Sequence record: MT682709.1
Length of the DNA: 64,000 bases
Source: Escherichia phage vB_EcoM_SP1
Reading direction: 5' to 3' (one strand)
Part shown: in pieces, positions 1 through 64,000 of the stretch
How positions within the stretch are numbered: position 1 is the stretch's first letter
Layout: the number at the start of each line of letters is the position of its first letter
Made by a program: the position numbers and the translations under genes
Notes under the pieces: generated by a model
The model's database searches: none
What the model was told of the DNA's origin: nothing
Seen by the model: only the letters and a program-made list of their open reading frames with translations

Positions 1-264
<264 letters not shown>

Positions 265-276
265 TTTCACAAAGTT

Positions 277-306
277 ATTTACACGGGGTTTTAGTAGTGA
301 TACTAT
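277..306 (+). promoter_or_regulatory. T4-type early promoter
   Basis: ATTTACA -35 (277-283), 17-bp spacer, TACTAT -10 (301-306), upstream of ATG 343. Confidence 0.5.
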
Positions 307-342
307 TACCCTATCAAAACAAATGAGTGATTGGAGAATAAA

Positions 343-615
343 ATGAAAACATTTAAAGAATTTATCAATGAAGCTACTTTTAACGAAAAAGTAAAAATTA
401 GCAAAGCTGTCAAGACTTTGATTGCTGACATCAATTACCTATATGATATTGATTTAACTGACTATGTAACAGTTGGTAACAAACGTAACTTTTTCGTGTT
501 TGACATCTCTGAACTTGACCAGAATCAAATTAACAACATTGAGCGTTTTGCTAATGATAAGGGTCTTCGTCATGAGTCAGCGGGTTATAAAAAATACGCA
601 ATTTATTTAAAATGA
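343..615 (+). CDS. internal-protein-like (capsid-targeting leader MKTFKEFINEA)
   Basis: ATG 343 after GGAGAA RBS (track ORF begins at in-frame TTG 331); N-terminus matches the IP leader consensus. Confidence 0.65.
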   Translation: MKTFKEFINEATFNEKVKISKAVKTLIADINYLYDIDLTDYVTVGNKRNFFVFDISELDQNQINNIERFANDKGLRHESAGYKKYAIYLK

Positions 616-648
616 GTTTACTTTTAAATAGGGTTGTGGTACTATTAT
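616..648 (+). promoter_or_regulatory. T4-type early promoter
   Basis: GTTTAC 616-621, GGTACTATTAT -10 region 638-648. Confidence 0.5.
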
Positions 649-675
649 CTCATCAAAATTAATTAGGAAAATAAA

Positions 676-984
676 ATGAAAACATTTAAAGAATTTATCA
701 ATGAAGCGGCTGCACCAAAGACATTCGTTATTAATACTCAGACGAGTCTTGACGATGAGTATGCAGAGGCAATTCTGAAGTCACTTGCTAAGAACGGCGT
801 TGAAGTAATCGCCTCGGACTTTAAGAAAGGGGCTTCCGAGATGTTTATTTCTATAACTAAAGGATCTAAAGCTAAAATCAAATCATCATTCGGTGTTGCT
901 CGTACCGATCAAATCGACAATCATGACTTTAAACAAACTGGTGTTAAACGGCAGAACACAATTGCATCACGCGGAATAAAATAG
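676..984 (+). CDS. internal-protein-like (leader MKTFKEFINEA), cargo unrelated to 343..615
   Basis: ATG 676 with RBS; first 11 aa identical to the preceding gene, remainder different. Confidence 0.65.
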   Translation: MKTFKEFINEAAAPKTFVINTQTSLDDEYAEAILKSLAKNGVEVIASDFKKGASEMFISITKGSKAKIKSSFGVARTDQIDNHDFKQTGVKRQNTIASRGIK

Positions 985-994
985 TTTATAAACC

Positions 995-1026
995 GTTTAC
1001 TTTTCGATGGGGTAGTGATATTATTA
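995..1026 (+). promoter_or_regulatory. T4-type early promoter
   Basis: GTTTAC 995-1000, GATATTATTA -10 region 1017-1026. Confidence 0.5.
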
Positions 1027-1052
1027 CCCTATCAACTACTGAGGAGAATAAA

Positions 1053-1235
1053 ATGAAACGTTGTGAATTAATTCGAAATGTTGCTATTGCAATTTCTGCT
1101 TCCGCTTTTAGTTTTTCAATGTTTGTTGGATTTATATGCGGATTATTAACTACAGCAGAAAATGTGTTTTCACTTGTAGTAGCATTTTTAATTGGTTTAA
1201 TTGCTATCGTTATGGATAAAATTTCTAAAGGTTAA
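1053..1235 (+). CDS. small hydrophobic membrane protein
   Basis: ATG with GAGGAGAA RBS; 60 aa, mostly hydrophobic. Confidence 0.55.
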   Translation: MKRCELIRNVAIAISASAFSFSMFVGFICGLLTTAENVFSLVVAFLIGLIAIVMDKISKG

Positions 1236-1237
1236 TA

Positions 1238-1525
1238 ATGATTCTTTATGCGAAAGTATCGTCCGTTGAAAATGGATATAAATATGATCAAGATGCGGCT
1301 AAAGCCTTGATTGATGATTATGGCATTTTAACATGTTTTGAAGTTGAAAAGGTTTACATTGACCGTTCATCTTCTCAAGTTAAATTAGTAAAGGAAGACC
1401 GTAAATTTAATACAGTAAATTTTGATTTCTTTATCGAAACAGAAAAAGGTCCTCTTGAATATGATATTTTCAAGAATCCTTTGGGTCTTGAATGCATCGT
1501 AAACATGTATTATCATAAATGGTAA
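1238..1525 (+). CDS. hypothetical protein (95 aa)
   Basis: ORF adjacent to previous stop (TAATG). Confidence 0.5.
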   Translation: MILYAKVSSVENGYKYDQDAAKALIDDYGILTCFEVEKVYIDRSSSQVKLVKEDRKFNTVNFDFFIETEKGPLEYDIFKNPLGLECIVNMYYHKW

Positions 1526-1622
1526 ATATGCTTTAAGAATTATTTGTTATTATTAACTCATATCGCACTGATTAATACCCTCTATCATCAAGGGTTCTTG
1601 CTTGAGAGCCTTTGTTAATAAT

Positions 1623-1695
1623 TGGGAATTAGCCAAGTTGGTAAGGCACTGGATTTTGATTCCAGGATGCAAAGGTTCGAGTCCTTTATTCCCAG
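1623..1695 (+). tRNA. tRNA-Gln (anticodon UUG)
   Basis: Acceptor stem TGGGAAT/ATTCCCA, anticodon loop TTTTGAT, T-arm GGTTCGAGTCC. Confidence 0.85.
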
Positions 1696-1696
1696 C

Positions 1697-1783
1697 GCGA
1701 GAATGGTCAAATTGGTAAAGGCACAGCACTTAAAATGCTGCGGAATGATTTCCTTGTGGGTTCGAGTCCCACTTCTCGCACCA
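1697..1783 (+). tRNA. tRNA-Leu (anticodon UAA), class II, CCA encoded
   Basis: Acceptor GCGAGAA/TTCTCGC, anticodon loop CTTAAAA, long variable arm, CCA 1781-1783. Confidence 0.85.
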
Positions 1784-1788
1784 AATTT

Positions 1789-1862
<74 letters not shown>

Positions 1863-1872
1863 ATTTAATTTA

Positions 1873-1946
1873 CTCCGTGTAGCTCAGTTTGGTAGAGCGC
1901 CTGATTTGGGATCAGGAGGTCCAAGGTTCAAATCCTTGTATGGAGA
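1873..1946 (+). tRNA. tRNA-Pro (anticodon UGG)
   Basis: Acceptor CTCCGTG/TATGGAG with G-U pairs, anticodon loop TTTGGGA, T-arm CAAGGTTCAAATCCTTG. Confidence 0.8.
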
Positions 1947-1948
1947 CT

Positions 1949-2038
1949 GGAGGCGTGGCAGAGTGGTTTAATGCACCGGTCTTGAAAACCGGCAGTCGCT
2001 CCGGCGACTCATAGGTTCAAATCCTATCGCCTCCGCCA
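1949..2038 (+). tRNA. tRNA-Ser (anticodon UGA), class II, CCA encoded
   Basis: Acceptor GGAGGCG/CGCCTCC, anticodon loop CTTGAAA, long variable arm. Confidence 0.85.
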
Positions 2039-2043
2039 GTTTT

Positions 2044-2119
2044 GTTGATTTAGCTCAGTAGGTAGAGCACCTCACTTGTAATGAGGACGTCGGCGGTTCG
2101 ATTCCGTCAATCAGCACCA
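2044..2119 (+). tRNA. tRNA-Thr (anticodon UGU)
   Basis: Acceptor GTTGATT/AATCAGC, anticodon loop CTTGTAA, CCA encoded. Confidence 0.85.
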
Positions 2120-2120
2120 A

Positions 2121-2195
2121 GGCCCTGTAGCTGGAAGGTTCAAGCAAGCGACTCATAATCGCCAGATGGTGGTTCAATTCCACCCAGGGCCACCA
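2121..2195 (+). tRNA. tRNA-Ile (anticodon CAU, lysidine type as in T4) or Met
   Basis: Acceptor GGCCCTG/CAGGGCC, anticodon loop CTCATAA, CCA encoded. Confidence 0.75.
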
Positions 2196-2204
2196 AATTA
2201 ATTT

Positions 2205-2291
2205 GGGGAGTTATCCCGTAGAGGTAGCGGTGTGGACTGTAAATCCATTGTCATTGCGACTCGGGTGGTTCGACTCCATCACTCCCCACCA
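2205..2291 (+). tRNA. tRNA-Tyr (anticodon GUA), class II
   Basis: Acceptor GGGGAGT/ACTCCCC, anticodon loop CTGTAAA, long variable arm; architecture resembles E. coli tRNA-Tyr. Confidence 0.75.
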
Positions 2292-2295
2292 ATTT

Positions 2296-2370
2296 GGATG
2301 TGTAGCTCAATGGCAGAGCGATCGCCTGTTAAGCGATTGGTTATAGGTTCGAATCCTATCACGTCCGCCA
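2296..2370 (+). tRNA. tRNA-Asn (anticodon GUU)
   Basis: Acceptor GGATGTG/CACGTCC, anticodon stem ATCGC/GCGAT with loop CTGTTAA, T-arm ATAGGTTCGAATCCTAT. Confidence 0.75.
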
Positions 2371-2374
2371 AATC

Positions 2375-2450
2375 CGAGGCATAGCTCAGAAGGAAGAGCA
2401 AGGACCTTCTAAGTCCTAGGTCGTAGGTTCGATCCCTACTGCCTCGACCA
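2375..2450 (+). tRNA. tRNA-Arg (anticodon UCU)
   Basis: Acceptor CGAGGCA/TGCCTCG, anticodon stem AGGAC/GTCCT with loop CTTCTAA, CCA encoded. Confidence 0.85.
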
Positions 2451-2466
2451 ATTAAGTGAGGAAAAT

Positions 2467-2817
2467 ATGAAAGGTAATGTTTATTTAGTAGTTCATGATT
2501 TAACATTCTATTTTAATCATAATGACACTGTTATTTCTGAACGTGTAATTAATTTACTTTATCAGCATGCAGATTATGTTTATGTCGAAAACGAATACGG
2601 TCATTGGCAATTTCTCAAAAATCGTTCATTTGGTTTAGATGGTTACGAATACTTTGAACGTAAAGACCTTTTAGATAAAATTCCATTATCTACACAATAT
2701 CAAAATCACAAGTCTTTATATAAATGCCGTCCAATTCGAAATGCTGAATCTGCGTATGAAGTAATTGATTTATGGCGTAAACGTCGTGGACAGGTTGATG
2801 CTTTAAAAGAATACTAA
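2467..2817 (+). CDS. hypothetical protein (116 aa) between tRNA-Arg and the stable-RNA region
   Basis: ATG 2467 after GAGGAAAAT RBS. Confidence 0.55.
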   Translation: MKGNVYLVVHDLTFYFNHNDTVISERVINLLYQHADYVYVENEYGHWQFLKNRSFGLDGYEYFERKDLLDKIPLSTQYQNHKSLYKCRPIRNAESAYEVIDLWRKRRGQVDALKEY

Positions 2818-2821
2818 GAAA

Positions 2822-3123
2822 CCGGGTCGCTACCGGTAAGTCGTCGGACTGATGTTCCCTGGAGTATAGTTTCTCCCACAGTTTTACTGTGTTCTGATTC
2901 TTTACTATCACAGCAGAAACGGCGCACCAAATTATCGATTCGAGGAAATATCTTTGCCGTAAGCCGAGTAGCGTTTTTGACGGAACGTTCGGATATGGTC
3001 GAGATATGGCCTTTTAAAAATATTGAGTAGCGTCAACTACTTAATAACCGGGTTCAAATCCCGGCGTTTCGTACAAACACTTGCCTTAGCAGGTGGAACC
3101 CCGACAAGGTTGCCGCAAGGCTT
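2822..3123 (+). ncRNA. candidate stable small RNA region (T4 species 1/2 RNA-like), contains a tRNA-like T-arm
   Basis: GC-rich, no convincing ORF; CCGGGTTCAAATCCCGG T-arm-like hairpin; possible acceptor pairing CGGAACG/CGTTTCG; ends at a strong terminator. Confidence 0.35.
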
Positions 3124-3151
3124 AGCCCCAGCCGAAAGGTTGGGGCTTTTT
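3124..3151 (+). terminator. rho-independent terminator
   Basis: AGCCCCAGCC-GAAA-GGTTGGGGCT hairpin followed by TTTTT. Confidence 0.65.
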
Positions 3152-3241
3152 AGTTTGAATCACTCGGATAACGCTGTTACGGATAATAACAAAGTAATAA
3201 ATAATTAATAACCAACTGATAGATTATTTCAAGGATTTTAA

Positions 3242-3805
3242 ATGAAAACTTATGCCGAATTTTTAACCGAAGCAGCAAAATTACCATCTGAAGCAGATCT
3301 TACTAAAGTATTCTTTCAATTAGACCCAAAAGACCGTGGCGATTTTCTTAAGTGGAAAGCTAAAGCTATTGAAATGTATAACATCGATAATAGTTCTTTT
3401 ACGATGAGTCAAGAAAATAAATTCAATAAAGCATTTTTCAAAATTTCTAAGAAATTGGCATCTGGCGCTCAGGTTCCTAAATCTGCATTAGCTACTCCTG
3501 AACGTGCACCTGTTAAAATTTCTAAGAATATGTTCGACACTAAAAAATACGTTAATGCTTTGAATAAAGCTCTTGATGCATTGGATGATGCAAAGAAGGC
3601 AGCCCGTGATCTTCAAGACGTGTACACTGATTTTGATCGTAAAACTAAAGGTTCTATTTCAAATAGCGAACGTAATAGTGTAAGTGTTTATTCTGATAGC
3701 CTTGATGTTCTTGGCGATGCGTATACTGAAATTAAAAATCGTATTAACACCGCATCTAAGCTAAAAGCTGCCGCAGAAGCTATAATAACTAAACTGGATA
3801 AATAA
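3242..3805 (+). CDS. internal-protein-like protein with capsid-targeting leader (MKTYAEFLTEAA), 187 aa
   Basis: ATG 3242 with AAGGA RBS; IP-type leader then Lys/Ala-rich helical cargo. Confidence 0.6.
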   Translation: MKTYAEFLTEAAKLPSEADLTKVFFQLDPKDRGDFLKWKAKAIEMYNIDNSSFTMSQENKFNKAFFKISKKLASGAQVPKSALATPERAPVKISKNMFDTKKYVNALNKALDALDDAKKAARDLQDVYTDFDRKTKGSISNSERNSVSVYSDSLDVLGDAYTEIKNRINTASKLKAAAEAIITKLDK

Positions 3806-3811
3806 TTTTAA

Positions 3812-3838
3812 AGCCCTATCTAAATGATAGGGCTTTTT
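3812..3838 (+). terminator. rho-independent terminator
   Basis: AGCCCTATC-TAAAT-GATAGGGCT hairpin plus T-run. Confidence 0.65.
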
Positions 3839-3951
3839 GGTATCTCGGCCTTTCTGGACCTCTCTAGGCATCATTTAGTTTCTACCCTTTATAATATATT
3901 ATCCTATCCTTTAATTGCCCCTTCCATCCCTAGAATTCCCTAAAACTTTTT

Positions 3952-4047
3952 AAAAATTTTTTCACAAAACTGTTTACATCCCTGTTCTTCCATGGTACTA
4001 TATCAATATCAACTACTGATACAGAAAACAACTTGGAGAATGAAATG
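3952..4047 (+). repeat. dispersed early promoter-leader cassette, copy A
   Basis: TTTTCACAAAACTGTTTACATCCCTGTTCTTCCATGGTACTATA... is near-identical to 47485-47570 and similar to 20150-20235 and 21605-21665; GTTTAC 3972-3977, TACTAT 3996-4001. Confidence 0.6.
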
Positions 4048-4308
4048 GATAATTACGGCGAACTGTTCAACTTCTTTATGAAATGCGTTTCAGAAGATTT
4101 CGGTCGTACAGTTAATGATATTAAAGTTATCGGTCCTGACCATCCGATGTTTGAAACTTACGCAGTAATGGGTAATGAAGACGGTCAGTGGTATACTGTA
4201 AAAGTTGTGATTAACATGTTCACTGCTGAAGGTTATGTTAAACTGTCTTCTAAAGTTTACCATGATAACGACGAAATCGCAGAAGAATATTTCAATAATA
4301 TGAAATAA
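4045..4308 (+). CDS. hypothetical acidic protein (87 aa)
   Basis: ATG 4045 after GGAGAA (track ORF starts at in-frame TTG 4033). Confidence 0.55.
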   Translation: MDNYGELFNFFMKCVSEDFGRTVNDIKVIGPDHPMFETYAVMGNEDGQWYTVKVVINMFTAEGYVKLSSKVYHDNDEIAEEYFNNMK

Positions 4309-4339
4309 GTTTACACAGGCTCATGATTGAGATATTATG
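4309..4339 (+). promoter_or_regulatory. T4-type early promoter
   Basis: GTTTAC 4309-4314, TATTAT 4334-4339. Confidence 0.5.
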
Positions 4340-4363
4340 AGCCTATAATTTGAGGAAAATATT

Positions 4364-4699
4364 ATGAAACGTAACTTTAGCAAAGATTTTTGCAATAGAA
4401 ATGATTATCCTGAAGAGCTTTTTGAATCTAAGGACTTTAAAGAGTTTAATGAACGTTCTCAAAACATACCTGTACAATGGGTGTTAGATTATGCCAATCG
4501 TATCTTTGAAGGTGTGCGGGATATTTGTCCTGATGATGAAGCTCCTTATTTTAAAAAGGCTTGGGAACTCGCCAATCAAGCATATATCAATGCTTCAGAA
4601 TCTTATAAAGGTACTGACGACGATTTTATTTTACTGGCTATTAACGATGCCATTGTCGAGGCTATCAACGTCTTTATCGACGAGCTAGACGAAGAATAA
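4364..4699 (+). CDS. hypothetical acidic protein (111 aa)
   Basis: ATG with GAGGAAAAT RBS. Confidence 0.6.
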   Translation: MKRNFSKDFCNRNDYPEELFESKDFKEFNERSQNIPVQWVLDYANRIFEGVRDICPDDEAPYFKKAWELANQAYINASESYKGTDDDFILLAINDAIVEAINVFIDELDEE

Positions 4700-4730
4700 G
4701 TTTACAATCTATTAGAAACGTGATATTATT
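4700..4730 (+). promoter_or_regulatory. T4-type early promoter
   Basis: GTTTAC 4700-4705, GATATTATT -10 region. Confidence 0.5.
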
Positions 4731-4756
4731 TAATTATATCAACCTAAGGAAATACT

Positions 4757-5350
4757 ATGAACACACTGAAGAAAATTGTTGAGTTTATTCGCACTAAACT
4801 TGGTTCTGCTATGGCTAAAAATCTATCTGTTGAAGAACAGTATACTGCTGCAGCAGCAAAACTGCTTGATAAAATTAAAGATCTAAAAACTGCTTCTATT
4901 AAATCTATTAATGAAGAAAAACGTATTCGTGAACTTGTTATCGAAAAGAATCGACAAGCCGAATCAAAAGAGCGTGAAATTCGCAAGCTTCTTTCCGAGG
5001 GTCAAGATGTAACAATGCATGCTAAACTCGGTTTGCTATATCGTCGAACAGCTGAACAGTTGACTACTAAGGCTGATGGTTATGCTGAAATGCGAATTGA
5101 AATCGCCAAGAAAGTAGTTGAGTTAGATGATGCTCGCCAAGAACTTGCAGTTAAATTGGAATATATCCGTGAAACTCGTGCGGCAAATGCCCTTGGAATT
5201 AGTACTGCTGATGATGTAGTTGAAATCGCAGCGCTAACTAAGGTTGATATTGAAGATACTCTTGCTCGAGTTGAAACCTTTAACGGTAATATTTCTGGGG
5301 TTGAAACCACTTCTGCTGATGTTCAGGAATATATTAATTCTCTGAAATAA
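4757..5350 (+). CDS. coiled-coil protein (197 aa)
   Basis: ATG with AAGGAAA RBS; heptad-rich, charged helical sequence; followed by a GGGGC-TTCG-GCCCC hairpin at 5357-5370. Confidence 0.6.
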
Positions 5351-5391
5351 TGATAAGGGGCTTCGGCCCCTATTACTTGGAGTAAATAGGA

Positions 5392-6000
5392 ATGAGAATG
5401 CAAAATGATTTCAATTCAATGTTTGAAGAGTTCCAAAGACAGGTTGATGTTCCAGACCAATTACTGAATGCTCTTAAACGTATGGCAGAAGGACGTAATT
5501 ACTATTGGGGGTCTTCATATGAAACTGATGAAAGTCTTTCTGGAAGATTTTATAGAGGTAAAAAGTCTTTAATACGCCCTGGAATACTCATTAAAAGTAT
5601 TGAATCAATTCATTCATTGACATGTGATTTTGATGTTGAATTTACTGATTTCATTTCTCCTGAATGGACAGTTTGTTATTTAAATGACGATTATGATTAT
5701 CTTGGCATTTATAGTTTAAGTGACGCGGGGTTTAGACGTAATTTACAAAAGTCAAATTTATTTTATATTGATACTACGGTAAAATTTCAGGGAAAGAAAT
5801 ATTTCTTTACTCTTATAGTTGACTCTGAAACAAAATATGAAAATAAGCGTATTCTTAGTAAAAAGAATATCTTGACTATTATTGATGATCTTTTTGATAA
5901 ATTCGTGGAAAATCCCAGTTTTGAAAGCGATTTATTACTAGAAAAATTTGTTAAGGAATGTAGAGAATATGTCAAAGCCATCACTATACCTTCCAAGTAA
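5392..6000 (+). CDS. hypothetical protein (202 aa), C-terminal motif KFVKECREY
   Basis: ATG 5392; shares its C-terminal motif with the next three genes. Confidence 0.6.
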   Translation: MRMQNDFNSMFEEFQRQVDVPDQLLNALKRMAEGRNYYWGSSYETDESLSGRFYRGKKSLIRPGILIKSIESIHSLTCDFDVEFTDFISPEWTVCYLNDDYDYLGIYSLSDAGFRRNLQKSNLFYIDTTVKFQGKKYFFTLIVDSETKYENKRILSKKNILTIIDDLFDKFVENPSFESDLLLEKFVKECREYVKAITIPSK

Positions 6001-6361
6001 ACCTTTGAAGTATGAACTAAAGCGCCAGATAATTTCTACCGATGTATTAATGGGTCCTGTGGTAGCTGTATCATTTGTGATTCTGCTGATTGCTGGAATG
6101 GTTATAGACGTTATGACTGATATTGAATCCGGTGTAATATTTGGAGCAACGTTAATTCTTCCATTAATAATTCCGCTTTTATTAGTACCTGTAAATTGGG
6201 TAGGATACTGGTATCAAGGAAGACATTATCGTAAACGTGTACGTGAATGGAAAGCTCAGTGTAAAAAGATTAAAAAGGAACACCAGCTTAAACTAGATAT
6301 GTATGAATTTAACGAAATTATGAAATTTGTTAAGGAATCACGATGCAAAAGCCAAAACTAA
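5969..6361 (+). CDS. membrane protein (130 aa), C-terminal motif KFVKESRCK
   Basis: ATG 5969 in track frame (track begins at TTG 5948); two predicted TM segments. Confidence 0.55.
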   Translation: MSKPSLYLPSKPLKYELKRQIISTDVLMGPVVAVSFVILLIAGMVIDVMTDIESGVIFGATLILPLIIPLLLVPVNWVGYWYQGRHYRKRVREWKAQCKKIKKEHQLKLDMYEFNEIMKFVKESRCKSQN

Positions 6362-6705
6362 ATAAAGTCAAATATTCGTTTCCCGAGGCACTATTAATTC
6401 TTGCCGTGTCAGTATTTGCAGCTCTTGCTGGTAGTCTTATTGGATTAATGATTGACTGTATTATTTTAAACATCGATGGTTCAGCAATTATAACAGAGGT
6501 TTGGAGTGAACTTCGTTTTACTATAGCGATTTCATTATTTTCATTCTTTGGTACCATGCTATATTTTCATTATGATAATTTTAAAATAAATTGGCAAAGA
6601 AAAAAGGATTACAAAATACAATTAAAAGAATATAATAACTACATGTCTTATATTGAAAATGAATCAATGAAAGAGTTTGTGAGTGATTGTAGGAAAATCA
6701 AATGA
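6343..6705 (+). CDS. membrane protein (120 aa), C-terminal motif KEFVSDCRKIK
   Basis: ATG 6343; TM segments; paralogous C-terminus. Confidence 0.55.
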   Translation: MQKPKLNKVKYSFPEALLILAVSVFAALAGSLIGLMIDCIILNIDGSAIITEVWSELRFTIAISLFSFFGTMLYFHYDNFKINWQRKKDYKIQLKEYNNYMSYIENESMKEFVSDCRKIK

Positions 6706-7190
6706 TTTTAAAAACTCGCTGGTATGATTTAGATGATGGGGATGATGGCATTCCAGTTGATAGAGTTGACTGGAATGGCTGTTCCGAAGATATGAAAAAT
6801 TTGTTGATTAGGGAGTTTAGAATGGGATATCAACCAGTTAAGCCATCTACTATAACAGACGATAAATTCGTGTGTATTCATAATGGTCGCGCTAAGTTAA
6901 CGAACGCTGATTGGTTCACAGATAAAATTATGATTCTGTGGTATATTATTAGTCTTCCTGTGACATCATTCGTATTTTACTTTTTTATAAAAAATCCAAT
7001 GGACAGAATAGGAGATTGGATTCTTTTAACCATACTTGTTAATATTTTTACAGCAGCAATATTATCTGGGATATGGTACACGTTCATTGAAATGCCATGG
7101 CGGCTACGCAGACAACAAAAGATTTTTGATGAAAAGAAATATACTCAAAATTTAAATAACTTTATCACCGAATGCAGGAAATTAAAATGA
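6702..7190 (+). CDS. membrane protein (162 aa), C-terminal motif NNFITECRKLK
   Basis: ATG 6702 overlapping previous stop; TM segments; paralogous C-terminus. Confidence 0.55.
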   Translation: MILKTRWYDLDDGDDGIPVDRVDWNGCSEDMKNLLIREFRMGYQPVKPSTITDDKFVCIHNGRAKLTNADWFTDKIMILWYIISLPVTSFVFYFFIKNPMDRIGDWILLTILVNIFTAAILSGIWYTFIEMPWRLRRQQKIFDEKKYTQNLNNFITECRKLK

Positions 7191-7627
7191 AAACATTATC
7201 AGCTGGTATTATCTTTATGACAGAAGATAAAGATTTATTCATGGGACGGGTTACTGGTTCTCGTAAGCCTGGAATGATGGCACATCGCTGGGATATTCCA
7301 AAGGGCCGTGTAGAAAATTCTGATTTGAGCGCACTAGATGCAGCACGAAGAGAATGCTTAGAAGAGACCGGTTTTAGCAATTATAATCCAGACCTTCTAG
7401 AAGACCTAGGTGTATTTAAATATTCTAGTAATAAAGACTTACAGCTGTTTTATTATACGATTCCAGTAGAGCATGAGATGTTTAGAAATTGCCATTGCGA
7501 GTCTTATTTTGAAAATAAAGATGGTGTTATGATTCCAGAGATGGATGCTTTTGCTCTTATTCCTCGTACTCAGTGGCAATATGTGATGGGTCCTTCACTT
7601 TATCGAATAATGAACAGCCTCTTTTAA
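7187..7627 (+). CDS. nudE: Nudix hydrolase NudE (e.1)
   Basis: Nudix box GRVENSDLSALDAARRECLEETGF; ATG 7187 with AGGAA RBS; immediately upstream of e as in T4. Confidence 0.85.
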   Translation: MKTLSAGIIFMTEDKDLFMGRVTGSRKPGMMAHRWDIPKGRVENSDLSALDAARRECLEETGFSNYNPDLLEDLGVFKYSSNKDLQLFYYTIPVEHEMFRNCHCESYFENKDGVMIPEMDAFALIPRTQWQYVMGPSLYRIMNSLF

Positions 7628-8430
<803 letters not shown>

Positions 8431-8431
8431 T

Positions 8432-8462
8432 GTTTACTTCCTCCAAGGACTTTGATACTATA
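8432..8462 (+). promoter_or_regulatory. T4-type early promoter
   Basis: GTTTAC 8432-8437, GATACTAT -10 region. Confidence 0.5.
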
Positions 8463-8488
8463 CATTCATCAACTACTTGGAGGAAATT

Positions 8489-8902
8489 ATGACTCGTATC
8501 AATTTAACACTTGTTTCTGAACTGACCGACCAACATCTTATGGCTGAGTATCGTGAATTACCACGCGTATTTGGTGCAGTCCGTAAACATGTTCAAAACG
8601 GTAAACGTGTAAAGGATTTTAAAATCTCTCCAACATTTATCTTAGGCACAGGTCACGTAACATTCTTTTACGACAAACTCGAATTTTTACGTTTACGTCA
8701 AATCGAGCTAATCGCTGAATGCTTGAAACGTGGTTTCAAAATCAAGGACACGACTGTCCAGGATATTTCCGACATCCCTGTCGAATTTCGTAATAATTAT
8801 GTCCCGTCCGAAGCGTCCATTGCGATAAGTCAAGCTCGCTTAGATGAAAAAATTGCTCAACGCCCTACTTGGTACAAATACTATGGTAAATCAATTTACT
8901 AA
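8489..8902 (+). CDS. denV: endonuclease V (pyrimidine-dimer DNA glycosylase)
   Basis: [31 protein letters not shown]... matches recalled T4 endo V over its full length; ATG 8489 (track begins at TTG 8477). Confidence 0.9.
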
Positions 8903-8908
8903 GGAAAA

Positions 8909-9169
8909 ATGAAAATGTATCAAGAATTTATCGCTGAAGCAGATGCCAAAGGCCCCAAATTTAAAGTTAAAGCTTTCGTTGGTGATGCAGAAGATTTTGG
9001 CTCATTAAAACGTAATGGGTATTCTTTCCTAGGCGGCGATGGTAGAGAAATAAACACCTATGCAAAACGTAGTGAAATTGCTTATGTTGTAGCAAGCCCT
9101 AAAGTAGATGTTGACGATATTGGATATGATTTTAACAACTTCGGAATTATTTCTGGCGGTAAAGCTTAA
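8909..9169 (+). CDS. internal-protein-like (leader MKMYQEFIAEA), 86 aa
   Basis: ATG with AAGGAAAA RBS; IP-type leader. Confidence 0.65.
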   Translation: MKMYQEFIAEADAKGPKFKVKAFVGDAEDFGSLKRNGYSFLGGDGREINTYAKRSEIAYVVASPKVDVDDIGYDFNNFGIISGGKA

Positions 9170-9172
9170 ACA

Positions 9173-9202
9173 GTTTACGCTTAAGTATTAATATGATATA
9201 AT
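9173..9202 (+). promoter_or_regulatory. T4-type early promoter
   Basis: GTTTAC 9173-9178, TATAAT 9197-9202. Confidence 0.5.
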
Positions 9203-9232
9203 TACTCTATCAAAACAAACAAGGAAACAAAA

Positions 9233-9811
9233 ATGAAAACGTATCAAGAATTTATTGCTGAAGCTTCTGTAGTAAAGGCAAAAGGCATTAATAAGGACGA
9301 GTGGAACTATCGTGGTGGAAACGGCTTTGACCCTAAAACTGCTCCACTTGAACGATATCTAGCCACAAAAGCTTCTGATTTTAAAGCCTTCGCTTGGGAA
9401 GGACTTCGCTGGCGTAACGATCTAAATATTGAAGTTGACGGACTTAAATTTGCTCATATTGAAGATGTTGTTGCTAGTAACTTAGATGCAGCTTTTGTTA
9501 AAGCCGACAGTGATCTTCGTCGCTGGAATTTAAAACTGTTCTCTAAACAAAAAGGCCCGAAGTTTGTGCCTAAAGCCGGTAAATGGGTCATTGATAATAA
9601 ATTAGCTAAGGCTGTCAACTACGCTGGTCTTGAATTCGCCAAGCACAAATCATCATGGAAAGGTCTTGATGCAATGGCTTTCCGTAAAGAATTTGCCGAT
9701 GTTATGGCTAAAGGCGGCTTTAAGGCAGAAATAGATACCTCTAAAGGTACGTTTAAGGACGCTAATGTTCAGTACGCTTATGCCGTTGCTAATGCAGCCC
9801 GTGGTAATTAA
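9233..9811 (+). CDS. ipIII: internal protein III
   Basis: MKTYQEFIAEASVVKAKGINKDEW... near-identical to recalled T4 IPIII. Confidence 0.9.
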   Translation: MKTYQEFIAEASVVKAKGINKDEWNYRGGNGFDPKTAPLERYLATKASDFKAFAWEGLRWRNDLNIEVDGLKFAHIEDVVASNLDAAFVKADSDLRRWNLKLFSKQKGPKFVPKAGKWVIDNKLAKAVNYAGLEFAKHKSSWKGLDAMAFRKEFADVMAKGGFKAEIDTSKGTFKDANVQYAYAVANAARGN

Positions 9812-9852
9812 TAAGGCCTAAGTATAGGCCTATTTACATTTAAAGGAAACAT

Positions 9853-10155
9853 ATGAAAACATATCAAGAATTTATTACTGAAGCGCGAGTGAGTGCAGGT
9901 AAATTAGAAGCCGCTATAAATAAAAAGGCCCATTCATTTCACGATTTGTCCGATAAAGACCGTAAGAAACTTGTAAGCCTTTATATTGACAAAGAGCGTA
10001 TTCTCGCTCTTCCTGGCGCTAATGAAGGTAAACAGGCCAAGCCTTTGAATGCTGTCGAAAAGAAAATTGATAACTTTGCTTCTAAATTCGGTATGTCTAT
10101 GGATGACCTTCAGCAAGCGGCTATCGAAGCAGCTAAAGTAATTAAAGGTAAATAA
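9853..10155 (+). CDS. ipII: internal protein II
   Basis: MKTYQEFITEARVSAGKLEAAINKKAHSFHDL... near-identical to recalled T4 IPII. Confidence 0.9.
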   Translation: MKTYQEFITEARVSAGKLEAAINKKAHSFHDLSDKDRKKLVSLYIDKERILALPGANEGKQAKPLNAVEKKIDNFASKFGMSMDDLQQAAIEAAKVIKGK

Positions 10156-10157
10156 CA

Positions 10158-10187
10158 GTTTACTTTCTCCTAAAATTGTGATAGTAT
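10158..10187 (+). promoter_or_regulatory. T4-type early promoter
   Basis: GTTTAC 10158-10163, TAGTAT -10. Confidence 0.5.
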
Positions 10188-10212
10188 ATTCATAATTACT
10201 TAGAGAGGTAAA

Positions 10213-10276
10213 ATGACTCGATGAAAAAATTTTAATGAAGCCACACTGGTATAAGTATTAAGGCAAAAATATTTAC
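10213..10276 (+). pseudogene. denV deletion remnant (start codon fused to diverged 3' end)
   Basis: ATGACTCG (denV codons 1-3) joined to ATGAAAAAATT...ACTGGTATAAGTATTAAGGCAAAAATATTTAC, alignable to the 3' end of intact denV at 8848-8899; reads M-T-R-stop. Confidence 0.6.
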
Positions 10277-10427
10277 ATTCAAATAACATGGGAACAACCT
10301 GGACCTCATGATTCTATGAGGGATTCCCGCCAACCTGTAATAAGGTCGAGCCCAAGTGCGGTAATGGGTAAATACAGAAATGGACAATTCATGTGCCATG
10401 GAATGGCCCAAATTTAGAGAGAATAAA

Positions 10428-10967
10428 ATGAGAACATTTTTAACTGGACCTTATCTATCCCTGATGAATGCTTTTACACACCATTCTGATGCTAGAGTAG
10501 AAGAAATTTGTAAAAACGATTATATCCCACCATTTGAAGACTTACTCAAACAGTATTGCACACTTCGACTAGATGGTGGACGTCAATCCGGTAAATCAAC
10601 TGCAGTAACTAATTTTGCCGCTAATTGGTTGTATGACGGTGGAACAGTTATTGTTCTTTCTAATACTTCAGCTTACGCTAAAATTTCTGCGGGCCACATT
10701 AAAAAAGAGTTTTCTCGTTATTCTAGCGATGATATTCGATTCCGCTTATTTACCGATTCTGTCCGTAGTTTTATCGGTAATAAAGGAAGCAAGTTCAGAG
10801 GTTTATCGCTTTCGCGGATTTTGTATATAATCGATGAGCCTGTTAAATCTCCTGATATGGATAAAATTTACGATATTCATATTGAAACTGTGCACCACTG
10901 TTGCAATAGTAAATGCTGCATTGGTGGTATTACTCGTCCACAGTTTTTCATAATCGGAATGCAATGA
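10428..10967 (+). CDS. P-loop NTPase (Walker A GGRQSGKST, Walker B ILYIIDE), 179 aa
   Basis: ATG 10428 after GAGAGAATAAA leader (track begins upstream at 10380); Walker motifs. Confidence 0.55.
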   Translation: MRTFLTGPYLSLMNAFTHHSDARVEEICKNDYIPPFEDLLKQYCTLRLDGGRQSGKSTAVTNFAANWLYDGGTVIVLSNTSAYAKISAGHIKKEFSRYSSDDIRFRLFTDSVRSFIGNKGSKFRGLSLSRILYIIDEPVKSPDMDKIYDIHIETVHHCCNSKCCIGGITRPQFFIIGMQ

Positions 10968-11293
10968 TGACAGACACGCAACTTTTCGAATATCTTTATT
11001 TTTCGCCAAAAACTATTAAAAATAAATTGGTGAATCATTTTGAAATTTTGGCAAATAACAACGCCTTGAGCGAATTTTATCCTAAGCAATACAAATTACA
11101 AAAAGGCGTATTCAAAGGATGCAGAGTTTTGTGCACTGCTCCTAATGCAAGATTAATGAATAAAATTCCATATTTTACCATGGAATTTATTGATGGGCCT
11201 TTTAAAGGACTAATCACCCAAAGTTTAATGGCATATGATTCTGAGCCATTTTTAATTAAAGAACAATCTTGGATAAATTTATTTTCTAATTGA
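10964..11293 (+). CDS. hypothetical protein (109 aa)
   Basis: ATG 10964 overlapping previous stop (ATGATGA). Confidence 0.45.
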
Positions 11294-11301
11294 GAGGTTA
11301 T

Positions 11302-11664
11302 ATGAAAGCATATCAAATTCTTGAAGGCACGCATAAAGGTACTATTTATTTTGAAGATGGTATTCAAGCACGAATTATTGTCTCTAAAACTTTTAAAGAG
11401 GACTCTTTTGTAGACCCAGAAATTTTCTATGGTTTGCATGCCCGTGAAATTGAAATTGAAACACAACCTACAGTTAAAATTGAGGGTGGTCAACACCTGA
11501 ACGTAAACGTTCTGCGTCGTGAAACTCTGGAAGATGCAGTTAAGCATCCGGAAAAATATCCGCAGCTGACCATCCGTGTATCCGGTTATGCAGTTCGCTT
11601 TAACTCTCTGACTCCGGAACAGCAGCGCGACGTTATCGCTCGTACCTTTACTGAGAGTTTGTAA
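11302..11664 (+). CDS. autonomous glycyl-radical cofactor (GrcA/YfiD-like)
   Basis: C-terminal 60 aa ([60 protein letters not shown]) identical to recalled E. coli GrcA; ATG 11302 after GAGAGG RBS. Confidence 0.85.
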
Positions 11665-11885
11665 TGGCAAAGATAATTATTGAAGGTTCTGAAGATGTGC
11701 TAAATGCTTTCGCCGAATGGTTTAGTAATTCAGGCGAACAGCAATTTAATGAAGCGTGGAACATGGGTGATATTAATGGAATTTATCCTACGACAGAAAT
11801 TTCTGTTCAAGGATATGGAATTCATGAGCCTATTCGTTTAGTTGAATATGATTTGGGAACAGGTGAGGAAGTAAAATATGATTGA
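11664..11885 (+). CDS. hypothetical protein (73 aa)
   Basis: ATG overlapping previous stop. Confidence 0.5.
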   Translation: MAKIIIEGSEDVLNAFAEWFSNSGEQQFNEAWNMGDINGIYPTTEISVQGYGIHEPIRLVEYDLGTGEEVKYD

Positions 11886-12144
11886 AGACATTAAAGGCTA
11901 TAAGCCACATACTGACGATAAAATCAGTAAAGTGAATGCTATCAAAGATGCTGAAGTTCGTTTAGGACTTATCTTTGATGCTTTATATGATGAATTCTGG
12001 GAAGCGCTAGATAATTGTGAAGACTGCGAATTCGCGAAGAATTATGCTGAAAGTCTCGATCAGTTAACTATTGCTAAAACGAAACTCAAAGAAGCCAGTA
12101 TGTGGGCTTGTCGTGCTGTGTTCCAACCAGAGGAAAAATATTAA
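11878..12144 (+). CDS. hypothetical acidic protein (88 aa)
   Basis: ORF overlapping neighbours in operon style. Confidence 0.5.
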
Positions 12145-12422
12145 TGGCCCAATTAAGCGCAGGGTTTGGTTATGAGTATTATACTGCCCCTCGTCGTGTA
12201 TCTGTTGCTCCTAAGAAAATTCAAAGTCTTGATGATTTCCAGGAAGTAATTCGTAACGCTTTCCAGGACTATGCGCGTTATCTTAAAGAAGATTCACAGG
12301 ACTGTCTCGAAGAAGATGAAATTGCTTACTATACGCAGCGTCTTGAACAGCTTAAAAACCTACATGAGGTCCGTGCAGAAGTTTCAAAGTCTATGAATAA
12401 ATTGATTAGATTTAAAGAATAA
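12144..12422 (+). CDS. hypothetical protein (92 aa)
   Basis: ATG 12144 (TAATG overlap) after GAGGAAAAATA. Confidence 0.5.
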
Positions 12423-12424
12423 CT

Positions 12425-12454
12425 GTTTACTTTTCCTCTTGACTGTGGTATAAT
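12425..12454 (+). promoter_or_regulatory. T4-type early promoter
   Basis: GTTTAC 12425-12430, TGGTATAAT 12446-12454. Confidence 0.55.
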
Positions 12455-12481
12455 TTTTCTATCAGTTAAGAGGAGAATAAC

Positions 12482-12943
12482 ATGACTATCAACACAGAAG
12501 TTTTTATCCGTCGAAATAAGCTCCGTCGTCACTTTGAGTCGGAGTTTCGTCAAATTAACAATGAGATTCGTGAGGCATCAAAAGCAGCAGGGGTCTCATC
12601 GTTTCATCTAAAATATTCTCAACATCTTCTTGATCGTGCAATTCAACGGGAGATTGATGAGACATATGTTTTTGAATTATTCCATAAAATAAAAGACCAT
12701 GTTTTAGAAGTTAATGAATTCCTAAGTATGCCTCCGCGTCCTGACATTAATGAGGATTTTATTGATGGGGTTGAATATCGTCCTGGGCGTTTAGAAATCA
12801 CCGATGGAAATCTTTGGCTTGGATTTACAGTTTGTAAACCTAACGAGAAGTTCAAAGACCCGTCACTTCAGTGCAGGATGGCAATTATCAACAGTCGTCG
12901 TTTACCGGGAAAGGCTTCTAAAGCAGTAATTAAAACTCAATGA
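12482..12943 (+). CDS. regB: RegB endoribonuclease
   Basis: 153 aa; MTINTEVFIRRNKLRRHFESEFRQ... matches recalled T4 RegB; AGGAGAATAA RBS. Confidence 0.8.
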   Translation: MTINTEVFIRRNKLRRHFESEFRQINNEIREASKAAGVSSFHLKYSQHLLDRAIQREIDETYVFELFHKIKDHVLEVNEFLSMPPRPDINEDFIDGVEYRPGRLEITDGNLWLGFTVCKPNEKFKDPSLQCRMAIINSRRLPGKASKAVIKTQ

Positions 12944-12950
12944 GGTAAGC

Positions 12951-13496
12951 ATGAGAAAAGCACTACTCGCTGGTCTATTGGCCATTTCAATGATGGCACA
13001 TAGCTCCGAGCATACTTTCAGTAATGTCCAACTCGATAACATGCGTTACGCGTATCAATTCGGGGAACAATTTTCTAAGGATGGAAAATATAAAACACAC
13101 AAAAATATCCACAAGAGCGGATTAGGTCATATAATGGCTGCTATTTTATGGCAAGAAAGCTCTGCCGGAGTTAATTTAAAATCTAAACCAAAGCATCATG
13201 CCTATGGAATGTTCCAAAATTATTTGCCGACAATGCGAGCAAGAGTTAAGGAACTTGGTTATAATATGACCGATGCTGAAATAAAAAGAATGTTGAATAA
13301 ACGGTCCAATTCAGCTTCCTGGGCGTACATTGAACTTTCTTATTGGTTAAATATACATAAGGGTGATATAAGAAAGGCAATATCCTCTTATAATTCGGGA
13401 TGGAATGTTAAAGCAGGTTCTAAATATGCTTCTGAAGTCCTAGAAAAGGCTAACTACCTTAAAAGTAATAAACTACTGGAAATAGTAAATGACTAA
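12951..13496 (+). CDS. secreted SLT-domain lytic transglycosylase-like protein
   Basis: Signal peptide MRKALLAGLLAISMMAHS; motifs WQESS, GMFQ, SYNSGW resemble SLT family 1. Confidence 0.5.
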   Translation: MRKALLAGLLAISMMAHSSEHTFSNVQLDNMRYAYQFGEQFSKDGKYKTHKNIHKSGLGHIMAAILWQESSAGVNLKSKPKHHAYGMFQNYLPTMRARVKELGYNMTDAEIKRMLNKRSNSASWAYIELSYWLNIHKGDIRKAISSYNSGWNVKAGSKYASEVLEKANYLKSNKLLEIVND

Positions 13497-13830
13497 AATT
13501 TTGGTTTTATGTATAGGATTAATTTCATTTTCTGCGTTAGCAAATACATCATATACTGAAATTAGAGAGTATGTAAACCGTACTGCCGCGGATTATTGCG
13601 GGAAAAATAAAGCATGCCAAGCTGAATTTGCGCAGAAATTAATATATGCATATAAAGACGGAGAAAGAGATAAATCAAGCAGATACAAAAATGATACTTT
13701 ATTAAAACGATATGCTAAAAAGTGGAATACCTTAGAATGTTCAGTTGCGGAGGAGAAAGATAAAGCCGCTTGTCATTCAATGGTTGACCGTTTGGTAGAT
13801 TCTTATAATCGAGGATTGAGTACTAGATGA
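13489..13830 (+). CDS. secreted Cys-containing protein (113 aa)
   Basis: Signal peptide MTKILVLCIGLISFSALA; four Cys. Confidence 0.5.
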   Translation: MTKILVLCIGLISFSALANTSYTEIREYVNRTAADYCGKNKACQAEFAQKLIYAYKDGERDKSSRYKNDTLLKRYAKKWNTLECSVAEEKDKAACHSMVDRLVDSYNRGLSTR

Positions 13831-14306
13831 TTGTAAAATATATCAAGGGCGATATTGTCGCCCTATTTCTTCAAGGTAATATTATTGCGCATGGGTGCAA
13901 CTGCTTTCATACTATGGGTTCAGGTGTAGCAGGTCAATTAGCAAGGGCCTATCCTAAAATTTTAGAAATAGATAAAACCACTACTGAGTACGGTTCTCGT
14001 GATAAATTAGGTGATATGTCTATTGTTTTTAAACATAATCCTACAGGATTTGGTATATGCTATAACCTGTATACACAATACGAACCAGGTCCTAATCTTG
14101 ATTATGGTGCTTTAGTAAACTGCATGATAGAATTAAATCTACAGGCAGAAACCCTTTTGTTTAAACCAGTAATTTACATTCCACGCATAGGTTGTGGTAT
14201 TGCTGGCGGTGATTGGGATAAGGTTTCTAAATTAATCGACATGTTTACTCCTGATATTGATTTAATAGTGGTGGATTATGAAAGCACATTACCCGCATCC
14301 GTTTGA
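13827..14306 (+). CDS. macro-domain protein (ADP-ribose binding/processing), 159 aa
   Basis: GDIV...GNIIAHGCNCFHTMGSGVAGQL and IPRIGCGIAGGDW match the two macro-domain signature regions. Confidence 0.55.
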   Translation: MIVKYIKGDIVALFLQGNIIAHGCNCFHTMGSGVAGQLARAYPKILEIDKTTTEYGSRDKLGDMSIVFKHNPTGFGICYNLYTQYEPGPNLDYGALVNCMIELNLQAETLLFKPVIYIPRIGCGIAGGDWDKVSKLIDMFTPDIDLIVVDYESTLPASV

Positions 14307-14490
14307 TCCTAAAAACAAAGTGGAAATTATTCGTCAATGGGAACGCATTTGCCGTACTAAATGCCCAATTAATAGTCCACATGATGTAGATAAAGACTAT
14401 ATTGGAACATTCGTTGAATATACCTTTATTGATAAGAAAGGTCGTAAACAGCATGTAGAAGAATATTGCTTAAAGGTTACATGGTTATGA
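14278..14490 (+). CDS. hypothetical protein (70 aa)
   Basis: ORF overlapping previous gene end. Confidence 0.45.
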   Translation: MKAHYPHPFDPKNKVEIIRQWERICRTKCPINSPHDVDKDYIGTFVEYTFIDKKGRKQHVEEYCLKVTWL

Positions 14491-14693
14491 GCCAAATTAG
14501 CATTCTTAAAAATGCACATTGTGAAAAGTGTAAATGGCCAGTTGTTTTTGCTTTATGCAATGATGAAATGGCTTGTGATTTCGATTATTGGTGCTATTGC
14601 TCTAATAAAGGATGCATCAATCATAAAGGCGAAGGATTTTATTCAGGATTTTATCCTTATCCTGATTTCGTTAAAGAAGGTAAACCAAAATGA
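14481..14693 (+). CDS. Cys-rich small protein (putative zinc-binding)
   Basis: CEKC...CNDEMACDFDYWCYCSNKGCINH; ATG 14481 or 14487. Confidence 0.45.
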   Translation: MVMSQISILKNAHCEKCKWPVVFALCNDEMACDFDYWCYCSNKGCINHKGEGFYSGFYPYPDFVKEGKPK

Positions 14694-14863
14694 ATAGTTC
14701 TGAGTTACAATATGAAGTGTTACGTGAACTTGATAATTTAATTGAACTCGCTGTTAATAAAGGTTTTGCCATTGGAATTGGTCAAAAAGATACTGATCAT
14801 TTAACTATGGAAATATTTAAGCAAAAACGAATTATTTTAAAACTTCTGGAAATTAATATATGA
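14690..14863 (+). CDS. hypothetical small protein (57 aa)
   Basis: ATG 14690 overlapping previous stop (ATGA), ends ATGA-coupled to the next gene; below the ORF-track size cutoff. Confidence 0.45.
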   Translation: MNSSELQYEVLRELDNLIELAVNKGFAIGIGQKDTDHLTMEIFKQKRIILKLLEINI

Positions 14864-15045
14864 GTCTGAGCAAAGAACAAAAAGATAAATTGTTTGAGCT
14901 TATCCATGAACTTCTAGATGAGCATACAGAAGCAAACACCTTTTATGATGAATACGGCCCGCTATCTCCCGAACAGCAGGAAGAATTTGCTGATCGGTTT
15001 GATAAGAAAGAAAATGAATTAATAGCTTATGTGAATACGCTTTAA
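14860..15045 (+). CDS. hypothetical acidic protein (61 aa)
   Basis: ATG 14860, translationally coupled. Confidence 0.5.
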   Translation: MSLSKEQKDKLFELIHELLDEHTEANTFYDEYGPLSPEQQEEFADRFDKKENELIAYVNTL

Positions 15046-15054
15046 GAAGGTGAT

Positions 15055-15636
15055 ATGGCGAGTTTAATTTTTACTTATGCAGCAATGAATGCTGGAAAAT
15101 CTGCTTCTCTTTTGACTGCTGCGCATAATTATAAAGAACGTGGAATGAGTGTATTAGTTCTTAAGCCTGCTATTGATACTCGCGATTCTGTCTGTGAAGT
15201 CGTTTCTCGCATTGGAATTAAGCAGGAAGCGAATATTATTACGGATGATATGGATATTTTTGAGTTCTATAAATGGGCTGAAGCACAAAAAGATATTCAT
15301 TGCGTATTTGTAGATGAAGCTCAGTTTTTAAAAACTGAACAGGTACATCAATTAAGCCGAATTGTCGATACATATAATGTTCCTGTTATGGCTTATGGTC
15401 TAAGGACTGATTTCGCTGGAAAATTATTTGAAGGTTCTAAAGAACTTTTGGCGATTGCAGATAAACTTATTGAACTAAAGGCAGTTTGTCATTGCGGTAA
15501 AAAAGCGATTATGACAGCTCGATTAATGGAAGATGGAACGCCAGTTAAAGAAGGTAATCAAATCTGTATTGGTGATGAAATTTATGTTTCTTTGTGTAGA
15601 AAACATTGGAATGAATTAACTAAAAAGCTCGGTTAG
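15055..15636 (+). CDS. tk: thymidine kinase
   Basis: 193 aa; P-loop MNAGKSASLL and conserved TK core; matches T4 map position. Confidence 0.9.
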   Translation: MASLIFTYAAMNAGKSASLLTAAHNYKERGMSVLVLKPAIDTRDSVCEVVSRIGIKQEANIITDDMDIFEFYKWAEAQKDIHCVFVDEAQFLKTEQVHQLSRIVDTYNVPVMAYGLRTDFAGKLFEGSKELLAIADKLIELKAVCHCGKKAIMTARLMEDGTPVKEGNQICIGDEIYVSLCRKHWNELTKKLG

Positions 15637-15678
15637 CGCAAAAGTTATAAATAGGTTTATCTAACTAAAGGGGTATAT

Positions 15679-15891
15679 ATGCTACAATTAACTGAAAAGC
15701 AACTTCGCAATCTTACTGTTCTTCAATTAGATGAAATTCGTAGGGAAGTTGGAAATATCATTTCAGCTTTGCGTCGAGAAGTATCACTCAACCAATCTCC
15801 GGCAGACTATACTAGATTGCGAAATTTTGAAAAATACCTTGATAAAGTTAAGGCCGTGCATCGGCATAAAGTAAATACAGGACAAAAATGA
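15679..15891 (+). CDS. hypothetical protein (70 aa)
   Basis: ATG with AGGGGTATAT leader. Confidence 0.5.
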
Positions 15892-15903
15892 TAGGAGGCC
15901 TTT

Positions 15904-16197
15904 ATGGCCTTAAAAGCAACGGCATTATTTGCCATGCTAGGATTAGCGTTTGCTTTATCTCCACCAATTGAAGCGAATGTCGATCCTCATTTTGATAAAT
16001 TTATGGAATCTGGTATTAGACATGTTTATATGCTTTTTGAAAATAAAAGCGTAGAATCATCTGAACAGTTCTATAGTTTTATGCGAACGACCTATAAAAA
16101 TGACCCGTGCTCTTCCGATTTTGAATGTATAGAACGAGGCGCGGAGATGGCACAATCATACGCTAGAATTATGAACATTAAATTGGAGACTGAATGA
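15904..16197 (+). CDS. rI: lysis-inhibition regulator RI
   Basis: 97 aa; MALKATALFAMLGLAFALSPPIEANVDPHFDKFMESGIRH... matches recalled T4 RI. Confidence 0.85.
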   Translation: MALKATALFAMLGLAFALSPPIEANVDPHFDKFMESGIRHVYMLFENKSVESSEQFYSFMRTTYKNDPCSSDFECIERGAEMAQSYARIMNIKLETE

Positions 16198-16580
16198 AAT
16201 TCAGCGACTTTTCACAAAGTGGAAAACCTTCAAAGGCAGATGAATACTTAGGTTTATTAATGGCTGCACAAGCTTATTTTCATTCTGCGCATTTTGAAAC
16301 TAAAAGTTATGCTAGACACAAGGCATACGATTTTATTTTCTCTGAGTTGCCAGATTTGATTGATAAATTTGGTGAGCAGTATTTGGGGTATTCTGGTAGA
16401 AAATACACACCTTCAATTCCAGATGCTAGTAAACTTCCTACCGACACAATTAAAATGATTGATCGTATACTAGACCAATCTAACAGCATTTACAAAGAAA
16501 TGCCTCCAGCCATTCAAAGTACGATAGATGATATTACTGGAATGTTTTATCAAAGTAAATATCTTCTTTCCCTCGAATAA
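16194..16580 (+). CDS. hypothetical protein (128 aa)
   Basis: ATG overlapping rI stop (ATGA). Confidence 0.55.
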
Positions 16581-16584
16581 CATT

Positions 16585-16607
16585 AGTCTCCTTCGGGAGA
16601 CTTTTTT
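16585..16607 (+). terminator. rho-independent terminator (UUCG hairpin)
   Basis: AGTCTCC-TTCG-GGAGACT followed by TTTTT. Confidence 0.7.
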
Positions 16608-16617
16608 CATTTTACCG

Positions 16618-16647
16618 GTTTACTTTCTATTTGAGCTGTGATACTAT
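16618..16647 (+). promoter_or_regulatory. T4-type early promoter
   Basis: GTTTAC 16618-16623, TACTAT 16642-16647. Confidence 0.55.
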
Positions 16648-16675
16648 ACAACCATCGGATAAAGAGGAGAACATC

Positions 16676-16864
16676 ATGAAAATTGAAGCACTTAATCAAG
16701 AAGGAAATATATACGTCATCATTAATGGTGATTTTTTCGTCGACATGGATGAAGTTACCAGTGAAGAACTTGAAGAACTTCTTAAGAAACGTTATGATAT
16801 GTGTGATGAAGCTGCAACTCATATGGCGTGTGCAATATTCTCTCTTTCATATGTGGTGGAATAA
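16676..16864 (+). CDS. hypothetical acidic protein (62 aa)
   Basis: ATG 16676 after AAAGAGGAGAA RBS (track ORF begins upstream). Confidence 0.5.
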
Positions 16865-17046
16865 TGATTAGTATCAAACAAGCAGATAAAATTAAAGAAT
16901 TGGTAGCTTTAATTCGCAAAGCAGATGAGGAACGCATTAACTTTGCCTTATCAGGTATTGAAGAATTTGAAGCTAAAGTTGATAATGCTGTAGAAGCGTT
17001 AGATATGTTTCTTGATGAAATTATCGATCATAATACGAGAGTTTAA
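16864..17046 (+). CDS. hypothetical protein (60 aa)
   Basis: ATG 16864 overlapping previous stop. Confidence 0.45.
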   Translation: MISIKQADKIKELVALIRKADEERINFALSGIEEFEAKVDNAVEALDMFLDEIIDHNTRV

Positions 17047-17048
17047 TT

Positions 17049-17243
17049 ATGCTAACACGTGAACAGTTTGAAAAAATCATTAAATTAGCACGTGATATTG
17101 AAATAGATTCATACCAATTAGCAGTTGAGCATTGTGAAGGATATTCATACGACGGTATAGAAGCAGCTAAAAAGGATTTGGATAAATCCAAAGCTAAGTT
17201 AGTTCAATATCTTGAAATGATTAGGTGGAATAATGAAAACTGA
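17049..17243 (+). CDS. hypothetical protein (64 aa)
   Basis: ORF adjacent to previous stop. Confidence 0.5.
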   Translation: MLTREQFEKIIKLARDIEIDSYQLAVEHCEGYSYDGIEAAKKDLDKSKAKLVQYLEMIRWNNEN

Positions 17244-17406
17244 AAAGCAGATATTTTTAATGAAGCTAATTGAAGAATATGCTAATGCAGTTTCTGACTA
17301 TGAGTGTTCTTCTCGGGAAAGAGGTATAGCTTTCGCCAAAGAAGAAATGAAAATCATGGTTGATGCTCACACAAAGCTTCAGAATTTTATTGAAAACGTC
17401 ATTTAA
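17233..17406 (+). CDS. hypothetical small protein (57 aa)
   Basis: ATG 17233 overlapping previous gene end; below ORF-track cutoff. Confidence 0.4.
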   Translation: MKTEKQIFLMKLIEEYANAVSDYECSSRERGIAFAKEEMKIMVDAHTKLQNFIENVI

Positions 17407-17408
17407 TG

Positions 17409-17450
17409 GTTTACAAGTTGGCAAGGTTATGGTATAGTAATCTTGCCAAC
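17409..17450 (+). promoter_or_regulatory. early promoter embedded in an inverted repeat (PeSL-like)
   Basis: GTTTAC 17409-17414; arms GTTGGCAAG (17417-17425) and CTTGCCAAC (17442-17450) flank a 16-nt spacer containing TATAGT. Confidence 0.55.
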
Positions 17451-17570
17451 TGTCAAGGAGAAGAGAATGAAAGTTTTGTTTGTTGTGTATGTGATGATTC
17501 AATATAATTACCCAATGTTTACTTATAATCTGGTGAATAACATTATTGATATTATTCAAAGGAGTATGTA

Positions 17571-18116
17571 ATGACGGTAGCGGCGAAACGATTAGTATTA
17601 GAAGTTAGTTCACTTTTTGGTGAATTGGCTATAGAAAAAGTAAATAATGTGTATCGTTTGACACAAGAAGACGATATGCTGTATTTTACGCCTAGTGAAA
17701 TCATTCATTTAACCAAAATTGAAAATCCTTATACTGATAAAATTGTAAGCATTAATGATGAGCATAAAATTCATTTTTATTCTTCATGCCCAGGATTTAA
17801 TATTGAAAGCGAGTCAATATGCTTATCAATTAATAATTGGGATAATTTTATAACTAACATTAAATATTTTTATGATTCTACTAAAAGAAAACATAATTTA
17901 AAATGGTTTAAAAAATGTAATGCTATTATTACTAACTCCTGTAATCAGAATGATGAAACTATTTTAAATGTTTCAAAATGCTATGAAGAGGGAGATGTAG
18001 TATCTATTCGTCAAATTGACGATTTTCGATCACATATCATTACATTAAACAAAGACGAAGCTATTGCGCTAAAGACTTATCTTGATTCTGTTATTCCAAC
18101 TATGATTTCAAAGTGA
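17571..18116 (+). CDS. hypothetical protein (181 aa), paralogue of 18123..18644
   Basis: Shares PGFNIESESICLSI and VSIRQ...EAIALKTYLDSVIPTM with the next gene. Confidence 0.6.
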   Translation: MTVAAKRLVLEVSSLFGELAIEKVNNVYRLTQEDDMLYFTPSEIIHLTKIENPYTDKIVSINDEHKIHFYSSCPGFNIESESICLSINNWDNFITNIKYFYDSTKRKHNLKWFKKCNAIITNSCNQNDETILNVSKCYEEGDVVSIRQIDDFRSHIITLNKDEAIALKTYLDSVIPTMISK

Positions 18117-18122
18117 GGAAAT

Positions 18123-18644
18123 ATGTTTATTTCAAGTGGAAGTGGTTTAATTCGTGTTGAATTTAAAAATGACATCTTCCTTATTCAAGGAGATGATATT
18201 ATTAAAATGAGTTATGACGAAATCAAGAAAATTTGTCATGCTCTTGAAATCCGTGGAAAAGTAAATGCTACTATCGATATAGGTGATTTATGGGTGACAC
18301 TTTATGAAGTATCCGAAGGATTTAACATTGAAGATGAAAACAACATCTTAGCTATTGATAAAAGAAGTGATTTGTTTGATGTGTTAAAAGTTTATGAACA
18401 GTCAAACGGTGGAAGAAAAGCTGCATTGATTTATCAAAAACCACATTCATGTGGAACTGCTTCAATCGTTTCAAATATTGAAGATGAAACTGATACTTAT
18501 ATGTGTGTTTTAAAAGCTGGTGGTGACCGTCATCCGGATTTTATTTCTATTCGTCAAAACAATGGAGAAATTTCATTATCAAAATCAGAAGCTGAAGCTA
18601 TGATTAAGTATTTAACAACTGTTACACCTTCAATGAAAGGATAA
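18123..18644 (+). CDS. hypothetical protein (173 aa), paralogue of 17571..18116
   Basis: EGFNIEDENNILAI and ISIRQ...EAEAMIKYLTTVTPSM. Confidence 0.6.
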   Translation: MFISSGSGLIRVEFKNDIFLIQGDDIIKMSYDEIKKICHALEIRGKVNATIDIGDLWVTLYEVSEGFNIEDENNILAIDKRSDLFDVLKVYEQSNGGRKAALIYQKPHSCGTASIVSNIEDETDTYMCVLKAGGDRHPDFISIRQNNGEISLSKSEAEAMIKYLTTVTPSMKG

Positions 18645-18646
18645 TT

Positions 18647-19108
18647 ATGATTATTAATGAAAGCTCTTGGCATTATAAATTATTCAAAATGTTTAACGAC
18701 GAATGGAAACGACCTAAGACACTGTGTGCATACTTTTGGTCTATTGTTATTCCTACATTTTTCGTTTCTTTTTTCGGATGTACTATACTCGCAGGTCTAA
18801 CTATCATCTGTGCAGAAATCATGCAGAAATGGCTTATTTTTGGTAGTTTATGGACTCTTATTCCATCAGCATTTATACTTGCCATTTTGCTTGTTTTACT
18901 TATTATTGGTTCATTTGTTATTCCTGCACAACTGCGTGAAAAATATAAAGATTATAAATGGAAAAAGGATTATGCTTTACATGTAGAAAATATTGATAGG
19001 GCGTATAAAGGTTTACCTCCTATTCAACCAAAGAAATCTATTATCGTCGAATTTTTAAAAGCGCGTAAAGCTAAAGTATGTCCTGTTATTGAATATAAGG
19101 CTAAATGA
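18647..19108 (+). CDS. membrane protein (153 aa; about three TM segments)
   Basis: Hydrophobic stretches; stop overlaps the next start (ATGATGA). Confidence 0.55.
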   Translation: MIINESSWHYKLFKMFNDEWKRPKTLCAYFWSIVIPTFFVSFFGCTILAGLTIICAEIMQKWLIFGSLWTLIPSAFILAILLVLLIIGSFVIPAQLREKYKDYKWKKDYALHVENIDRAYKGLPPIQPKKSIIVEFLKARKAKVCPVIEYKAK

Positions 19109-20118
19109 TGAAAACAATAATGAAAAGCTATTTTGGTAGTCATCTTTATGGAACTTCTACTCCAGAATCTGATGTAGATTTTAAAGAAATCTTTGTTCCT
19201 CCTGCTCGTGATATTCTTATCGGAAATGTTAAAGAGCATATGAGTAAAAACACTAACAACACATCATCTAAAAACACCAAAGATGATATTGACCATGAAC
19301 TATACAGTCTTAAATATTTCTTTAAATTAGCAGCAGATGGTGAAACTGTAGCATTGGATATGCTCCACACTCCACCTGAACTGGTAGTTAAATCTGATTT
19401 GCCTGATGTATGGAAGTTTATTCAAGACAATCGTTCACGGTTTTATACAACTAACATGAAATCCTATTTAGGATATGTTCGCAAGCAAGCTTCTAAATAT
19501 GGTGTTAAGGGTTCTCGTTTGGCCGCATTGCGTGATGTATTGAAAGCAGTTAATCAAATCCCTGATCAGTGGGTTGATTACCAAGAAGACGGTTCCATTA
19601 AGCAGCGTCGAACTAAAGTAGAAGATATTAAGCATCGTCTTCCAGAAAACGAGTTCTGTGAATGGGTATTCCATAATCATGAGAAAACAGGCCCGCAAAC
19701 GTTCTATACTGTGTTGGGTCGTAAATATCAGACAACACTTTCTCTTATTGAGCTTAAGCAGTCTTTGAATAAACTTGATGCTGAATACGGCGAACGTGCT
19801 CGTAAGGCTGAAGCGAATGAGGGTATTGACTGGAAAGCACTGAGCCATGCTTGTCGTGGTGGACTCCAACTATTGGAAATTTACAAAACTGGTGACTTGG
19901 TTTATCCACTCCAAGATGCTCCATTTATTCTCGATGTGAAGTTGGGTAAACATCCATTTAAAACGATCCAAGAGTTTTTGGAAGATGTGGTCGATCAAGT
20001 AGAAGCAGCATCCATTGAAGCTTCTAAGAACGGTATGCAGCAAAAAGTAGACATGGGTTTCTGGGATGACTTCCTTGAGAGGGTTTATCTTGAAAACCAC
20101 CGAAGTTATTATAAATAA
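19105..20118 (+). CDS. predicted nucleotidyltransferase (Pol-beta superfamily fold), 337 aa
   Basis: N-terminal motif GSHLYGTSTPESDVDF (GS-x9-SDxD) with a further acidic residue in DIDHE; helical C-terminal domain. Confidence 0.5.
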   Translation: MMKTIMKSYFGSHLYGTSTPESDVDFKEIFVPPARDILIGNVKEHMSKNTNNTSSKNTKDDIDHELYSLKYFFKLAADGETVALDMLHTPPELVVKSDLPDVWKFIQDNRSRFYTTNMKSYLGYVRKQASKYGVKGSRLAALRDVLKAVNQIPDQWVDYQEDGSIKQRRTKVEDIKHRLPENEFCEWVFHNHEKTGPQTFYTVLGRKYQTTLSLIELKQSLNKLDAEYGERARKAEANEGIDWKALSHACRGGLQLLEIYKTGDLVYPLQDAPFILDVKLGKHPFKTIQEFLEDVVDQVEAASIEASKNGMQQKVDMGFWDDFLERVYLENHRSYYK

Positions 20119-20121
20119 AAA

Positions 20122-20145
20122 GGGAGCCTTCGGGCTCCCTTTTTA
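20122..20145 (+). terminator. rho-independent terminator (UUCG hairpin)
   Basis: GGGAGCC-TTCG-GGCTCCC followed by TTTTT. Confidence 0.7.
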
Positions 20146-20149
20146 TTTC

Positions 20150-20235
20150 AAAATTTTTTCACAAAACGGTTTACAAGCATAAAGCTTTATGGTACTATAC
20201 AACTATCAACTGATACGGATTTGGAGAATAAAATG
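20150..20235 (+). repeat. early promoter-leader cassette, copy C
   Basis: AAATTTTTTCACAAAACGGTTTACA...GGTACTATACAACTATCAACTGATACGGATTTGGAGAATAAAATG; GTTTAC 20169-20174, TACTAT 20193-20198. Confidence 0.6.
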
Positions 20236-21201
20236 AAAACTGTAACTATCAATAAGGGTATCTACTTCGGTAAAGAAATCTCTGGAACTTTTGAGCTCTT
20301 AGGCGAATGGTTCCCAGATAATGCTCCGGTAGATGCACAAGGAGATGGTAAAGTTTTTGTTGAAATTGACGGTAAACGTCGCGGTGTTTGGGTTTACAAA
20401 TCAGATATTTCATATGATGGTGTAAAAGTTGAAGAAGTTAAAGAATCATATGAAGATATGAAAATCCGCATTAATAAAAGATTTAATGTTATGGGAATGA
20501 TGACGAATGGTATTATTAATGGAAATATTCGTTCATTAATTATCTCTGGCGCAGCAGGTATTGGTAAAACGTATTCTTTAGATAAAGCTTTGAATAAAGC
20601 AAATGATATTGGATACATTGAATATAAAAGCATTAATGGTAAAATCTCTGGTATTGGTCTTTATGAGCAGCTTTGGAATAATCGTGAAGAGAATTCTGTC
20701 CTTTTGATTGATGATGTGGATGTTTTCTCTGATATGGACATTCTTAATCTTCTAAAAGCTGCTCTGGACACTGGAGAGACCCGTAAAGTCTGCTGGAGCA
20801 CTGCATCTTCTTACTTAGAAGAAAAAGGCATTGACCGTGAGTTTGAATTTAAAGGAACGATTGTTTTTATCACAAACGTTGACATTGACCGCGAATTAGA
20901 CCGTGGTACTAAACTTGCCCCACACTTACAAGCATTGGTGTCCCGCTCAGTTTATTTGGATTTGGGTGTTCACACTAATGAAGAAATTATGGTCAGGGTT
21001 GAAGATGTTATTCTTTCAACTGACATGATGCAAAAGCGCGGTCTTTCTGATGAAGAAACTTATAAAGCATTATCATGGATGAAAGTTAATGTTAATCGTT
21101 TACGCAATGTTTCACTGCGTACTGCTCTTTATCTTGCTGACTTTATTATGACCGACAAAAACGGTTGGGAAGAAATTGCTGAGGTTACTCTTCTGAAATA
21201 A
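20233..21201 (+). CDS. AAA+ family ATPase (Walker A GAAGIGKT, Walker B LLIDDVD), 322 aa
   Basis: ATG 20233 after GGAGAATAAA (track begins at TTG 20221); Walker motifs. Confidence 0.6.
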   Translation: MKTVTINKGIYFGKEISGTFELLGEWFPDNAPVDAQGDGKVFVEIDGKRRGVWVYKSDISYDGVKVEEVKESYEDMKIRINKRFNVMGMMTNGIINGNIRSLIISGAAGIGKTYSLDKALNKANDIGYIEYKSINGKISGIGLYEQLWNNREENSVLLIDDVDVFSDMDILNLLKAALDTGETRKVCWSTASSYLEEKGIDREFEFKGTIVFITNVDIDRELDRGTKLAPHLQALVSRSVYLDLGVHTNEEIMVRVEDVILSTDMMQKRGLSDEETYKALSWMKVNVNRLRNVSLRTALYLADFIMTDKNGWEEIAEVTLLK

Positions 21202-21302
21202 TTCATAAGAGGACTTCTATGACAAAAAGGCAGTTCAGAAATAGATTATATGGACTGCCATCAAAAAGATGACTAGAATTAAACTGGTAAATGGAGGTAG
21301 TG

Positions 21303-21605
21303 ATGTTATACTCAAAGGCTCGTGAAATTTACGAAACTAAAATTAAAGAAGCAGTATTTCAATTCGCAACGACAATGCGATGGACAAATGACTGGGAGTA
21401 TTCAAAAAATCATAAGAAGCCCATGGTGACAAGAAAGGCTCATATGTTAGTGTTAATAGACCGTGAGCAGATTAAAGCCCGAGAAGCTCTCCAGAATCAT
21501 AAAAAGGCTGCCTTTGAATGGTTTATGGATAACACTGCTCCTGAGACTAAGAAAGCGGTAAGCGCATGGTTCAGTGGAAAAAATTGTGAAAGAAGTTTCT
21601 TTTAG
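21303..21605 (+). CDS. hypothetical protein (about 100 aa)
   Basis: Start uncertain: ATG 21303 after GGAGGT, or ATG 21291. Confidence 0.45.
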   Translation: MLYSKAREIYETKIKEAVFQFATTMRWTNDWEYSKNHKKPMVTRKAHMLVLIDREQIKAREALQNHKKAAFEWFMDNTAPETKKAVSAWFSGKNCERSFF

Positions 21606-21607
21606 TG

Positions 21608-21637
21608 GTTTACAAGACTGTTCCTCTGTGGTACTAT
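21608..21637 (+). promoter_or_regulatory. T4-type early promoter (cassette copy D)
   Basis: GTTTAC 21608-21613, TACTAT 21632-21637, leader ACAACTATCAACTACGGAGGAACAGAAAATG. Confidence 0.55.
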
Positions 21638-21665
21638 ACAACTATCAACTACGGAGGAACAGAAA

Positions 21666-22193
21666 ATGAACGCTAAAGATATTTTCAACCTGGTAAATTA
21701 CAACGATGGTAAATTTAAATCTGAAGCACAAAGTAAGTTCTTTAACGACATCTCAATCGGAGGTGAAATCACTGTTGATGGAGGACAAATTTACAAATCC
21801 CGTTGGAATTGGATCGTTATTATCGATGAGATTGGTATTGTAGAAATTTACAAGAATACGAATAAAAATCGTACATTACACTGGTCTCGTGATACTAACG
21901 AACAGTACAAAAAGGATAAAGCATCTAAAATGTCTCGTGTAACTCAAGAAGATATTGAGTTCATCAAGAAAGATATTTTAATGTATGATAACTTAATTGC
22001 TGAAGAGCAAGCTGTTATTGATAAATTTGATGAGATTAAAGCTTCTCGTGAAATTCCTGATTTTATGAAAGAATCAGTAAATGAACGATACTCTCTCATT
22101 TCAGAGCGTATTGAAACTTACAAAAAGCAAAGAGCTGAACGCCAAAATACTCTTCGGAAGTTTGAAGAACGGTTAAAGACGGTACTCGCATAA
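21666..22193 (+). CDS. hypothetical protein (175 aa)
   Basis: ATG with GGAGGAACAGAAA RBS. Confidence 0.6.
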   Translation: MNAKDIFNLVNYNDGKFKSEAQSKFFNDISIGGEITVDGGQIYKSRWNWIVIIDEIGIVEIYKNTNKNRTLHWSRDTNEQYKKDKASKMSRVTQEDIEFIKKDILMYDNLIAEEQAVIDKFDEIKASREIPDFMKESVNERYSLISERIETYKKQRAERQNTLRKFEERLKTVLA

Positions 22194-22248
22194 CCGCTTT
22201 ATACCAAGGATGGTATAATGGTTCTAAGCCCTTTTAATTGAGATTATT

Positions 22249-22656
22249 ATGAAACAGTTGATAATTAAAAGATTGAATTTATTGATATGTTGTTTATGTG
22301 TAGTAGTTGCATATGGTTATTACGCAATTAATGATTATATGCACTATAAAGATTATGATGTTACTGTAGTTAATACTATTACAGGAACACAAGGAAAGGG
22401 GTCTAGTTTATCGTTTATTGCCGTATATGAACTCAAAGACGGTTATAGATTTAGTGAATATATTTCCCCAGAGATGTATTCTTCAATAGAAAAAGGTGAT
22501 AATATTACTGTAAGTTTACGTCCTTTCGACGTAAAACAGACACTGTTTGATAATATTGTTTGGTTCTTTGGGATGGTATTAGTTCAATCCGTGTGTGGTG
22601 CTTATATAGTCTGTTCAATCATATTCTGTGTATTTAGTAAAATTGAAATTGAGTGA
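22249..22656 (+). CDS. membrane protein (135 aa)
   Basis: N- and C-terminal hydrophobic segments; possible middle promoter (CGCTTTA box, TATAAT 22214-22219) upstream. Confidence 0.5.
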   Translation: MKQLIIKRLNLLICCLCVVVAYGYYAINDYMHYKDYDVTVVNTITGTQGKGSSLSFIAVYELKDGYRFSEYISPEMYSSIEKGDNITVSLRPFDVKQTLFDNIVWFFGMVLVQSVCGAYIVCSIIFCVFSKIEIE

Positions 22657-22663
22657 GGAAAAT

Positions 22664-23551
22664 ATGTCAGTAGTAATTAATAATGTCAATACAGTAATTA
22701 AATCTTTAGTTAATAAAAAATTGAATGAATGGACTGTACTTCGTCGTGGAGAGCCAGATAAATTTTTTCATAGATTTAACCTAACTCTGAATTTGAATGT
22801 TATTGACAAAGATGTTCATGCTGAAATTTTAGATAAATTTAAAGTTGATATTGGATTTGGATTAGAAAAACATCTACAGCGAACACACGAGTCTGGAATG
22901 GATTTATCTAATCGCATTATGAAAGCCCTTAATAAAATTGGAGCGCTGTCTCGTATTAATGCGAGTGAAATCCTTCGTAATTATAATAAAGGATATGACC
23001 TTTATGGTCGACTAATGCCGAAATTATCGTTTGACCAAATGATTGCGGATTTGTGGGAAAATCAACGACGATTATTAGCATTGGGCGCTCGATTAGCTAA
23101 AGGTCTAGATAAACAAATGATTTTTAAGACCAATAATACAGAAGACCTTAAATGCTTTAAATTTAGTATGCGTGGAGATGATTATTACATCAGAGCTCAC
23201 TCTACAGATTATGTTAATATGGGGCATCATCTCTGTTTAGCTTTTGAAGTTTTAAAAGAAGCTGGAACATTAGAATATTCATCTGGTGCAAAATGCCCGA
23301 TTGGTTCAAATTGTATTTTGATTTATCGCCCGGATGAATCCAGTTCAACTAAATTGCCTACAAAACCTGTACCAGTTCGTAGTAACGAAAAACATTCTGA
23401 ACAAATTGATTATTTTAATAAGCAAATTGAAGAGCTGAATATTTCTATTCAACAATACGACGATGAAATTTTCAGACTATCTGGATTGAGTAGTAAAGCT
23501 AAATCTGAGCGTGAAAAATTAATTAAAATTGTTGATTTACTTAAATCTTAA
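22664..23551 (+). CDS. hypothetical protein with C-terminal coiled coil (295 aa), tandem family member 1
   Basis: ATG 22664 after GAGTGAGGAAAAT; C-terminal heptad region ...IEELNISIQQYDDEIFRL...KLIKIVDLLKS. Confidence 0.6.
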   Translation: MSVVINNVNTVIKSLVNKKLNEWTVLRRGEPDKFFHRFNLTLNLNVIDKDVHAEILDKFKVDIGFGLEKHLQRTHESGMDLSNRIMKALNKIGALSRINASEILRNYNKGYDLYGRLMPKLSFDQMIADLWENQRRLLALGARLAKGLDKQMIFKTNNTEDLKCFKFSMRGDDYYIRAHSTDYVNMGHHLCLAFEVLKEAGTLEYSSGAKCPIGSNCILIYRPDESSSTKLPTKPVPVRSNEKHSEQIDYFNKQIEELNISIQQYDDEIFRLSGLSSKAKSEREKLIKIVDLLKS

Positions 23552-23559
23552 GGAACACC

Positions 23560-24588
23560 ATGAAAACTCGTTCTCAAATTGAAGATATGGTTCGTAATGC
23601 CAGCTATACCCGTGATGTTATGACATTTTTGTGTGAAAATAATTTAGACCCTGATAAAGTTAATCGTGTTATTCATCACTTTAAGTATACGAATAGCAGT
23701 GAATGGGTGCGTAATTTTAGCGAAGCAGGGTATATTACGCAAATGACGGCTCGTGAGCAGCTCACCGATTTCTGTAAAACTATTGATTATAAAAATCCTC
23801 TATTTGTTCAAGGCGTTGGTCAAAGTAAGGTCGATTTATCATCTGGATTTTTTAATCCAAATCATTATCGTATTGAATGGAGATTTATTGCTCTGTTCCG
23901 TAGACAATTAAAGCAAATTTTATCAACTGCGAGTCGATTAAAAGGTTCTGATATTAACTTAAAGAATCTGAAATTTGATGGTTATACTCTTCAGATGGAA
24001 GTAAGACCATTAAAAGAAAATAATAGAACTGCACGAATTAGCTTTAAACCTAATACAAAAAATTCTCTTTCAATTTGCGAATGCCTTAAATCACAGTTAA
24101 CAGAAGCATTTAAGTATATGGATGTTGTTGCTGCTGTTCAATCTAAGATTTTACCTCGTTTTGAACGATTTAAGTTAGATACAACATCATATGAACTTGA
24201 TATGATCGTTTCATTTAAATACGATTTTTTGAGAAAGGACGAAGTCCCGCAAGAGAAAAAGCAGGAAGCGCAAGATAACTTAAATTTAAATTTATCCAAT
24301 TACTCATCAAACGATCCTAAATTTTGGATGTATAGCTCAAGCAATATAGATGCATGTAAACTTAATAAAGTGAGTTTTCTTCCTACTGAAAATTCAAATT
24401 TTAAACCTGTAGAAAAATGGCACGCTGACGCGATTGAGAAGTCTCTTAAGGCAGTAGATGATGAACTCGTTAAAGCGACCAATGAAGTGCTAGAAGCTGA
24501 AAAGGCGTTAGAACAAGCTCAGTCAAGGGTTCAAAATCTGACAAAGCAACGTTCTAAACTGAACAATGCACTAAATGCACTGAACTAG
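23560..24588 (+). CDS. hypothetical protein with C-terminal coiled coil (342 aa), family member 2
   Basis: C-terminus ...EAEKALEQAQSRVQNLTKQRSKLNNALNALN. Confidence 0.6.
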   Translation: MKTRSQIEDMVRNASYTRDVMTFLCENNLDPDKVNRVIHHFKYTNSSEWVRNFSEAGYITQMTAREQLTDFCKTIDYKNPLFVQGVGQSKVDLSSGFFNPNHYRIEWRFIALFRRQLKQILSTASRLKGSDINLKNLKFDGYTLQMEVRPLKENNRTARISFKPNTKNSLSICECLKSQLTEAFKYMDVVAAVQSKILPRFERFKLDTTSYELDMIVSFKYDFLRKDEVPQEKKQEAQDNLNLNLSNYSSNDPKFWMYSSSNIDACKLNKVSFLPTENSNFKPVEKWHADAIEKSLKAVDDELVKATNEVLEAEKALEQAQSRVQNLTKQRSKLNNALNALN

Positions 24589-24617
24589 TTTACTTCACCA
24601 CAAGGATGTGGTATAAT
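24588..24617 (+). promoter_or_regulatory. T4-type early promoter
   Basis: GTTTAC 24588-24593, TGGTATAAT 24609-24617. Confidence 0.55.
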
Positions 24618-24645
24618 GTTCTTACTTTCTACTGAGGAGATTATT

Positions 24646-25647
24646 ATGACTCGTAACGAATATATCAAATCATTCAATAGAGTTATTGATGATAAAGCTA
24701 TACCGATGTTTGGCCAAAATAGCGTTCTTTCTATTATCAATCAGTGGCTCAATAGTGTTGATGCAAGTATTGTTTCTTCTGCTAAATTTATTCATGAAAT
24801 TCGTAAAATTTCTAGCCGTGTAGATAAAGATGTTATCAAGAAAACCTTTAAAGAGTCTCGTCTTCTTTCATATTTGGTTAATCGGGATATTCTTGGTAAT
24901 TTTGGGAAAGAAATTAAACGAACCAAAGATGTAGTAGGATATAATTGGTTCGGTGATGTTAATTCTTATCATCTTAATAATAAAGAAGACCCTGAGAATA
25001 TTTTTACTCGTCGTTGGATTAGTAATTTCAGACTTTTCAAAGGACAGATTCTAAAATCAGCTTCTAAATTATGTTATGGCGATTATCGTCAAATTCATCC
25101 TTTGGCTTCTGATATGATTATCATAAAAGAATATGAACTTGATAAAAATAAAGTATCTATTTTTGTGAATTATGGATTTTTTACACCAGAAGCTAACCAA
25201 AAGAACATTAATAAATTTTTCTCAATTGCTAGCACTATAACTCGTCAATTAGAGACCGCATTACTTTGTATGGAAACAGTAGAAAATATTCATACTTATC
25301 CTTTTAAGAATATATGCGGTTGGGAAGGATATAAAATTGTAATTAGTCTTCGTGAAGTAAAGTGCGCGTACTCACCTACTAATAAAGAAATTTATCAACA
25401 AAAATGTGAGGAAATTGTGAATACCCCTAAAGAAGAAACTACCCTTGAGGAACTAATGGATAATCTTGACGATTCGCCTGAACCGGTAGAAATTCGTCCA
25501 GAAGTTATTGCACTAGAAAAAGCTTATAAAGAAGTTCTAGAAATTTCTAATAAAGCACAGAAAGAATATGAGCAGGCTAAAAGGATTTGGGAAGAATCTG
25601 TTAATCGCCTAGATCGTCTTGAACAAGCTTTACAGTTAATTAAGTAA
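24646..25647 (+). CDS. hypothetical protein with C-terminal coiled coil (333 aa), family member 3
   Basis: ATG 24646 after GAGGAGATTATT; C-terminus ...KEYEQAKRIWEESVNRLDRLEQALQLIK. Confidence 0.6.
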   Translation: MTRNEYIKSFNRVIDDKAIPMFGQNSVLSIINQWLNSVDASIVSSAKFIHEIRKISSRVDKDVIKKTFKESRLLSYLVNRDILGNFGKEIKRTKDVVGYNWFGDVNSYHLNNKEDPENIFTRRWISNFRLFKGQILKSASKLCYGDYRQIHPLASDMIIIKEYELDKNKVSIFVNYGFFTPEANQKNINKFFSIASTITRQLETALLCMETVENIHTYPFKNICGWEGYKIVISLREVKCAYSPTNKEIYQQKCEEIVNTPKEETTLEELMDNLDDSPEPVEIRPEVIALEKAYKEVLEISNKAQKEYEQAKRIWEESVNRLDRLEQALQLIK

Positions 25648-25699
25648 TTTAAAGCCAAGGATGGCTCGGAGTATAAATCATTAACCAAGTGAGAAGAAC

Positions 25700-26629
25700 A
25701 TGAAAACTCGTAAACATTATATTGATTATTTTGATAGTCTTATTACTAAACACCGTAATTATCATATCGGGCACAGAGCAGTAATCAATAATATTCTTCG
25801 TGATTTCCTTCAATATGTTGGCCAGGAAAATCATATCTGTAAAGATACTCAAAACGCTTATTCTCATTCGTTAGGCAATTTGCTTGAATGGTTTAAACGT
25901 TCTCGTATGTTATCTTCTACTATAGCTCATGAGAACATTAAAAACTTTATGAAGCCGAGCTTCATTAAATCTGAGACATCTATAACCGATTTGGTTGAAT
26001 TTACTATTGTTAACGATGTTAAAAAGACCCATTTGGCTGATTGGTTATCTACCATTCCCGAAACTAAATTTGCTGATAAATTTGCTTGTCAATTCAATGA
26101 CCAAGTGAATATGCTTTTTAAGCATGCTCGCAAACTGTTTACCGCTGGCGATGACCGTACAAATACAGTTCATGTTAAGGATTGGGTTATTGCTGATGAA
26201 GTAACACACAAGCCAGGTGGTTCATCAGTATTAATTAATATCCAGGTTCCTTATTATTACTCACGTAATCTCGGCACCATGACAGCTAAAGAAATTAATA
26301 AGCACAACAAAACTATTCGTTCGTTGTCTTATAAACTTCGCATGATGTTAAAAATTATGGACGTAGTAGAAATGTATGATGAAACCGAAGATAATGGTTC
26401 AATGTTATACAGTTCACGCATTCTAATTAAACTGAAGAACCCTAATACGTATAAGCCAGTTGTAAAAGAACCTAAAGTAGAAAAGGTTGATAACTTGAGC
26501 GAAGAACGCGAATATCTCAAATCTCGACTGGTTGAAGTTGAAGCCCAAATTGCAGAACACACCAAATTGTTAAAAGCTCTTAATGCAAAAGCAAATGGTT
26601 TACGTAATGCTATTGAGGTACTGAAATGA
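25700..26629 (+). CDS. hypothetical protein with C-terminal coiled coil (309 aa), family member 4
   Basis: C-terminus ...[42 protein letters not shown]. Confidence 0.6.
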   Translation: MKTRKHYIDYFDSLITKHRNYHIGHRAVINNILRDFLQYVGQENHICKDTQNAYSHSLGNLLEWFKRSRMLSSTIAHENIKNFMKPSFIKSETSITDLVEFTIVNDVKKTHLADWLSTIPETKFADKFACQFNDQVNMLFKHARKLFTAGDDRTNTVHVKDWVIADEVTHKPGGSSVLINIQVPYYYSRNLGTMTAKEINKHNKTIRSLSYKLRMMLKIMDVVEMYDETEDNGSMLYSSRILIKLKNPNTYKPVVKEPKVEKVDNLSEEREYLKSRLVEVEAQIAEHTKLLKALNAKANGLRNAIEVLK

Positions 26630-26922
26630 AAAAGCGTTTATTAGAAGATATTGCCGAAGCTTCAGATTTTCCTGAATGGACTCCATGCGTTGGGTTTGAT
26701 AAAGGACTGCTAGTTACTGACGATTTAGATTTTAAACCTCCAGCATGGGATGCCATTATGGCTATGGTTGAACGTCGTGAAAGGGCTTCTAAAAACGTTC
26801 CTAATTGCCCTGAATGTGGAACTGAACAGGTGCAATTGGTCCATTGGCAGACTAGTAATCTTCGTTATAAATGTCGCCATTGCAAACACCGATTTGACCG
26901 AGAAGAAAATGACCAAGCGTAA
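26626..26922 (+). CDS. zinc-ribbon protein (98 aa)
   Basis: CPECG...CRHCKHRF four-Cys motif; ATG overlaps previous stop. Confidence 0.5.
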
Positions 26923-27151
26923 AGAATATATGGAGGCTGCTGAAAAGGCAGTCCGTGAATTAGCAATAGCTTATTATAATGAACATGGTAAATTTCCTGA
27001 TAGATACAGCGTACTTAAATCTGCTTTAACTCGTTCATATAAAAATATGCTATCAGAAGTAAGTGATATTATATACAAACATAAAGAACAAACGGGCCAA
27101 AGTCTTGATTACGACGAGACTTTTAAACAAGTACTAGGAATTAAGGAATAA
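26909..27151 (+). CDS. hypothetical protein (about 80 aa)
   Basis: In-frame ATG 26909 (alternative 26930) within a longer track ORF. Confidence 0.4.
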
Positions 27152-27152
27152 T

Positions 27153-27416
27153 ATGTTTAAAGTATATGGTTATGATAGCAACATTCATAAATGTGTGTAT
27201 TGCGATAATGCAAAACGTCTTTTGACCGTGAAGAAACAGCCGTTTGAATTTATCAACATTATGCCGGAAAAAGGTGTTTTTGATGATGAGAAAATCGCTG
27301 AGCTTCTGACTAAACTAGGTCGTGATACTCAAATCGGCTTGACAATGCCCCAGGTATTTGCTCCTGATGGAAGTCATATTGGTGGATTTGACCAACTGCG
27401 AGAATACTTTAAATGA
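27153..27416 (+). CDS. nrdC: thioredoxin/glutaredoxin NrdC
   Basis: 87 aa; MFKVYGYDSNIHKCVYCDNAKRLL... with CVYC active site; matches recalled T4 NrdC. Confidence 0.9.
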   Translation: MFKVYGYDSNIHKCVYCDNAKRLLTVKKQPFEFINIMPEKGVFDDEKIAELLTKLGRDTQIGLTMPQVFAPDGSHIGGFDQLREYFK

Positions 27417-27628
27417 TGCTCGAAGGAACTGATTATATCCATGACTACCGCGGAAGCGCGGTATATGTAGGTGATGAAGTTGCAGTTTATTATGGGTATG
27501 GAACTTTGATGACAGCCAAGGTTATTCAAATTAAAAATAATCGTGCTAAACTCGAAGTTTATTATTCTAATGGTGAAAAGTCTATTTCTAAGTGGAAATA
27601 CGGCGATTGTATGGTTAAATTGGGGTAA
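27413..27628 (+). CDS. hypothetical protein (71 aa)
   Basis: ATG overlapping nrdC stop. Confidence 0.5.
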   Translation: MMLEGTDYIHDYRGSAVYVGDEVAVYYGYGTLMTAKVIQIKNNRAKLEVYYSNGEKSISKWKYGDCMVKLG

Positions 27629-27630
27629 AT

Positions 27631-27801
27631 ATGATTTACGATATTAATGTATCACGAGCTCCGTCAATGGTTACTATTCCAGCCGAAGAACTAGATCGTC
27701 TTCAGAAAATTGAAGAACTTCTTTGGGAAATTGAATGTGCCCTGCCATCAGGACTAGAATCCTGGATTGATGATGAAGAACTTAATAAATTGCGAAATTA
27801 A
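27631..27801 (+). CDS. hypothetical small protein (56 aa)
   Basis: ATG 27631 right after previous stop; below ORF-track cutoff. Confidence 0.4.
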   Translation: MIYDINVSRAPSMVTIPAEELDRLQKIEELLWEIECALPSGLESWIDDEELNKLRN

Positions 27802-27811
27802 TTGGTGAAAA

Positions 27812-28132
27812 ATGACTATTGAAAATAAATTAGATGTTGATGCAGTTCTGAGCGAAATCATTGAAGACCATGATGCATTTTCGGAAAACTATGATTTCGA
27901 TTTTTCCGATTATCTTAAACCTGTCGAAATAGAAGACTGGGTGCAAGATGGTAAATGTCAATATCGTCAGTGTGTTTACTTTAGTCCAAAACATAATGTA
28001 CATGTGGCTGTAAATGAATCTCGCTCAGGTTCTTACCATTCTGACTGGTATTATGCAGTTCCTACCGTTGAACTGGTTGAGCTTCGAGAACGTGTAGTAA
28101 CTCAGACAGTACGAGAATGGATTACGCTATAA
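27812..28132 (+). CDS. hypothetical acidic protein (106 aa)
   Basis: ATG with GGTGAAAAATG leader. Confidence 0.55.
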   Translation: MTIENKLDVDAVLSEIIEDHDAFSENYDFDFSDYLKPVEIEDWVQDGKCQYRQCVYFSPKHNVHVAVNESRSGSYHSDWYYAVPTVELVELRERVVTQTVREWITL

Positions 28133-28255
28133 AACCTTGGTGGGCGGCTAGATGGGAAACTGTAGAGCCAGAGCCGGAAGAACCGGTTTACACTGATGAA
28201 GAAACAGTATATAATGAACCAACGATAAATGACTTAATTGATATGGAGATGGGAC

Positions 28256-28702
28256 ATGATTACAGTAGATAAGTGGTTTAGAATTAATCGTGCTGATACA
28301 GGGCTGTGTAATTACTGGCCGGAACTTAGTGCAGGTGCTGTCTTTAAAGTTCGTGAACTTGCAAAAGAATGTGAAGATGATATAGAGCCTGACACTGGAA
28401 TTATTGAAATTGAACTTTCTGATGGAAAGATTATTAACATCTACGATAAGCCAATTACGTATTGGTGCTTATGGAATACTGAATCAGTAGAAAATGGTGA
28501 AATTGAAGAAGTTGTAGAGAGAACTAATCAAGTTGTTCAGAAGCCCAAAGCCGATTTTCAAGGTGAACGTATTTCATACGCATTAGCTAAATTAGCTGCG
28601 CAAGAAAATAACGATGGCTATGAAGGAAATTTGATGCAAGCTGCGGCAGAATATATTGAATGGCTTGAAACTCAAAATTCTTTTTCTGACAGGACATTTT
28701 AA
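28256..28702 (+). CDS. hypothetical protein (148 aa)
   Basis: ATG 28256 in track frame (track begins at TTG 28238). Confidence 0.5.
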   Translation: MITVDKWFRINRADTGLCNYWPELSAGAVFKVRELAKECEDDIEPDTGIIEIELSDGKIINIYDKPITYWCLWNTESVENGEIEEVVERTNQVVQKPKADFQGERISYALAKLAAQENNDGYEGNLMQAAAEYIEWLETQNSFSDRTF

Positions 28703-28878
28703 TGAAAACCGAATTGGTTTATACTGAAAAGTTAAATGGCGGTAAGGTTTGGAAACTTTTTATTAAAGGACATTCTACGGACCCTCATATGACTACTTGC
28801 GTAGGAACTTATTCTCGTCCTACTAAAAAGATGATTCGACAGTATAAACGATTGCATCGAATGTTTTACAATACTTGA
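28702..28878 (+). CDS. hypothetical small basic protein (58 aa)
   Basis: ATG 28702 (TAATG overlap); below ORF-track cutoff; hairpin ACCCTTA...TAAGGGT downstream. Confidence 0.4.
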   Translation: MKTELVYTEKLNGGKVWKLFIKGHSTDPHMTTCVGTYSRPTKKMIRQYKRLHRMFYNT

Positions 28879-28919
28879 AAATAATAAATACCCTTATCTA
28901 TTTAAGGTAAGGGTTTATT

Positions 28920-29393
28920 ATGTTATTGACTGGCAAATTATATAAAGAAGAAAAACAGAAATTTTATGATGCACAAAACGGTAAATGCTTAATTTGCCAA
29001 CGAGAACTAAATCCTGATGTTCAAGCTAATCACCTAGATCATGACCATGAATTAAATGGACCAAAAGCAGGAAAGGTACGTGGATTGCTTTGTAATCTCT
29101 GTAATGCCGCAGAAGGTCAAATGAAGCATAAATTTAATCGTTCTGGCTTAAAGGGACAAGGTGTTGATTATCTTGAATGGTTAGAAAATTTACTTACTTA
29201 TTTAAAATCCGATTACACCCAAAATAATATTCACCCTAACTTTGTTGGAGATAAATCAAAGGAATTTTCTCGTTTAGGAAAAGAGGAAATGATGGCCGAG
29301 ATGCTTCAAAGAGGATTTGAATATAATGAATCTGACACCAAAACACAATTAATAGCTTCATTTAAGAAGCAGCTTAGAAAGAGTTTAAAATGA
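28920..29393 (+). CDS. 49: endonuclease VII (Holliday-junction resolvase)
   Basis: 157 aa; MLLTGKLYKEEKQKFYDAQNGKCLICQRELN... matches recalled T4 gp49. Confidence 0.9.
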   Translation: MLLTGKLYKEEKQKFYDAQNGKCLICQRELNPDVQANHLDHDHELNGPKAGKVRGLLCNLCNAAEGQMKHKFNRSGLKGQGVDYLEWLENLLTYLKSDYTQNNIHPNFVGDKSKEFSRLGKEEMMAEMLQRGFEYNESDTKTQLIASFKKQLRKSLK

Positions 29394-29927
29394 CAATTGA
29401 AAAAGAAATTGAAGGATTGATTCATAAAACTAATAAAGACCTTTTAAACGAGAATGCTAATAAAGATTCTCGTGTTTTTCCAACTCAACGGGACCTTATG
29501 GCTGGTATTGTGTCTAAACACATTGCCAAAAATATGGTCCCGTCTTTTATTATGAAAGCGCATGAAAGCGGAATTATCCATTTCCACGATATTGATTATT
29601 CCCCTGCTCTTCCATTTACTAATTGTTGTTTAGTAGATTTAAAAGGAATGCTTGAGAACGGATTTAAGCTAGGTAATGCACAGATTGAAACTCCTAAATC
29701 AATTGGCGTTGCTACTGCAATTATGGCACAAATTACTGCACAGGTTGCTTCTCACCAATACGGCGGAACGACTTTTGCGAATGTAGATAAAGTACTTTCT
29801 CCTTATGTTAAACGCACCTATGCAAAACATATTGAGGATGCAGAAAAATGGCAAATCGCTGATGCGTTGAATTATGCTCAATCTAAAACAGAAAAAGACG
29901 TATACGATGCATTCCAGGCGTATGAGT
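29390..29927 (+). CDS. nrdD: anaerobic ribonucleotide reductase NrdD, exon 1
   Basis: ATG overlaps gene 49 stop; exon ends at T29927 where exon ATGAGT can pair with intron GCTCAT (P1 with U.G at the splice site); in-frame stop follows in the intron. Confidence 0.8.
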
Positions 29928-30138
29928 TAATTTAATTCAGGCTCATGTAAAACCGGTCTAAACGGGGAACCTCTCTAGTAGACAATCCCGTGCTAAATGT
30001 TCTTTTGAACTAAATGCCTAACGACTAACCGTGATGAATGTAGCGGTGTAGAATAGAAGCTAATGCTATTCGAAACGGCCGGCATCGAAAGATGAAGATA
30101 TAGTCTAATCTGCATGGCGACATGCAGCAGTCATCTTG

Positions 30139-30146
30139 TATAAATA
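30139..30146 (+). promoter_or_regulatory. T4 late promoter (TATAAATA) inside the intron
   Basis: Exact TATAAATA 30 bp upstream of the I-TevII ATG. Confidence 0.6.
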
Positions 30147-30175
30147 AGATTATCTTATGAATACGAGGTGAAACA

Positions 30176-30946
30176 ATGAAATGGATAAAAAGACGTTGTA
30201 CTAAAATAAAAGATAAAGACGCATTTACATACTTAGTTAAGTTTTCTAATGGCGACATTTATATCGGTTATAAAAAATTTAGAACAATTAAAAACAAGCC
30301 CACAAACTGGAAAACTTACACAACGTCATCTAAGTATATAAATGAACGCTTAAAAACTGATACACCTACTAAATGGATAATTTTAAAAACATTTGATAGT
30401 TATAAAGATGCATTAAAACATGAAGAAGAGGTCATACGTAAATATTTTTATAGCAAAAAATGTTTAAATAAATCCATAGGCGGTAAAAAGTTTTATAAGC
30501 ATCCGGATACTGAAGAACATATTCAAAAATTAAGAGATGCTCATAAGGGTAAAGTGTTATCCGAATCTCATAAAAACAATATAAAATCTTCTGTAGCTGA
30601 ATATTATGCTAAAAACGGAAGATCTAAGGAACATGTGCAAAATAATATCAATAGTCGAAAAAGTAAAAAACAAGTATCGATAAAGCTTAAAAATAAAACT
30701 TTTAGAAGTTTTAAAAAAGCAGCGGAATATTTAAATTGCACTGAAAGTGAAGTCGAAACTCATCCTCTTGTTTTGAGTATTAAGACTACTATTCATAAAG
30801 TTCCTGAATATGTGGTTGTTGACGGTATTAAGTATACGTCTTATATAGAAGCAGCTAAAGCGCTAAATTTTCATCCTAGCACTATAAAAGAACGTTGCAT
30901 ATCTATGGACTATCCAAATTTTGTTGTTTCATATAAACGGGCATGA
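30176..30946 (+). CDS. I-TevII: GIY-YIG homing endonuclease I-TevII
   Basis: 256 aa; GIY-YIG motif YLVKFSNGDIYIGYK; encoded within the nrdD intron. Confidence 0.85.
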   Translation: MKWIKRRCTKIKDKDAFTYLVKFSNGDIYIGYKKFRTIKNKPTNWKTYTTSSKYINERLKTDTPTKWIILKTFDSYKDALKHEEEVIRKYFYSKKCLNKSIGGKKFYKHPDTEEHIQKLRDAHKGKVLSESHKNNIKSSVAEYYAKNGRSKEHVQNNINSRKSKKQVSIKLKNKTFRSFKKAAEYLNCTESEVETHPLVLSIKTTIHKVPEYVVVDGIKYTSYIEAAKALNFHPSTIKERCISMDYPNFVVSYKRA

Positions 30947-30960
30947 ATTTGCGACTCATG

Positions 30961-32252
30961 CTGAATATAATGATGAAGTAAATACACTTTTCAGCTCTAA
31001 CGGACAAACGCCTTTTGTAACAATTACATTTGGTACGGGAACTGACTGGACTGAACGAATGATTCAGAAAGCAATTCTGAAAAATCGCATTAAAGGTCTT
31101 GGTCGTGACGGGATAACTCCTATTTTTCCTAAGCTTGTTATGTTCGTTGAAGAAGGTGTTAATCTTTATAAAGACGATCCGAACTATGATATTAAGCAGC
31201 TTGCTTTAGAGTGCGCAAGCAAAAGAATGTATCCTGACATCATTTCTGCTAAGAACAATAAAGCTATCACCGGTTCATCTATTCCTGTTTCTCCAATGGG
31301 TTGCCGTAGTTTCTTGAGCGTATGGAAAGATTCGACTGGTAATGAAATTCTTGACGGTCGTAATAATCTTGGCGTTGTAACACTGAATCTTCCTCGCATC
31401 GCATTAGATTCTTATATTGGAACACAGTTCAATGAACAGAAATTTACTGAATTATTCAATGAGCGAATGGATTTATGTTTTGAAGCATTGATGTGTAGAA
31501 TTAGTTCCTTAAAGGGAGTTAAAGCTACTGTTGCTCCTATTCTTTACCAAGAAGGTGCATTCGGGGTTCGTCTTAAACCTGATGACGATATAATTGAGTT
31601 ATTTAAAAACGGTAGAAGTTCAGTGTCCTTAGGATACATTGGTATTCACGAATTGAATATTCTTGTCGGTCGTGATATTGGACGAGAAATTTTAACTAAA
31701 ATGAATGCTCATCTTAAACAGTGGACTGAAAGAACCGGATTTGCTTTTAGTTTATATTCTACTCCTGCTGAAAACCTTTGTTATCGCTTCTGTAAACTCG
31801 ATACAGAAAAATATGGAAGCGTAAAAGATGTTACCGATAAAGGCTGGTACACTAACAGTTTCCATGTTTCAGTAGAAGAAAATATTACTCCGTTTGAAAA
31901 GATTTCTCGTGAAGCGCCATATCATTTCATTGCGACAGGTGGTCACATTTCTTATGTTGAACTTCCTGATATGAAAAATAACTTAAAAGGTCTTGAGGCC
32001 GTATGGGATTATGCTGCACAACATTTAGATTATTTTGGTGTTAATATGCCAGTAGATAAATGTTTTACATGCGGAAGTACCCATGAAATGACTCCTACTG
32101 AAAACGGATTTGTTTGTTCTATTTGTGGAGAAACTGATCCTAAAAAGATGAATACCATAAGAAGAACATGTGGTTATTTGGGAAATCCGAACGAACGCGG
32201 ATTTAATCTCGGTAAAAATAAAGAAATCATGCATAGGGTTAAGCATCAATGA
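30961..32252 (+). CDS. nrdD: anaerobic ribonucleotide reductase NrdD, exon 2
   Basis: Glycyl-radical motif RRTCGYLG near the C-terminus; frame continuous with exon 1 after splicing (about 609 aa). Confidence 0.8.
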
Positions 32253-32719
32253 ATTATGATAGATTTTATCCTTGTGATTTTGTGAATGGCCCTGGTTGCA
32301 GGGTCGTTCTTTTCGTTACAGGTTGTTTGCATAAATGTGAAGGGTGTTATAATAAATCAACATGGAATGCTAGAAATGGTATTCCATTCACTGGTGAAAC
32401 ACTAGAGCAATTAATTGAATGTTTGAATAATGATTATATAGAAGGATTGACTATAACTGGAGGTGACCCTCTCTATCCTGATAACCGAGATGTTATTCAT
32501 TGCATTGTTCAAACAGTAAAAAATCTTTATCCCAATAAAAGCATTTGGTTGTGGACAGGATATAAATTTGAAGATATTAAACAACTAGAAATGCTTAAAT
32601 ATGTTGATGTTATTATTGATGGGAAGTATGAGAAAAATCTTCCGACTAAAAAGCTGTGGCGAGGATCAGATAATCAGCGACTTTGGTCAAATACCGATGG
32701 GGTGTGGAAACATGATTAA
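32249..32719 (+). CDS. nrdG: anaerobic RNR activating enzyme NrdG (radical SAM)
   Basis: CxxxCxxC motif (GCLHKCEGCYNK); ATG overlaps nrdD stop. Confidence 0.85.
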   Translation: MNYDRFYPCDFVNGPGCRVVLFVTGCLHKCEGCYNKSTWNARNGIPFTGETLEQLIECLNNDYIEGLTITGGDPLYPDNRDVIHCIVQTVKNLYPNKSIWLWTGYKFEDIKQLEMLKYVDVIIDGKYEKNLPTKKLWRGSDNQRLWSNTDGVWKHD

Positions 32720-32834
32720 ATTGAATTATATTATGGATACTATAAATGATATGATTTTTCATTTTGGTCCAGAATTTTATTCGCAGTATAGTTTAGTGCT
32801 TATCAATGCTTGGTTAATCAATTAAGGGTAAAAT

Positions 32835-33047
32835 ATGTATAAATTTCGTAAAGGTTTAGCTGATTTTCTTACAACTGTAACATTCTTTCTGTTTATGGCA
32901 GTTGGAGCTATTTTCCTTATTCCTTTTATTGCTATATTTTTCGTGATTAGTTTAATTTCTCCAGAAAAGGGCTTATCTTCCAGTGAGTTCAGTGAGCGTC
33001 TGGATAAAATTACTAACAAGCTGAATGCTGCTCTTAGTAAGGAATAG
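32835..33047 (+). CDS. small membrane protein (70 aa)
   Basis: Hydrophobic TM segment, AAGGGTAAAATATG leader. Confidence 0.5.
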   Translation: MYKFRKGLADFLTTVTFFLFMAVGAIFLIPFIAIFFVISLISPEKGLSSSEFSERLDKITNKLNAALSKE

Positions 33048-33049
33048 TT

Positions 33050-33358
33050 GTGAAACAAAATAAGATTGAAGTCTATGGAATTCCAGATGAAGTAGGTCGT
33101 TGTCCTGGATGTCAATCAGTTACAAAACTTCTAAAGGAGCTCAATGCTCCTTTTACTTTCTATAAAGTTCTTACAAATAATGGTAAGATTGAGTATGATC
33201 GTCCACTGATTGTATCTCTTGCTAAACGCGCTGGATTCACATCTCTTAACATTCGTTATCCAGTCATTTTCATTAATGATTCTAGACAAAAGAACATTAA
33301 ACACTTCAAAGAAACTCTCATTTCACTTGGATATGATAGAGATATCATAGAAGATTAA
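33050..33358 (+). CDS. nrdH: glutaredoxin-like protein NrdH
   Basis: CPGC redox motif; probable GTG start after AAGGAATAG; position as T4 nrdH. Confidence 0.7.
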   Translation: MKQNKIEVYGIPDEVGRCPGCQSVTKLLKELNAPFTFYKVLTNNGKIEYDRPLIVSLAKRAGFTSLNIRYPVIFINDSRQKNIKHFKETLISLGYDRDIIED

Positions 33359-33361
33359 GAC

Positions 33362-33384
33362 GGGCCCTCTGGGCCTTTCTTTCT
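33362..33384 (+). terminator. rho-independent terminator-like hairpin
   Basis: GGCCC-TCT-GGGCC followed by a T-rich tract. Confidence 0.5.
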
Positions 33385-33456
33385 CGCATTCTGTATATTA
33401 CCATTCTAAGCTATCGTTCCCTTCTTGTCATTCCCTAAAATATTTTTCACAAAGTT

Positions 33457-33486
33457 GTTTACAACAAGTTCAAACCGTGGTATTAT
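33457..33486 (+). promoter_or_regulatory. T4-type early promoter
   Basis: TTTTCACAAAG UP-like element, GTTTAC 33457-33462, TATTAT 33481-33486. Confidence 0.55.
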
Positions 33487-33516
33487 TAACATATGAATTA
33501 CCTTTGAGGAATTGAT

Positions 33517-33693
33517 ATGGTTGATAAAGAGATTAAAATTGACCAGTATTATCGTGTTAACGGACATATCGTTATTGTTACAGCAGTCGATGATCTAGAT
33601 GTTCATTATACTGTGATTAAATGGAACAAACGTATGATTTGTGACCGTGCTGTATTTAGTTCAGTTGCTAAGGAAATTAAACTCCATGGGTAA
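33517..33693 (+). CDS. hypothetical small protein (58 aa)
   Basis: ATG 33517 after GAGGAATTGAT; below ORF-track cutoff. Confidence 0.45.
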   Translation: MVDKEIKIDQYYRVNGHIVIVTAVDDLDVHYTVIKWNKRMICDRAVFSSVAKEIKLHG

Positions 33694-33979
33694 AACGTAT
33701 CGTCGTAAAGACTTGAAAGTTCGTGATTATGACTATTTCGGAAAGCGTAAAGCTCCTGATGGTGTAAGTCATAAAGATATGGTTGAAAACATTTTTCGCT
33801 CTGATAAATGGCGTAGAATGAAAGGCATTGATTCAGAAGTTAAAGATGAGTTAAATCGTCAATTACGCGGTGAAGTAAGAAAGTTGAAAAAATCAGTTTA
33901 CATTGACGATGATTTTGATTATAATACTTCTCAACGAGTTGCTAAACGTAAATCAAACGAGTGCTATCGTTACAGCTGA
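33686..33979 (+). CDS. hypothetical basic protein (97 aa)
   Basis: ATG 33686 in track frame. Confidence 0.5.
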   Translation: MGKTYRRKDLKVRDYDYFGKRKAPDGVSHKDMVENIFRSDKWRRMKGIDSEVKDELNRQLRGEVRKLKKSVYIDDDFDYNTSQRVAKRKSNECYRYS

Positions 33980-33986
33980 GGAAAAT

Positions 33987-34118
33987 ATGAATATCAAACG
34001 CATGCTTTTTAAGCAAGGGCTATACACTTTAAATGTTACTCCAAAGGGTGATACGACCAAGTGGTCAGTAAATGACTGGATTAAATTTATTGATGAAAAC
34101 GGTAATTGGGAAATTTAA
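33987..34118 (+). CDS. hypothetical small protein (43 aa)
   Basis: ATG 33987 after GAGGAAAAT. Confidence 0.4.
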   Translation: MNIKRMLFKQGLYTLNVTPKGDTTKWSVNDWIKFIDENGNWEI

Positions 34119-34319
34119 ATGAATCCTGAATCTAAATTATCGCAGCGAATTGCCGAAGCTCGTCGTCAGTTCTTTGAAAATATGATAGCACAAGGTATTG
34201 ATGACGAAGTTTTTCTGAACTGGTTTTGGAATCACAAATATTCAAGTTGCTCAGGAGCAATATTAATATCAGCCGCAATGATGTATGAAGGCTGGAAGGG
34301 TGCCAAAAAGTTTAGCTAA
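34119..34319 (+). CDS. hypothetical protein (66 aa)
   Basis: ATG overlapping previous stop; followed by terminator. Confidence 0.5.
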   Translation: MNPESKLSQRIAEARRQFFENMIAQGIDDEVFLNWFWNHKYSSCSGAILISAAMMYEGWKGAKKFS

Positions 34320-34336
34320 GGGCTTCGGCCCTTTTT
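34320..34336 (+). terminator. rho-independent terminator (UUCG hairpin)
   Basis: GGGC-TTCG-GCCC followed by TTTTT. Confidence 0.65.
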
Positions 34337-34371
34337 GGATAATAAAATTTTAACGTAATTGAGGATAATGT

Positions 34372-34698
34372 ATGACTATTCAAATTAAAAACGTCATTAA
34401 TTCTTACGCATATGATAAAGTAGTTTCTTTGCTAGAAAAAGGCGATATTGTAACTCCTCAAATTTTGGATAAATGGGAAAAAGAGCTTCATCAGACGATG
34501 AAACAGAATGATCAGAAGATTGGACGCAATACTGTCCGTGAATTGTTGGTTCAATATATCTTGTCAGAATTTGATGTTAAAGCTTTTGGTGTAGAATCTA
34601 AAGCTTATCAAAAGCATGAAATTTCCGATAAAACTATTCGTCGTATGAAAAATCAACGCAAGAAAAAATTTGCAGACCTGAAAATTACTAAGGTATGA
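34372..34698 (+). CDS. hypothetical protein (108 aa)
   Basis: ATG with GAGGATAATGT leader. Confidence 0.55.
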   Translation: MTIQIKNVINSYAYDKVVSLLEKGDIVTPQILDKWEKELHQTMKQNDQKIGRNTVRELLVQYILSEFDVKAFGVESKAYQKHEISDKTIRRMKNQRKKKFADLKITKV

Positions 34699-34916
34699 AT
34701 ATGAACGAAGCTCTTATTAACGATTTACGTCTCGCTGGGTATGAAGTAAATACAAATGGCATTGGTTTAACTCAAATTGAAGGAAATGGATTTATCCTTG
34801 AGTATGAATTTAGCCAATGGTGGTTATATGCCAATTATGGCGAATTGATTGAATATGTTGACCAATTTGATTCACTAGATGCAGCTCTTGAAGCGGCTAA
34901 GTTGATGAATGTATGA
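34695..34916 (+). CDS. hypothetical protein (73 aa)
   Basis: Translationally coupled (ATGA). Confidence 0.5.
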   Translation: MNMNEALINDLRLAGYEVNTNGIGLTQIEGNGFILEYEFSQWWLYANYGELIEYVDQFDSLDAALEAAKLMNV

Positions 34917-35182
34917 AATTTATTAATATTTCTATTACTATTGAAAATTATGGCATTTTCTATGTTGACCAATACATGAAAATTTCATTTTTCCCAAATA
35001 AGACTGGTGTTGGATATTGGGAAAGTCATGTTTCTGAATTAAATGAAAGTGAATATGTTAGCACACATGAAAAGTTTTTAGACTTTTTATATCATGCTGA
35101 TTTAACTAGTCATTATATAGATATTCATGAATTTAAAAAGATGATGGAGAAAGTATTCCAAGCATACTGTTTACTTAGATAA
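34913..35182 (+). CDS. hypothetical protein (89 aa)
   Basis: Translationally coupled. Confidence 0.5.
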   Translation: MKFINISITIENYGIFYVDQYMKISFFPNKTGVGYWESHVSELNESEYVSTHEKFLDFLYHADLTSHYIDIHEFKKMMEKVFQAYCLLR

Positions 35183-35193
35183 CTGATATCCTC

Positions 35194-35223
35194 TATGCTT
35201 TAAGATAGGTCTTCAAATATTAT
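35194..35223 (+). promoter_or_regulatory. candidate T4 middle promoter (MotA box plus -10)
   Basis: TATGCTTTA (35194-35202) about 15 bp upstream of TATTAT (35218-35223), ahead of gene 55. Confidence 0.4.
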
Positions 35224-35260
35224 GATATAATAGATCTATGAATTGAGCTAAGAGGTGAAA

Positions 35261-35818
35261 ATGTCAGAAACTAAGCCTAAATATAATTACGTAAACAATA
35301 AAGAGCTTTTACAAGCTATTATTGATTGGAAAACAGAATTAGCAAATAATAAAGACCCAAATAAAGTAGTTCGTCAGAATGATACTATCGGATTAGCCAT
35401 TATGCTTATTGCAGAAGGCTTATCTAAACGTTTCAACTTTTCAGGATACACCCAGTCTTGGAAACAAGAAATGATTGCAGATGGTATAGAAGCTTCTATT
35501 AAGGGGCTTCACAATTTTGATGAAACGAAATATAAAAACCCACATGCGTATATAACTCAAGCTTGTTTTAATGCATTCGTCCAACGTATTAAAAAAGAAC
35601 GTAAGGAAGTTGCAAAGAAATATAGTTACTTCGTTCACAATGTCTATGACAGCCGTGACGACGATATGGTTGCGTTAGTAGATGAAACTTTTATTCAAGA
35701 CATCTACGATAAAATGACGCATTATGAAGAATCAACCTATAGAACACCGGGGGCTGAAAAGAAAAGTGTTGTAGACGATTCTCCTAGTTTGGATTTTTTA
35801 TATGAGGCTAACGATTAA
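35261..35818 (+). CDS. 55: late-transcription sigma factor gp55
   Basis: 185 aa; [24 protein letters not shown]... matches recalled T4 gp55; ATG 35261 (track begins at GTG 35255). Confidence 0.9.
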
Positions 35819-36020
35819 CCTCTCCGGATTCTTGGAAGAAATACCTGAAGTTGAAGCTATTCCCTATTTACTTAAAATGTATCTCAGGGAAGTTTTAGCT
35901 CTTGACATTGATATTGATCCAGAAAATCCGTATGATACCGCTTTTAAATCTAATGGTGTAGAATTAAACTATCGGTATCATTTAACAGATGATGATTTTT
36001 ATTTTATATTAGAGAAATAA
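35802..36020 (+). CDS. hypothetical acidic protein (72 aa)
   Basis: ATG overlapping the end of gene 55. Confidence 0.45.
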
Positions 36021-36021
36021 T

Positions 36022-36339
36022 ATGACTGATAAACCCGAAATTAATGATGAAGTGGAAAAGCTTATTTCTTCTATTGAAGAAAAGAACCGTCTTGAAGCAG
36101 AAAGAAAAGCAAATAAGTTATTGTCTAAAAATAAACGCGAACTGAATCGTCTTTATAAGCATGCTCAGATTGCGGCTGAAAATAATAATTTTGCTCAATA
36201 CGAATATGCTATCAAGAAAAGTCGGGATATTCTAAAACAGCCATATAACGATGAACTCATCAGTATTCTTTGGAAGACTACTAGATCGCAGATTGAGGAT
36301 ATGATTGATGCTTACACACGTAAAATTCAAGCGTCTTAA
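36022..36339 (+). CDS. hypothetical protein (105 aa)
   Basis: TAATATG start context. Confidence 0.55.
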   Translation: MTDKPEINDEVEKLISSIEEKNRLEAERKANKLLSKNKRELNRLYKHAQIAAENNNFAQYEYAIKKSRDILKQPYNDELISILWKTTRSQIEDMIDAYTRKIQAS

Positions 36340-36511
36340 AATTAATGCAGGATTTACTGAATCTTTGAATGGTCATCTTTGTGTGAAAATTTCTGAAAAA
36401 GAATACCATGATAGTTCAATTAAAGAAGTTAATCCTCCTATTGTAAGAGCAGACCCTAATATGAAAGTGTGGGTTGATTCTTATCAAGTTAAAAAATGGT
36501 GGCAGTTATGA
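36305..36511 (+). CDS. hypothetical protein (68 aa)
   Basis: Overlapping ORF in operon. Confidence 0.45.
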   Translation: MMLTHVKFKRLKINAGFTESLNGHLCVKISEKEYHDSSIKEVNPPIVRADPNMKVWVDSYQVKKWWQL

Positions 36512-36514
36512 AAG

Positions 36515-36688
36515 ATGAACACCCAGACTTCTGAAATAGATTATAATAAAATTCGTTCCTCTAAAGAGGAAATGATGAGACGCTTTAAAGAGTCTCATGA
36601 TAAAGCTAAAGCAGAAGGAACTATAACATATAAGCGCATAAAATTTAGAAGCTCTAATGAGCCTCTGTATGGTGTATTATGCGGATAG
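36515..36688 (+). CDS. hypothetical small protein (57 aa)
   Basis: ATG 36515; ends at a GGAGC-TTCG-GCTCC hairpin (36688-36701); below ORF-track cutoff. Confidence 0.4.
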   Translation: MNTQTSEIDYNKIRSSKEEMMRRFKESHDKAKAEGTITYKRIKFRSSNEPLYGVLCG

Positions 36689-36754
36689 GAGCTTCGGCTC
36701 CTATATTGCTTTATAAATTTTTGGTAAAATAAACCAAAACAAAGAGGATATTAA

Positions 36755-37957
36755 ATGAAAGTATGTATTTTTATGGCTCGAGGTCTTGAAGGTTGTGGTG
36801 TAACTAAATTTTCTCTTGAGCAACGTGATTGGTTTATTAAAAATGGTCATGAAGTAACTTTGGTTTATGCTAAAGATAAATCATTTACTCGTAATTGCGC
36901 ACATGATTATAAGTCATTTTCAATTCCGGTTTTATTGGCAAAAGAATACGATAAAACACTTAAGCTGGTAAATGATTGTGATATTCTAGTTATCAATTCA
37001 GTTCCTGCTACTTCAGTCGAAGAAGACACGATTAATAACTATAAAAAAATTATTGATAACATTAAACCTTCGGTTCGTGTTGTAGTTTATCAACATGACC
37101 ATTCTTCTCTTTCTTTGCGTCGAAATTTGGGATTAGAAGAAACTGTTCGTCGGGCTGATGTTATTTTTAGCCATTCTGATAATGGTGATTTTAATAAAGT
37201 TCTGATGAAAGAATGGTATCCAGAAACTGTTTCTCTGTTTGATGATATTGAAGAAGCGCCGACCGTATATAACTTTCAGCCTCCTATGGATATTGCGAAG
37301 GTTCGATCAACCTACTGGAAAGATGTTTCTGAAATTAACATGAATATCAACCGTTGGATTGGTCGTACGACTACATGGAAAGGTTTTTATCAGATGTTTG
37401 ATTTTCATGAAAAACATCTTAAACCTGCAGGACTAAGTACTATTATGGAAGGTCTGGAACGTTCTCCAGCGTTCATTCCTATTAAAGAAAAAGGAATTCC
37501 ATACGAGTATTATCGTCTTCATCAAGTAGACCAAATTAAAATTGCTCCTAATTTGCCAACGCAAATTCTTGACCGTTATGTAAATAGCGAAATGCTTGAA
37601 CGTATGAGTAAATCCGGATTTGGTTATCAGCTGAGTAAGTTGGACAAAAAATATCTACAACGTTCTTTAGAATATACTCATCTCGAGCTTGGTGCATGTG
37701 GAACAATTCCGGTATTTTGGAAATCTACGGGCGAAAATTTAAAATTCCGTATTGATAACACTCCATTAATTTCTCATGATAGCGGTATCATTTGGTTTGA
37801 TGAAAATGATATGGAATCAACATTTGAACGTATTAAAGAACTGTCATCTGACCGAGCTCTTTATGACCGTGAGCGAGAAAAAGCATATGAATTTTTGTAT
37901 CAGCATCAAGATTCAAGCTTCTGCTTTAAAGAACAGTTTGACATTATTACAAAATAA
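36755..37957 (+). CDS. agt: DNA alpha-glucosyltransferase
   Basis: 400 aa; MKVCIFMARGLEGCGVTKFSLEQRDWFIKNGHEVTLVYAKDKSF... highly similar to recalled T4 alpha-gt. Confidence 0.9.
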   Translation: MKVCIFMARGLEGCGVTKFSLEQRDWFIKNGHEVTLVYAKDKSFTRNCAHDYKSFSIPVLLAKEYDKTLKLVNDCDILVINSVPATSVEEDTINNYKKIIDNIKPSVRVVVYQHDHSSLSLRRNLGLEETVRRADVIFSHSDNGDFNKVLMKEWYPETVSLFDDIEEAPTVYNFQPPMDIAKVRSTYWKDVSEINMNINRWIGRTTTWKGFYQMFDFHEKHLKPAGLSTIMEGLERSPAFIPIKEKGIPYEYYRLHQVDQIKIAPNLPTQILDRYVNSEMLERMSKSGFGYQLSKLDKKYLQRSLEYTHLELGACGTIPVFWKSTGENLKFRIDNTPLISHDSGIIWFDENDMESTFERIKELSSDRALYDREREKAYEFLYQHQDSSFCFKEQFDIITK

Positions 37958-37958
37958 A

Positions 37959-37973
37959 GGGCTTCGGCCCTTT
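37959..37973 (+). terminator. terminator-like UUCG hairpin
   Basis: GGGC-TTCG-GCCC followed by TTT. Confidence 0.55.
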
Positions 37974-38133
37974 AGCTTTATACGGAGTTTGATATAATGA
38001 TATTTCTTGGATATGTGATACTTTTTCTCGCATTTTATCTATTCACTAGAGCATGTTGGATTGGGTTCTTTAGCACTCCAGATGGATTTATTTCAATAAT
38101 TTTATTTTGCATTTCAATGACGGTTCTTGATAT

Positions 38134-39153
38134 ATGAAAATTTTAAATTTAGGTGATTGGCATTTAGGCGTTAAAGCCGATGATGAGTGGGTTCAATCAA
38201 TCCAGCTGGATGGAATTAAGCAGGCGATAGAATATTCTAAGAAAAATGGAATTACTACATGGATTCAATACGGTGATATTTTTGATGTGCGAAAAGCAAT
38301 CACGCATAAAACTATGGAGTTCGCACGTGAAATAGTTCAAATGCTTGATGATGCTGGTATTACCCTACATACTGTTGTAGGAAACCATGATATGCACTTT
38401 AAAAATACTTTAACTCCAAATGCTTCTACTGAGCTTTTGGCTAAATATCCTAATGTTAAAGTATATGATAAGCCTACTACAGTAGATTTTGACGGATGTT
38501 TGATTGATTTAATTCCTTGGATGTGTGAAGAAAATACCGGTGAAATTCTTGAACATATTAAAACTTCATCTGCTTCCTTTTGTGTTGGTCACTGGGAACT
38601 GAATGGATTTTATTTTTATAAAGGAATGAAATCTCACGGTCTTGAACCTGATTTCCTTAAGACTTATAAAGAAGTGTGGTCTGGTCACTTCCATACTATC
38701 TCTGAGGCTGCTAACGTCAAATATATTGGGACACCATGGACACTAACTGCAGGTGACGAGAATGACCCTCGCGGGTTCTGGATGTTTGATACAGAAACAG
38801 AACGAATGGAATTTATTCCAAACAACACTACCTGGCATCGTCGAATTCAATATCCATTTAAGGGAAAAATTGACTATAAAGATTTTACAAATCTGTCAGT
38901 ACGTGTTATAGTAACTGAGGTAGACAAAAATCTAACGAAGTTCGAATCTGAACTAGAAAAAGTTGTGCATTCATTACGAGTTGTGTCAAAGATTGATAAC
39001 TCTGTTGAGTCAGATGATAGCGAAGAAGTTGAAGTTCAATCTCTTCAGACATTGATGGAAGAATACATTAATGCAATTCCAGACATCACTGATTCTGACC
39101 GTGAAGCACTTATTCAATATGCAAATCAGTTATATGTAGAGGCAACACAATGA
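38134..39153 (+). CDS. 47: recombination endonuclease subunit gp47 (Mre11-like)
   Basis: 339 aa; phosphoesterase motifs (GDWHLG, GDIFD, GNHD); position as T4 gene 47. Confidence 0.9.
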   Translation: MKILNLGDWHLGVKADDEWVQSIQLDGIKQAIEYSKKNGITTWIQYGDIFDVRKAITHKTMEFAREIVQMLDDAGITLHTVVGNHDMHFKNTLTPNASTELLAKYPNVKVYDKPTTVDFDGCLIDLIPWMCEENTGEILEHIKTSSASFCVGHWELNGFYFYKGMKSHGLEPDFLKTYKEVWSGHFHTISEAANVKYIGTPWTLTAGDENDPRGFWMFDTETERMEFIPNNTTWHRRIQYPFKGKIDYKDFTNLSVRVIVTEVDKNLTKFESELEKVVHSLRVVSKIDNSVESDDSEEVEVQSLQTLMEEYINAIPDITDSDREALIQYANQLYVEATQ

Positions 39154-39413
39154 CTTTTGATGAATTTAAAAATGTTATGATGAGTCAGCATTTTGAATGT
39201 GAAGTAAAAGATGATATTGGGCATAAAGAAATTATTGAATATTGGTTTGAACTGTTAGAGGTTGAAGATAATTGTATTAAAAAGGTCACGGTCTGCACTG
39301 ACTGGGCTGTATCTTTTAACTTCAACATTTTAGATAATGACACACCTAAATCATTACAAGATATGGCTGTATCTTGTATTAAGGATGCATACTGTGAAGT
39401 TTTCGACATTTGA
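39150..39413 (+). CDS. hypothetical protein (87 aa)
   Basis: ATG overlapping gene 47 stop. Confidence 0.55.
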   Translation: MTFDEFKNVMMSQHFECEVKDDIGHKEIIEYWFELLEVEDNCIKKVTVCTDWAVSFNFNILDNDTPKSLQDMAVSCIKDAYCEVFDI

Positions 39414-39600
39414 CATTAACGATGAATTCATAGCAAATATTGATTACACCGAAGAAGATTCTAGATATGTTGGAATAATTTATATCACATCAAAAGCAGC
39501 ACAAGGTGTTGTTTGCATGGCTGAATTTGATGAATACTTTTTAGATTATGATGATATGATAGAATGGTCTAAAAGATACATTAAAAGGAATCTTTTGTGA
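39385..39600 (+). CDS. hypothetical protein (about 71 aa); start uncertain
   Basis: In-frame ATG 39385 or GTG 39394 within track ORF 39337..39600. Confidence 0.4.
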   Translation: MHTVKFSTFDINDEFIANIDYTEEDSRYVGIIYITSKAAQGVVCMAEFDEYFLDYDDMIEWSKRYIKRNLL

Positions 39601-41279
39601 AGAATTTTAAACTAAACCGAGTTAGATATCAAAATATAATGTCAGTAGGTGGAAATCCTATTGACATTCAATTAGATAAGGTTCAAAAAACTCTTATTAC
39701 TGGACGAAATGGTGGTGGTAAGTCTACTATGTTAGAAGCCATCACATTTGGGCTTTTTGGCAAGCCATTTCGTGATGTAAAGAAAGGCCAATTAATAAAC
39801 AGCACAAATAAGAAAGAGCTTTTAGTTGAACTGTGGATGGAATATGATGAGAAAAAGTACTATATCAAAAGAGGACAAAAACCAAATGTTTTCGAAATCA
39901 CCGTTAACGGTACACGTCTTAATGAATCTGCCAGCAGTAAAGATTTCCAAGCAGAATTTGAACAGCTTATCGGAATGTCATACGCCAGTTTCAAACAGAT
40001 CGTCGTACTCGGCACGGCTGGATATACCCCTTTCATGGGCCTATCCACTCCTGCAAGAAGAAAACTCGTCGAAGACCTGCTCGAGGTAGGAACATTAGCT
40101 GAAATGGATAAGCTTAATAAAGCACTAATACGTGAATTAAATTCACAAAACCAAGTGCTTGATGTTAAAAAAGATAGTATTATCCAACAAATTAAAATAT
40201 ATAACGATAATGTTGAACGACAGAAAAAATTGTCTGGTGACAACCTTACTCGTCTACAGAATATGTATGACGATTTGGCAAAGGAAGCTAGAACGCTAAA
40301 ATCGGAAATAGAAGAAGCTAATGAAAGATTAGTTAATATTGTTTTAGATGAAGACCCGACTGATGCATTTAATAAAATCGGTCAAGAAGCAGTTTTGATT
40401 AAATCAAAAATTGACTCGTATAATAAAGTCATTAATATGTATCACGAAGGTGGATTATGTCCAACCTGTTTGTCACAATTAAGTTCCGGTGATAAAGTTG
40501 TTTCTAAAATTAAAGATAAAGTTTCTGAATGCACGCATTCGTTTGAACAGCTTTCAACACACCGTGATAATTTAAAAGTTCTTGTTGATGAATACCGAGA
40601 TAATATTAAAACCCAGCAGACGTTGGCAAATGATATTCGCAATAAAAAGCAATCTCTAATCACGACGGTAGATAAAGCTAAAAAAGTTAAAGCGGCTATA
40701 GAAAAAGCATCATCCGAGTTTATTGACCACGCTGATGAAATAGCACTGCTTCAAGAAGAACTTGATAAAATTGTTAAGACAAAAACTAATTTAGTAATGG
40801 AAAAATACCATAGAGGAATTTTGACTGATATGCTCAAAGATTCTGGTATTAAAGGTGCTATTATTAAAAAGTACATTCCATTATTTAATAAGCAGATTAA
40901 CCATTATCTTAAAATAATGGAAGCGGATTATGTGTTTACATTAGATGAAGAATTTAATGAGACAATTAAATCCCGTGGTCGTGAAGATTTTAGTTATGCT
41001 TCATTTAGCCAAGGTGAAAAAGCACGAATTGATATTGCTCTTTTATTTACTTGGCGTGATATTGCTGAAAAAGTTTCAGGTGTTAAAATAAACACACTAA
41101 TTCTTGATGAAGTTTTTGATTCAGCAACTGATGTTGAAGGCGTAAAAGCTATTTCAACTATTTTAGATAGTTTAAAAAATACTAATGTTTTTGTTATTTC
41201 ACATAGAGACCATGACCCACAAGCATATGGTCAGCATCTTCAAATGAAGAAAGTTGGTCGATTTACTGTAATGGTTTAA
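39597..41279 (+). CDS. 46: recombination endonuclease subunit gp46 (Rad50/SbcC-like ATPase)
   Basis: 560 aa; Walker A GRNGGGKST, coiled-coil region with CPTC zinc hook, signature SQGE, Walker B LILDE; GTG start. Confidence 0.9.
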   Translation: MKNFKLNRVRYQNIMSVGGNPIDIQLDKVQKTLITGRNGGGKSTMLEAITFGLFGKPFRDVKKGQLINSTNKKELLVELWMEYDEKKYYIKRGQKPNVFEITVNGTRLNESASSKDFQAEFEQLIGMSYASFKQIVVLGTAGYTPFMGLSTPARRKLVEDLLEVGTLAEMDKLNKALIRELNSQNQVLDVKKDSIIQQIKIYNDNVERQKKLSGDNLTRLQNMYDDLAKEARTLKSEIEEANERLVNIVLDEDPTDAFNKIGQEAVLIKSKIDSYNKVINMYHEGGLCPTCLSQLSSGDKVVSKIKDKVSECTHSFEQLSTHRDNLKVLVDEYRDNIKTQQTLANDIRNKKQSLITTVDKAKKVKAAIEKASSEFIDHADEIALLQEELDKIVKTKTNLVMEKYHRGILTDMLKDSGIKGAIIKKYIPLFNKQINHYLKIMEADYVFTLDEEFNETIKSRGREDFSYASFSQGEKARIDIALLFTWRDIAEKVSGVKINTLILDEVFDSATDVEGVKAISTILDSLKNTNVFVISHRDHDPQAYGQHLQMKKVGRFTVMV

Positions 41280-41334
41280 TTTATAAGAGATTATGCTTTA
41301 ATTTATTAGAGTATAATCTCTATGGAGGAAAAAC

Positions 41335-41523
41335 ATGGAATATTCAACTGGACAGCATCTATTAACTATTCCTGAAATAAAACGATATATTCTGAGAAAT
41401 AATTTTTCTAATGAAGAGCATATAGTTACTGAATCTATGCTTAAGAATGCATTTAAAGCAGAATATACGAAAATAATGTCCAACAGAAATGAAGCTTGGA
41501 CTGTTACTGATTATTATGACTAA
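41335..41523 (+). CDS. hypothetical protein (62 aa)
   Basis: ATG with GGAGGAAAAAC RBS. Confidence 0.5.
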   Translation: MEYSTGQHLLTIPEIKRYILRNNFSNEEHIVTESMLKNAFKAEYTKIMSNRNEAWTVTDYYD

Positions 41524-41532
41524 AGGTGTATT

Positions 41533-41922
41533 ATGACTAAAATTACTGTGAATTATACTGTTGATGTAAAAGATATTCAGCCAAAACACGTGCGTTCTGA
41601 ATCAAATCCGCAAAACCAAAATAAAATTCGTCGAGCATGGGTTTTGTCTCTTTCTAATAACGCAATGGAAGTTATTCAGAACAAAATTAAATCTGCACCT
41701 GCTCGTCATGCGTATTATGAAGCTATCGATCGTGAAGTGAGTGATAAATGGATTGAACTAATGCGCAAACATACGACAGAATCTCTAAATGCTGGTGCTA
41801 AATTTATTATGACTTCATGTGGTGAACGCCTTGAAGATGATTATTGCGGTAATGCAGATGAACGTCTAATTGTTGCTGCTCAAATTGTTGCGGAAACAAT
41901 TGCTGCTGATTTTAATCGTTAA
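41533..41922 (+). CDS. rpbA: RNA polymerase-binding protein RpbA
   Basis: 129 aa ORF between genes 46 and 45 as in T4. Confidence 0.65.
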
Positions 41923-41977
41923 TTGCTTTATTAAATTAGTTATAAAATTAAATCTCATTTGAATTGAAGGAAATTAC

Positions 41978-42664
41978 ATGAAACTGTCTAAAGATACTAC
42001 TGCTCTGCTTAAAAATTTCGCTACTATTAACTCTGGTATTATGCTTAAATCCGGTCAATTTATTATGACTCGCGCGGTTAATGGTACAACTTATGCGGAA
42101 GCAAATATTTCTGACACTATTGATTTTGATGTAGCAATTTACGATTTGAACGGTTTTCTCGGTATTCTGTCTCTCGTTAATGATGATGCAGAAATTTCCC
42201 AGTCAGAAGATGGTAATATTAAAATTGCTGATGCCCGTTCAACAATTTTTTGGCCAGCAGCCGATCCGAGTACAGTAGTTGCTCCTAATAAACCAATTCC
42301 ATTCCCAGTAGCATCTGTTGTTACTGAAATTAAAGCTGAAGACCTTCAACAGCTGTTGCGTGTATCTCGCGGTCTGCAGATTGATACAATTGCTATCACA
42401 GTAAAAGAAGGTAAAATCGTAATTAACGGTTTTAATAAAGTAGAAGATTCTGCTTTGACCCGTGTTAAATATTCTTTGACTCTTGGTGATTATGATGGTG
42501 AAAATACATTTAATTTCATTATCAATATGGCAAATATGAAAATGCAACCAGGAAATTATAAACTTCTGCTCTGGGCAAAAGGTAAACAAGGTGCTGCTAA
42601 ATTTGAAGGTGAACATGCGAATTATGTAGTAGCTCTTGAAGCTGATTCTACTCACGATTTTTAA
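41978..42664 (+). CDS. 45: sliding clamp gp45
   Basis: 228 aa; MKLSKDTTALLKNFATINSGIMLKSGQFIMTRAVNGTTYAEANISD... matches recalled T4 gp45. Confidence 0.9.
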   Translation: MKLSKDTTALLKNFATINSGIMLKSGQFIMTRAVNGTTYAEANISDTIDFDVAIYDLNGFLGILSLVNDDAEISQSEDGNIKIADARSTIFWPAADPSTVVAPNKPIPFPVASVVTEIKAEDLQQLLRVSRGLQIDTIAITVKEGKIVINGFNKVEDSALTRVKYSLTLGDYDGENTFNFIINMANMKMQPGNYKLLLWAKGKQGAAKFEGEHANYVVALEADSTHDF

Positions 42665-42668
42665 TAAA

Positions 42669-42683
42669 GGGCTTCGGCCCTTT
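42669..42683 (+). terminator. terminator-like UUCG hairpin
   Basis: GGGC-TTCG-GCCC followed by TTT. Confidence 0.55.
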
Positions 42684-42715
42684 ATAATTTACACTAAAAC
42701 TTGAATGAGGAAATT

Positions 42716-43675
42716 ATGATTACTGTAAATGAAAAAGAACACATTCTTGAACAGAAATATCGTCCATCTACTATCGATGAATGTATTCTTCCCGCCTTTG
42801 ATAAAGAAACCTTTAAATCTATTACAAGTAAAGGTAAGATTCCACATATTATTCTTCATTCTCCTTCTCCAGGAACAGGTAAAACAACCGTAGCAAAAGC
42901 ATTGTGTCATGACGTAAATGCTGATATGATGTTTGTGAATGGGTCAGATTGTAAAATTGATTTCGTTCGCGGTCCTTTGACCAATTTTGCTAGTGCAGCT
43001 TCATTTGATGGTCGTCAAAAAGTAATCGTCATTGATGAATTTGACCGTTCAGGGTTAGCAGAGTCTCAGCGACATCTTCGTTCCTTTATGGAAGCTTATA
43101 GTTCAAACTGTAGTATTATTATTACTGCTAACAATATTGATGGTATTATTAAACCGCTTCAGTCACGCTGCCGAGTTATTACGTTCGGTCAACCAACCGA
43201 TGAAGATAAAATTGAAATGATGAAGCAGATGATTCGTCGATTGACTGAAATCTGCAAGCGTGAAGGAATTGCTATAGCTGATATGAAAGTTGTAGCAGCT
43301 TTGGTTAAAAAGAATTTTCCTGATTTTCGTAAAACTATTGGCGAGCTCGATAGTTATTCATCTAAAGGTGTTTTGGATGCTGGTATTTTATCACTGGTTA
43401 CTAACGATCGTGGTGCTATTGATGATGTTCTTGAATCTCTCAAAAATAAAGATGTTAAACAGCTCAGAGCTTTAGCACCAAAATATGCAGCTGATTATTC
43501 GTGGTTCGTAGGTAAACTTGCCGAAGAAATTTATTCACGTGTAACTCCGCAAAGTATTATTCGTATGTATGAAATTGTTGGTGAAAATAATCAGTATCAT
43601 GGAATTGCGGCTAATACTGAGTTACATTTAGCATATCTTTTCATTCAATTGGCATGCGAAATGCAGTGGAAGTGA
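42716..43675 (+). CDS. 44: clamp loader large subunit gp44
   Basis: 319 aa from ATG 42716 ([17 protein letters not shown]...); Walker [11 protein letters not shown]. Confidence 0.9.
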
Positions 43676-43676
43676 T

Positions 43677-44240
43677 ATGAGCTTATTTGAAGATGATATT
43701 CAATTAAACGAGCATCAAGTTGCTTGGTATTCAAAAGATTGGACAGCTGTCCAATCTGCTGCTGATTCTTTTAAAGAAAAAGCTGAAAATGAATTTTTTG
43801 AAATAATTGGGGCTATCAATAATAAAACTAAATGCTCTATTGCTCAAAAAGATTATTCAAAATACATGGTTGAGAATGCATTATCACAATTTCCGGAGTG
43901 CATGCCAGCTGTATATGCTATGAATTTAATTGGATCAGGTTTAAGCGATGAAGCCCATTTTAATTATCTGATGGCTGCTGTTCCTCGTGGTAAAAGATAT
44001 GGTAAATGGGCAAAACTGGTCGAAGATTCTACTGAAGTATTGATTATTAAGTTACTTGCTAAGCGGTATCAAGTTAATACAAATGATGCAATTAACTATA
44101 AATCAATTCTTACTAAAAATGGAAAACTTCCTTTAGTATTAAAGGAACTAAAAGGTTTAGTCACGGATGATTTTTTGAAAGAAGTGACTAAGAACGTAAA
44201 AGAACAGAAACAACTCAAAAAACTAGCATTGGAATGGTAA
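43677..44240 (+). CDS. 62: clamp loader small subunit gp62
   Basis: 187 aa immediately downstream of gene 44. Confidence 0.85.
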
Positions 44241-44241
44241 A

Positions 44242-44610
44242 ATGATTGAAATTACTCTTAAAAAACCTGAAGATTTTCTGAAAGTTAAAGAAACTCTGAC
44301 TCGTATGGGAATTGCTAATAATAAAGATAAAGTTCTGTATCAATCCTGTCATATTCTCCAGAAAAAAGGACTATACTATATCGTTCATTTTAAAGAAATG
44401 CTTCGTATGGATGGTCGCCAGGTTGAAATGACAGAAGAAGATGAAGTTCGTCGTGATTCGATTGCATGGCTGTTAGAAGATTGGGGACTGATTGAAATCG
44501 TTCCTGGTCAAAGAACTTTTATGAAAGATTTAACTAATAACTTCCGAGTTATTTCTTTTAAGCAAAAACATGAATGGAAACTCGTTCCTAAATATACGAT
44601 TGGTAATTAA
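44242..44610 (+). CDS. regA: translational repressor RegA
   Basis: 122 aa; MIEITLKKPEDFLKVKETLTRMGIANNKDKVLYQSCHILQKKGLYYIVHFKEM... Confidence 0.9.
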   Translation: MIEITLKKPEDFLKVKETLTRMGIANNKDKVLYQSCHILQKKGLYYIVHFKEMLRMDGRQVEMTEEDEVRRDSIAWLLEDWGLIEIVPGQRTFMKDLTNNFRVISFKQKHEWKLVPKYTIGN

Positions 44611-44614
44611 GCAA

Positions 44615-44636
44615 GGGGGCTTCGGCCCCTTATTTG
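44615..44636 (+). terminator. terminator-like UUCG hairpin
   Basis: GGGGC-TTCG-GCCCC followed by a T-rich tract. Confidence 0.55.
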
Positions 44637-44652
44637 GAGTATAATATATCAA

Positions 44653-44671
44653 GAGCCTAATAACTCGGGCT
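44653..44671 (+). promoter_or_regulatory. gene 43 translational operator hairpin
   Basis: GAGCCTAATAACTCGGGCT just upstream of the gene 43 SD and ATG; matches the recalled T4 gp43 autoregulatory operator. Confidence 0.7.
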
Positions 44672-44689
44672 ATAAACTAAGGAATATCT

Positions 44690-47386
44690 ATGAAAGAATT
44701 TTATATCTCTATCGAAACAGTCGGAAATAATATTGTTGAACGTTATATTGATGAAAATGGAAAGGAACGTACTCGTGAAGTAGAATATCTTCCGACTATG
44801 TTTAGACATTGTAAGGAAGAATCAAAATACAAAGACATTTACGGTAAAAACTGCGCTCCTCAAAAATTTCCATCAATGAAAGATGCCCGAGATTGGATGA
44901 AACGAATGGAAGACATCGGTCTCGAAGCTCTCGGTATGAACGATTTTAAACTCGCTTATATCAGTGATACATATGGTTCAGAAATTGTTTATGACCGAAA
45001 ATTTGTTCGTGTAGCTAACTGTGACATTGAGGTTACTGGCGATAAATTTCCTGACCCAATGAAAGCAGAATATGAAATTGATGCTATCACTCATTATGAT
45101 TCAATTGACGACCGTTTTTACGTCTTTGATTTGTTGAATTCAATGTACGGTTCAGTATCAAAATGGGATGCAAAGTTAGCTGCTAAGCTTGACTGTGAAG
45201 GTGGTGATGAAGTTCCTCAAGAAATTCTTGACCGAGTAATTTATATGCCATTTGATAATGAGCGTGATATGCTCATGGAATATATTAATCTCTGGGAACA
45301 GAAACGACCTGCTATTTTTACCGGTTGGAATATTGAGGGATTTGACGTTCCGTATATCATGAATCGTGTTAAAATGGTTCTCGGTGAACGTAGTATGAAA
45401 CGCTTCTCTCCAATCGGTCGAGTAAAATCTAAACTAATTCAAAATATGTACGGTAGCAAAGAAATTTATTCTATTGATGGCGTATCTATTCTTGATTATT
45501 TAGATTTGTACAAGAAATTCGCATTTACTAATTTGCCATCATTCTCTTTGGAATCAGTTGCTCAACATGAAACCAAAAAAGGTAAATTACCATATGATGG
45601 TCCTATTAATAAACTTCGTGAGACTAATCATCAACGATACATTAGTTATAATATTATTGACGTAGAATCAGTTCAAGCAATTGATAAAATTCGTGGGTTT
45701 ATCGATCTAGTTTTAAGTATGTCTTATTATGCTAAAATGCCTTTTTCTGGTGTAATGAGTCCTATTAAAACTTGGGATGCTATTATTTTTAACTCATTGA
45801 AAGGTGAACATAAGGTTATTCCTCAACAAGGTTCGCACGTTAAACAAAGTTTTCCAGGTGCATTTGTGTTTGAACCTAAAGCGATTGCCCGTCGATACAT
45901 TATGAGTTTTGACTTGACGTCTCTGTATCCAAGTATTATTCGTCAGGTTAACATTAGTCCTGAGACTATTCGCGGACAGTTCAAAGTTCATCCAATTCAT
46001 GAATATATCGCAGGAACAGCTCCTAAGCCAAGTGATGAGTATTCATGTTCTCCGAATGGATGGATGTATGATAAGCATCAAGAAGGTATCATTCCAAAGG
46101 AAATCGCTAAAGTATTTTTCCAGCGTAAAGATTGGAAAAAGAAAATGTTCGCTGAAGAAATGAATGCCGAAGCTATTAAAAAGATTATTATGAAAGGTGC
46201 AGGGTCTTGTTCAACTAAACCAGAAGTTGAACGATATGTTAAGTTCAATGATGATTTCTTAAATGAATTATCGAATTACACCGAATCTGTTCTTAATAGT
46301 CTGATCGAAGAATGTGAAAAAGCAGCTACACTTGCTAACACAAATCAGCTGAACCGTAAAATTCTTATTAACAGTCTTTATGGTGCTCTTGGCAATATTC
46401 ATTTCCGCTATTATGATTTGCGAAATGCTACTGCTATCACAATTTTTGGTCAAGTTGGTATTCAGTGGATTGCTCGTAAAATTAATGAATATCTGAATAA
46501 AGTATGTGGAACTGATGGTGAAGATTTCATCGCAGCAGGTGATACTGATTCGGTATATGTTTGTGTAGATAAAGTAATTGAAAAAGTAGGTCTTGACCGC
46601 TTTAAAGAACAAAATGATTTAGTTGAATTCATGAATCAGTTCGGTAAGAAAAAGATGGAACCTATGATTGATGTTGCATATCGTGAGTTATGTGATTATA
46701 TGAATAACCGCGAGCATCTGATGCATATGGACCGTGAAGCTATTTCTTGTCCTCCGCTTGGTTCAAAGGGTGTTGGTGGATTTTGGAAAGCGAAAAAACG
46801 TTATGCTCTAAACGTTTATGATATGGAAGATAAGCGATTTGCTGAACCACATCTAAAAATCATGGGTATGGAAACTCAGCAGAGTTCAACACCAAAAGCA
46901 GTACAAGAAGCTCTCGAAGAAAGTATTCGTCGCATTCTTCAGGAAGGCGAAGAGTCTGTCCAAGAATACTATAAGAACTTTGAGAAAGAATATCGTCAAC
47001 TTGACTATAAAGTTATTGCTGAAGTAAAAACCGCAAACGATATAGCGAAATATGACGATAAAGGTTGGCCAGGATTTAAATGCCCGTTCCACATTCGTGG
47101 GGTGCTAACTTATCGTCGAGCTGTTAGCGGTTTAGGTGTAGCTCCAATTTTGGATGGAAATAAAGTAATGGTTCTTCCATTACGTGAGGGAAATCCATTT
47201 GGTGACAAGTGTATTGCTTGGCCATCGGGTACGGAACTTCCAAAAGAAATTCGTTCTGATGTACTGTCTTGGATTGACTACTCAACTTTGTTCCAAAAAT
47301 CGTTTGTTAAACCGCTTGCGGGTATGTGTGAATCGGCGGGTATGGACTATGAAGAAAAAGCTTCGTTAGACTTCCTGTTTGGCTGA
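44690..47386 (+). CDS. 43: DNA polymerase gp43
   Basis: 898 aa; family B polymerase motifs (exo FDIE, pol DTDS); N-terminus MKEFYISIETVGNNIVERYIDENGKERTREVEYLPTMF... Confidence 0.95.
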   Translation: MKEFYISIETVGNNIVERYIDENGKERTREVEYLPTMFRHCKEESKYKDIYGKNCAPQKFPSMKDARDWMKRMEDIGLEALGMNDFKLAYISDTYGSEIVYDRKFVRVANCDIEVTGDKFPDPMKAEYEIDAITHYDSIDDRFYVFDLLNSMYGSVSKWDAKLAAKLDCEGGDEVPQEILDRVIYMPFDNERDMLMEYINLWEQKRPAIFTGWNIEGFDVPYIMNRVKMVLGERSMKRFSPIGRVKSKLIQNMYGSKEIYSIDGVSILDYLDLYKKFAFTNLPSFSLESVAQHETKKGKLPYDGPINKLRETNHQRYISYNIIDVESVQAIDKIRGFIDLVLSMSYYAKMPFSGVMSPIKTWDAIIFNSLKGEHKVIPQQGSHVKQSFPGAFVFEPKAIARRYIMSFDLTSLYPSIIRQVNISPETIRGQFKVHPIHEYIAGTAPKPSDEYSCSPNGWMYDKHQEGIIPKEIAKVFFQRKDWKKKMFAEEMNAEAIKKIIMKGAGSCSTKPEVERYVKFNDDFLNELSNYTESVLNSLIEECEKAATLANTNQLNRKILINSLYGALGNIHFRYYDLRNATAITIFGQVGIQWIARKINEYLNKVCGTDGEDFIAAGDTDSVYVCVDKVIEKVGLDRFKEQNDLVEFMNQFGKKKMEPMIDVAYRELCDYMNNREHLMHMDREAISCPPLGSKGVGGFWKAKKRYALNVYDMEDKRFAEPHLKIMGMETQQSSTPKAVQEALEESIRRILQEGEESVQEYYKNFEKEYRQLDYKVIAEVKTANDIAKYDDKGWPGFKCPFHIRGVLTYRRAVSGLGVAPILDGNKVMVLPLREGNPFGDKCIAWPSGTELPKEIRSDVLSWIDYSTLFQKSFVKPLAGMCESAGMDYEEKASLDFLFG

Positions 47387-47399
47387 TAGAATAAATCTA

Positions 47400-47420
47400 G
47401 GGACCTCCGGGTCCCTTTTT
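47400..47420 (+). terminator. rho-independent terminator
   Basis: GGGACC-TCCG-GGTCCC followed by TTTTT. Confidence 0.7.
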
Positions 47421-47484
47421 CATACAAGTAATATAAATCTATACTTAGGAAAAATAGATGATTCTGGACCTCTGGAATTCATTA

Positions 47485-47570
47485 AAAGTTTTTTCACAAA
47501 ACTGTTTACATCTCTGTTCTTCCGTGGTACTATACAACTATCAACTGATGCGGATTTGGAGAATGAAATG
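47485..47570 (+). repeat. early promoter-leader cassette, copy B
   Basis: AAAGTTTTTTCACAAAACTGTTTACATCTCTGTTCTTCCGTGGTACTATACAACTATCAACTGATGCGGATTTGGAGAATGAAATG; near-identical to copy A; GTTTAC 47504-47509. Confidence 0.6.
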
Positions 47571-47948
47571 AAAATCGCTATTTTGGTTATTGCATTGGGT
47601 CTTACTGGTTGTGTAGCTCAAGGACCGGTAGTAAATCAATCTGATGTAGGAAAAATTGTAAACTGTTCAAGCAAATTTTATAATCCTAATGTTAAGTGTT
47701 ATAAAGAAGCTCCAAAACAGACAGTAGAACAAATGCAGGCGAATTTTGACGAAGCTATTCGTCCAGATGAATCTGCACAAGCATATCGTAATTCAGATGT
47801 GATTACGCGTGAAGAAAAAATTGAAAGTTACTGTGCCGAACTTTGGGCTAATTGGGCTAATAATTATCAATGGCGTACTGGTAAAAATGCTCCGATGGAG
47901 TATGTAGTAAATTCTTATAATTCATGTGTAAAAAATTTGACTAAGTGA
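47568..47948 (+). CDS. lipoprotein (126 aa)
   Basis: ATG 47568 after GGAGAATGAA; signal peptide with lipobox LTGC; the longer track ORF 47379..47948 spans the promoter and is not the real N-terminus. Confidence 0.6.
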   Translation: MKIAILVIALGLTGCVAQGPVVNQSDVGKIVNCSSKFYNPNVKCYKEAPKQTVEQMQANFDEAIRPDESAQAYRNSDVITREEKIESYCAELWANWANNYQWRTGKNAPMEYVVNSYNSCVKNLTK

Positions 47949-47955
47949 GGAAAAC

Positions 47956-48207
47956 ATGGAAACTTTAGTAGCAGGTTCAATTTTTATGGTTTTAGTTTCA
48001 GGTGTGTTGGCTATTATTATATACATGCTTCCGTGGTTCATCGCCTTGATGCGTGGGTCAAAATCGACAGTAGGAATCTTTTTCACATCTTTACTGTTTA
48101 ACTGGTCAATCATTGGTTGGTTTATTACATTTATTTGGTCAATTGCGGGTGAAACTAAAAAATCTGTACAGCAAAATCAAGTAATTATCATCAGAGAGAA
48201 GGAATGA
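47956..48207 (+). CDS. imm: immunity (superinfection exclusion) membrane protein Imm
   Basis: 83 aa with two TM segments between genes 43 and 42, as T4 imm. Confidence 0.75.
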   Translation: METLVAGSIFMVLVSGVLAIIIYMLPWFIALMRGSKSTVGIFFTSLLFNWSIIGWFITFIWSIAGETKKSVQQNQVIIIREKE

Positions 48208-48353
48208 AAAGCAAAATTTTAGCAGTATTGCTTTTAATCTTGATGATTATAATAAGTATATACTATAGCGTAGCAGTTCCTTGTATGATTCCAACTATTA
48301 TTTTAGGCTGGAGCTTATTACTGTTACAAGTTAAATATGAATGTATCAATTGA
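48204..48353 (+). CDS. small hydrophobic peptide (49 aa)
   Basis: ATG overlapping imm stop (ATGA); below ORF-track cutoff. Confidence 0.4.
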   Translation: MKSKILAVLLLILMIIISIYYSVAVPCMIPTIILGWSLLLLQVKYECIN

Positions 48354-48360
48354 GGTTTAA

Positions 48361-49101
48361 ATGATTAATGACTCTATGACAGTTGAAGAAACCCGTCTTC
48401 ATTTGGGAATTGCATTAAAGGAAAAAGATTTCGTAGTTGATAAAACTGGTGTTAAAACTATTGAAATTATTGGCGCATCATTTGTAGCAGATGAACCTTT
48501 TATTTTTGGTGCTCTTAATGATGAATACATTCAACGTGAACTTGAATGGTATAAATCTAAAAGTTTGTTTGTTAAAGATATTCCAGGCGAAACGCCAAAG
48601 ATTTGGCAACAGGTAGCATCTTCTAAAGGTGAAATTAACTCGAATTATGGTTGGGCTATCTGGTCAGAAGATAACTATGCCCAGTATGATATGTGTTTAG
48701 CTGAACTTGGTCAAAATCCTGATTCTCGCCGCGGTATCATGATTTATACTCGTCCATCCATGCAGTTTGACTACAACAAAGATGGTATGTCAGATTTCAT
48801 GTGTACGAATACAGTACAGTACCTGATTCGTGATAAGAAAGTCAATGCAGTAGTAAGCATGCGTTCAAATGACGTGGTCTTTGGATTCCGTAATGATTAT
48901 GCATGGCAAAAATACGTACTAGATAAATTAGTATCTGATTTGAATGCAGGTGATTCAACTCGTCAGTATAAAGCAGGTTCCATTATATGGAATGTTGGAA
49001 GCCTTCATGTGTATTCTCGTCATTTTTATTTGGTTGACCATTGGTGGAAAACTGGCGAAACTCATATTGCGAAAAAAGATTATAACGGTGAGTGGAAATG
49101 A
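48361..49101 (+). CDS. 42: dCMP hydroxymethylase gp42
   Basis: 246 aa; thymidylate-synthase-like fold; position as T4 gene 42. Confidence 0.9.
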   Translation: MINDSMTVEETRLHLGIALKEKDFVVDKTGVKTIEIIGASFVADEPFIFGALNDEYIQRELEWYKSKSLFVKDIPGETPKIWQQVASSKGEINSNYGWAIWSEDNYAQYDMCLAELGQNPDSRRGIMIYTRPSMQFDYNKDGMSDFMCTNTVQYLIRDKKVNAVVSMRSNDVVFGFRNDYAWQKYVLDKLVSDLNAGDSTRQYKAGSIIWNVGSLHVYSRHFYLVDHWWKTGETHIAKKDYNGEWK

Positions 49102-49940
49102 TTCAATTCGTAATTCCAAGCTATCAACGCGTAGGGGCAGTTTCTGCCCTTGATATGTTTCCGACTGATTATGAACCTCATATTGTAGTACGTGAACACG
49201 AAGAAAAAGCTTATTATGACGCTTACGGGTCTAGAGCTAAAATTGTAGTTATTCCCGATGATGTAAATGGAATTGCTGGAACTCGTAAAGCAATTACTGA
49301 TATGTATGCAGGTCAACGAATTTGGATGATCGATGATGATACTACTATTCGTATGAGTTCAATGCGAAAGAAAGATGATCGTCGCTGCGTAGATAAAATT
49401 AATCAATTAACTCGTGAACAGTTCTATGAATTGATTCAATACGTTGAAGATGCCATGGATTGCGGGTATTATCATGGCCATGCTCGTCTACCTATTTTTA
49501 AAATTACTTCATCTTGGGGTAATTATCGTGAAAATTCATATGGATTCACGAATACATGGTATGACCTTGGAAAACTTACAACAGAACAAATTGGGTATGG
49601 AAAAATTGATTTATGCGAAGATATGTATGCATTTCTCAATTTAATTAATCAAGGTTATCCGCATTTGGCCTTGTTCAAATATCTGGTTGTATCCGGAAAA
49701 GCACAAGCCCCCGGTGGATGTAGTTCAATTCGTAGCAATTCTAAACATAATAGAGCGCTTGAGCAAATCAATAGAGAATTTCCAGAGCAAGCTCGTTGGA
49801 AAACATCGAATATTGAAAAGAGAAAATCGTTGGGTGAAGAAGATGAGCCATTAAAGGTTCTTCGCATGTGTGTTTCGCGCAAAGAAAAATCAGAAGCGTT
49901 TCATAAGTTTAATGCTATTCATCCAATAGTAGTTGATTAA
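49098..49940 (+). CDS. putative GT-A fold glycosyltransferase (DxD motif) at the T4 beta-gt position
   Basis: 280 aa from ATG 49098 (ATGA overlap with gene 42); WMIDDDTT motif; not similar to recalled T4 beta-gt. Confidence 0.6.
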   Translation: MIQFVIPSYQRVGAVSALDMFPTDYEPHIVVREHEEKAYYDAYGSRAKIVVIPDDVNGIAGTRKAITDMYAGQRIWMIDDDTTIRMSSMRKKDDRRCVDKINQLTREQFYELIQYVEDAMDCGYYHGHARLPIFKITSSWGNYRENSYGFTNTWYDLGKLTTEQIGYGKIDLCEDMYAFLNLINQGYPHLALFKYLVVSGKAQAPGGCSSIRSNSKHNRALEQINREFPEQARWKTSNIEKRKSLGEEDEPLKVLRMCVSRKEKSEAFHKFNAIHPIVVD

Positions 49941-50017
49941 TGCCTAAATTTATTGTGTTATAATTACTCTATCTTTAACCGGTGAGGAAAATATAATGAT
50001 GCCTATGGAAAAAATGA

Positions 50018-51199
50018 ATGTCTATTGCAGATTTAAAATCCCGTTTGATTAAAGCTTCCACTTCTAAAATGACTGCTGAACTGACTACATCTAAATTCTT
50101 TAATGAAAAGGATGTAATCCGTACAAAAATCCCAATGCTTAATATTGCTATTTCCGGTGCGATTGATGGTGGTATGCAGTCTGGTTTAACCATTTTTGCA
50201 GGTCCTTCTAAACACTTTAAATCAAATATGTCTTTGACTATGGTTGCGGCGTATTTGAACAAATATCCTGATGCAGTTTGTCTATTTTATGATAGCGAAT
50301 TTGGTATCACTCCAGCTTATTTGCGATCCATGGGAGTTGACCCGGAACGAGTAATTCATACACCAATTCAGTCAGTTGAACAACTGAAAATTGATATGGT
50401 GAATCAGCTTGAAGCTATTGAGCGTGGTGAAAAGGTTATTGTATTCATCGACTCAATCGGTAATATGGCTTCTAAGAAAGAAACGGAAGATGCCTTGAAT
50501 GAAAAATCTGTGGCAGATATGACTCGTGCTAAATCGCTGAAGTCATTATTCCGTATTGTTACTCCTTATTTTAGTATTAAAAATATTCCATGCGTTGCGG
50601 TTAACCATACAATTGAAACAATTGAAATGTTTAGTAAAACCGTGATGACAGGTGGTACAGGCGTAATGTATTCGGCTGATACTGTATTCATTATCGGTAA
50701 GCGCCAGATTAAAGATGGTTCTGATCTTCAGGGGTATCAATTTGTTCTAAATGTAGAAAAATCTCGTACCGTTAAAGAAAAAAGTAAATTCTTTATTGAT
50801 GTTAAATTTGACGGTGGTATCGATCCTTATTCTGGATTGTTAGATATGGCTCTTGAATTAGGATTTGTAGTAAAACCTAAAAATGGCTGGTATGCTCGTG
50901 AATTTCTTGACGAAGAAACAGGCGAGATGATTCGCGAAGAAAAATCTTGGCGTGCAAAAGATACCAACTGCACTACATTCTGGGGTCCTTTATTTAAGCA
51001 TCAACCATTCCGAGATGCTATTAAACGTGCTTATCAATTAGGTGCTATTGATAGTAATGAAATTGTTGAAGCCGAAGTTGATGAATTAATTAACTCAAAG
51101 GTTGAAAAATTTAAATCTCCAGAAAGTAAAAGTAAATCAGCAGCTGATTTAGAAACTGACCTAGATCAGTTAAGTGATATGGAAGAATTTAATGAATAA
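50018..51199 (+). CDS. uvsX: RecA-like recombinase UvsX
   Basis: 393 aa; MSIADLKSRLIKASTSK...; Walker A GPSKHFKS; matches recalled T4 UvsX. Confidence 0.9.
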   Translation: MSIADLKSRLIKASTSKMTAELTTSKFFNEKDVIRTKIPMLNIAISGAIDGGMQSGLTIFAGPSKHFKSNMSLTMVAAYLNKYPDAVCLFYDSEFGITPAYLRSMGVDPERVIHTPIQSVEQLKIDMVNQLEAIERGEKVIVFIDSIGNMASKKETEDALNEKSVADMTRAKSLKSLFRIVTPYFSIKNIPCVAVNHTIETIEMFSKTVMTGGTGVMYSADTVFIIGKRQIKDGSDLQGYQFVLNVEKSRTVKEKSKFFIDVKFDGGIDPYSGLLDMALELGFVVKPKNGWYAREFLDEETGEMIREEKSWRAKDTNCTTFWGPLFKHQPFRDAIKRAYQLGAIDSNEIVEAEVDELINSKVEKFKSPESKSKSAADLETDLDQLSDMEEFNE

Positions 51200-51530
51200 A
51201 GATGATTTAGATTTAGAAATTATCGACGAATCCCCCTCTTCGGAGGGGGAAGAAGAAAGAAAAGAACGTCTTTTTAATGAATCTCTTAAGATAATTAAAT
51301 CTGCCATGGAAAATGTTATCCAGGAGATTATCATTAAACTAGAAGATGGTTCTACACACATTGTGTATGTGACAAAATTAGATTGGGTTGATGGAAAAGT
51401 CGTAATGGACTTTGCTGTTCTTGACCAAGAAAGAAAAGCTGAGTTAGCTCCTCATGTAGAAAAATGTATTACAATGCAACTACAAGATGCATTTAATAAA
51501 AGGTCAAAGAAAAAATTTAAATTCTTTTAA
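51192..51530 (+). CDS. 40: gp40-like protein (112 aa)
   Basis: ATG 51192 overlapping uvsX stop; sits between uvsX and 41 as T4 gene 40. Confidence 0.55.
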   Translation: MNKDDLDLEIIDESPSSEGEEERKERLFNESLKIIKSAMENVIQEIIIKLEDGSTHIVYVTKLDWVDGKVVMDFAVLDQERKAELAPHVEKCITMQLQDAFNKRSKKKFKFF

Positions 51531-51539
51531 GGAGTAAGT

Positions 51540-52967
51540 GTGGTAGAAATTATTCTTTCTCATCTCATATTTGATCAAGCTTATTTTTCAAAAGTTTGGC
51601 CATATATGGATTCAGAATATTTTGAAAGTGGTCCAGCTAAAAATACATTCAAATTAATTAAATCTCATGTTAATGAGTACCATAGCGTTCCATCTATTAA
51701 TGCGTTAAATGTTGCATTAGAAAATAGTTCATTTACTGAAACAGAATATTCTGGTGTAAAAACACTTATTTCAAAACTAACCGATTCTCCGGAAGACCAT
51801 AGCTGGTTAGTAAAAGAAACAGAAAAATATGTTCAGCAAAGGGCGATGTTTAACGCCACATCTAAAATAATTGAAATTCAAACCAATGCTGAGCTTCCTC
51901 CAGAAAAACGAAATAAGAAAATGCCAGATGTAGGTGCTATTCCTGACATCATGCGCCAAGCATTATCAATTTCATTTGATAGCTACGTTGGCCATGATTG
52001 GATGGATGACTACGAAGCACGTTGGCTATCTTATATGAATAAAGCTCGTAAGGTTCCATTTAGACTCAAAATTCTAAATAAAATTACTAAAGGCGGAGCT
52101 GAAACTGGAACACTGAACGTTTTAATGGCTGGTGTTAACGTTGGTAAGTCATTAGGTCTGTGTTCATTGGCAGCAGATTATTTGCAGCTCGGACATAATG
52201 TTCTTTACATTTCCATGGAAATGGCAGAAGAAGTCTGTGCTAAACGTATTGACGCTAATATGCTCGATGTTTCTCTTGATGACATTGATGATGGGCATAT
52301 TTCTTACGCTGAATATAAAGGAAAAATGGAAAAATGGCGTGAGAAATCTACTCTCGGCCGTTTAATCGTTAAACAGTATCCTACTGGTGGAGCAGACGCT
52401 AATACATTTCGATCGCTTTTAAACGAATTGAAGCTCAAGAAGAATTTTGTTCCAACGATCATTATTGTCGACTATCTAGGTATTTGTAAATCTTGCCGCA
52501 TCAGAGTTTACTCAGAAAATAGTTACACAACTGTTAAAGCTATCGCAGAGGAATTGCGTGCTCTGGCTGTTGAAACCGAAACTGTTCTTTGGACTGCAGC
52601 ACAGGTTGGTAAGCAAGCTTGGGATTCTTCTGATGTTAACATGAGCGATATTGCAGAATCTGCCGGTCTTCCAGCAACAGCCGATTTTATGCTTGCGGTC
52701 ATTGAAACCGAGGAGTTAGCAGCTGCTGAACAACAACTCATTAAGCAAATCAAATCACGATATGGTGATAAGAATAAATGGAATAAGTTTTTGATGGGTG
52801 TTCAAAAAGGAAATCAGAAATGGGTAGAAATTGAACAAGATTCTACTCCAACTGAAGTTAACGAAGTAGCAGGTTCGCAACAGATACAAGCTGAGCAGAA
52901 TCGCTATCAAAGAAATGAATCTACTCGAGCCCAGTTAGATGCTTTAGCAAACGAATTAAAATTTTAG
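51540..52967 (+). CDS. 41: replicative DNA helicase gp41 (DnaB-like)
   Basis: 475 aa; GTG start; Walker A AGVNVGKS; matches recalled T4 gp41. Confidence 0.9.
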   Translation: MVEIILSHLIFDQAYFSKVWPYMDSEYFESGPAKNTFKLIKSHVNEYHSVPSINALNVALENSSFTETEYSGVKTLISKLTDSPEDHSWLVKETEKYVQQRAMFNATSKIIEIQTNAELPPEKRNKKMPDVGAIPDIMRQALSISFDSYVGHDWMDDYEARWLSYMNKARKVPFRLKILNKITKGGAETGTLNVLMAGVNVGKSLGLCSLAADYLQLGHNVLYISMEMAEEVCAKRIDANMLDVSLDDIDDGHISYAEYKGKMEKWREKSTLGRLIVKQYPTGGADANTFRSLLNELKLKKNFVPTIIIVDYLGICKSCRIRVYSENSYTTVKAIAEELRALAVETETVLWTAAQVGKQAWDSSDVNMSDIAESAGLPATADFMLAVIETEELAAAEQQLIKQIKSRYGDKNKWNKFLMGVQKGNQKWVEIEQDSTPTEVNEVAGSQQIQAEQNRYQRNESTRAQLDALANELKF

Positions 52968-53003
52968 TTTACAATCTGACAAGACTATGGTATAGTAGTC
53001 TTG
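52967..53003 (+). promoter_or_regulatory. early promoter with inverted repeat around the -10 (PeSL-like)
   Basis: GTTTAC 52967-52972; CAAGACTA (52980-52987) / TAGTCTTG (52996-53003) flank TGGTATAG. Confidence 0.55.
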
Positions 53004-53026
53004 TTGGTTAAATTGGGGAAATTATT

Positions 53027-53218
53027 ATGGAATTAGCAAAGATTGTTTTTATTGGCTGGTTTGAAAATGGTAATATGTTTACCAAAGAAATCACTATGGA
53101 TGTGTCTGATAAAGATCAAATTCTATGGGTCACTTCACAACTTGCTGAAGTTAATAAAGCTTTAGTTAAAGCATTTGTTAATGATAAAAAAGTTTTTGAA
53201 TCTGATTGGCGAGGGTAA
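53027..53218 (+). CDS. dmd: Dmd (discriminator of mRNA degradation; antitoxin to host RnlA/LsoA)
   Basis: 63 aa; MELAKIVFIGWFENGNMFTKEITM... resembles recalled T4 Dmd; immediately downstream of gene 41. Confidence 0.7.
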   Translation: MELAKIVFIGWFENGNMFTKEITMDVSDKDQILWVTSQLAEVNKALVKAFVNDKKVFESDWRG

Positions 53219-53219
53219 T

Positions 53220-53462
53220 ATGCATACGGTTTTATTTAAACCTACTCCGTATAACGTCAGGAAAAATACTCAATTCAAAGCACTTATTGCAGATACGTGG
53301 GAATTGGTGTTAGATATTCCAGCAGAAGAAAGTCCTCCATTTGGTCGAGTGGAATTTATTAAGTTTGCTGTGCGCCATACGAAGCGACAGATTCGCCAAT
53401 GCAAAAGATACTTTCGTAAAATAGTCAAGTTAGAGAAACAGTTATTGATGCTAGTAAAATAG
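53220..53462 (+). CDS. hypothetical basic protein (80 aa)
   Basis: ATG 53220 (TAATATG) in track frame. Confidence 0.5.
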   Translation: MHTVLFKPTPYNVRKNTQFKALIADTWELVLDIPAEESPPFGRVEFIKFAVRHTKRQIRQCKRYFRKIVKLEKQLLMLVK

Positions 53463-53464
53463 TA

Positions 53465-53507
53465 GTTTACAAGCTGATAGAGTTGTGTTATAGTAATTCT
53501 ATCAGCT
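53465..53507 (+). promoter_or_regulatory. early promoter embedded in a 10-bp inverted repeat (PeSL-like)
   Basis: GTTTAC 53465-53470; arms AGCTGATAGA (53472-53481) / TCTATCAGCT (53498-53507) with TATAGT in the 16-nt spacer. Confidence 0.55.
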
Positions 53508-53525
53508 AATCGCGGAGAAAAGAAA

Positions 53526-53780
53526 ATGATGCTAGTTAATAGAGAATATCAGTTTAAATCAGAAGAAGATTTGGAAAAATTCGCAAGTGGTTGTGAACTG
53601 AATAGACGCACAGCTAAAGTCATAGGATTAAAACCCTTTACAGTTCTAGATTGTGAAGTTTCTAAATTCCGCAGAGGGTGTTCTATTAGCGGTCATGCTC
53701 TGGTTGATGGGAACACATTTTTCTTTGTTTTTAGCGTCAGAGAACTTTTATTGATTAACGAACTTGAGGAAATAAAATAG
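53526..53780 (+). CDS. hypothetical protein (84 aa)
   Basis: ATG after GGAGAAAAGAAA leader. Confidence 0.55.
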   Translation: MMLVNREYQFKSEEDLEKFASGCELNRRTAKVIGLKPFTVLDCEVSKFRRGCSISGHALVDGNTFFFVFSVRELLLINELEEIK

Positions 53781-53810
53781 TTTACTTTTGTTAGAAATTG
53801 AGATACTATA
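53780..53810 (+). promoter_or_regulatory. T4-type early promoter
   Basis: GTTTAC 53780-53785, TACTAT 53805-53810. Confidence 0.55.
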
Positions 53811-53837
53811 TAAACATAAACTACTGAGGAGATTATC

Positions 53838-54131
53838 ATGAAAAAATTTGTTTTTGCTGCAATTTTTGCTTTAGCTTCTTGCGCTGCTCAGCCTGCTATG
53901 GCAGGTTATGATAAAGATTTGTGCGAATGGTCTATGACTGCAGATCAGACTGAGGTTGAAACTCAGATTGAAGCAGATATTATGAATATCGTTGAGCGTG
54001 ATCGCCCTGAAATGAAAGCTAAAGTACAAAAACAGCTTAAGTCTGGTGGTGTAATGCAGTATAATTATGTTCTGTATTGCGATAAAAACTTCAATAATAA
54101 AAATATCATCGCTGAAGTGGTAGGTGAATAA
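53838..54131 (+). CDS. sp: spackle periplasmic protein Sp
   Basis: 97 aa with signal peptide; MKKFVFAAIFALASCAAQPAMAGYDKDLCEWSMTADQ... matches recalled T4 Sp. Confidence 0.8.
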   Translation: MKKFVFAAIFALASCAAQPAMAGYDKDLCEWSMTADQTEVETQIEADIMNIVERDRPEMKAKVQKQLKSGGVMQYNYVLYCDKNFNNKNIIAEVVGE

Positions 54132-54757
54132 TGCTTTATCAAATGCACAAGTGCAAAGACACGTACAAATATAAAGGTGCCCAGTGTTATATCATTAATC
54201 GTGAAAACGCAGGTCCAGGTCATTCGCATCAATCAAGATTTGTATTTGTTAAAAATAATGAAATTATAGCAGTTGCTAATTACGTGCTTGTGACTAGTGA
54301 TGTTAATCCGGTGCCTTTTACATATTATAATCTAATGGACTTGGCGTACGATTATAATTGGTTTAATCGTGACACTTTGGCTCATATCGAAGGCGTAGGA
54401 TTTGACATCTCTTACTCTAGTTACTCGTTGTGTCCTATGAGCCGAGCTCATAAAGAGCCTGAATATTTTTCATTTCGGCGGCGCGTAGACTTTAAACGCA
54501 GCACAGAGTATATTGGTGGAATCTTTGTTAAAGATAATCGAATTACTCGCATTATTTATCCTTTGGGTTGTGGTCAAAAAGATATTGATGTTGATTTAGA
54601 CTTTACTGAAAACATCATTAATCATATTGCTTCTGTGTATTTTGATATTGATCACAAAATTGTAATATGCGGATATGAATTACCATCGGAAAAACAGTTT
54701 AAAGTAAAAGTTTCTATTGATGACCAAATTTTTAATGCTTTTATGAATAGAGGTTAA
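54131..54757 (+). CDS. hypothetical protein (208 aa)
   Basis: ATG overlapping sp stop. Confidence 0.6.
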   Translation: MLYQMHKCKDTYKYKGAQCYIINRENAGPGHSHQSRFVFVKNNEIIAVANYVLVTSDVNPVPFTYYNLMDLAYDYNWFNRDTLAHIEGVGFDISYSSYSLCPMSRAHKEPEYFSFRRRVDFKRSTEYIGGIFVKDNRITRIIYPLGCGQKDIDVDLDFTENIINHIASVYFDIDHKIVICGYELPSEKQFKVKVSIDDQIFNAFMNRG

Positions 54758-54758
54758 T

Positions 54759-54923
54759 ATGAAAACATATAAAGAATTTATTAAAGAAGATATGGTAGCT
54801 GGAGATTCAGGTGGTAATCCTGAAAATATCTCTACTGGAACAACGTCAGGCGCTGTAGTAAATAAAGGTCCTGAACAGATTCCTAAAAAGAAAAAAGAGG
54901 AATCTAAAGAAAAAGAAGAGTAA
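54759..54923 (+). CDS. small internal-protein-like peptide with capsid-targeting leader (MKTYKEFIKED), 54 aa
   Basis: ATG 54759 right after previous stop, ends 3 nt before the gene 61 ATG; Gly/Lys-rich tail; below ORF-track cutoff. Confidence 0.5.
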   Translation: MKTYKEFIKEDMVAGDSGGNPENISTGTTSGAVVNKGPEQIPKKKKEESKEKEE

Positions 54924-54925
54924 AA

Positions 54926-55954
54926 ATGTCATCAATACCTTGGATTGATAATGAGTTTGCATATCGTGCGCTAGCTCATTTACCTAAATTCGCACAAGTA
55001 AATAATAGTTCAACTTTTAAATTACGGTTTAGATGTCCTGTTTGTGGAGATTCAAAAACCGACCAAAATAAAGCCCGTGGATGGTATTATGGTGATAATA
55101 ATGAAGGAAATATTCATTGTTATAACTGTAACTATCATGCACCAATCGGAATATATTTAAAGGAGTTTGAACCTGATTTATATCGTGAGTATATCTTTGA
55201 AATAAGAAAAGAAAAAGGTAAAAGTCGTCCAGTAGAAAAACCTAAAGAACTTCCTAAACAACCTGAGAAGAAAATAATTAAATCTCTTCCGTCATGCATT
55301 AGATTAGATAAACTGGCGGAAGACCATCCAATTATAAAATACGTAAAAGCTCGTTGTATTCCAAAGGATAAATGGAAATATCTTTGGTTTACAACTGAAT
55401 GGCCTAAATTAGTTAATAGTATAGCACCAGGAACATATAAAAAGGAAATACCTGAGCCTCGTCTTGTTATTCCAATTTATAATGCTAATGGAAAAGCTGA
55501 GTCTTTTCAGGGACGTGCATTAAAGAAAGATGCTCCCCAAAAATATATCACCATCAAAGCTTATCCTGAGGCAACAAAAATTTATGGTGTTGAACGGGTT
55601 AAAGATGGCGATGTATATGTTCTAGAAGGACCTATAGATTCGCTTTTTATTGAAAATGGTATAGCTATTACAGGCGGTCAATTAGACCTAGAAATTGTTC
55701 CATTTAAAGATAGACGTGTATGGGTTTTAGATAATGAACCTCGTCACCCTGACACTATTAAACGAATGACTAAATTAGTTGATGCAGGAGAAAGGGTTAT
55801 GTTTTGGGACAAATCTCCCTGGAAATCAAAAGATGTTAATGATATGATTAGAAAGGAAGGTGCAACCCCTGAACAAATTATGGAATATATGAAAAATAAT
55901 ATTGCCCAAGGGTTGATGGCTAAAATGCGGCTATCTAAATATGCTAAGATTTAA
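54926..55954 (+). CDS. 61: DNA primase gp61
   Basis: 342 aa; zinc-binding CPVCGDS...CYNCNYH and TOPRIM-like region; position as T4 gene 61. Confidence 0.9.
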   Translation: MSSIPWIDNEFAYRALAHLPKFAQVNNSSTFKLRFRCPVCGDSKTDQNKARGWYYGDNNEGNIHCYNCNYHAPIGIYLKEFEPDLYREYIFEIRKEKGKSRPVEKPKELPKQPEKKIIKSLPSCIRLDKLAEDHPIIKYVKARCIPKDKWKYLWFTTEWPKLVNSIAPGTYKKEIPEPRLVIPIYNANGKAESFQGRALKKDAPQKYITIKAYPEATKIYGVERVKDGDVYVLEGPIDSLFIENGIAITGGQLDLEIVPFKDRRVWVLDNEPRHPDTIKRMTKLVDAGERVMFWDKSPWKSKDVNDMIRKEGATPEQIMEYMKNNIAQGLMAKMRLSKYAKI

Positions 55955-56151
55955 ATTAACCCAACTAAAGCAAATGCTAAATCCACGAATGTATCAAGAG
56001 TAATTACTGGAATACTAACGCCATGAGCAATAGCAACTGGTGATAAAACAAAATTCCAAAGTAAAATTCCTATCATAGCAGAAATAGTAAAAGCTATACG
56101 TTTTTTATTACCTTTGATGGCATTAACAAGTGCCATTAATTTTTGTACCAT
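55951..56151 (-). CDS. small membrane protein (66 aa) on the opposite strand
   Basis: Reverse strand reads TAAGGAGGACATATG (strong SD plus ATG at 56151); two hydrophobic segments; stop overlaps the end of gene 61. Confidence 0.55.
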   Translation of the reverse strand: MVQKLMALVNAIKGNKKRIAFTISAMIGILLWNFVLSPVAIAHGVSIPVITLDTFVDLAFALVGLI

Positions 56152-56222
56152 ATGTCCTCCTTATTGCTTTATATATTTATTGTATAATTAATCTACTAAT
56201 CCATGAATTGAAAGGAAAAATA

Positions 56223-56741
56223 ATGGCATACTTTAATGAATGTTCACAATTGATCGAAGGCGCTGATAAAGCTCAAAATGAATACTGGGATATTCTCGGT
56301 GATGAAAAAGACCCGCTGCAAGTTATGCTTGATATGCAAAAATCTCTGCAAGTTCGTTTAGCTAAAGATAAACCTGAATATAACCGTCATCCTGATGATT
56401 TGGCTACTGCTGGTGAAGTTGTTGATTGGCTACGTAATCAGAAAGATTATATTGACGATGAATTCCGTGAACTTCTGACATCTCTTGGCGGTATGAGCAA
56501 TGGCGAAAAAGATGCATCTGCTGTATGGAAGCCTTGGAAAGCTCAACATGGTGAACGTCGTGAAACTCTGATTACTGATTTGTCTCCACAAGACCAGTTG
56601 GAAATTAAATTCGAAATGATTGATATTCTTCATTTCGTTCTGAACATGTTCCAAGGTCTTGGTCTTACGGCTGAAGAAATCTTTAAACTTTATTATCTGA
56701 AAAATGCTGAAAACTTCGCTCGTCAAGACCGAGGTTATTAA
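56223..56741 (+). CDS. 56: dCTPase/dCTP pyrophosphatase gp56 (MazG-like)
   Basis: 172 aa from ATG 56223; MAYFNECSQLIEGADKAQNEYWD...; the longer track ORF starting at 56130 is an upstream extension. Confidence 0.85.
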   Translation: MAYFNECSQLIEGADKAQNEYWDILGDEKDPLQVMLDMQKSLQVRLAKDKPEYNRHPDDLATAGEVVDWLRNQKDYIDDEFRELLTSLGGMSNGEKDASAVWKPWKAQHGERRETLITDLSPQDQLEIKFEMIDILHFVLNMFQGLGLTAEEIFKLYYLKNAENFARQDRGY

Positions 56742-56823
56742 TAGCTCGTTTATTTAAACGACGACTTAAAAGCCGCGAGAATTATTATAAATAATCATGT
56801 AATTTAAATAAAAGGAGAATTAC

Positions 56824-57069
56824 ATGGCTAGTACTCGCGGTTATGTTAATATCAAAACGTTTGAGCAGAAATTAGATGGAAATAAGAAAATTGAAGGAAA
56901 GGAAATTTCTGTAGCTTTCCCTCTTTATTCTGACGTTCACAAAATTTCTGGCGCTCATTACCAGACATTCCCTTCAGAAAAAGCAGCATATACTACTGTA
57001 TATGAAGAAAATCAACGTACTGAATGGATTGCTGCAAACGAAGATTTGTGGAAAGTAACTGGCGGTTAA
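56824..57069 (+). CDS. soc: small outer capsid protein Soc
   Basis: 81 aa; MASTRGYVNIKTFEQKLDGNKKIEGKEISVAFPLYSDVHKISGAHYQTF... matches recalled T4 Soc. Confidence 0.9.
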   Translation: MASTRGYVNIKTFEQKLDGNKKIEGKEISVAFPLYSDVHKISGAHYQTFPSEKAAYTTVYEENQRTEWIAANEDLWKVTGG

Positions 57070-57076
57070 AATTCAA

Positions 57077-57100
57077 GGACTCCCGAAGGAGTCCTTTTTT
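57077..57100 (+). terminator. rho-independent terminator
   Basis: GGACTCC-CGAA-GGAGTCC followed by TTTTTT. Confidence 0.75.
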
Positions 57101-57110
57101 CATTTAAACA

Positions 57111-57140
57111 GTTTACTTTCCAAAATGAGTATGGTATAAT
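57111..57140 (+). promoter_or_regulatory. T4-type early promoter
   Basis: GTTTAC 57111-57116, TGGTATAAT 57132-57140. Confidence 0.6.
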
Positions 57141-57166
57141 AGAATTATCTTATAGAGGAGAGCACT

Positions 57167-57373
57167 ATGTTAAATCGCTGGATTAAACCAAATGAAGATT
57201 TAGATATTATCATTTCACGACATGTAATGAAGAAATATGAACTACAGCCATGGTCTACAGAAGTTGTTGTGCATTCATTTATGATGTACGCAGATGGTTC
57301 TGTCGAATTTAATGCAGAGATTCGATATGATTATGGCGAGAAGCAAGTTGAATTCAAGAGAGGCTTTTTGTAA
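57167..57373 (+). CDS. hypothetical protein (68 aa)
   Basis: ATG with GAGGAGAGCACT leader. Confidence 0.55.
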   Translation: MLNRWIKPNEDLDIIISRHVMKKYELQPWSTEVVVHSFMMYADGSVEFNAEIRYDYGEKQVEFKRGFL

Positions 57374-57714
57374 TGTTTATCTTTAATTGGTTTAAAAATT
57401 TCTTTACGGATTTTTTCTCTACAACTCCCGGAGAAGGTGTAGTTCCTATTTCAAATGACTACCTTCCTTTAACTGTAGTTGAATATGTTTATATGGGAGA
57501 TGGAACAGTAGAAGCAGTTACTATGACTTATGAAGAAGCCCAGGAATATTATAAAAATCCTTGGCGCTGGTCAACACCTACTACATCATCTAATACACAG
57601 AATACACAGTCTAATTCTGATTCATATGACACTAATGTTCTTGTTCATGTATGGACGGGCGATTCATGTGGAAGTTCTTGTGATTCTAGTTGTTCATCTA
57701 CATCTTGCGATTGA
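57373..57714 (+). CDS. hypothetical protein with Cys/Ser-rich C-terminal tail (113 aa)
   Basis: C-terminus ...[20 protein letters not shown]. Confidence 0.5.
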
Positions 57715-57722
57715 GGAAAATT

Positions 57723-58208
57723 ATGGAAGCGATTTTGTTTGAAATGTATATTAATAGCGATAGCATGGCGTTTGCTAAAGACGTTCCAATTACCGTAGCA
57801 GTAATGATTGATAAGGGTTATTGTGACCCAATGTATCTCGTAGAAAATTTCGTTTCAATGCCAGTTCCAGAAGATGCTGAAATAAAACTTAAAAAGATTG
57901 GTATTATTGAAACTGTACCAAATATTCCGTTTAGAGCAATTGAAGCATTTACTAAATCCGAATACATTAATGTTAGCGCAGAACAATATAATGATAAGCC
58001 TTTATCTTTTTATTCGTACGATTCACTATATAGTTGGAAAATAGATAAAGGAAATAAATTTATAATTGCAGGTGAAGATGCTTTATCATATTTTATTTCT
58101 TCTGTATGGAATAGTTTACATCCAAATTTGCTAAAAATTCATGAATTTGACGATGCTCCTACTGTTGTTTTAGGTAAAACAAATGAAAGTTCTGAAGAAA
58201 ATGTTTGA
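57723..58208 (+). CDS. hypothetical protein (161 aa)
   Basis: ATG 57723 after GAGGAAAATT (track ORF begins upstream at 57690). Confidence 0.55.
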
Positions 58209-58386
58209 ATGGTTCAGTAGACCAAACTCAATGTACATTGATGACGGTTGGGTTGAACAGGCAAATAAAGAAATGCAGAACGAATCAGAAGAATGGATGA
58301 AATCAATGATTAGTGCCGAGAAAGAAAAGAAATTAGAACGCTCAGCTCTTAAATTGATGAGAGACATCTATGGGGATAAATCATGA
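58183..58386 (+). CDS. hypothetical protein (67 aa)
   Basis: ORF overlapping previous gene end. Confidence 0.45.
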
Positions 58387-58547
58387 ACAGAGATATGACG
58401 TTAGAAGAGGCCAAGGCTAAAGCAAATGAAGCATTGGATTTGCTTCTTAAAATTGGCAGTAAAATGATGGAAGAAAATGAGAAATATATCCAGGAAAACA
58501 AAATTCCTGACGGTCCATTAGTAGGCAAGAGGAAATCATATGATTGA
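58383..58547 (+). CDS. hypothetical small protein (54 aa)
   Basis: ATG 58383 (ATGA coupling), ends overlapping the next start; below ORF-track cutoff. Confidence 0.4.
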
Positions 58548-59010
58548 AGTAGCAAAACATTATTCAATAGAATTTATGTCTAACGAAGGTAAATCAGTAA
58601 ATACACTTGATAAAAAGTGCTCATTAATTATTCCTTTAGCAGAAAATCCGGATATTTTAATTAAAGATATAAAAGAAAGAAAATACCCAGAAAATGTTAT
58701 CCTAATTATAAAGCATACTGAAGATATTTTGCAGAATACTGATTCACCATTTTCTTCTTCTGAAGCTTTAACTATTAAAGGATATAAAAGAGCTCATGAA
58801 TATGGTCTTTTTGACCTGTTTGAAGATGATAACGTTAAATTAGCGAGTCAACCTTCTAAAAGTAAAACATTCATTATTGAAGATATTAAAGACATAAATG
58901 CATTTGTTAAGATGGTCTGGGCTCATTTTGATGTTGGACTACGCTGGAGAATGTCCGAAGAAGAAAGAAAGATTATTGAAACTAATCGTTATTTTGGTTT
59001 TTATCGCTAG
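58540..59010 (+). CDS. hypothetical protein (156 aa)
   Basis: ATG with AGAGGAAATCAT leader. Confidence 0.55.
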
Positions 59011-59018
59011 GAATTAAT

Positions 59019-59201
59019 ATGGATTTATTTGAGATGTTAGAAGATAATCATTCTACGAATATCCAGAATGATTCTAGTGATTATAAGAAAGAATACCGTA
59101 TAGTATTACAGAATTATGGAATTGAAGCCCCAGATGCTCTTCTAGAAGAACTAGCTTCATACCATCTTGACCCTCCGCCCTGGGCTCCCTGGGCAAAATA
59201 A
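59019..59201 (+). CDS. hypothetical protein (60 aa)
   Basis: ATG after GGAATTAAT. Confidence 0.45.
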   Translation: MDLFEMLEDNHSTNIQNDSSDYKKEYRIVLQNYGIEAPDALLEELASYHLDPPPWAPWAK

Positions 59202-59212
59202 TTCAAAAAGTT

Positions 59213-59242
59213 GTTTACTTTCCTTCCTAACAATGATATGAT
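59213..59242 (+). promoter_or_regulatory. T4-type early promoter
   Basis: GTTTAC 59213-59218, TATGAT 59237-59242. Confidence 0.55.
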
Positions 59243-59268
59243 AGCTTCTGAAGTATATGGAGGCTATC

Positions 59269-59892
59269 ATGATTATTAATCTTGCAGATGTTGAACAGTT
59301 ATCTATAAAAGCTGAAAGTGTTGATTTTCAATATGATATGTATAAAAAGGTCTGTGAAAAATTTACTGACTTTGAACAGTCAGTTCTTTGGCAATGTATG
59401 GAAGCCAAAAAGAATGAAGCTCTTCATCGGCAGTTGAATAAAATCATTAAAAAGCATTTAACTAAATCGCCTTATCAGCTATATCGTGGTATATCAAAAT
59501 CGACAAAAGAACTCATTAAAGATTTACAAGTTGGAGAAGTGTTTTCAACGAACAGAGTAGATTCATTTACTACTAGTTTGCATACAGCGTGTTCTTTTTC
59601 TTATGCTGAATATTTCACTGAAATAGTACTTCGCTTAAAAACTGATAAAGCTTTTAATTACTCTGACCATATCAGCGATATTATACTTTCTTCTCCTAAT
59701 ACTGAGTTTAAGTATACATATGAAGATACTGATGGATTAGATTCAGAACGTACTGATAACTTAATGATGATTGTGCGTGAACAAGAATGGATGATTCCAA
59801 TTGGAAAGTATAAAATAACTTCTATTTCAAAAGAAAAATTACACGATTCATTTGGAACATTTAAAGTGTATGATATTGAGGTAGTTGAATGA
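59269..59892 (+). CDS. modB: ADP-ribosyltransferase ModB
   Basis: 207 aa from ATG 59269 (MIINLADVEQL...); size and order as T4 modB. Confidence 0.7.
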   Translation: MIINLADVEQLSIKAESVDFQYDMYKKVCEKFTDFEQSVLWQCMEAKKNEALHRQLNKIIKKHLTKSPYQLYRGISKSTKELIKDLQVGEVFSTNRVDSFTTSLHTACSFSYAEYFTEIVLRLKTDKAFNYSDHISDIILSSPNTEFKYTYEDTDGLDSERTDNLMMIVREQEWMIPIGKYKITSISKEKLHDSFGTFKVYDIEVVE

Positions 59893-60491
59893 AATATTCA
59901 GCAATGCAATTAAAAGATTTTAAAATCAAATCAATGGATGCATCGGTGCGTGCTTCTATTCGTGAAGAATTACTTTCTGAAGGATTTAATTTATCCGAAA
60001 TTGAACTTTTAATTCATTGTATTACTAATAAGCCAGACGACCACTCTTGGTTAAATGAAATAATCAAATCTCGTTTGGAACCAAACGATAAACCTCTTTG
60101 GAGAGGTATTCCAGTTGAGACTAAGCAAGTGTTAAATCAAGGAATTGATATTATTACATTTGATAAAGTAGTATCAGCTTCATATGATAAAAATATAGCT
60201 CTACATTTTGCTTCTGGATTAGAATACAACACACAAGTTATTTTTGAATTCAAAGCTCCTATGGTATTTAATTTCCAGGAGTATGCTATAAAAGCTCTAC
60301 GCTGTAAAGAATACAGTCCAAGTTTTAAGTTTCCGGATAGCCATCGCTATCGTAATATGGAATTAGTTTCAGATGAACAAGAAGTAATGATACCAGCTGG
60401 AAGTGTATTTAGAATTGCGGATAGATATGAGTATAAAAAGTATTCAACATACACTATCTATACTCTTGATTTTGAAGGATTTAATCTATAA
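59889..60491 (+). CDS. modA: ADP-ribosyltransferase ModA
   Basis: 200 aa; MKYSAMQLKDFKIKSMDASVRASIREELLSEGFNL...; paralogue of the preceding gene. Confidence 0.7.
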   Translation: MKYSAMQLKDFKIKSMDASVRASIREELLSEGFNLSEIELLIHCITNKPDDHSWLNEIIKSRLEPNDKPLWRGIPVETKQVLNQGIDIITFDKVVSASYDKNIALHFASGLEYNTQVIFEFKAPMVFNFQEYAIKALRCKEYSPSFKFPDSHRYRNMELVSDEQEVMIPAGSVFRIADRYEYKKYSTYTIYTLDFEGFNL

Positions 60492-60547
60492 TGGAAGGAC
60501 TTAGATTCATTATACCATGAAAGTTTTAAAGCATTTTTCATAAAGTT

Positions 60548-60578
60548 GTTTACAAGCTGAAGTAAAAATGATATAGTA
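60548..60578 (+). promoter_or_regulatory. T4-type early promoter
   Basis: GTTTAC 60548-60553, TATAGT 60573-60578. Confidence 0.55.
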
Positions 60579-60606
60579 TAAGTAGTTAACCGTCCGTGAG
60601 AAAAAT

Positions 60607-61353
60607 ATGAAACTGTCTAAAAATCAAATTCGTAAAATTACACGTCGTTTAGAGCACACTCAGGCATCAGCTAAAAGACGTTCTAAAGATTTTAACTTAG
60701 ACTTCAATTACATTAAGAACATTTTAGATCAGAAAGTTTGCGCTTACTCAGGAGAACCTTTTGATAATCGTATTGAAGGAGAGAAATTATCGTTAGAACG
60801 TTTTGATAATAACGTTGGATACATTAAAGGGAATGTTATTGCAGTAAAGAAAAAGTATAATACATTTCGTTCTGATTATACTTTAGAAGAGCTGATTGAA
60901 AAGCGTGATTTATTTGCTTTGCGAATTGGTCGTTCATCTGCGAAAAAAGTTCATAAACTAAATTTAGATGAAAAGAAATGGGCTAAAATCAAAAAGACTT
61001 ATAATCAAATTAAAGCTATACAGAAAAAACGTGAAAACCGAATTGAGCACATTTCTCAGCTTTCTAAATCAAAACAAACTTCTGACGTTAAGCTAACGAT
61101 TATAGCACTTAAAGCTCGTATTGATGGTTCTCGTATAGCAGAAGGCGCTGAAGTTGTTAAATTGAACGTTCTTCTTAAAGGCTCGGATTGGAAAACTGTG
61201 AAAAAGTTGTCAGAAGCAGAAATGCAATATGATATGTGTGATAAAATTATTCAAGGTGTAGAGCGGTATCAAAACTTGTCTTTTATTGATAAATTTAAAC
61301 TGAAAAGAGGATACCCGCTAAATTGTTCAATTTTTAAACTTATCCGAGGATAA
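60607..61353 (+). CDS. srd: Srd-like protein (248 aa)
   Basis: Size and position between modA and dda as T4 srd; assignment by synteny only. Confidence 0.5.
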   Translation: MKLSKNQIRKITRRLEHTQASAKRRSKDFNLDFNYIKNILDQKVCAYSGEPFDNRIEGEKLSLERFDNNVGYIKGNVIAVKKKYNTFRSDYTLEELIEKRDLFALRIGRSSAKKVHKLNLDEKKWAKIKKTYNQIKAIQKKRENRIEHISQLSKSKQTSDVKLTIIALKARIDGSRIAEGAEVVKLNVLLKGSDWKTVKKLSEAEMQYDMCDKIIQGVERYQNLSFIDKFKLKRGYPLNCSIFKLIRG

Positions 61354-61354
61354 T

Positions 61355-61666
61355 ATGTTTTATGTATACGCGATAGTGTATAGAGATAAAGATGGATTTG
61401 CGGTGCCTGTTCCTCTTGATGAACATCGCCCTGCTGTATTTTTTGAAAGGGAGATTGCTGATAAAGTATTTACAACTCTTAAAGAGCAGTATCAACTAGC
61501 TTTAGGTATGGGAATTCCGAGATTAGTTGAGACTCCACGTAAGTTTTGGTTTAATAAAATAGAAGTTAAACACGTTAAGCCTGATGTAGACACACAAAGA
61601 TTATATCGGCGAATTTTAGATACTGGGCGTATTGTTAGTATACCAATTGCAGGGAATTTACGATGA
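61355..61666 (+). CDS. hypothetical protein (103 aa; dda.1 position)
   Basis: ORF immediately upstream of dda, translationally coupled. Confidence 0.55.
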   Translation: MFYVYAIVYRDKDGFAVPVPLDEHRPAVFFEREIADKVFTTLKEQYQLALGMGIPRLVETPRKFWFNKIEVKHVKPDVDTQRLYRRILDTGRIVSIPIAGNLR

Positions 61667-62982
61667 CATTTGATGATTTGACAGAAGGCCAGAAAAATGC
61701 CTTTAACATCGTTATGAGGGCTATCAAAGAAAAGAAACATCATGTAACTATTAATGGACCTGCTGGTACCGGTAAGACTACTCTTACTAAGTTCATCATT
61801 GAAGCCTTAATATCTACGGGCGAAACTGGAATTATTTTAGCAGCTCCTACACACGCAGCTAAAAAGATTCTTTCAAAACTATCAGGGAAAGAAGCGAGTA
61901 CTATTCACAGTATTCTTAAAATTAACCCAGTAACATACGAAGAAAACGTTCTTTTTGAGCAAAAAGAAGTACCGGATTTGGCTAAATGCAGAGTATTAAT
62001 CTGTGACGAAGTGTCAATGTATGATAGAAAGCTATTTAAAATTCTGCTTTCAACTATCCCGCCATGGTGTACTATAATTGGAATAGGTGATAATAAGCAA
62101 ATTAGACCTGTTGACCCAGGAGAAAATACTGCTTATATCAGTCCATTCTTTACACATAAAGATTTTTATCAGTGTGAACTCACTGAAGTTAAACGCAGTA
62201 ATGCTCCTATTATTGATGTAGCTACTGATGTTCGTAACGGTAAGTGGATTTATGATAAAATTGTTGACGGACATGGAGTACATGGATTTACCGGTGATAC
62301 CGCTTTACGCGATTTTATGGTAAATTATTTTTCAATCGTTAAATCACTAGATGATTTGTTTGAAAATCGCGTAATGGCATTTACAAATAAATCTGTTGAC
62401 AAGTTAAATAGCATTATTCGCAAAAAGATTTTTGAAACTGATAAAGATTTTATCGTTGGTGAAATTATTGTAATGCAGGAACCATTAATTAAAACATATA
62501 AAATTGATGGAAAGCCTGTGTCAGAAATTATTTTTAATAATGGACAATTAGTTCGTATTATAGAAGCAGAGTATACATCAACATTTGTTAAAGCTCGTGG
62601 TGTTTCTGGAGAATATCTAATTCGTCATTGGGATTTAACAGTAGAAACTTACGGCGATGATGAATATTATCGTGAAAAGATTAAAATAATTTCATCTGAT
62701 GAAGAGCTGTATAAGTTTAACTTATTTTTAGGTAAAACGGCAGAAACTTATAAAAATTGGAATAAAGGCGGAAAAGCTCCGTGGAGTGATTTTTGGGATG
62801 CTAAATCACAGTTTAGTAAAGTGAAAGCACTTCCTGCATCAACATTCCATAAAGCTCAGGGCATGTCTGTAGATCGTGCTTTCATTTATACACCTTGCAT
62901 TCATTATGCAGATGCTGAACTAGCTCAGCAGCTTCTTTATGTTGGTGTAACACGTGGTCGTTATGATGTGTTTTATGTATGA
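61663..62982 (+). CDS. dda: DNA helicase Dda (SF1B)
   Basis: 439 aa; Walker A GPAGTGKTT, Walker B ICDEVSM; MTFDDLTEGQKNAFNIVMRAIKEKKHHVTINGPAGTGKTTLTKF... Confidence 0.9.
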   Translation: MTFDDLTEGQKNAFNIVMRAIKEKKHHVTINGPAGTGKTTLTKFIIEALISTGETGIILAAPTHAAKKILSKLSGKEASTIHSILKINPVTYEENVLFEQKEVPDLAKCRVLICDEVSMYDRKLFKILLSTIPPWCTIIGIGDNKQIRPVDPGENTAYISPFFTHKDFYQCELTEVKRSNAPIIDVATDVRNGKWIYDKIVDGHGVHGFTGDTALRDFMVNYFSIVKSLDDLFENRVMAFTNKSVDKLNSIIRKKIFETDKDFIVGEIIVMQEPLIKTYKIDGKPVSEIIFNNGQLVRIIEAEYTSTFVKARGVSGEYLIRHWDLTVETYGDDEYYREKIKIISSDEELYKFNLFLGKTAETYKNWNKGGKAPWSDFWDAKSQFSKVKALPASTFHKAQGMSVDRAFIYTPCIHYADAELAQQLLYVGVTRGRYDVFYV

Positions 62983-63003
62983 TTAAATTTGAGGAAGCTA
63001 TTC

Positions 63004-63249
63004 GTGGAAATAACTAAAGACCAGTTTTATCTACTTCAAGATAAAGTGAGCGAAATATATGAAATAGCTTATAGTAAAAATCGCAGAAATGTAAAAATTG
63101 AATCAGGAAAGTTAATGCTTCAACTAGAAGAAATTGAACGAGATTTGACTGCGTTAGAATTCTTTTGTGGTGAAGTGAAAACTGTTACAATCAGTGATTA
63201 CATTTTAGGTGAAATTAGCCATCTTTATAAGGCGGTTATTAATGATTGA
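63004..63249 (+). CDS. hypothetical protein (81 aa)
   Basis: Probable GTG start 63004 after GAGGAAG (track begins at TTG 62989). Confidence 0.45.
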   Translation: MEITKDQFYLLQDKVSEIYEIAYSKNRRNVKIESGKLMLQLEEIERDLTALEFFCGEVKTVTISDYILGEISHLYKAVIND

Positions 63250-63484
63250 ATTAAGTTTACACCAATTTAAATCTCTTATGACAAATGTTAAAGCTGTCAT
63301 TGAGGAAAATCCAGGACCTGATAATGTTACTATTCGCGAAAAAGCTTCAAAGATAGTATACAGTCTTGAAGAGATACAAAAAGATATTGAATCTATGGCA
63401 AAATTTATTGATGAGCCTATTAATAAAGTTTATATCCAAGATTATACTGTAGGTCAAATTCGCGATTTAGCGAGGAAAATTTAA
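63242..63484 (+). CDS. hypothetical protein (80 aa), weak paralogue of 63004..63249
   Basis: ATG 63242 overlapping previous stop; shares an LEEI-x-x-D...DY-x-x-G-x-I pattern. Confidence 0.45.
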   Translation: MIELSLHQFKSLMTNVKAVIEENPGPDNVTIREKASKIVYSLEEIQKDIESMAKFIDEPINKVYIQDYTVGQIRDLARKI

Positions 63485-64000
63485 TGTTTGATTTTATTAT
63501 AGATTTTGAAACAATGGGAAGCGGTGAAAAAGCAGCTGTTATTGATTTGGCTGTTATTGCCTTTGACCCTAACCCAGAAGTGGTTGAAACATTTGATGAA
63601 TTAGTTTCACGTGGCATTAAAATCAAATTTGATTTAAAAAGCCAAAAAGGACATCGTCTTTTTACTAAAAGCACTATCGAATGGTGGAAAAATCAGTCTC
63701 CTGAAGCTCGAAAAAATATTGCACCATCAGATGAAGATGTAAGCACTATCGATGGTATTGTAAAATTTAATGATTACATCAATGCACATAATATCGATCC
63801 TTGGAAATCTCAAGGCTGGTGCCGTGGAATGTCGTTTGATTTTCCAATTTTAGTCGATCTCATTCGCGATATTCAACGTCTTAATGGCGTTTCTGAGAAT
63901 GAACTTGACACATTTAAGTTAGAACCATGTAAATTCTGGAATCAGCGTGATATTCGTACCAGAATTGAAGCACTTCTCCTTGTTCGTGATATGACCACAT
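63484..64000 (+). CDS. dexA: exonuclease A DexA, 5' portion (continues past window end)
   Basis: MFDFIIDFETMGSGEKAAVIDLAVIAF... DEDDh exonuclease N-terminus matching recalled T4 DexA; no stop within window. Confidence 0.85.
   Translation, partial: MFDFIIDFETMGSGEKAAVIDLAVIAFDPNPEVVETFDELVSRGIKIKFDLKSQKGHRLFTKSTIEWWKNQSPEARKNIAPSDEDVSTIDGIVKFNDYINAHNIDPWKSQGWCRGMSFDFPILVDLIRDIQRLNGVSENELDTFKLEPCKFWNQRDIRTRIEALLLVRDMTT

Follow-up and report, generated by a model that had tools for sequence, protein, structure and literature searches.

Near the left end of the analysed DNA, two adjacent genes encode proteins that start with the same eleven residues, MKTFKEFINEA, and continue without any resemblance to each other. 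The arrangement raises the questions of what the two proteins are, what they may do during infection, and how unrelated sequences came to share one leader. The analysis covered a stretch of 64,000 nucleotides from Escherichia phage vB_EcoM_SP1 (MT682709.1), referred to as the window. The window is of a Tequatrovirus: its first 3.9 kb are 97.9% identical to phage IME340 and match more than 1,100 T4-like records, and the complete genomes closest to the window are those of ordinary Tequatroviruses. The head-gene cluster lies outside the 64-kb window. The positions of the features are listed in Table 1.

Table 1. Features of the window and of related phages discussed in the text. Positions refer to the window, except where they are preceded by L006, L007 or L008.
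Feature	Position	Strand	Basis
57B (Acb1, anti-CBASS phosphodiesterase), 3' end, directly upstream of ip9	1..264	+	Pfam PF23474 3.5e-34; phrog_755
Early-type promoter-like box before ip9 (TTTACA, 17 nt, TACTAT; TG upstream)	278..306	+	T4 early consensus scan
Repeat copy 1 (Shine-Dalgarno, ATG, ip9 leader codons 1-10 and 2 bases of codon 11)	333..374	+	Alignment
ip9, internal head protein Ip9, 90 aa	343..615	+	Identity to RB15/RB32 Ip9; phrog_7673; AF2
Early-type promoter-like box before ip7 (TTTACT, 17 nt, TACTAT)	617..645	+	Read from sequence
Repeat copy 2 (Shine-Dalgarno, ATG, ip7 leader codons 1-10 and 2 bases of codon 11)	666..707	+	Alignment
ip7, internal head protein Ip7, 102 aa	676..984	+	Identity to RB15/T2 Ip7; phrog_2667; AF2
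Early-type promoter-like box before tRNA.4 homolog; right-hand flank repeat copy	996..1024	+	Consensus scan
tRNA.4 homolog, 60-aa membrane-like ORF	1053..1235	+	phrog_1692; annotated tRNA.4 in RB32, MX01, T2
tRNA cluster, 10 genes	1623..2450	+	ARAGORN
187-aa ORF, leader MKTYAEFLTEA, L-T-E|A site, just 3' of tRNA cluster	3242..3805	+	phrog_2280
Leader-tagged ORF, 93 aa, denV-region locus	8149..8430	+	phrog_3499 internal head protein
Leader-tagged ORF, 86 aa, MKMYQEFIAEA, denV-region locus	8909..9169	+	
IPIII-like ORF, 192 aa, denV-region locus	9233..9811	+	
IPII-like ORF, 100 aa, denV-region locus	9853..10155	+	
Alpha-glucosyltransferase	36755..37957		
TAGT-like glycosyltransferase, 282 aa, after dCMP hydroxymethylase	49092..49940	+	PF20691 4e-10
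AdfA (anti-DarT factor, 61.2 homolog), adjoining the 54-aa ORF	54131..54757	+	
54-aa ORF, MKTYKEFIKED start, low-complexity Lys/Glu-rich tail	54759..54923	+	phrog_1823, unknown function
Leaderless Ip9-domain homolog, Kagunavirus JSSK01	L006 3007..3225		
Leaderless Ip9-domain homolog, Seuratvirus KS_S4	L007 2992..3216		
Ip9 domain as C-terminus of 660-aa protein, Agtrevirus SKML-39 (Ackermannviridae)	L008 1279..3261		

The pair consists of ip9 and ip7. The product of the first is 94% identical to Ip9 of phage RB32 and 92% identical to that of RB15, and the product of the second is 99% identical to Ip7 of both RB15 and T2. Both proteins match PHROG families annotated as 'internal head protein' (Ip9 with an E-value of 1e-54 and Ip7 with 5e-41). 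The original prediction, made from the letters of the sequence, classified both reading frames as internal proteins, which is confirmed by the orthology of their products to Ip9 and Ip7. Both proteins had already been named. The ratios dN/dS of the mature parts, calculated against the orthologs from Dhakavirus MX01, are 0.04 for Ip9 and 0.16 for Ip7; purifying selection thus acts on both genes, and both are genuine.

Predicted mature Ip9 comprises residues 11-90 (80 aa, 9.3 kDa, pI 8.2), and predicted mature Ip7 residues 11-102 (92 aa, 9.9 kDa, pI 9.65), with the leaders, residues 1-10, encoded at positions 343-372 and 676-705, respectively. BLASTP did not find a local alignment of mature Ip9 with mature Ip7 even at E<=100. 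The AF2 model of Ip9 is confident (pLDDT 85.7) and has an a-b-b-a-b-b domain, whereas in that of Ip7 (pLDDT 68.8) a disordered tail follows a ferredoxin-like core with the topology b-a-b-b-a-(b). The complete divergence behind an identical leader, which had been proposed earlier, thus holds for both the sequences after residue 11 and the predicted topologies. The models were less useful as guides to a target, as the structural neighbours of the mature domains were generic a/b-sandwich proteins, none of them informative. Scans of Ip9 and Ip7 against Pfam and NCBIfam gave nothing above threshold, and the best hit in sequence-profile searches of the PDB had an E-value of 0.26. The single significant match of Ip9 in a Foldseek search of BFVD is a 535-aa unnamed viral protein, and the others are noise. 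An exhaustive HMMER search, with Ip7 as the query and 1.84 billion representatives as the target, returned only three clusters (50% identity), all of them Ip7-family proteins with the leader or fragments, and neither a remote homolog nor a leaderless form. The basic C-terminal tail of Ip7, HDFKQTGVKRQNTIASRGIK (residues 83-102, positions 922..981), is predicted to be disordered with pLDDT<50. It is nearly invariant across the family, and its RQNTI core is retained even in the 54%-identical protein P0059. The tail is a candidate linear binding motif.

The position of the pair is that of ipI in T4. On its left, the ipI locus is flanked by the conserved gene 57B, which is the neighbour in T4, T2, RB32, and MX01 as well, and on its right by the likewise conserved tRNA.4 homolog. 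The earlier placement of the genes at the ipI position upstream of the tRNA cluster is correct because the interval between 57B and tRNA.4 holds ipI in T4, where the gene order is 57B-ipI-tRNA.4. The tRNA cluster of the window consists of genes for Gln, Leu, Gly, Pro, Ser, Thr, Met-CAT, Tyr, Asn, and Arg and lacks segB, whereas the T4 cluster contains eight genes and is interrupted by the segB homing endonuclease gene.

The occupants of the 57B-tRNA.4 interval vary among phages. RB15, whose locus was deposited in 1994, has the order 57B-ip5-ip9-ip7-ip8-tRNA.4, with both Ip9 and Ip7 included. The same interval contains ip5-ip7 in T2, ip5-ip9-ip7 in RB32, ipI-ip7 in P922, ip9-ip7-ip8 in G4498, ip5-ip6 in Bas37, and ip9-ip7 in MX01. 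The window shares with RB15 and RB32 the proteins, the succession of ip9 and ip7, and the locus, but differs from them in the lack of ip5, so that ip9 follows 57B directly, as in IME340 and MX01. The order 57B-ip9-ip7-tRNA.4 occurs in about 50 phage records, including that of MX01 (the ip9-ip7 segment was counted in 50 phage records at a coverage of >=80%), and the annotation of RB32 notes a 43-bp direct repeat that flanks the pair. The ip9-ip7 pair is already known, as the RB32 annotation, these records, and the order in MX01 demonstrate, and many genomes carry annotations of these very alleles. The combination of a conserved leader and exchangeable cargo at the ipI locus belongs to textbook T4 biology and was reportedly described in 1994. 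It is highly probable that ip9 and ip7 are interchangeable cassettes for T-even internal head proteins, inserted between 57B and tRNA.4 in place of ipI or beside it.

The shared leader resembles the capsid-targeting sequences (CTS) of T4 internal proteins. According to the summary in PMC9026906, residues 1-10 of T4 IPIII, MKTYQEFIAE, are sufficient for capsid targeting (Mullaney & Black 1996), residues 4 and 7 are important for targeting, as are residues 8 and 10 for processing, and the prohead protease gp21 cleaves after the Glu of L/I-x-E. The CTS of IPIII and IPII and the leader of the window have in common a length of ten residues, an aromatic residue at position 4, Phe7, Ile8, Glu10, and the gp21 site. 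The leader MKTFKEFINE retains all four determinants, F4 (as in T4 IpI), F7, I8, and E10, and differs from the IPIII/IPII sequence by the three substitutions Y4F, Q5K, and A9N; targeting by this variant is predicted. Both proteins contain the motif of a gp21-type site, I-N-E10|A11. By analogy with T4, the leader would dock Ip9 and Ip7 to the prohead's scaffolding core and would be removed by gp21 after Glu10, and the mature, mildly basic proteins of approximately 9-10 kDa would stay with the DNA in the head and enter the cell with it. Packaging, processing, and injection of Ip9 and Ip7 are thus presumed from the T4 precedent. A search of the accessible literature yielded no direct report of Ip7 or Ip9 in virions or of their processing. 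The canonical late promoter TATAAATA is absent upstream of ip9 and ip7. Because early-type boxes are the only ones there, the supply of the two proteins at the time of prohead assembly would have to be as in T4.

The functional precedent is T4 IpI (IPI*), an injected inhibitor of the GmrSD of E. coli CT596 that has its gene at the same locus. IpI resembles Ip9 and Ip7 in its MKTFKEF start, in a propeptide that ends with I-x-E|A (ITE|A), in its compact a/b domain, and in a mature size of ~76-92 aa. However, its propeptide has 19 residues rather than ten, and its mature part is not similar to either protein. Ip1, Ip2, and Ip3 inhibit GmrSD enzymes, a different one in each case (PMC12373910). The leader-tagged protein bas37_0260 from the ipI locus of Bas37 is an inhibitor of McrBC (HIDEN-SEQ preprint 10.1101/2025.11.20.689424); it was located in the record of this phage, also named KarlGJung (MZ501089), and its translation identifies it as Ip6. 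Ip6 is, like Ip9 and Ip7, a small CTS-tagged protein from this locus of a Tequatrovirus. It was considered as a possible equivalent of Ip7 or Ip9 and rejected, since its mature part is unrelated to both and the window does not contain ip6. The mature parts of Ip7 and Ip9 have no similarity to Ip1 and Ip6 beyond the leader. All four internal proteins with an assigned function, Ip1, Ip2, Ip3, and Ip6, inhibit type IV restriction.

The window encodes a dCMP hydroxymethylase, an alpha-glucosyltransferase, and a TAGT-like glycosyltransferase, and the phage therefore has DNA of the kind that type IV nucleases attack. In T4, the gene after that for dCMP hydroxymethylase encodes beta-glucosyltransferase, whereas the window has the TAGT-like gene in this position. 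Together with the alpha-glucosyltransferase gene, this suggests a pattern of hmC glycosylation different from that of T4.

The chances are slightly better than even that Ip7 and Ip9 each neutralise a first-line host defence, with each mature protein binding and blocking one specific system. A type IV, modification-dependent nuclease would be the most likely target, because the DNA contains glucosylated hmC and the four characterised internal proteins act in this way. In the published GmrSD panel, ip4-10 gave no reproducible inhibition, and an apparent hit of ip7 against CLS_011 did not repeat. Phage T2 carries Ip5 and an Ip7 that is 99% identical to that of the window, and T2 is restricted by GmrSD-ECOR21 and GmrSD-ECOR17 (PMC12373910). 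None of the GmrSD variants tried so far is a target of Ip7 or Ip9. A literature search for a function of Ip7 or Ip9 returned nothing relevant. The proposal that the two proteins, encoded at the swap-prone ipI locus, are injected effectors with a host-defence target is supported in part, and an anti-defence role would be a reasonable analogy. As Ip1, Ip2, Ip3, and Ip6 each disable a different type IV enzyme, Ip7 and Ip9 are reasonable probes for further defence variants, although the window gives no special leverage on the question of their targets.

The strongest alternative is a mainly structural or DNA-condensing role of Ip7 and Ip9 as fillers of the head, which would serve assembly, charge neutralisation, or ejection, as has been proposed for part of the role of IPIII, and have no specific host target. 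The mildly basic pI values of the mature proteins and the contacts of internal-protein lysines with DNA phosphates would suit such a role, but the presence of the genes is polymorphic among near-identical phages, which fits a dispensable and host-specific function. T4 IPIII mutants assemble heads more slowly and give smaller bursts, and the GmrSD panel gave no target for ip7 or ip9; against this stand the exclusively anti-defence functions of the four internal proteins that are understood, the strong purifying selection on compact folded domains, and the existence of the Ip9 domain without a packaging signal in siphophages. A predominantly structural role is therefore unlikely, and inhibition of a host defence remains the preferred reading.

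The Ip9 domain has relatives outside the T4-like phages. Stand-alone homologs of 72-74 aa are encoded in Kagunavirus (JSSK01 gene 64) and Seuratvirus (KS_S4), with 44-50% identity over residues 17-90, in blocks of small uncharacterised genes. They do not have a hidden leader, because in-frame stop codons are located just upstream of their starts. It is possible, though tentative, that the Ip9 cargo (residues ~20-90) is a cross-family module that is injected in T4-like phages, leaderless in Kagunavirus and Seuratvirus, and a C-terminal domain in Agtrevirus. If so, the defence or host factor that Ip9 targets would not be specific to glucosyl-hmC DNA, and Ip9 would be a cytoplasmic counter-defence gene made injectable by recombination behind the leader module. 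The leaderless homologs imply that the domain can work inside the cell and suggest a target that is not necessarily specific to glucosyl-hmC DNA. They are a modest new point, which widens the range of plausible targets, provides a natural leaderless control, and illustrates the principle of 'leader plus any cargo'. The N-terminus of the 660-aa protein of SKML-39 (MATPSFLNFLEES...) has a loose likeness to a targeting leader.

The siphophage homologs also lend themselves to the reading that Ip9 is chiefly a newly made early protein of the cytoplasm and that its leader is incidental. The early-type box upstream of ip9, the lack of a late promoter consensus, and the stop codons that delimit the stand-alone homologs can all be accommodated in this way. 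What makes it very improbable is that, in every T4-like Ip9 retrieved, the leader has kept the four determinant positions and the I-x-E site despite the rapid turnover of leaders. Furthermore, T4 IPIII is active both when packaged and when supplied without the CTS, and cytoplasmic activity is therefore no argument against packaging. Delivery of Ip9 from the head thus remains the favoured explanation.

The common leader is part of a longer repeated module. The two 42-nt blocks that extend from the Shine-Dalgarno sequence into codon 11 are identical in 41 of 42 positions. Each cassette at the locus has a module of ~80 nt, which consists of a stop codon, an early-type promoter (GTTTAC-17-TAnTAT), GGAGAATAAAATG, and the start of the leader. 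Ahead of ip9, ip7, and tRNA.4 there are boxes of the form GTTTAC, 17 nt, TAnTAT, which are conserved across phages. The ip7 box scores 8/12, slightly below the threshold of the scan, and is in register with the flagged boxes. A scan for terminators (positions 200-4100) did not detect a stem-loop in the intergenic segments 265-342, 616-675, and 985-1052. The ~80-nt module lends itself readily to homologous exchange and probably serves as the recombination substrate of the cassettes.

Comparison with related phages indicates the history of the leader. In RB15 and RB32, the Ip9 leader is MKTYQEFISEA and the Ip7 leader is MKTFKEFINEA, whereas both leaders of the window are of the latter type, and the Ip7 leader of P922 is MKTYQEFINEA. 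At least seven leader variants precede near-identical Ip9 cargos in databases. Leaders are swapped independently of cargo. Of the nine nucleotide differences between ip9 of the window and that of RB32, seven are within the first 34 nt; the first 33 nt contain six of them, as opposed to three in the other 237 nt (Fisher p=1.4e-4), and at all six the window has the base of the ip7 leader. Because the differences cluster in the leader and match ip7, the identity of the two leaders is secondary and not ancestral. The ip9 leader in the lineage of the window probably acquired the ip7-type bases, most simply by conversion. Of 98 records that match a 46-nt query covering the Shine-Dalgarno sequence and leader (window 333-378), only ~17 contain it twice per genome. 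A recent tandem duplication followed by divergence beyond recognition, which the adjacency and common orientation of the genes, the nearly identical 5' blocks, and the similar upstream boxes might suggest, is rejected, because the mature parts are dissimilar and differ in the order of secondary structure elements, each cargo has its own orthologs with other leaders, RB15 and RB32 carry the same cargos under two different leaders, and the leader-concentrated differences from RB32 ip9 match ip7.

Exchange of leaders and cargos as cassettes has a parallel in the promoter-early stem-loop (PeSL) cassettes. These and the modular shuffling of T4-like genomes were reportedly described by Arbiol in 2010. 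The conserved early-promoter repeats that flank exchangeable small genes at the ip9-ip7 locus resemble PeSL cassettes, but the three intergenic modules lack a stem-loop or terminator, and their homology reaches into the coding sequence of the leader. PeSL cassettes bring about the shuffling of modules in T4-like genomes (Comeau 2014, PMC4122927), and the authors themselves connect the shuffling to the IP locus (PMC4122927).

The window contains eight ORFs with a CTS-like leader in all. All 164 Tequatrovirus records with the 187-aa ORF beyond the tRNA cluster (for example, RB14ncORF136c) name it only 'hypothetical protein', and its PHROG family is labelled 'unknown function'; from its leader and cleavage motif, it may be an unrecognised internal protein. 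Four leader-tagged ORFs constitute a second internal-protein locus around denV (8149..10155, + strand). The 86-aa ORF of this locus matches the Ip7 PHROG, but was rejected as an Ip7 paralog since its pairwise BLASTP comparison with Ip7 was not significant. The start of the 54-aa ORF is CTS-like, except that Asp follows the Glu; the ORF is conserved in 1,228 T4-like records. The 342-aa ORF next to it has no Pfam match and is taken to be the primase gene because of its size and position. Anti-defence genes are located near two of the regions discussed, that for Acb1 (57B) beside ip9 and that for AdfA beside the 54-aa ORF. The 77-aa 'ip7 protein' of Escherichia phage OLB35 is a chimera of Ip7 residues ~28-72 and Ip9 residues ~57-90, apparently a product of deletion or recombination between cassettes in the order ip7 then ip9.

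What the first reader, a model, noticed from the sequence alone, without database searches (positions are those of the whole stretch)
3242..3805. Large (187 aa) leader-tagged protein between the stable-RNA region and the e-upstream genes
The N-terminus MKTYAEFLTEAA fits the internal-protein leader, but the cargo is about twice the size of IPII and is Lys/Ala-rich and helical. It has its own terminator. It looks like a further injected protein outside the classical ip loci.
Basis: partly seen in the sequence, partly recalled or inferred. Interest (0 to 1): 0.55.

Follow-up and report, generated by a model that had tools for sequence, protein, structure and literature searches.

The report
Unannotated leader-tagged late phage protein
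A T4-like phage carries a previously unlabelled 187-residue late gene whose first ten residues match the tag that T4 uses to load "internal proteins" into its head, so it is probably one more protein injected with the DNA, though nobody has yet seen it in virions.

Summary
ORF 3242-3805 (+) encodes a 187-aa basic, Lys/Ala-rich, all-helical protein. It lies between the tRNA/stable-RNA cluster and e.8 and has its own terminator.

Its N-terminus, MKTYAEFLTE|A, carries all four experimentally defined determinants of the T4 capsid-targeting sequence: Tyr4, Phe7, Leu8 and Glu10.

The gene is not a one-off. It belongs to PHROG 2280 ("unknown function"), a family found only in T4-like phages and annotated "hypothetical" wherever an annotation was seen. 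The family occupies the same slot in six genera. Every intact N-terminus keeps the leader. In five other genera an exact T4 late promoter, TATAAATA, lies 25-35 nt upstream; here it is AATAAATA. T4 and T6 lack the gene.

The family is modular: a conserved N-domain, a Pro/Ala/Lys linker, and a swappable C-terminal helical hairpin with no known fold relative.

Packaging is inferred, not shown:
- A paralogue at the same locus was particle-associated in phage fD1, in a low-specificity proteome.
- A distant orthologue gave zero peptides in purified ValerieMcCarty04 virions.

Verdict: probably a new member of the known internal-protein class at a third ip locus. Its function is unknown, and an anti-defence role rests only on analogy. 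Interest is moderate.

The parts
3124..3153 (+). Rho-independent terminator that ends the tRNA/stable-RNA (rnaD/rnaC-like) unit. It is the upstream boundary of the cassette.
   Evidence: Terminator scan; fold -21.3 kcal/mol, z = -4.0. It is homologous to the T4 sequence just downstream of rnaC. Relatives that carry two cassettes have this sequence duplicated.
3196..3203 (+). T4 late-promoter-like octamer AATAAATA (7 of 8 matches to TATAAATA), 38 nt upstream of the ATG.
   Evidence: The octamer occurs only twice on the + strand of the 64-kb window. Orthologues in five other genera have an exact TATAAATA 25-35 nt upstream, directly after a terminator. Activity of the one-mismatch version is inferred, not shown.
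3231..3235 (+). Shine-Dalgarno AAGGA, 6 nt before the ATG.
   Evidence: Read directly from the sequence.
3242..3805 (+). CDS of 187 aa. PHROG 2280 member; 20.9 kDa precursor.
   Evidence: pN/pS = 0.044. Identical to the hypothetical protein SP1_0138 of phage vB_EcoM_SP1.
3242..3271 (+). Codons 1-10, MKTYAEFLTE. Predicted capsid-targeting sequence with the prohead-protease site L-T-E|A.
   Evidence: Y4, F7, L8 and E10 match the determinants summarised in PMC9026906. Across the family: position 4 aromatic 36/36, position 7 F/I 36/36, position 8 L/I 35/36, position 10 E 35/35. It is the only [LI]xE site in the protein.
3290..3460 (+). Conserved N-domain (residues ~17-73, three helices).
   Evidence: Invariant K37, Y46, I48, A64 and F65 across 38 clusters. 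pLDDT about 77-87 over most of the domain. No Pfam or PDB relative.
3461..3541 (+). Flexible Pro/Ala/Lys-type linker (residues ~74-100). Short here, much longer in other genera.
   Evidence: pLDDT below 50 for residues 80-89. Variable-length PAK-rich columns in A3.
3542..3799 (+). C-terminal antiparallel helical hairpin (residues ~101-186), the exchangeable module.
3810..3840 (+). The gene's own terminator (11-bp stem, 5-nt loop, T-run). Symmetric, so it could also stop antisense transcription. It is the downstream boundary of the cassette.
   Evidence: T4 homology resumes at 3814.

Best explanation
This is a self-contained late transcription unit: terminator, late promoter, SD, ORF, terminator. 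It encodes a member of a family restricted to T4-like phages (PHROG 2280) that fills a conserved slot between the tRNA/stable-RNA cluster and e.8.

**Proposed mechanism**
1. The protein is made late in infection.
2. Its first ten residues (MKTYAEFLTE) act as a capsid-targeting sequence that binds it to the scaffolding core of the assembling prohead.
3. The prohead protease gp21 cuts once, after Glu10 (L-T-E|A). This releases a 177-aa, 19.7-kDa, pI 9.5 protein that stays inside the head with the DNA.
4. The mature protein has a conserved three-helix N-domain, a flexible linker and a long C-terminal helical hairpin. It leaves through the tail with the DNA at the next infection.
5. It acts before any phage gene is expressed, most plausibly by binding and neutralising a host first-line defence through the exchangeable C-terminal hairpin.

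**Status of each step**
- Shown: gene structure, leader determinants, family, synteny, late promoter in orthologues, modularity.
- Inferred: packaging, cleavage, injection.
- Analogy only: anti-defence role.
For: - **Leader.** Y4, F7, L8 and E10 are the CTS determinants (PMC9026906), and an Ala follows the cut. The same pattern holds in essentially all family members despite about 30% identity elsewhere.
- **Selection on the peptide.** Leader codons differ synonymously from those of the other ip genes (23-26 of 36 nt identical), so the peptide is selected rather than recently copied.
- **Late, monocistronic expression.** Orthologues in Karamvirus, Tegunavirus, Dhakavirus, Mosigvirus and Jiaodavirus have an exact TATAAATA 25-35 nt upstream, after a terminator. 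Each intergenic orthologue has its own terminator-like hairpin downstream; in fHe-Yen9-01 the paralogue gp153 follows directly. The window has a 7/8 version.
- **Processing pattern.** There is a single gp21-type site, so the protein would be trimmed, not fragmented.
- **IP-like properties.** It is basic and of IPIII-like size.
- **Presence/absence polymorphism typical of ip genes.** It occurs in 164 of 697 matching phage records and is absent from T4 and T6.
- **Virion evidence for a paralogue.** fD1 g140 (same PHROG) was flagged particle-associated in the fD1 virion proteome.
- **Precedent.** T4 Ip1, Ip2 and Ip3 each inhibit a distinct GmrSD type IV restriction enzyme (PMC12373910; ipIII on ECOR17).
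- **Modularity.** C-domain swapping behind a conserved N-domain is compatible with diversifying exchange of a binding module, an arms-race reading.
Against: - **No direct data.** No virion, cleavage or injection data exist for this protein, and no paper was found that mentions the locus tags searched.
- **A negative proteome.** The Jiaodavirus orthologue ValerieMcCarty04 gp131 (WKM80661) has zero peptide-spectrum matches in CsCl-purified virions. Classical IPs there have 26 and 66, and even non-structural contaminants are seen. Caveats: its leader is one residue shorter, its C-domain is the other type and contains extra [LI]xE motifs (my reading of the translation), and the stored file was truncated.
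- **A weak positive.** The fD1 proteome is unspecific: 113 of 277 products were flagged, including DenV and NudE.
- **Imperfect promoter.** The window's promoter has a mismatch at position 1 and was not tested.
- **Conservation pattern.** The protein is 95-100% identical across nearly all of the 164 phages and syntenic across genera. That is more conserved than expected for a hypervariable arms-race effector.
- **Promoter type.** At least three other ip genes in the window (343, 676, 9233) carry early-type promoters and this one does not.
Confidence: 0.55

Rival explanations
1. Prohead-targeted but assembly-only. The leader brings the protein into the scaffolding core, where it acts in head morphogenesis or DNA organisation. 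It is then expelled or degraded, or is kept at very low copy, so it is not a meaningful injected effector.
For: - Late-only promoter and conserved synteny across six genera look more like a morphogenetic accessory than a hypervariable effector.
- There were zero spectra for the VMC04 orthologue in virions. Its C-domain contains additional [LI]xE motifs (IGE, LVE; my reading of the translation).
- IPIII itself has been proposed to act in head morphogenesis (PMC9026906).
Against: - The window protein has only one gp21-type site, so it would not be fragmented.
- T4 and T6 assemble normal heads without the gene.
- The paralogue g140 was detected in fD1 particles.
Confidence: 0.2
2. A late cytoplasmic protein that is never packaged. 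The IP-like N-terminus would be a shared translation-initiation or recombination module inherited from ip genes, with no targeting function in this context.
For: - ip genes are known to shuffle. Cassettes here are bounded by repeated terminators that can recombine.
- A 54-aa ORF upstream of primase gene 61 also has the leader, so the motif is not restricted to recognised head proteins.
- The VMC04 proteome is negative.
Against: - The four functionally critical leader positions are conserved across about 30%-identical orthologues, while positions 2, 3, 5 and 9 drift.
- Ten residues of the IPIII CTS suffice to package foreign proteins (PMC9026906). A protein made late with this N-terminus should therefore be packaged by default.
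Confidence: 0.15
3. A packaged, generic DNA-associated internal protein. It would neutralise charge or organise DNA in the head and have no specific host target.
For: - pI 9.5 and Lys/Ala richness.
- Orthologues carry long Pro/Ala/Lys linkers resembling DNA-binding tails.
- Sequence conservation within Tequatrovirus is high.
Against: - The linker is short here.
- The C-terminal domain is swapped wholesale between close relatives, which a generic counter-ion would not need.
- Many phages of the genus do without it.
Confidence: 0.1

Closest known systems
T4 internal protein IPIII (and IPII, IPI): CTS-tagged, gp21-processed head proteins injected with the DNA
   Same: - A ten-residue N-terminal leader with the same determinants (MKTYQEFIAE|A versus MKTYAEFLTE|A).
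- IPIII-like size (192 versus 187 aa) and basic charge.
- Dispensable and polymorphic among T-even phages.
- Gene bounded by a terminator.
   Different: - No cargo similarity: hhalign aligns only the leader and BLASTP of cargos finds nothing.
- Different locus (rnaC to e.8).
- Late-type promoter only, whereas three neighbouring ip genes have early-type promoters.
- Two-domain modular architecture.
- Packaging and any anti-GmrSD activity are untested.
Ip4-Ip10 of T-even phages (Repoila et al. 1994; tested by Silas et al. 2025 without finding targets)
   Same: They are recognised purely by the leader and replace one another at polymorphic loci. Their function is unknown (PMC12373910).
   Different: - Those described sit at the ipI or ipII/III loci (for example Ip5 and Ip6 in T6; Ip4 next to IpIII in SA21RB/RB14).
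- This gene is left as a plain hypothetical ORF (RB14ncORF136c) in RB14, whose Ip4 is a named reference.
- I could not read Repoila et al. to exclude that the family was ever named.
The 157-aa leader-tagged paralogue at the same locus (SA21RB_137, fD1 g140, AR1, Bas42)
   Same: - Same PHROG 2280 (1.1e-59).
- Same slot and same leader type (MKSYAQFLNE|A).
- Same layout: N-domain, PAK linker, helical C-domain.
- Weak C-domain similarity (hhalign 75%).
- Adjacent to the orthologue in SA21RB and fHe-Yen9-01.
   Different: - Different N-domain sequence.
- Exact TATAAATA promoter.
- More widespread: 512 records.
- Flagged particle-associated in fD1, which has not been examined for the 187-aa protein.
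Phage P1 Dar proteins and other packaged anti-restriction proteins
   Same: Same concept: proteins loaded into the head and co-injected to block restriction before phage gene expression (PMC12810830, listed).
   Different: Unrelated sequences and a different loading mechanism. This is a functional analogy only.

Membership tests
T4-type internal proteins (CTS-tagged IPs) | N-terminal capsid-targeting sequence of about 10 residues, with the targeting determinants at positions 4 (aromatic) and 7 (Phe) | tested here: met
   The window protein has Tyr4 and Phe7. Determinants are from PMC9026906. They are conserved in 36/36 family members with an intact N-terminus.
T4-type internal proteins (CTS-tagged IPs) | Prohead-protease (gp21) site L/I-X-E at positions 8-10, followed by a small residue | tested here: met
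   L8-T9-E10|A11. It is the only such site in the protein. Across the family: L/I 35/36, E 35/35, S/A/T at P1' 34/35.
T4-type internal proteins (CTS-tagged IPs) | Present in mature virions in the cleaved form | tested here: inconclusive
   No data exist for this protein. The paralogue g140 was flagged particle-associated in fD1, in a low-specificity list. The distant orthologue VMC04 gp131 had 0 spectra in purified virions, against 26 and 66 for classical IPs.
T4-type internal proteins (CTS-tagged IPs) | Ejected into the host with the DNA | not testable with these tools
   This needs an infection experiment.
T4-type internal proteins (CTS-tagged IPs) | Small, basic, non-essential, and present or absent among close relatives | tested here: met
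   Mature form 19.7 kDa, pI 9.46. Present in 164 of 697 matching records; absent from T4 and T6.
T4-type internal proteins (CTS-tagged IPs) | Expressed at the time of prohead assembly (late transcription) | tested here: inconclusive
   Orthologues in five genera have an exact TATAAATA. The window has AATAAATA, whose activity is unknown. No transcript data exist.
GmrSD (type IV restriction) inhibitors Ip1/Ip2/Ip3 | Sequence or fold relationship to Ip1, Ip2 or Ip3 cargo, or demonstrated inhibition of a GmrSD enzyme | tested here: not met
   There is no cargo similarity to the window's IPII or IPIII homologues or to other ip genes. Inhibition was not tested. The functional analogy therefore remains a hypothesis.
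PHROG 2280 (unknown function) | Full-length match to the family profile | tested here: met
   E = 2.8e-53, residues 1-181 against profile positions 1-178 of 178. The paralogue matches the same profile.
Prohead scaffolding-core proteins (gp22, gp67, gp68 type) | Multiple gp21 sites, so that the protein is fragmented and leaves the head | tested here: not met
   There is a single [LI]xE site, at the leader.

The most novel reading that the evidence does not exclude
PHROG 2280 is an ancestral third ip locus of the Tevenvirinae that encodes a modular injected-effector platform.

- A conserved N-domain plus linker serves head loading, DNA association or exit.
- Interchangeable C-terminal helical hairpins are "warheads" against host defences other than the GmrSD enzymes targeted by Ip1-3.
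- The slot holds one or two tandem paralogues that are gained and lost by recombination between repeated terminators.
Probability: 0.25. Interest if true: 0.65.

Novelty: new member of a known kind. Interest (0 to 1): 0.4.

Why it matters
Injected internal proteins are the first phage molecules to meet host immunity. Only Ip1-3 of T4 have known targets, and all three targets are GmrSD type IV restriction enzymes.

If this family is packaged, the ip repertoire gains three things: a third locus, a family conserved across six genera, and a domain architecture in which a binding module is visibly swapped. That gives clear candidates for host-range determinants in the therapeutic T4-like phages that carry it, including many Escherichia, Shigella, Yersinia and Klebsiella phages.

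If it is not packaged, it shows that the leader alone is not a sufficient predictor. That matters for genome annotation and for CTS-based protein-delivery engineering.

Tried and rejected
- **Pfam** on the protein and on all 38 family members: only sub-threshold coiled-coil-like noise such as Cytochrome b562 and the ALIX domain.
- **Profile search against PDB sequences:** nothing below E = 0.07.
- **Shallow-alignment model:** the first AF2 model, built on 10 near-identical sequences, was too poor to use (pLDDT 57.7).
- **Exhaustive phmmer:** it gave one borderline hit to an 869-aa repetitive protein (P0015, E = 8e-4 summed over 5 repeats). I treat it as spurious.
- **BLASTP of the cargo** against the other seven leader-tagged ORFs in the window: no relationship.
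- **Literature:** no paper mentions the locus tags, PHROG or VOG identifiers. Repoila et al. 1994 and the JS98 genome/proteome paper are not held. The fPS-65, RB69 and ECLFM1 papers contain no usable virion data for this family.
- **ValerieMcCarty03:** this phage lacks the gene, so only the VMC04 proteome was informative.
- **"Simple insertion relative to T4":** considered and rejected, because the slot is occupied syntenically in five other genera.
- **Sigma-70 or early promoter upstream:** none was found.

Full report
**1. The observation**

The window is a Tequatrovirus (T4-like phage) genome segment. The 1-kb region matches 697 phage records at 80-99% identity. The protein is 100% identical to one in Tequatrovirus LF73P3 and to the hypothetical protein SP1_0138 of phage vB_EcoM_SP1.

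ORF 3242-3805 (+) is the only substantial ORF in the interval and encodes 187 aa beginning MKTYAEFLTEAA.
- Composition is K 14.4% and A 12.8%. The pI is 9.35, or 9.46 without the first ten residues.
- An AAGGA Shine-Dalgarno sits 6 nt before the ATG.
- Upstream lie ten tRNA genes (1623-2450). Then comes a stretch, 2817-3154, that aligns to T4 71168-70827; this covers rnaD and rnaC and runs past rnaC through the terminator hairpin at 3124-3153.
- Downstream are a second hairpin plus T-run at 3810-3840 (-17.7 kcal/mol, z = -4.5) and then the e.8 homologue at 4033-4308.
- The gene is under strong purifying selection: 12 synonymous against 2 non-synonymous differences to the SA21RB copy, pN/pS 0.044.

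**2. The leader**

The motif MK[TM][YF]x[ED]F[ILV]xE opens eight ORFs in the window and none in 200 shuffles. The eight start at 343, 676, 3242, 8149, 8909, 9233 (IPIII homologue), 9853 (IPII homologue) and 54759.

The review of Black's work reports four relevant facts (PMC9026906):
- The first 10 residues of IPIII suffice for packaging.
- Positions 4 and 7 carry the targeting information.
- Positions 8 and 10 carry the processing information.
- gp21 cuts after L/I-X-E.

The candidate has Tyr4, Phe7, Leu8 and Glu10, followed by Ala. This is its only [LI]xE motif. Its leader codons share only 23-26 of 36 nt with the other ip genes. The similarity is therefore maintained at the peptide level, not by recent gene conversion.

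**3. The family**

A single-sequence search of 5.8 billion proteins found only relatives at 89% identity or more, plus partial fragments. The exhaustive HMMER search added one 31%-identical protein, P0013.

Iterating from P0013 gave 46 clusters. Apart from a few fragments they are 186-218 aa long. Those with long contigs lie on contigs of about 165-175 kb, and every source name is "hypothetical".

tblastn shows the distant branch in 190 phage records, among them members of Karamvirus, Dhakavirus, Mosigvirus, Jiaodavirus and Tegunavirus. The close branch is in 164 Tequatrovirus records. PHROGs places the protein in phrog_2280, "unknown function".

The alignment (A3) shows four parts:
- A leader. 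Position 4 is aromatic in 36/36 members, position 7 is F/I in 36/36, position 8 is L/I in 35/36, position 10 is E in 35/35, and P1' is S/A/T in 34/35.
- A conserved N-domain with invariant K37, Y46, I48, A64 and F65.
- A Pro/Ala/Lys linker of variable length.
- A C-terminal helical region of two unrelated types.

Twenty-six pairs have N-domains at least 85% identical but C-domains at background identity (4-8% in the pairs printed). The C-domain is therefore exchanged as a module.

AlphaFold2 on this alignment gives pLDDT 79.5. It predicts three short helices (residues 17-73), a disordered linker, and a confident antiparallel hairpin (residues 101-186).

**4. The locus**

T4 and T6 have no gene between rnaC and e.8. 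Relative to T4, window 3155-3813 is extra, and T4 homology resumes inside the second terminator.

This is not a sporadic insertion. The orthologue occupies the same position, after the last tRNA and before e.8/e.6 ... nudE ... e, in five other phages:
- Pet-CM3-4 (Karamvirus)
- fHe-Yen9-01 (Tegunavirus)
- JS98 (Dhakavirus)
- ST0 (Mosigvirus)
- KP179 (Jiaodavirus)

Many Tequatroviruses carry a second leader-tagged gene here. It encodes 157 aa starting MKSYAQFLNE|A, occurs in 512 records, matches the same PHROG, and has a weakly similar C-domain. In SA21RB it precedes the 187-aa gene and is bracketed by a duplicated copy of the rnaC terminator. In fHe-Yen9-01 the two genes are adjacent in the opposite order. 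Recombination between the repeated terminators readily explains gain and loss of a cassette. That mechanism is an inference.

**5. Expression signals**

In all five other genera an exact T4 late promoter, TATAAATA, lies 25-35 nt upstream of the ATG, immediately after a terminator. A further terminator-like hairpin follows each intergenic orthologue; in fHe-Yen9-01 the paralogue gp153 follows directly. The exact octamer occurs only 8 times on the + strand of the 64-kb window.

The Tequatrovirus copy has AATAAATA at 3196-3203, which occurs twice on that strand of the window. I could not establish whether this one-mismatch version is active.

No sigma-70 or early-type promoter precedes the gene. 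By contrast, the ip genes at 343, 676 and 9233 have GTTTAC...TAnnnT early-type promoters.

A dedicated late unit is what one expects for a protein needed during prohead assembly.

**6. Direct evidence on packaging**

None exists for this protein. Two public virion proteomes bear on relatives.

*fD1 (weak support).* This Tequatrovirus has only the 157-aa paralogue at the locus (g140). Table S3 of PMC8309999 marks it "PPAP", particle-associated. However, 113 of 277 gene products are so marked, including DenV and NudE.

*ValerieMcCarty04 (real negative for a distant orthologue).* This Jiaodavirus has a type-2 orthologue, gp131 / WKM80661, of 194 aa with leader MKFKDFLTE|E.
- In the PSM table, which is sorted by protein id, entries run from WKM80658 straight to WKM80662.
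- None of twelve tested peptide sequences from gp131 occurs in the file.
- The two classical IPs next to the lysozyme gene have 66 and 26 matches.
- A non-structural e.5-like protein has 10 matches.

Four factors temper this negative:
- The leader is one residue shorter than the canonical form.
- The C-domain is of the other type and contains extra [LI]xE motifs (IGE, LVE; my reading of the translation). These could lead to fragmentation.
- Identity to the window protein is only about 30%.
- The supplementary file was truncated on storage.

**7. Interpretation**

The most economical reading is a CTS-targeted, gp21-trimmed internal head protein at a third, conserved ip locus (confidence 0.55). 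The function of the mature protein is unknown.

The only precedents are T4 Ip1, Ip2 and Ip3. Each blocks a different GmrSD type IV restriction enzyme (PMC12373910; PMC9391042). Ip4-10 have been tested without result.

The swapped C-terminal hairpin would suit a target-binding module. The strong conservation and synteny fit a more general role equally well. The rivals are an assembly-only core accessory, an unpackaged late protein with a relic leader, and a generic DNA-associated protein. They are listed with the experiments that would separate them.

**8. Novelty and score**

Leader-tagged ip genes and their polymorphism are textbook T-even biology, so a specialist would not be surprised by one more.

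The new points are:
- The family is annotated as "hypothetical protein" or the like in every record and source name seen here. That includes RB14, whose Ip4 is a named reference.
- It defines a third locus, conserved across six genera.
- It has late-only control.
- It has a modular two-domain architecture with a tandem paralogue.

I rate it a new member of a known kind, with interest 0.4.

Noticed in passing
window 54759-54923 (+): A 54-aa ORF directly upstream of the primase (gene 61) homologue begins MKTYKEFIKE|D. That is a full IP-type leader, but Asp follows the predicted cut. The cargo is a low-complexity Gly/Ser/Lys/Glu tail (phrog_1823, unknown function). It is far from any ip locus.
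   Followed up: partly
window 2467-2817 (+): A 116-aa ORF (phrog_3355, unknown function) sits between tRNA-Arg and the rnaD-like sequence. In T4, tRNA-Arg and rnaD are adjacent, separated by one base.
   Followed up: partly
L001 6203-6676 (SA21RB); L013 7943-8416 (fD1); L004 4580-5116 (fHe-Yen9-01): A second leader-tagged late gene (157-178 aa; MKSYAQFLNE|A or MLEYSEFLKE|L) shares the slot and the PHROG with the finding. It has an exact TATAAATA promoter, is bracketed by a duplicated rnaC terminator, occurs in 512 phage records, and was flagged particle-associated in fD1.
   Followed up: partly
window 7664-10155: The gene order around the lysozyme gene differs from T4. Here it is e, a 93-aa leader-tagged ORF (8149-8430, overlapping the end of e; four [LI]xE sites), denV, an 86-aa leader-tagged ORF (8909-9169), the IPIII homologue, then the IPII homologue. 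T4 has e, ipIII, ipII, denV.
   Followed up: no
window 343-615 and 676-984: Two different leader-tagged genes (90 and 102 aa, both starting MKTFKEFINE|A) occupy the ipI locus. Each is preceded by a T4 early-type promoter.
   Followed up: no
window 1623-2450: There are ten tRNA genes (Gln, Leu, Gly, Pro, Ser, Thr, Met, Tyr, Asn, Arg), against eight in T4. Met, Tyr and Asn are present and Ile is absent. No segB homing-endonuclease gene lies in the cluster.
   Followed up: no
P0015 (869-aa metagenomic protein): A repetitive protein carries five copies of a ~120-aa unit that weakly resembles the family N-domain (LDPKDRGDFLKWKAKAIEMY versus HPDIDKNDFSKWVNNEINAY), E = 8e-4. It is probably chance.
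   Followed up: no
L012 2942-3523 (ValerieMcCarty04 gp117): A 193-aa protein next to the ip genes is annotated "putative terminase large subunit", and its VMC03 counterpart "IpIII internal head protein". It has no IP leader and resembles neither, so both annotations look wrong.
   Followed up: no

Follow-up and report, generated by a model that had tools for sequence, protein, structure and literature searches.

A conserved C-terminal helix on the e.5, e.4, e.3 and e.2 products of a T4-type phage: selection on the peptide and its possible role in docking

Introduction

Upstream of nudE and the lysozyme gene e of Escherichia phage vB_EcoM_SP1, four consecutive small genes encode proteins with a similar short peptide at or close to their C-termini, which raises the question of whether the four genes are copies of each other or whether only the peptide is common to them, and what such a peptide could be for. 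The genes are located in a stretch of 64,000 nucleotides (sequence record MT682709.1) that was analyzed as a whole, called here the window, and all positions given are those of the window. From gene names and gene order they were identified as the e.5-e.4-e.3-e.2 block of T4-type phages (Tequatrovirus). Around half of the T4 genes are without an assigned function, among them e.2 to e.6, despite their expression in every infection. In T4, the RNAs of e.2 to e.6 are classed as early and all five proteins have been detected (PMC9697503, supplementary files 4 and 6). The literature found on these genes was limited to this expression table, and in the papers searched neither a paralogy of e.3 and e.4 nor a common tail was described.

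Results

Organization of the locus

Between positions 4700 and 8200 the window shows 94-97% DNA identity to related Tequatrovirus records. The genes and other elements of the region are the following:

4757..5350, + strand: e.6 (named after T4), 197 amino acids, highly conserved, always precedes the motif-bearing block
5356..5371, + strand: GGGGC-TTCG-GCCCC hairpin between e.6 and e.5
5392..6000, + strand: e.5 orthologue, 202 amino acids, soluble; the final 32 nt overlap e.4
5969..6361, + strand: e.4 orthologue, 130 amino acids; N-in/C-in hairpin with transmembrane segments at around 28-49 and 56-78 and a basic tail of 52 residues
6343..6705, + strand: e.3 orthologue, 120 amino acids; first transmembrane segment in helix 13-42, the second one in helix 58-119, where it runs into a cytoplasmic helix
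6702..7190, + strand: e.2x, the full-length e.2 type gene, 162 amino acids; cytoplasmic N-domain of 75 residues, hairpin at around 76-96 and 106-128, and tail
7187..7627, + strand: nudE, Nudix hydrolase (Pfam NUDIX, E = 1e-13), last of the overlapping series; an alternative annotated start is at 7172
7664..8152, + strand: e, T4-type lysozyme, context gene

The four reading frames of the block, their strand and their translations agree with the initial annotation, which had also placed them just upstream of nudE and e; both genes indeed follow directly. The successive overlaps e.5/e.4, e.4/e.3, e.3/e.2x and e.2x/nudE are of 32, 19, 4 and 4 nt, and this start-to-stop overlap of five genes suggests translational coupling. 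For the palindrome at 5356..5371, a terminator scan reports a terminator-like site on the - strand. The e.2 gene of the T4 reference, annotated with 102 amino acids, is the e.2x gene with two compensating frameshifts, the form in the window being intact.

The e.6 protein is 98% identical to that of T4, 88% to that of Mosigvirus and 74% to that of Dhakavirus, with 60-65% at more distant loci, and has a dN/dS of 0.04 in the Tequatrovirus set. No Pfam match was found for it, and a PDB search with its profile gave nothing at E < 0.1. A relationship to PspA/IM30 was rejected, as E. coli PspA matched the e.6 alignment in hhalign with a probability of 0.2%.

A common motif in the four tails

The four products share the pattern [L/M/I]-x-x-F-[I/V]-x-x-C-[R/K], located no more than 11 residues before the stop, the exception being e.4, which reads S-R-C. 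Extended to around 10 residues, [L/M/I]-x-x-F-[I/V]-x-x-C-[R/K]-[K/R/E], it corresponds to an amphipathic helix common to all of them. A matrix of 10 residues was built from other genera only and scored on the 69,040 stop-free peptides in the window, with these results:

5938..5967, + strand: e.5 tail motif LEKFVKECRE (F186, C190, R191), 21.7 bits, rank 2 of 69,040
6317..6346, + strand: e.4 tail motif IMKFVKESRC, 11.9 bits, rank 4 of 69,040
6667..6696, + strand: e.3 tail motif MKEFVSDCRK, 6.8 bits, rank 19 of 69,040
7152..7181, + strand: e.2x tail motif LNNFITECRK, 23.0 bits, rank 1 of 69,040

The possibility raised in the initial annotation that the motif is no better than background is therefore contradicted by these ranks. 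Its statement that the products end in the shared peptides was right about the presence of the motif in all four and inexact for e.5 and e.4, where KFVKECREY is followed by VKAITIPSK and KFVKESRCK by SQN. Translated in six frames, the 64 kb window contains the strict form F[IV]..CR 6 times, against a mean of 1.8 in shuffles, and in the long reading frames of the window it is found only in e.5, e.3 and e.2x, each time at most 11 residues from the stop. The same kind of matrix scan over T4 72-169 kb gave zero matches in real genes.

Topology and structure

Topology prediction gave two hydrophobic helices each for e.4, e.3 and e.2x (Kyte-Doolittle peaks of 2.0-2.7), in agreement with their earlier description as multi-pass membrane proteins, and no transmembrane peak was detected in e.5 on this scale. 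By the positive-inside rule, the proposed cytoplasmic location of the motif is clear for e.4 and e.3, with 5/0/15 and 4/0/10 Lys plus Arg residues in N-terminus/loop/tail, and weaker for e.2x, where 2 in the loop and 9 in the tail make the assignment of both termini to the cytoplasm less clear. The layout of e.2x is that of e.3 and e.4 with an N-terminal cytoplasmic domain added.

A model of e.3 (AlphaFold2, alignment A3) had a mean pLDDT of 86.5 and shows the second transmembrane segment and the tail as one single helix (residues 58-119) that extends around 40 residues into the cytoplasm. When the PDB was searched with this model by Foldseek, the top match had E = 0.1 (TolQ/ExbB, TM 0.3) and is a generic hairpin, not a meaningful match. 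For e.5, the AlphaFold2 model from the single sequence had a pLDDT of 39.6 and was discarded. In the tail helix, L/M(-3), F(0) and C(+4) are on one face with I/V(+1) alongside, and the hydrophobic periodicity is not that of a clean heptad.

Relationships among the four proteins

The PHROGs collection assigns the four proteins to four separate families, with matches of e.5 to 2607 (E = 1e-107, residues 1-202), e.4 to 2604 (E = 2e-70, residues 1-130), e.3 to 2330 (E = 1e-57, residues 1-118) and e.2x to 2203 (E = 4e-79), all of them unannotated. No significant match to Pfam or NCBIfam was found for the four proteins or e.6; the precomputed Pfam labels are PF26873 for e.4 (on 99 homologues) and PF26896 for e.2x. 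Neither e.5 alone nor its 8-member profile matched anything in the PDB at E < 0.1, Pfam gave nothing on any of the e.5 orthologues, and PADLOC defence models gave no match at E ≤ 0.1 for the four proteins. The e.3 protein is 80% identical to that of T4 record KJ477686 (tblastn).

When enriched profiles of e.3 and e.4 were compared by hhalign, they aligned over 109 columns with P = 8.7e-10 and 96.5% probability, and after removal of the motif the similarity persisted (P = 1e-5; reversed control 16.8 vs 57.8). On these profile comparisons, e.4 and e.3 are paralogues by tandem duplication, the only pair demonstrable among the four. With the motif removed, e.2x gave scores of 12.6-13.6 against e.3 or e.4, under the 22.7-25.4 of the reversed controls, and e.5 belongs to a different family and aligns to the others over 10-22 tail columns only. 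Such tail columns are all that the cross-family profile alignments cover (P from 1e-5 to 6e-3; reversed controls of two pairs, 0.47 and 0.6). The tandemly duplicated membrane family seen in the initial annotation is thus reduced to e.3 and e.4: e.2x shares the tail only, and e.5 is not a membrane protein of that family.

In Dhaka-, Gapriver- and Kanagawavirus the e.2-type gene adjoins nudE, around 10 genes away from e.3, so that the row of four is specific to Tequatrovirus and not a single series of duplications. Around 500 Tequatrovirus genomes contain the block. In other genera the motif is found on further unrelated small proteins, several of them soluble, of 94-116 amino acids. A profile of e.3 plus e.4 searched against 1.84 billion representative proteins gave 10 matches, all of them the same T-even genes or fragments, and therefore the e.3/e.4 family is confined to this phage group.

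Conservation of the tail as a peptide

A comparison across T4-like genomes had been proposed with the initial annotation, and in it the motif was found to be kept by selection in at least eight lineages. Across eight genome groups, its Arg is encoded by AGA, AGG, CGT, CGC, CGA and CGG, its Cys by TGT and TGC, and its Phe by TTT and TTC. As Arg uses all six of its codons, and Cys and Phe both of theirs, the motif is selected as protein.

Among 8 orthologues of the e.5 family with 18-49% identity, the only invariant residues are M1, N98, F186, C190 and R191. In 12 diverse sequences of e.3, F112 is invariant and C116 nearly so, and in e.2x orthologues of 30-91% identity F154, I155, C158 and R159 are invariant. 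For e.3, e.4 and e.2x, the short list of invariant residues includes F together with R or C. The Cys position is S in the e.4 of the window and I, V or M in the e.4 of other genera; V, I, M, A or S stand in for it across the e.4 lineage and in certain other members with F and R retained.

Within Tequatrovirus, where the dN/dS figures rest on 6-8 genomes, the transmembrane hairpins have values of 0.43-0.73, and the juxtamembrane segments and the e.2x tail of 0.03-0.07, compared with 0.10-0.11 for nudE and e. In the same comparison the helix of the e.5 motif has dN = 0 with dS = 0.13. The e.3 and e.4 tails taken as whole segments are at 0.32-0.38, their conservation being concentrated in three or four core residues. 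The description of the family as diversifying is correct in that the hairpins evolve fast, and does not extend to positive selection because dN/dS stays below 1. Judged from these comparisons, purifying selection on the protein maintains the tail helix while its surroundings diverge.

Repeats at the gene junctions

The DNA that encodes the tails is itself repeated at the junctions:

5944..5959, + strand: AAATTTGTTAAGGAAT, 16 nt, encodes K-F-V-K-E and holds the AAGGA Shine-Dalgarno of e.4
6323..6338, + strand: second identical copy of the same 16 nt, in the e.4 tail and the e.3 ribosome-binding site
6688..6705, + strand: TGTAGGAAAATCAAATGA, encodes C-R-K-I-K-stop, where e.2x has its Shine-Dalgarno (AGGAAA) and its ATGA start/stop overlap
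7173..7190, + strand: TGCAGGAAATTAAAATGA, e.2x/nudE junction, matches 6688..6705 at 15/18 bases

At locus L010, e.2x was removed exactly by a crossover in TGYAGGAAA, between the copies at the e.3/e.2x and e.2x/nudE junctions. The same deletion was inferred in other phages, whose matches run precisely up to the stop codon of e.3, and T2 has e.3 directly against nudE. Rearranged forms were also found, namely an in-frame e.4::e.2x fusion (P0099), an e.4 that lacks the hairpin (P0196) and an e.3/e.4 chimera (P0200). As the tails also encode the next Shine-Dalgarno and start codon, the junctions are breakpoints for the deletion and fusion of cassettes.

Discussion

We tentatively favor, as a possibility somewhat short of probable, that the tail serves as a short helix for docking or assembly, located at the inner membrane on its cytoplasmic face. 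It would bundle the four products together, tethering the soluble e.5 to the membrane proteins, or alternatively would plug each product into one common partner, for which the conserved upstream e.6 or a host protein are candidates. The Cys would then contribute to the L/F/I face of the helix as a residue that is small and hydrophobic, and not as a catalytic or metal-binding one. Some observations count against docking. Taken whole, the e.3 and e.4 tails are under moderate constraint only, and the tails do not have a clean heptad periodicity. Tails from the same genome do not resemble each other more than tails from different genomes (p = 0.34; position +3 alone p = 0.05, uncorrected), so there is no signal of co-evolution. 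The very strong retention of Cys in e.5, e.3 and e.2x would suit a chemical role as well.

A more far-reaching version, rather doubtful at present, is that the tail is an address tag carried by at least six early proteins of the variable e-segB region of Tevenvirinae, both membrane proteins and soluble ones, unrelated to each other, and that it connects them all to a single hub, either e.6 or a host protein, on the cytoplasmic side of the inner membrane. If this were true, the tail would parallel the capsid-targeting sequence, at the C-terminus and in the early phase, and the overlap of tag and ribosome-binding site would make the cassettes exchangeable in frame.

The tail could instead be an anchor to the membrane surface, in the manner of the C-terminal membrane-targeting helices of MinD and FtsA, a basic amphipathic segment lying on the inner leaflet or capping its own last helix without any common partner. 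The helix is amphipathic and followed by R/K, the soluble e.5 bears it, and the other bearers in the window are membrane proteins. We consider an anchor unlikely, given that the coliphage genera have an acidic residue inside the motif (K-E, S-D, T-E or E-E), unfavorable for anionic lipids, that the e.3 model puts the motif at the far end of a straight helix, around 40 residues from the membrane, and that small soluble proteins of other genera bear it too.

Recombination could also explain the similarity of the tails, if unequal crossing-over and gene conversion copied them from gene to gene as a linker, the peptide having no specific function. The identical 16 nt at the e.5/e.4 and e.4/e.3 junctions, the 15/18 match between e.3/e.2x and e.2x/nudE, the exact deletion in L010 and the forms P0099, P0196 and P0200 are what such a process would leave. 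Against this, the DNA of the motif is wholly turned over between genera while the residues are unchanged, non-adjacent genes bear it (e.g., Dhakavirus e.2x, around 10 genes from e.3), and within locus L023 the Gln, Cys and Arg codons differ among tails. Recombination at the junctions seems to result from the repeats rather than to be what retains the peptide, and as an explanation of the tails we find it quite improbable.

Little credence is given to the tail as an address or turnover signal, either a degron that times the early proteins or a site for the T4 prohead protease gp21, which recognizes Leu/Ile-x-Glu. Tails of coliphage genera mostly have [I/V]-x-E before the Cys (V-S-D in the e.3 of the window), and a short terminal peptide on unrelated proteins has a parallel in the MKTYQEFIAE at the N-terminus of internal proteins. 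However, lineages further away have Q, H, Y, S, D or N in place of the Glu, and on the motif matrix the targeting peptides of internal proteins reach 1.0 and -3.3 bits; on these grounds a resemblance to those peptides or to the gp21 site was rejected. In addition, early proteins of the cytoplasmic membrane would be unlikely substrates of a prohead-confined protease.

A chemical role of the Cys-Arg pair, as a reactive, metal-binding or modified site (a Zn site made of four tails, a thiol switch or a 'sulfurtransferase'), appears very unlikely to us. In its favor, each of the four co-expressed proteins has a single Cys of this kind, all e.5 and e.2x orthologues and nearly all of e.3 retain it, and homologues of e.3 and e.4 appear under the name 'sulfurtransferase' in certain NCBI records. 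However, S, I, V, M or A take its place in the e.4 lineage and in others that keep F and R, and the predicted fold of the e.3 model is a helical hairpin plus a helix. A rhodanese or sulfurtransferase was rejected on that fold and on the lack of such or any other enzyme domain in Pfam or NCBIfam at E ≤ 1.

The peptide could finally be a by-product of translational coupling, its residues being dictated by the Shine-Dalgarno and ATGA overlap of the next gene (AAG GAA for K-E, AGG AAA for R-K, AAA TGA for K-stop). In the window and most related loci the motif does overlap the downstream ribosome-binding site, and AGGAAA..AAATGA specifies nearly all of the R-K-[I/L]-K-stop with which e.3 and e.2x end. 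Nevertheless, four of the six Arg codons in use are without AGG, and F, I/V and C are not part of the Shine-Dalgarno, which is placed differently with respect to the Cys from gene to gene: AAGGAA or GAGGAA lies over K-E or E-E, and AGGAAA over R-K. The motif is also retained at loci without the overlap, with the next start codon 25-30 nt away (Dhakavirus e.5, L029 7618 and L014 8622), and no other gene junction in 161 kb of T4-type sequence yields the peptide. The codon data largely refute this explanation, most improbable for the tail as a whole, and leave it part of the K-E and R-K positions only.

A role in lysis, as holin- or antiholin-like proteins encoded just before the endolysin, is hardly credible: these are small N-in/C-in two-helix proteins with charged C-termini beside e, but no PHROG holin family matches at E ≤ 1, they are transcribed early, e.4 and e.3 lie away from e in other genera, and T4 lysis depends on t, whose mutants do not lyse.

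The stakes of a docking helix would be moderate, a lead on orphan phage genes rather than a new mechanism. The motif offers an experimental handle, a 10-residue peptide with three residues (F, C and R) to work on, and joins orphan families into one functional group.

Comparison with known systems

The T4 genes e.5, e.4, e.3 and e.2 are the orthologues of the four genes, in the same order upstream of nudE and e (PHROG E values from 1e-57 to 1e-107). In T4, e.2-e.4 are annotated as predicted membrane proteins, conserved and hypothetical, and the database entries have no function and belong to four unrelated families.

Class II holins and T4 Imm-type exclusion proteins are similar in size, in the N-in/C-in hairpin and in the charged cytoplasmic C-terminus, Imm being compared by description only. 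In contrast to them, the genes studied here are early and do not match PHROGs annotated as such, and to our knowledge an F-x-x-x-C-R tail is not a feature of either family.

A closer likeness in kind is the capsid-targeting sequence of T4 internal proteins, also one short terminal peptide on several unrelated, neighboring scaffolds, which are encoded in the same variable region. The window itself contains ipII/ipIII-type genes at 8909 and 9233, whose products start with MK[M/T]YQEFIAE. That peptide is N-terminal, is carried by virion proteins and is cut off by the prohead protease, whereas the motif described here is C-terminal, is borne by early proteins of the cytoplasm or the membrane, and does not resemble it in sequence.

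The gene-boundary cassettes of T4-type phages reportedly consist of non-coding promoter and stem-loop elements; the repeat in the e.5-e.2 block differs in that it is coding and the peptide itself is selected. Modular shuffling at such conserved cassettes has been described for T4-type genomes, with short boundary repeats that coincide with the end-points of insertions, deletions and replacements (Arbiol et al. 2010, PMC2839356), as they do here with the exact deletion of e.2x and the in-frame fusions. A coding repeat fused to a ribosome-binding site can in this way provide a junction for the in-frame gain, loss and fusion of accessory genes.

The e.5-nudE gene block

The phage is a Tequatrovirus, and the region 4700-8200 shows 94-97% identity to many T4-like coliphages. 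Gene names were assigned from annotated records and the T4 reference, and the block is organized as follows.

Genes of the block
4757-5350: e.6, 197 aa
5392-6000: e.5, 202 aa
5969-6361: e.4, 130 aa
6343-6705: e.3, 120 aa
6702-7190: full-length e.2 type gene (e.2x), 162 aa
7187-7627 (annotated start 7172): nudE, Nudix hydrolase
7664-8152: e, lysozyme

Successive genes from e.5 to nudE overlap by 32, 19, 4 and 4 nt, in such a way that they form a tightly overlapping early operon, and from these overlaps we infer translational coupling across it. In T4, the e.2-e.6 RNAs belong to the early class, and each of the five products has been seen by mass spectrometry (PMC9697503, supplementary files 4 and 6). 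The 32 nt at 5969-6000 are dual-coding (e.5 end YVKAITIPSK, e.4 start MSKPSLYLPSK), as are the 19 nt at 6343-6361 (e.4 end RCKSQN, e.3 start MQKPKL), and both e.4 and e.3 start with ATG-nnA-AAG-CCA (M-x-K-P). A GGGGC-TTCG-GCCCC tetraloop hairpin is found at 5356-5371, between e.6 and e.5, and early-type promoter-like sites at 4310-4338 (upstream of e.7) and 4701-4729 (upstream of e.6). The annotated ATG of nudE at 7172 (MQEIKMKT...) lacks a Shine-Dalgarno sequence and lies inside the e.2x tail; the ATG at 7187 follows AGGAAA at a distance of 5 nt, is part of an ATGA overlap, and aligns with the nudE N-termini of other genera. The real product is probably this shorter 146-aa form.

The e.2 gene of the T4 reference (102 aa; locus L002, NC_000866 67475-67960, matching 6702-7190 here) is an e.2x gene in which an A7 run carries a -1 frameshift that a +1 shift 80 nt downstream compensates, so that the NNFITECRKLK tail is retained in its original frame. 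It is either a laboratory-strain pseudogene or an old sequencing error; its protein was nevertheless seen by proteomics (PMC9697503).

A common motif at the C-terminal tails

The four tails read as in the initial annotation, apart from two small corrections, and can be described as [L/M/I]-x-x-F-[I/V]-x-x-C-[R/K]. The motif is near the end of all four proteins, although 9 residues follow it in e.5 and 3 in e.4, and the proposed Cys-Arg pair is present in e.5, e.3 and e.2x but reads S-R-C in e.4. Its occurrence is beyond chance: among the long ORFs in the 64 kb window, F[IV]..CR is confined to e.5, e.3 and e.2x, where it lies at most 11 residues from the stop, and by a 10-residue scoring matrix derived solely from tails of other genera the four tails rank 1st, 2nd, 4th and 19th among 69,040 window peptides. 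A matrix scan of T4 from 72 to 169 kb found no real gene scoring.

The e.4, e.3 and e.2x products were correctly described as membrane proteins, with two strong hydrophobic helices in each. Counts of K+R in N-terminus, loop and tail (5, 0 and 15 in e.4; 4, 0 and 10 in e.3; 11, 2 and 9 in e.2x) point to an N-in/C-in topology with a basic tail on the cytoplasmic side, as had been suggested, with e.2x less clear-cut than the other two.

The motif core is present in orthologues otherwise only 14-50% identical.

Tails in other lineages
Mosigvirus, e.5: QFIMECREY
Mosigvirus, e.4: EFVKEIRCKS
Mosigvirus, e.3: NFIKECRK-stop
Dhakavirus, e.5 type: RFIAECREY
Dhakavirus, e.3 type: IFIKECKS-stop
Dhakavirus, e.2 type: EFIEECRK-stop
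Gaprivervirus, e.2: SFIEECRK-stop
Kanagawavirus, e.2 type: NFIKGCRDGSN-stop
More distant Tevenvirinae, various genes: FIKHCR, FIKYCR, FVDQCR, FVESCR, FIDDCR

Across eight aligned e.5 orthologues only M1, N98, F186, C190 and R191 never vary, and F plus R or C are among the few invariant positions in e.3, e.4 and e.2x. The motif is also found on further unrelated small soluble proteins (94-116 aa) of other genera and on a Mosigvirus 101-aa two-helix protein. The e.3/e.4 family itself, judged by profile search, is otherwise very narrow: the joint profile drew only 10 matches (E <= 0.001) from 1.84 billion representative proteins, every one a T-even phage gene or a fragment of one.

A second C-terminal motif, W-[V/I]-S-S-S-x-x-C-stop (for example AWVSSSALC, GWVASSHTC, FWFNSSMSC, KIWYPSSC), ends all products of a tandem run of 3-4 small genes (65-105 aa) that immediately follows e.3 in Mosig-, Dhaka- and Gapriver-like phages and more distant Tevenvirinae (compared loci L004, 3906-4700; L009, 3351-4593; L014, 6200-6994; L015-L028, about 6000-7650). 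This family is absent from the window.

The motif core is constrained as protein

Every tail overlaps the following gene's Shine-Dalgarno sequence and start codon, with AAGGAA/GAGGAA encoding K-E/E-E, AGGAAA encoding R-K, and the ATGA overlap supplying the final K and the stop, an arrangement that probably shapes those polar positions. That the tail is a by-product of translational coupling alone is largely excluded by the codon data. Across lineages all six Arg codons and both codons of Cys and of Phe are used; the Shine-Dalgarno sequence precedes the Cys in some genes and follows it in others; the motif is retained where 25-30 nt lie before the next start codon; and the same peptide occurs at no other gene junction in ~161 kb of T4-type sequence. 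Ribosome-binding overlap therefore cannot explain the motif core. On these sequence comparisons, the amphipathic motif is kept by selection on the protein, on at least four scaffolds here (e.3 and e.4 being paralogues) and on more elsewhere.

One tandem duplication with fast-evolving hairpins

Profiles enriched with sequences of other genera were compared. The match between e.3 and e.4 (P=8.7e-10, probability 96.5%, score 57.8, 109 columns; reversed control 16.8, column shuffles <=14.3) persisted without the motif (P=1e-5), and both proteins start with M-x-K-P-x-L; they are therefore paralogues from one real tandem duplication. The tandem family proposed in the initial annotation thus holds for this pair, but e.2x and e.5 align by the tail only: e.4 against e.2x gave P=4e-5 with the motif and, without it, a score of 12.6, below the reversed control (22.7), in such a way that detectable similarity of e.2x to the others is restricted to the tail, and alignments of e.5 are confined to 10-22 tail columns. 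PHROGs places the four proteins in four separate families. The e.2 type gene adjoins nudE in Dhakavirus, around 10 genes from e.3, and also in Gaprivervirus, and in Kanagawavirus the frame starting just after it is nudE-like, although unannotated; the four-in-a-row order is therefore particular to Tequatrovirus.

Evolutionary rates in Tequatrovirus (dN/dS, pooled Nei-Gojobori estimates, 6-8 genomes)
e.4 hairpin: 0.67
e.3 hairpin: 0.43
e.2x hairpin: 0.73
e.4 and e.3 juxtamembrane segments, e.2x tail: 0.03-0.07
e.5 motif helix: dN = 0, dS = 0.13
e.4 and e.3 distal tails: 0.32-0.38
e.6: 0.04
nudE, e: 0.10-0.11

Per-column entropy was highest in the periplasmic loop, and with these ratios the hairpins evolve fast; as to the claimed diversification, positive selection is unsupported. 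Conservation within the block is strongest for e.6, with 60-98% identity over all sampled lineages, where it is always upstream of an e.5 type gene.

Recombination at the repeated junctions

An identical 16-nt stretch is found at the e.5/e.4 and e.4/e.3 junctions, and 15 of 18 bases agree between the e.3/e.2x junction and that of e.2x with nudE. Comparison of phages reveals recombination at these repeats. One locus (L010) lacks e.2x through a crossover within TGYAGGAAA, which left the body of e.3 joined to the ending of e.2x; in several phages the match to the query goes no further than the e.3 stop, and in T2 e.3 abuts nudE. Among database proteins, P0099 (phage UFV05; five contigs) is an in-frame e.4(1-31)::e.2x(87-162) fusion, whose joint falls at a TCCTGTG microhomology as read by eye in the window sequence rather than in UFV05 DNA; P0196 is an e.4 without hairpin, and P0200 a Mosigvirus e.3/e.4 tail chimera.

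Possible role of the tail

AlphaFold2 on the e.3/e.4 alignment (pLDDT 86.5) predicted for e.3 a first transmembrane helix at 13-42, a short loop and a single helix at 58-119, in which the second transmembrane segment would continue straight to the C-terminus. Foldseek with this model gave nothing significant, and a model of e.5 built from its sequence alone could not be used. On a helical wheel, counting from F(0), L/M(-3), F(0) and C(+4) share one face, with I/V(+1) adjacent and R/K after.

Tentatively, and with somewhat less than even confidence, we propose that the tail helix serves docking or assembly at the cytoplasmic face of the inner membrane. It would either bundle the co-translated products together or attach them to one partner, for which e.6 or a host protein is a candidate. 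Within-genome tail co-variation was not significant. An explanation based on cysteine chemistry is weakened by the e.4 lineage and certain other members, which keep F and R but have S, I, V, M or A in place of the Cys; such exchanges agree better with packing than with catalysis or metal binding. Further alternatives to the docking helix are a lipid-surface anchor, a degron or sorting signal, a holin-like role and functionless concerted evolution.

Pfam, NCBIfam, PADLOC and PHROGs gave no functional annotation for these proteins, and PDB sequence searches with e.5 and e.6 found no relatives of solved structure. e.6 has no match in Pfam either, and a PspA-like nature was discarded for lack of detectable similarity. 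Several GenBank/RefSeq records name e.3/e.4 homologues 'sulfurtransferase', and others 'DNA primase' or 'host specificity protein'; the domain searches in Pfam and NCBIfam support none of these names. Apart from genome annotation and one expression table, the literature searched contains nothing about these genes. The four genes were already on record as T4 orphans. Three points appear new: that e.3 and e.4 are paralogues, that a selected tail motif links several of the orphan families, and that this motif acts both as a coding repeat and as a recombination junction.

Follow-up and report, generated by a model that had tools for sequence, protein, structure and literature searches.

Introduction

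The denV gene of bacteriophage T4 encodes endonuclease V, a pyrimidine-dimer DNA glycosylase, and it is dispensable in the laboratory. The T4 genes are arranged in the order e-ipIII-ipII-denV-vs.8, and a spacer that starts with GGGAACAACCTGG lies directly 3' of denV. T-even phages have hyperplastic regions and a polymorphic internal-protein locus, in which genes with T4-type early promoters are inserted, swapped and lost (PMC2839356, PMC4122927). Promoter-early stem-loop (PeSL) cassettes have been described (PMC4122927; Repoila et al., 1994, as cited in PMC2839356 and PMC4122927), and the T4/PST early-promoter consensus is TTTACW-N17-TAYWAT (PMC4122927). Furthermore, experimental evolution of T4 yielded microhomology-flanked deletions, including loss of ipIII, under a headful-size constraint (PMC9391042).

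Here, we describe a denV relic in a T4-like phage. It descends from a gene of the same family as T4 denV (PF03013, Pyr_excise), lies in the same slot, ipII-denV-vs.8, and has a homologous early promoter. In contrast to T4 denV, it lacks the region of the Pfam domain and is out of frame, and its parent allele is 77% identical to T4 endonuclease V in protein. Below, denV-1 denotes the T4-type allele and denV-2 an intact, diverged denV allele found in other T4-like phages.

Results

A denV relic in the canonical denV position

The window analysed here, a 64,000-nucleotide stretch of Escherichia phage vB_EcoM_SP1 (MT682709.1), is a genome segment of a T4-like (Tevenvirinae) phage and is 96% identical to phage 132 over 24 kb. 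The genes around the relic all lie on the + strand, and vs.8 is followed in the window by vs.7 and then by vs.6, a GrcA homologue:

7172-7627, + strand, nudE
7664-8152, + strand, e (lysozyme)
8149-8430, + strand, internal-protein-like gene of 93 aa, here called IP98
8489-8902, + strand, intact denV of the T4 type (denV-1), 137 aa
8909-9169, + strand, second small internal-protein gene, here called IP86
9233-9811, + strand, ipIII
9853-10155, + strand, ipII
10213-10282, + strand, denV relic, between ipII and vs.8
10428-10967, + strand, vs.8 homologue, the first gene 3' of the relic

Since T4 has the order ipII-denV-vs.8 and the same spacer after denV, the relic occupies the canonical T4 denV position. 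It is flanked by ipII or the early promoter on one side and by the spacer and vs.8 on the other, as is the denV gene of phages ZCEC14, fFiEco06 and T4. The intact denV of the window is not in this slot; it takes a second position between two internal-protein genes, 1.7 kb upstream of the relic. Over the 161 nt that surround the relic, phage N2 is 100% identical to the window.

The resident intact denV matches Pfam Pyr_excise (PF03013) with 53.4 bits against a cutoff of 23, and its protein is identical to T4 endonuclease V at 125 of 137 residues (91%). It keeps, along with the domain, Thr2, Arg3, Arg22, Glu23 and Arg26, the residues whose catalytic role is well established in T4 endonuclease V. 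The gene has its own promoter, TTTACT (8433-8438) and TACTAT (8456-8461) separated by 17 nt. A third denV-like gene was also considered. The protein in the vs.3 slot of phage HX01 (positions 4906-5205 of locus L080), which has an equivalent at 12144-12422 of the window, is named 'pyrimidine dimer DNA glycosylase' in RefSeq; this candidate was rejected and the label is probably an annotation error, because neither the HX01 protein nor that of the window matches Pyr_excise.

Sequence and reading of the relic

The relic and the signals around it comprise the following features:

10159-10187, + strand, early promoter of the dead denV, TTTACT-17 nt-TAGTAT, read from the sequence (hexamers at 10159-10164 and 10182-10187)
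10205-10208, + strand, Shine-Dalgarno sequence GAGG, 4 nt 5' of the ATG, read from the sequence
10213-10224, + strand, residual mini-ORF ATG ACT CGA TGA (M-T-R-stop), a product of the frameshift that the deletion caused
10215-10220, + strand, deletion junction with the one remaining GACTCG, a 6-bp direct repeat present in two copies in intact denV-2
10217-10282, + strand, 3' remnant of denV-2, codons 118-138 and the former stop, assigned by tblastn and nucleotide identity
10283-10427, + strand, conserved spacer from the denV slot to vs.8, which follows denV directly in T4, ZCEC14 and fFiEco06

The initial annotation had placed an early promoter, a ribosome-binding site and ATGACTCG after ipII, and all three are there. 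ATGACTCG (10213-10220) is joined without a gap to ATGAAAAAATT (10221-10231), which is an exact match to the resident denV, as had been stated, and the M-T-R-stop reading given for the start of the relic is correct. In phages SF and TH58, the change G10220A turns the mini-ORF into M-T-Q-stop. What is left of the parent gene is codons 1-2 with two further bases, and codons 118-138, out of frame. Read in the old frame, the remnant gives LDEKILMKPHWYKY*GKNIYI and aligns with 20 residues of the resident denV. The former stop at 10280-10282 has changed from TAA to CAA, and old codon 132 (10259-10261) is now TAA in the window; the frame is thus destroyed and secondary disabling mutations are present. 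The Pfam domain (residues 1-87 in the intact copy) has been deleted. A glycosylase domain with the Thr2 amine and Glu23 is absent from the relic, in which only M-T-R is left, and no product is plausible from the coding remnant.

Local alignment of the 3' segment with the resident denV gave a score of 18, compared with a mean of 9.4 (sd 1.3) for shuffled sequences (z = 6.5); none of 2000 dinucleotide shuffles reached this score, and the alignment is colinear to the very end of denV. The segment therefore does better than the shuffled controls against which the initial annotation had proposed to judge it. The homology to the end of denV that had been claimed is present, and it is longer than the ~17 codons assigned to it, covering the last 21 (residues 118-138) up to the former stop at 10280-10282. 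The ~70% identity that had been quoted is replaced by 62% over the ungapped remnant (37/60) and 77% in the block from TGGTAT to TTTAC. Identity with the resident denV at codon positions 1, 2 and 3 is 14/20, 15/20 and 8/20, respectively, as expected for diverged coding sequence. In addition, the promoter and leader of the relic align with the region 5' of the resident denV (z = 13.7, reached by 0 of 2000 shuffles). A global alignment of the relic with the resident denV, in which gap extension was cheap, scattered the match and was uninformative; local alignment with shuffles was used instead.

An intact parent allele and a 347-bp deletion between short repeats

BLAST searches with 10140-10300 found many phages that match in two pieces under an annotated endonuclease V gene. 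The two pieces span 490 bp in these phages and 143 bp in the window, a difference of 347 bp. Intact denV-2 is present in the slot of the relic in ZCEC14, fFiEco06 and several other phages, as well as in contigs from IMG/VR and metagenomes. The denV of ZCEC14 and fFiEco06 has its full length of 417 nt and stands behind the same promoter, with the shared spacer and vs.8 after it. The denV-2 protein, 77% identical to T4 endonuclease V, also matches Pfam Pyr_excise. The 63-nt 3' part of the relic is identical to denV-2 of fFiEco06 at 62 positions and to that of ZCEC14 at 61 (residues 118-138), and in tblastn the remnant matched denV-2 at 20 of 21 aa (residues 118-138) versus 14 of 20 for the resident denV.

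Both ends of the relic are colinear with intact denV-2, and the middle 347 bp are missing. The 71 nt that end in ATGACTCG are identical to ZCEC14 at 67 positions, and the 80 nt from the junction on match intact denV-2 at 76-77 positions (77/80 for fFiEco06 and for the metagenomic contigs L007 and L099). GACTCG stands at nt 3-8 and again at nt 350-355 of intact denV-2 (ZCEC14, fFiEco06, L006, L007 and L099), and taking 347 bp out of denV-2, that is, one repeat and the 341 nt between the repeats, reproduces the junction of ATGACTCG with ATGAAAAAATT exactly. A length of 347 is not divisible by three, so the deletion shifts the frame and results in M-T-R-stop. Such a junction is what slippage or recombination at short direct repeats typically leaves behind. 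The initial annotation had proposed a nearly complete internal deletion in a second, diverged denV copy. The intact denV-2 of other phages, from which the relic differs by the 347 bp between the GACTCG repeats, supports this deletion; the intact denV at 8489-8902 shows that the relic is a second copy, with the refinement that the relic, and not the intact gene, sits in the canonical T4 slot.

Among the metagenome contigs, OBRH01000009.1 (L095, positions 5001-5413) carries a denV-2 in the order e-ipII-denV-2-vs.8 whose frame seems to shift close to codon 121, where the A-run GATGAAAAAATT lies. Either a true homopolymer slip or an error of sequencing may account for it.

Relic carriers and their other denV

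To find carriers, we searched 50,697 phage records with a 60-mer spanning the junction, at an E-value cutoff too strict for anything but a contiguous match. The relic junction was found in 17 of these records. The carriers are labelled Mosigvirus or Tequatrovirus and come from China, Malaysia, Thailand, India, Denmark and the USA. In the 12 carriers that were aligned, the junction is identical and the old stop has changed from TAA to CAA in every case (12/12), while old codon 132 is TAA in six and the ancestral TAC in six. Among these 12 carriers, 6 of the 67 sites of the relic vary, compared with 14 of the 303 sites of ipII, a difference that is not significant (Fisher p = 0.23), and the mean pairwise difference was 0.027 for the relic versus 0.010 for ipII. 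The direction of this non-significant difference would fit relaxed constraint; with p = 0.23, neutrality of the relic is something that we infer.

A denV gene lies between e and ipII in every carrier examined, and it is full-length in all but ECCR664. This upstream copy is a full-length denV-1 in the window, W143, HX01, NHEP29, AV117 and TH58, and a full-length denV-2 in N2, BYEP01 and SH-2. In ECCR664, a low-quality record in which vs.8 is split too, denV-1 is present as two overlapping pieces and reads frameshifted; whether this copy is intact is uncertain. In ZQ3 and SF, an endonuclease V gene is annotated immediately 5' of ipII. No carrier devoid of any denV was seen among those examined.

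In SH-2 (L175), the relic and the 3' end of the intact denV-2 have two SH-2-specific variants in common, TAATAAAG and GGTACAAG, and the relic is identical to the 3' end of its own denV-2 up to the changed base of the old stop (TAA to CAA). Over the same 59 nt, the relic of N2 has 10 differences from its resident copy. These comparisons suggest gene conversion between the relic and the live denV in SH-2. In HX01 (L080, 3038-3198) and NHEP29 (L089, 426-676), ORFs of 25-39 aa on both strands are annotated as 'hypothetical protein' over the relic and the spacer; these small ORFs are most likely spurious.

Reciprocal loss and further decay in related phages

The gene order of ZCEC14 is the mirror image of that in the window: e and IP98 are followed by a denV-1 stump of the first 41 codons, fused to the ipIII promoter, then by ipIII and ipII, an intact denV-2 and vs.8, so that the upstream copy is truncated and the downstream copy intact. 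This arrangement was found in 1 of the 50,697 records. The mirror relic lies at 2424-2546 of the ZCEC14 locus (L005), and the fusion also deletes the IP86 gene; the product names that the record gives here ('TraG-like protein', 'ssDNA binding protein') are plainly wrong.

A synthetic two-copy ancestor was compared with the 50,697 phage records, and no genome with both denV genes intact was found; the best coverage of the query, 87%, was by the relic type. None of the IMG/VR loci or metagenome contigs scanned carried two full denV copies either. Given these searches, the two-copy stage is one that we infer.

Two types of further decay were seen in relatives. In the first, that of phage 132 (60 records), a junction at a GGTAAA repeat joins the promoter to the distal half of the spacer, and the relic and half of the spacer are gone. 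In the second, the SF2-1 type (42 records), TATTTACAT(T) forms the joint between the hairpin after ipIII and the final bases of the relic. These phages have lost ipII, the promoter and nearly all of the relic, and keep the relic-specific TTCAAATAAC, which points to descent from a relic-bearing genome. The repeat pairs at the deletions measure 6 bp (GACTCG), 6 bp (GGTAAA) and 9-10 bp (TATTTACAT with or without the T).

A 14-nt motif, TATTTACATTTAAA, occurs at the end of denV-2 and 5' of the ribosome-binding sites of internal-protein genes, and it forms the joints between denV-2 and internal-protein genes in N2, SH-2, BYEP01 and the IMG/VR locus L006. The gene orders across the loci include e-denV-vs.8, e-ipII-denV-vs.8, e-IP98-denV-vs.8 and e-IP98-denV-IP86-vs.8, and on contig L007 a promoter of the denV-1 type precedes a denV-2 coding sequence. 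These varied orders show that cassettes are freely exchanged in the region, as has been described for hyperplastic regions and the internal-protein locus of T-even phages (PMC2839356, PMC4122927). IP98 is split into two ORFs in HX01 (L080, 1827-2095), and so is IP86 in SF2-1 (L082, 1316-1570) and Lutter (L083, 1117-1372); these may be further decaying genes of the region or sequencing errors.

Surviving expression signals

The promoter of the relic agrees with the T4/PST consensus at 11 of 12 positions (PMC4122927) and has a TG two bases 5' of the -10 hexamer. A generic sigma-70 scan did not call it, and it was judged against this published T4-type consensus instead. It is homologous to the promoter of the intact denV-2 in ZCEC14 and to that of the resident denV. 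The GAGG sequence is kept in 11 of the 12 aligned carriers and differs in TH58. The promoter probably still makes an early transcript into vs.8-vs.7-grcA. Since the promoter and Shine-Dalgarno sequence are kept in the phage-132 type and lost in the SF2-1 type, they would be useful at most, and not required.

With TTTACT-N17-TAGTAT, GAGG and ATG, the relic has the promoter part of a PeSL cassette. A stem-loop is absent between the ipII stop (10155) and the -35 hexamer, which are 3 nt apart, and no terminator-like site was found there; the hairpin nearest to the promoter is the one after ipIII (9814-9831).

The spacer and the start of vs.8

Because the spacer lies directly 3' of denV in T4, ZCEC14 and fFiEco06, the 3' boundary of the slot is fixed. 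The spacer is ~145 nt long and conserved from T4 to the window, with a GC content of 0.43 (over 10280-10427) versus 0.35 for the window. A search of 9800-10700 against Rfam (E <= 1) returned nothing relevant, and the predicted fold of 10270-10430 (z = 0.29 versus shuffles) gave no sign of a structured RNA.

In the T4 annotation, the spacer is read as the N-terminus of a 219-aa Vs.8. In the window, the frame of this N-terminus runs into a stop (a 33-aa ORF at 10316-10417), and it is another frame, with an ATG at 10380, that enters vs.8. Given the interrupted frame, the true start of vs.8 is probably MRTFL at 10428, and the start of T4 vs.8 may have been set too far upstream.

In Shigella phage phi25-307 (L002, 3950-4520), the distal half of the spacer is present twice, on either side of an additional gene of the internal-protein type (MKTYQEFITEV..., 3963-4340), which has entered between ipII and vs.8; it would seem that recombination uses the spacer itself as a site. 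In TH58 (L177), the tblastn match to vs.8 begins ~500 nt further 3' of the relic than in the window, and in SF (L086) a CDS of 393 nt, annotated as a hypothetical protein, covers the spacer and the start of vs.8; the vs.8 of other carriers measures 540 nt. An insertion between the relic and vs.8 is thus indicated for TH58, and for SF either an insertion or a different vs.8 gene call. These changes may be part of the reason why the 5' end of vs.8 looks so diverse in the carrier alignment.

Discussion

The relic is, very probably, a dead denV-2 in the canonical denV slot, disabled by one 347-bp deletion between repeats that was tolerated alongside a second denV after two cassettes had merged. 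In the course of events that we propose, recombination in the hyperplastic internal-protein/denV region would bring two denV cassettes into one genome. A single deletion between the GACTCG repeats, caused by replication slippage or by microhomology-mediated recombination, would then remove codons 3-117 of denV-2 and shift its frame, and the loss would be tolerated because another full-length denV lies between e and ipII. Left behind would be the early promoter, the Shine-Dalgarno sequence and a three-codon ORF, with the promoter most likely firing into vs.8-vs.7-grcA. The coding remnant would drift neutrally, and related phages would remove all of it by further short-repeat deletions. The second copy would have been gained and then lost, or the events may have run in the reverse order, and in principle an identical junction could arise more than once at the same repeats.

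It is unlikely that the relic arose first, in a genome with a single denV that was denV-null for a time and gained the upstream denV only later, so that two working copies never coexisted. This order would agree with the finding of no doubly intact genome and with the established knowledge that denV is non-essential, and the upstream copy, being denV-1 in some carriers and denV-2 in others, implies that the upstream cassette has been exchanged repeatedly. However, the truncated denV-1 and intact denV-2 of ZCEC14 derive most simply from a two-copy genome, and each carrier examined has a denV upstream, full-length but for ECCR664, none being denV-less. That the whole resemblance is due to chance or low complexity, or that the junction is an assembly artefact, has a negligible probability. 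Although the segment is short and AT-rich and there is an A-run at the junction, no shuffle out of 2000 reached its score, 62 of 63 nt match an intact allele at the same locus, and the same junction is present in 17 independently sequenced records from at least six countries.

We also consider it very unlikely that the promoter, the Shine-Dalgarno sequence and the three-codon ORF are under selection as a working leader for vs.8-vs.7-grcA, with the coding part alone being a relic. Two forms of such a leader are conceivable, a promoter cassette that includes an upstream mini-ORF and a minigene like lambda bar that affects peptidyl-tRNA turnover. In lambda bar-type minigenes, a two- or three-codon ORF has a strong Shine-Dalgarno sequence, and its translation leads to peptidyl-tRNA drop-off; the relic has this sequence form (GAGG, 4 nt, ATG ACT CGA TGA), a likeness that may serve as a lead only. 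The SF2-1 type lost the promoter along with ipII and does without it, fFiEco06 and T4 express vs.8 behind a full denV, and the third codon of the mini-ORF varies between CGA and CAA. In favour of a leader, the 12 aligned carriers retain the promoter and the Shine-Dalgarno sequence (GAGG intact in 11), and so does the phage-132 type, which dropped the relic and now has this region closer to vs.8. T4-type early promoters are, furthermore, recurrent units of the region (PMC4122927). Little credence is likewise due to a wider role, in which the stump would act as an expression signal for vs.8-vs.7-grcA and its 3' remnant would exchange sequence with full-length denV, as in SH-2. The stump would in that case be a small reservoir, or an anchor for recombination, through which cassettes of the internal-protein/denV region are shuffled further.

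Read as a dead denV-2, the relic can be set beside several known systems. Like the deletions seen in T4 experimental evolution (PMC9391042), it represents a dispensable accessory gene lost between short direct repeats from a headful-capped genome; unlike them, the deletion is natural, lies within a single gene and measures 347 bp, versus 0.7-6 kb in T4. Gene orders in the region vary as they do at the internal-protein locus with its PeSL cassettes, whereas the deletion in the relic used a 6-bp repeat inside the gene and not the promoter repeats. The pair formed by the window and ZCEC14 resembles the reciprocal loss of duplicates, the window having kept copy 1 and lost copy 2, and ZCEC14 the opposite. 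In contrast to the usual resolution of duplicates, the two copies are diverged alleles, and it was probably recombination between phages, not duplication within a genome, that brought them together, and the ZCEC14 state is known from one record.

The relic is an ordinary pseudogene and a well-documented new example of a known event; the hyperplastic nature of the region was familiar before, and the relic reveals no new mechanism or gene function. It is of value for annotation, since several records call spurious small ORFs over this stretch. Its decay can be traced unusually well across related phages, and it is a tidy example of duplicate resolution. It offers a clean trace, left in nature, of the way in which T4-like phages lose accessory genes that are redundant, from merging through disabling to erasure, with the opposite loss in a sister lineage, and a wild counterpart to the experimental evolution of T4 under the headful-size limit.
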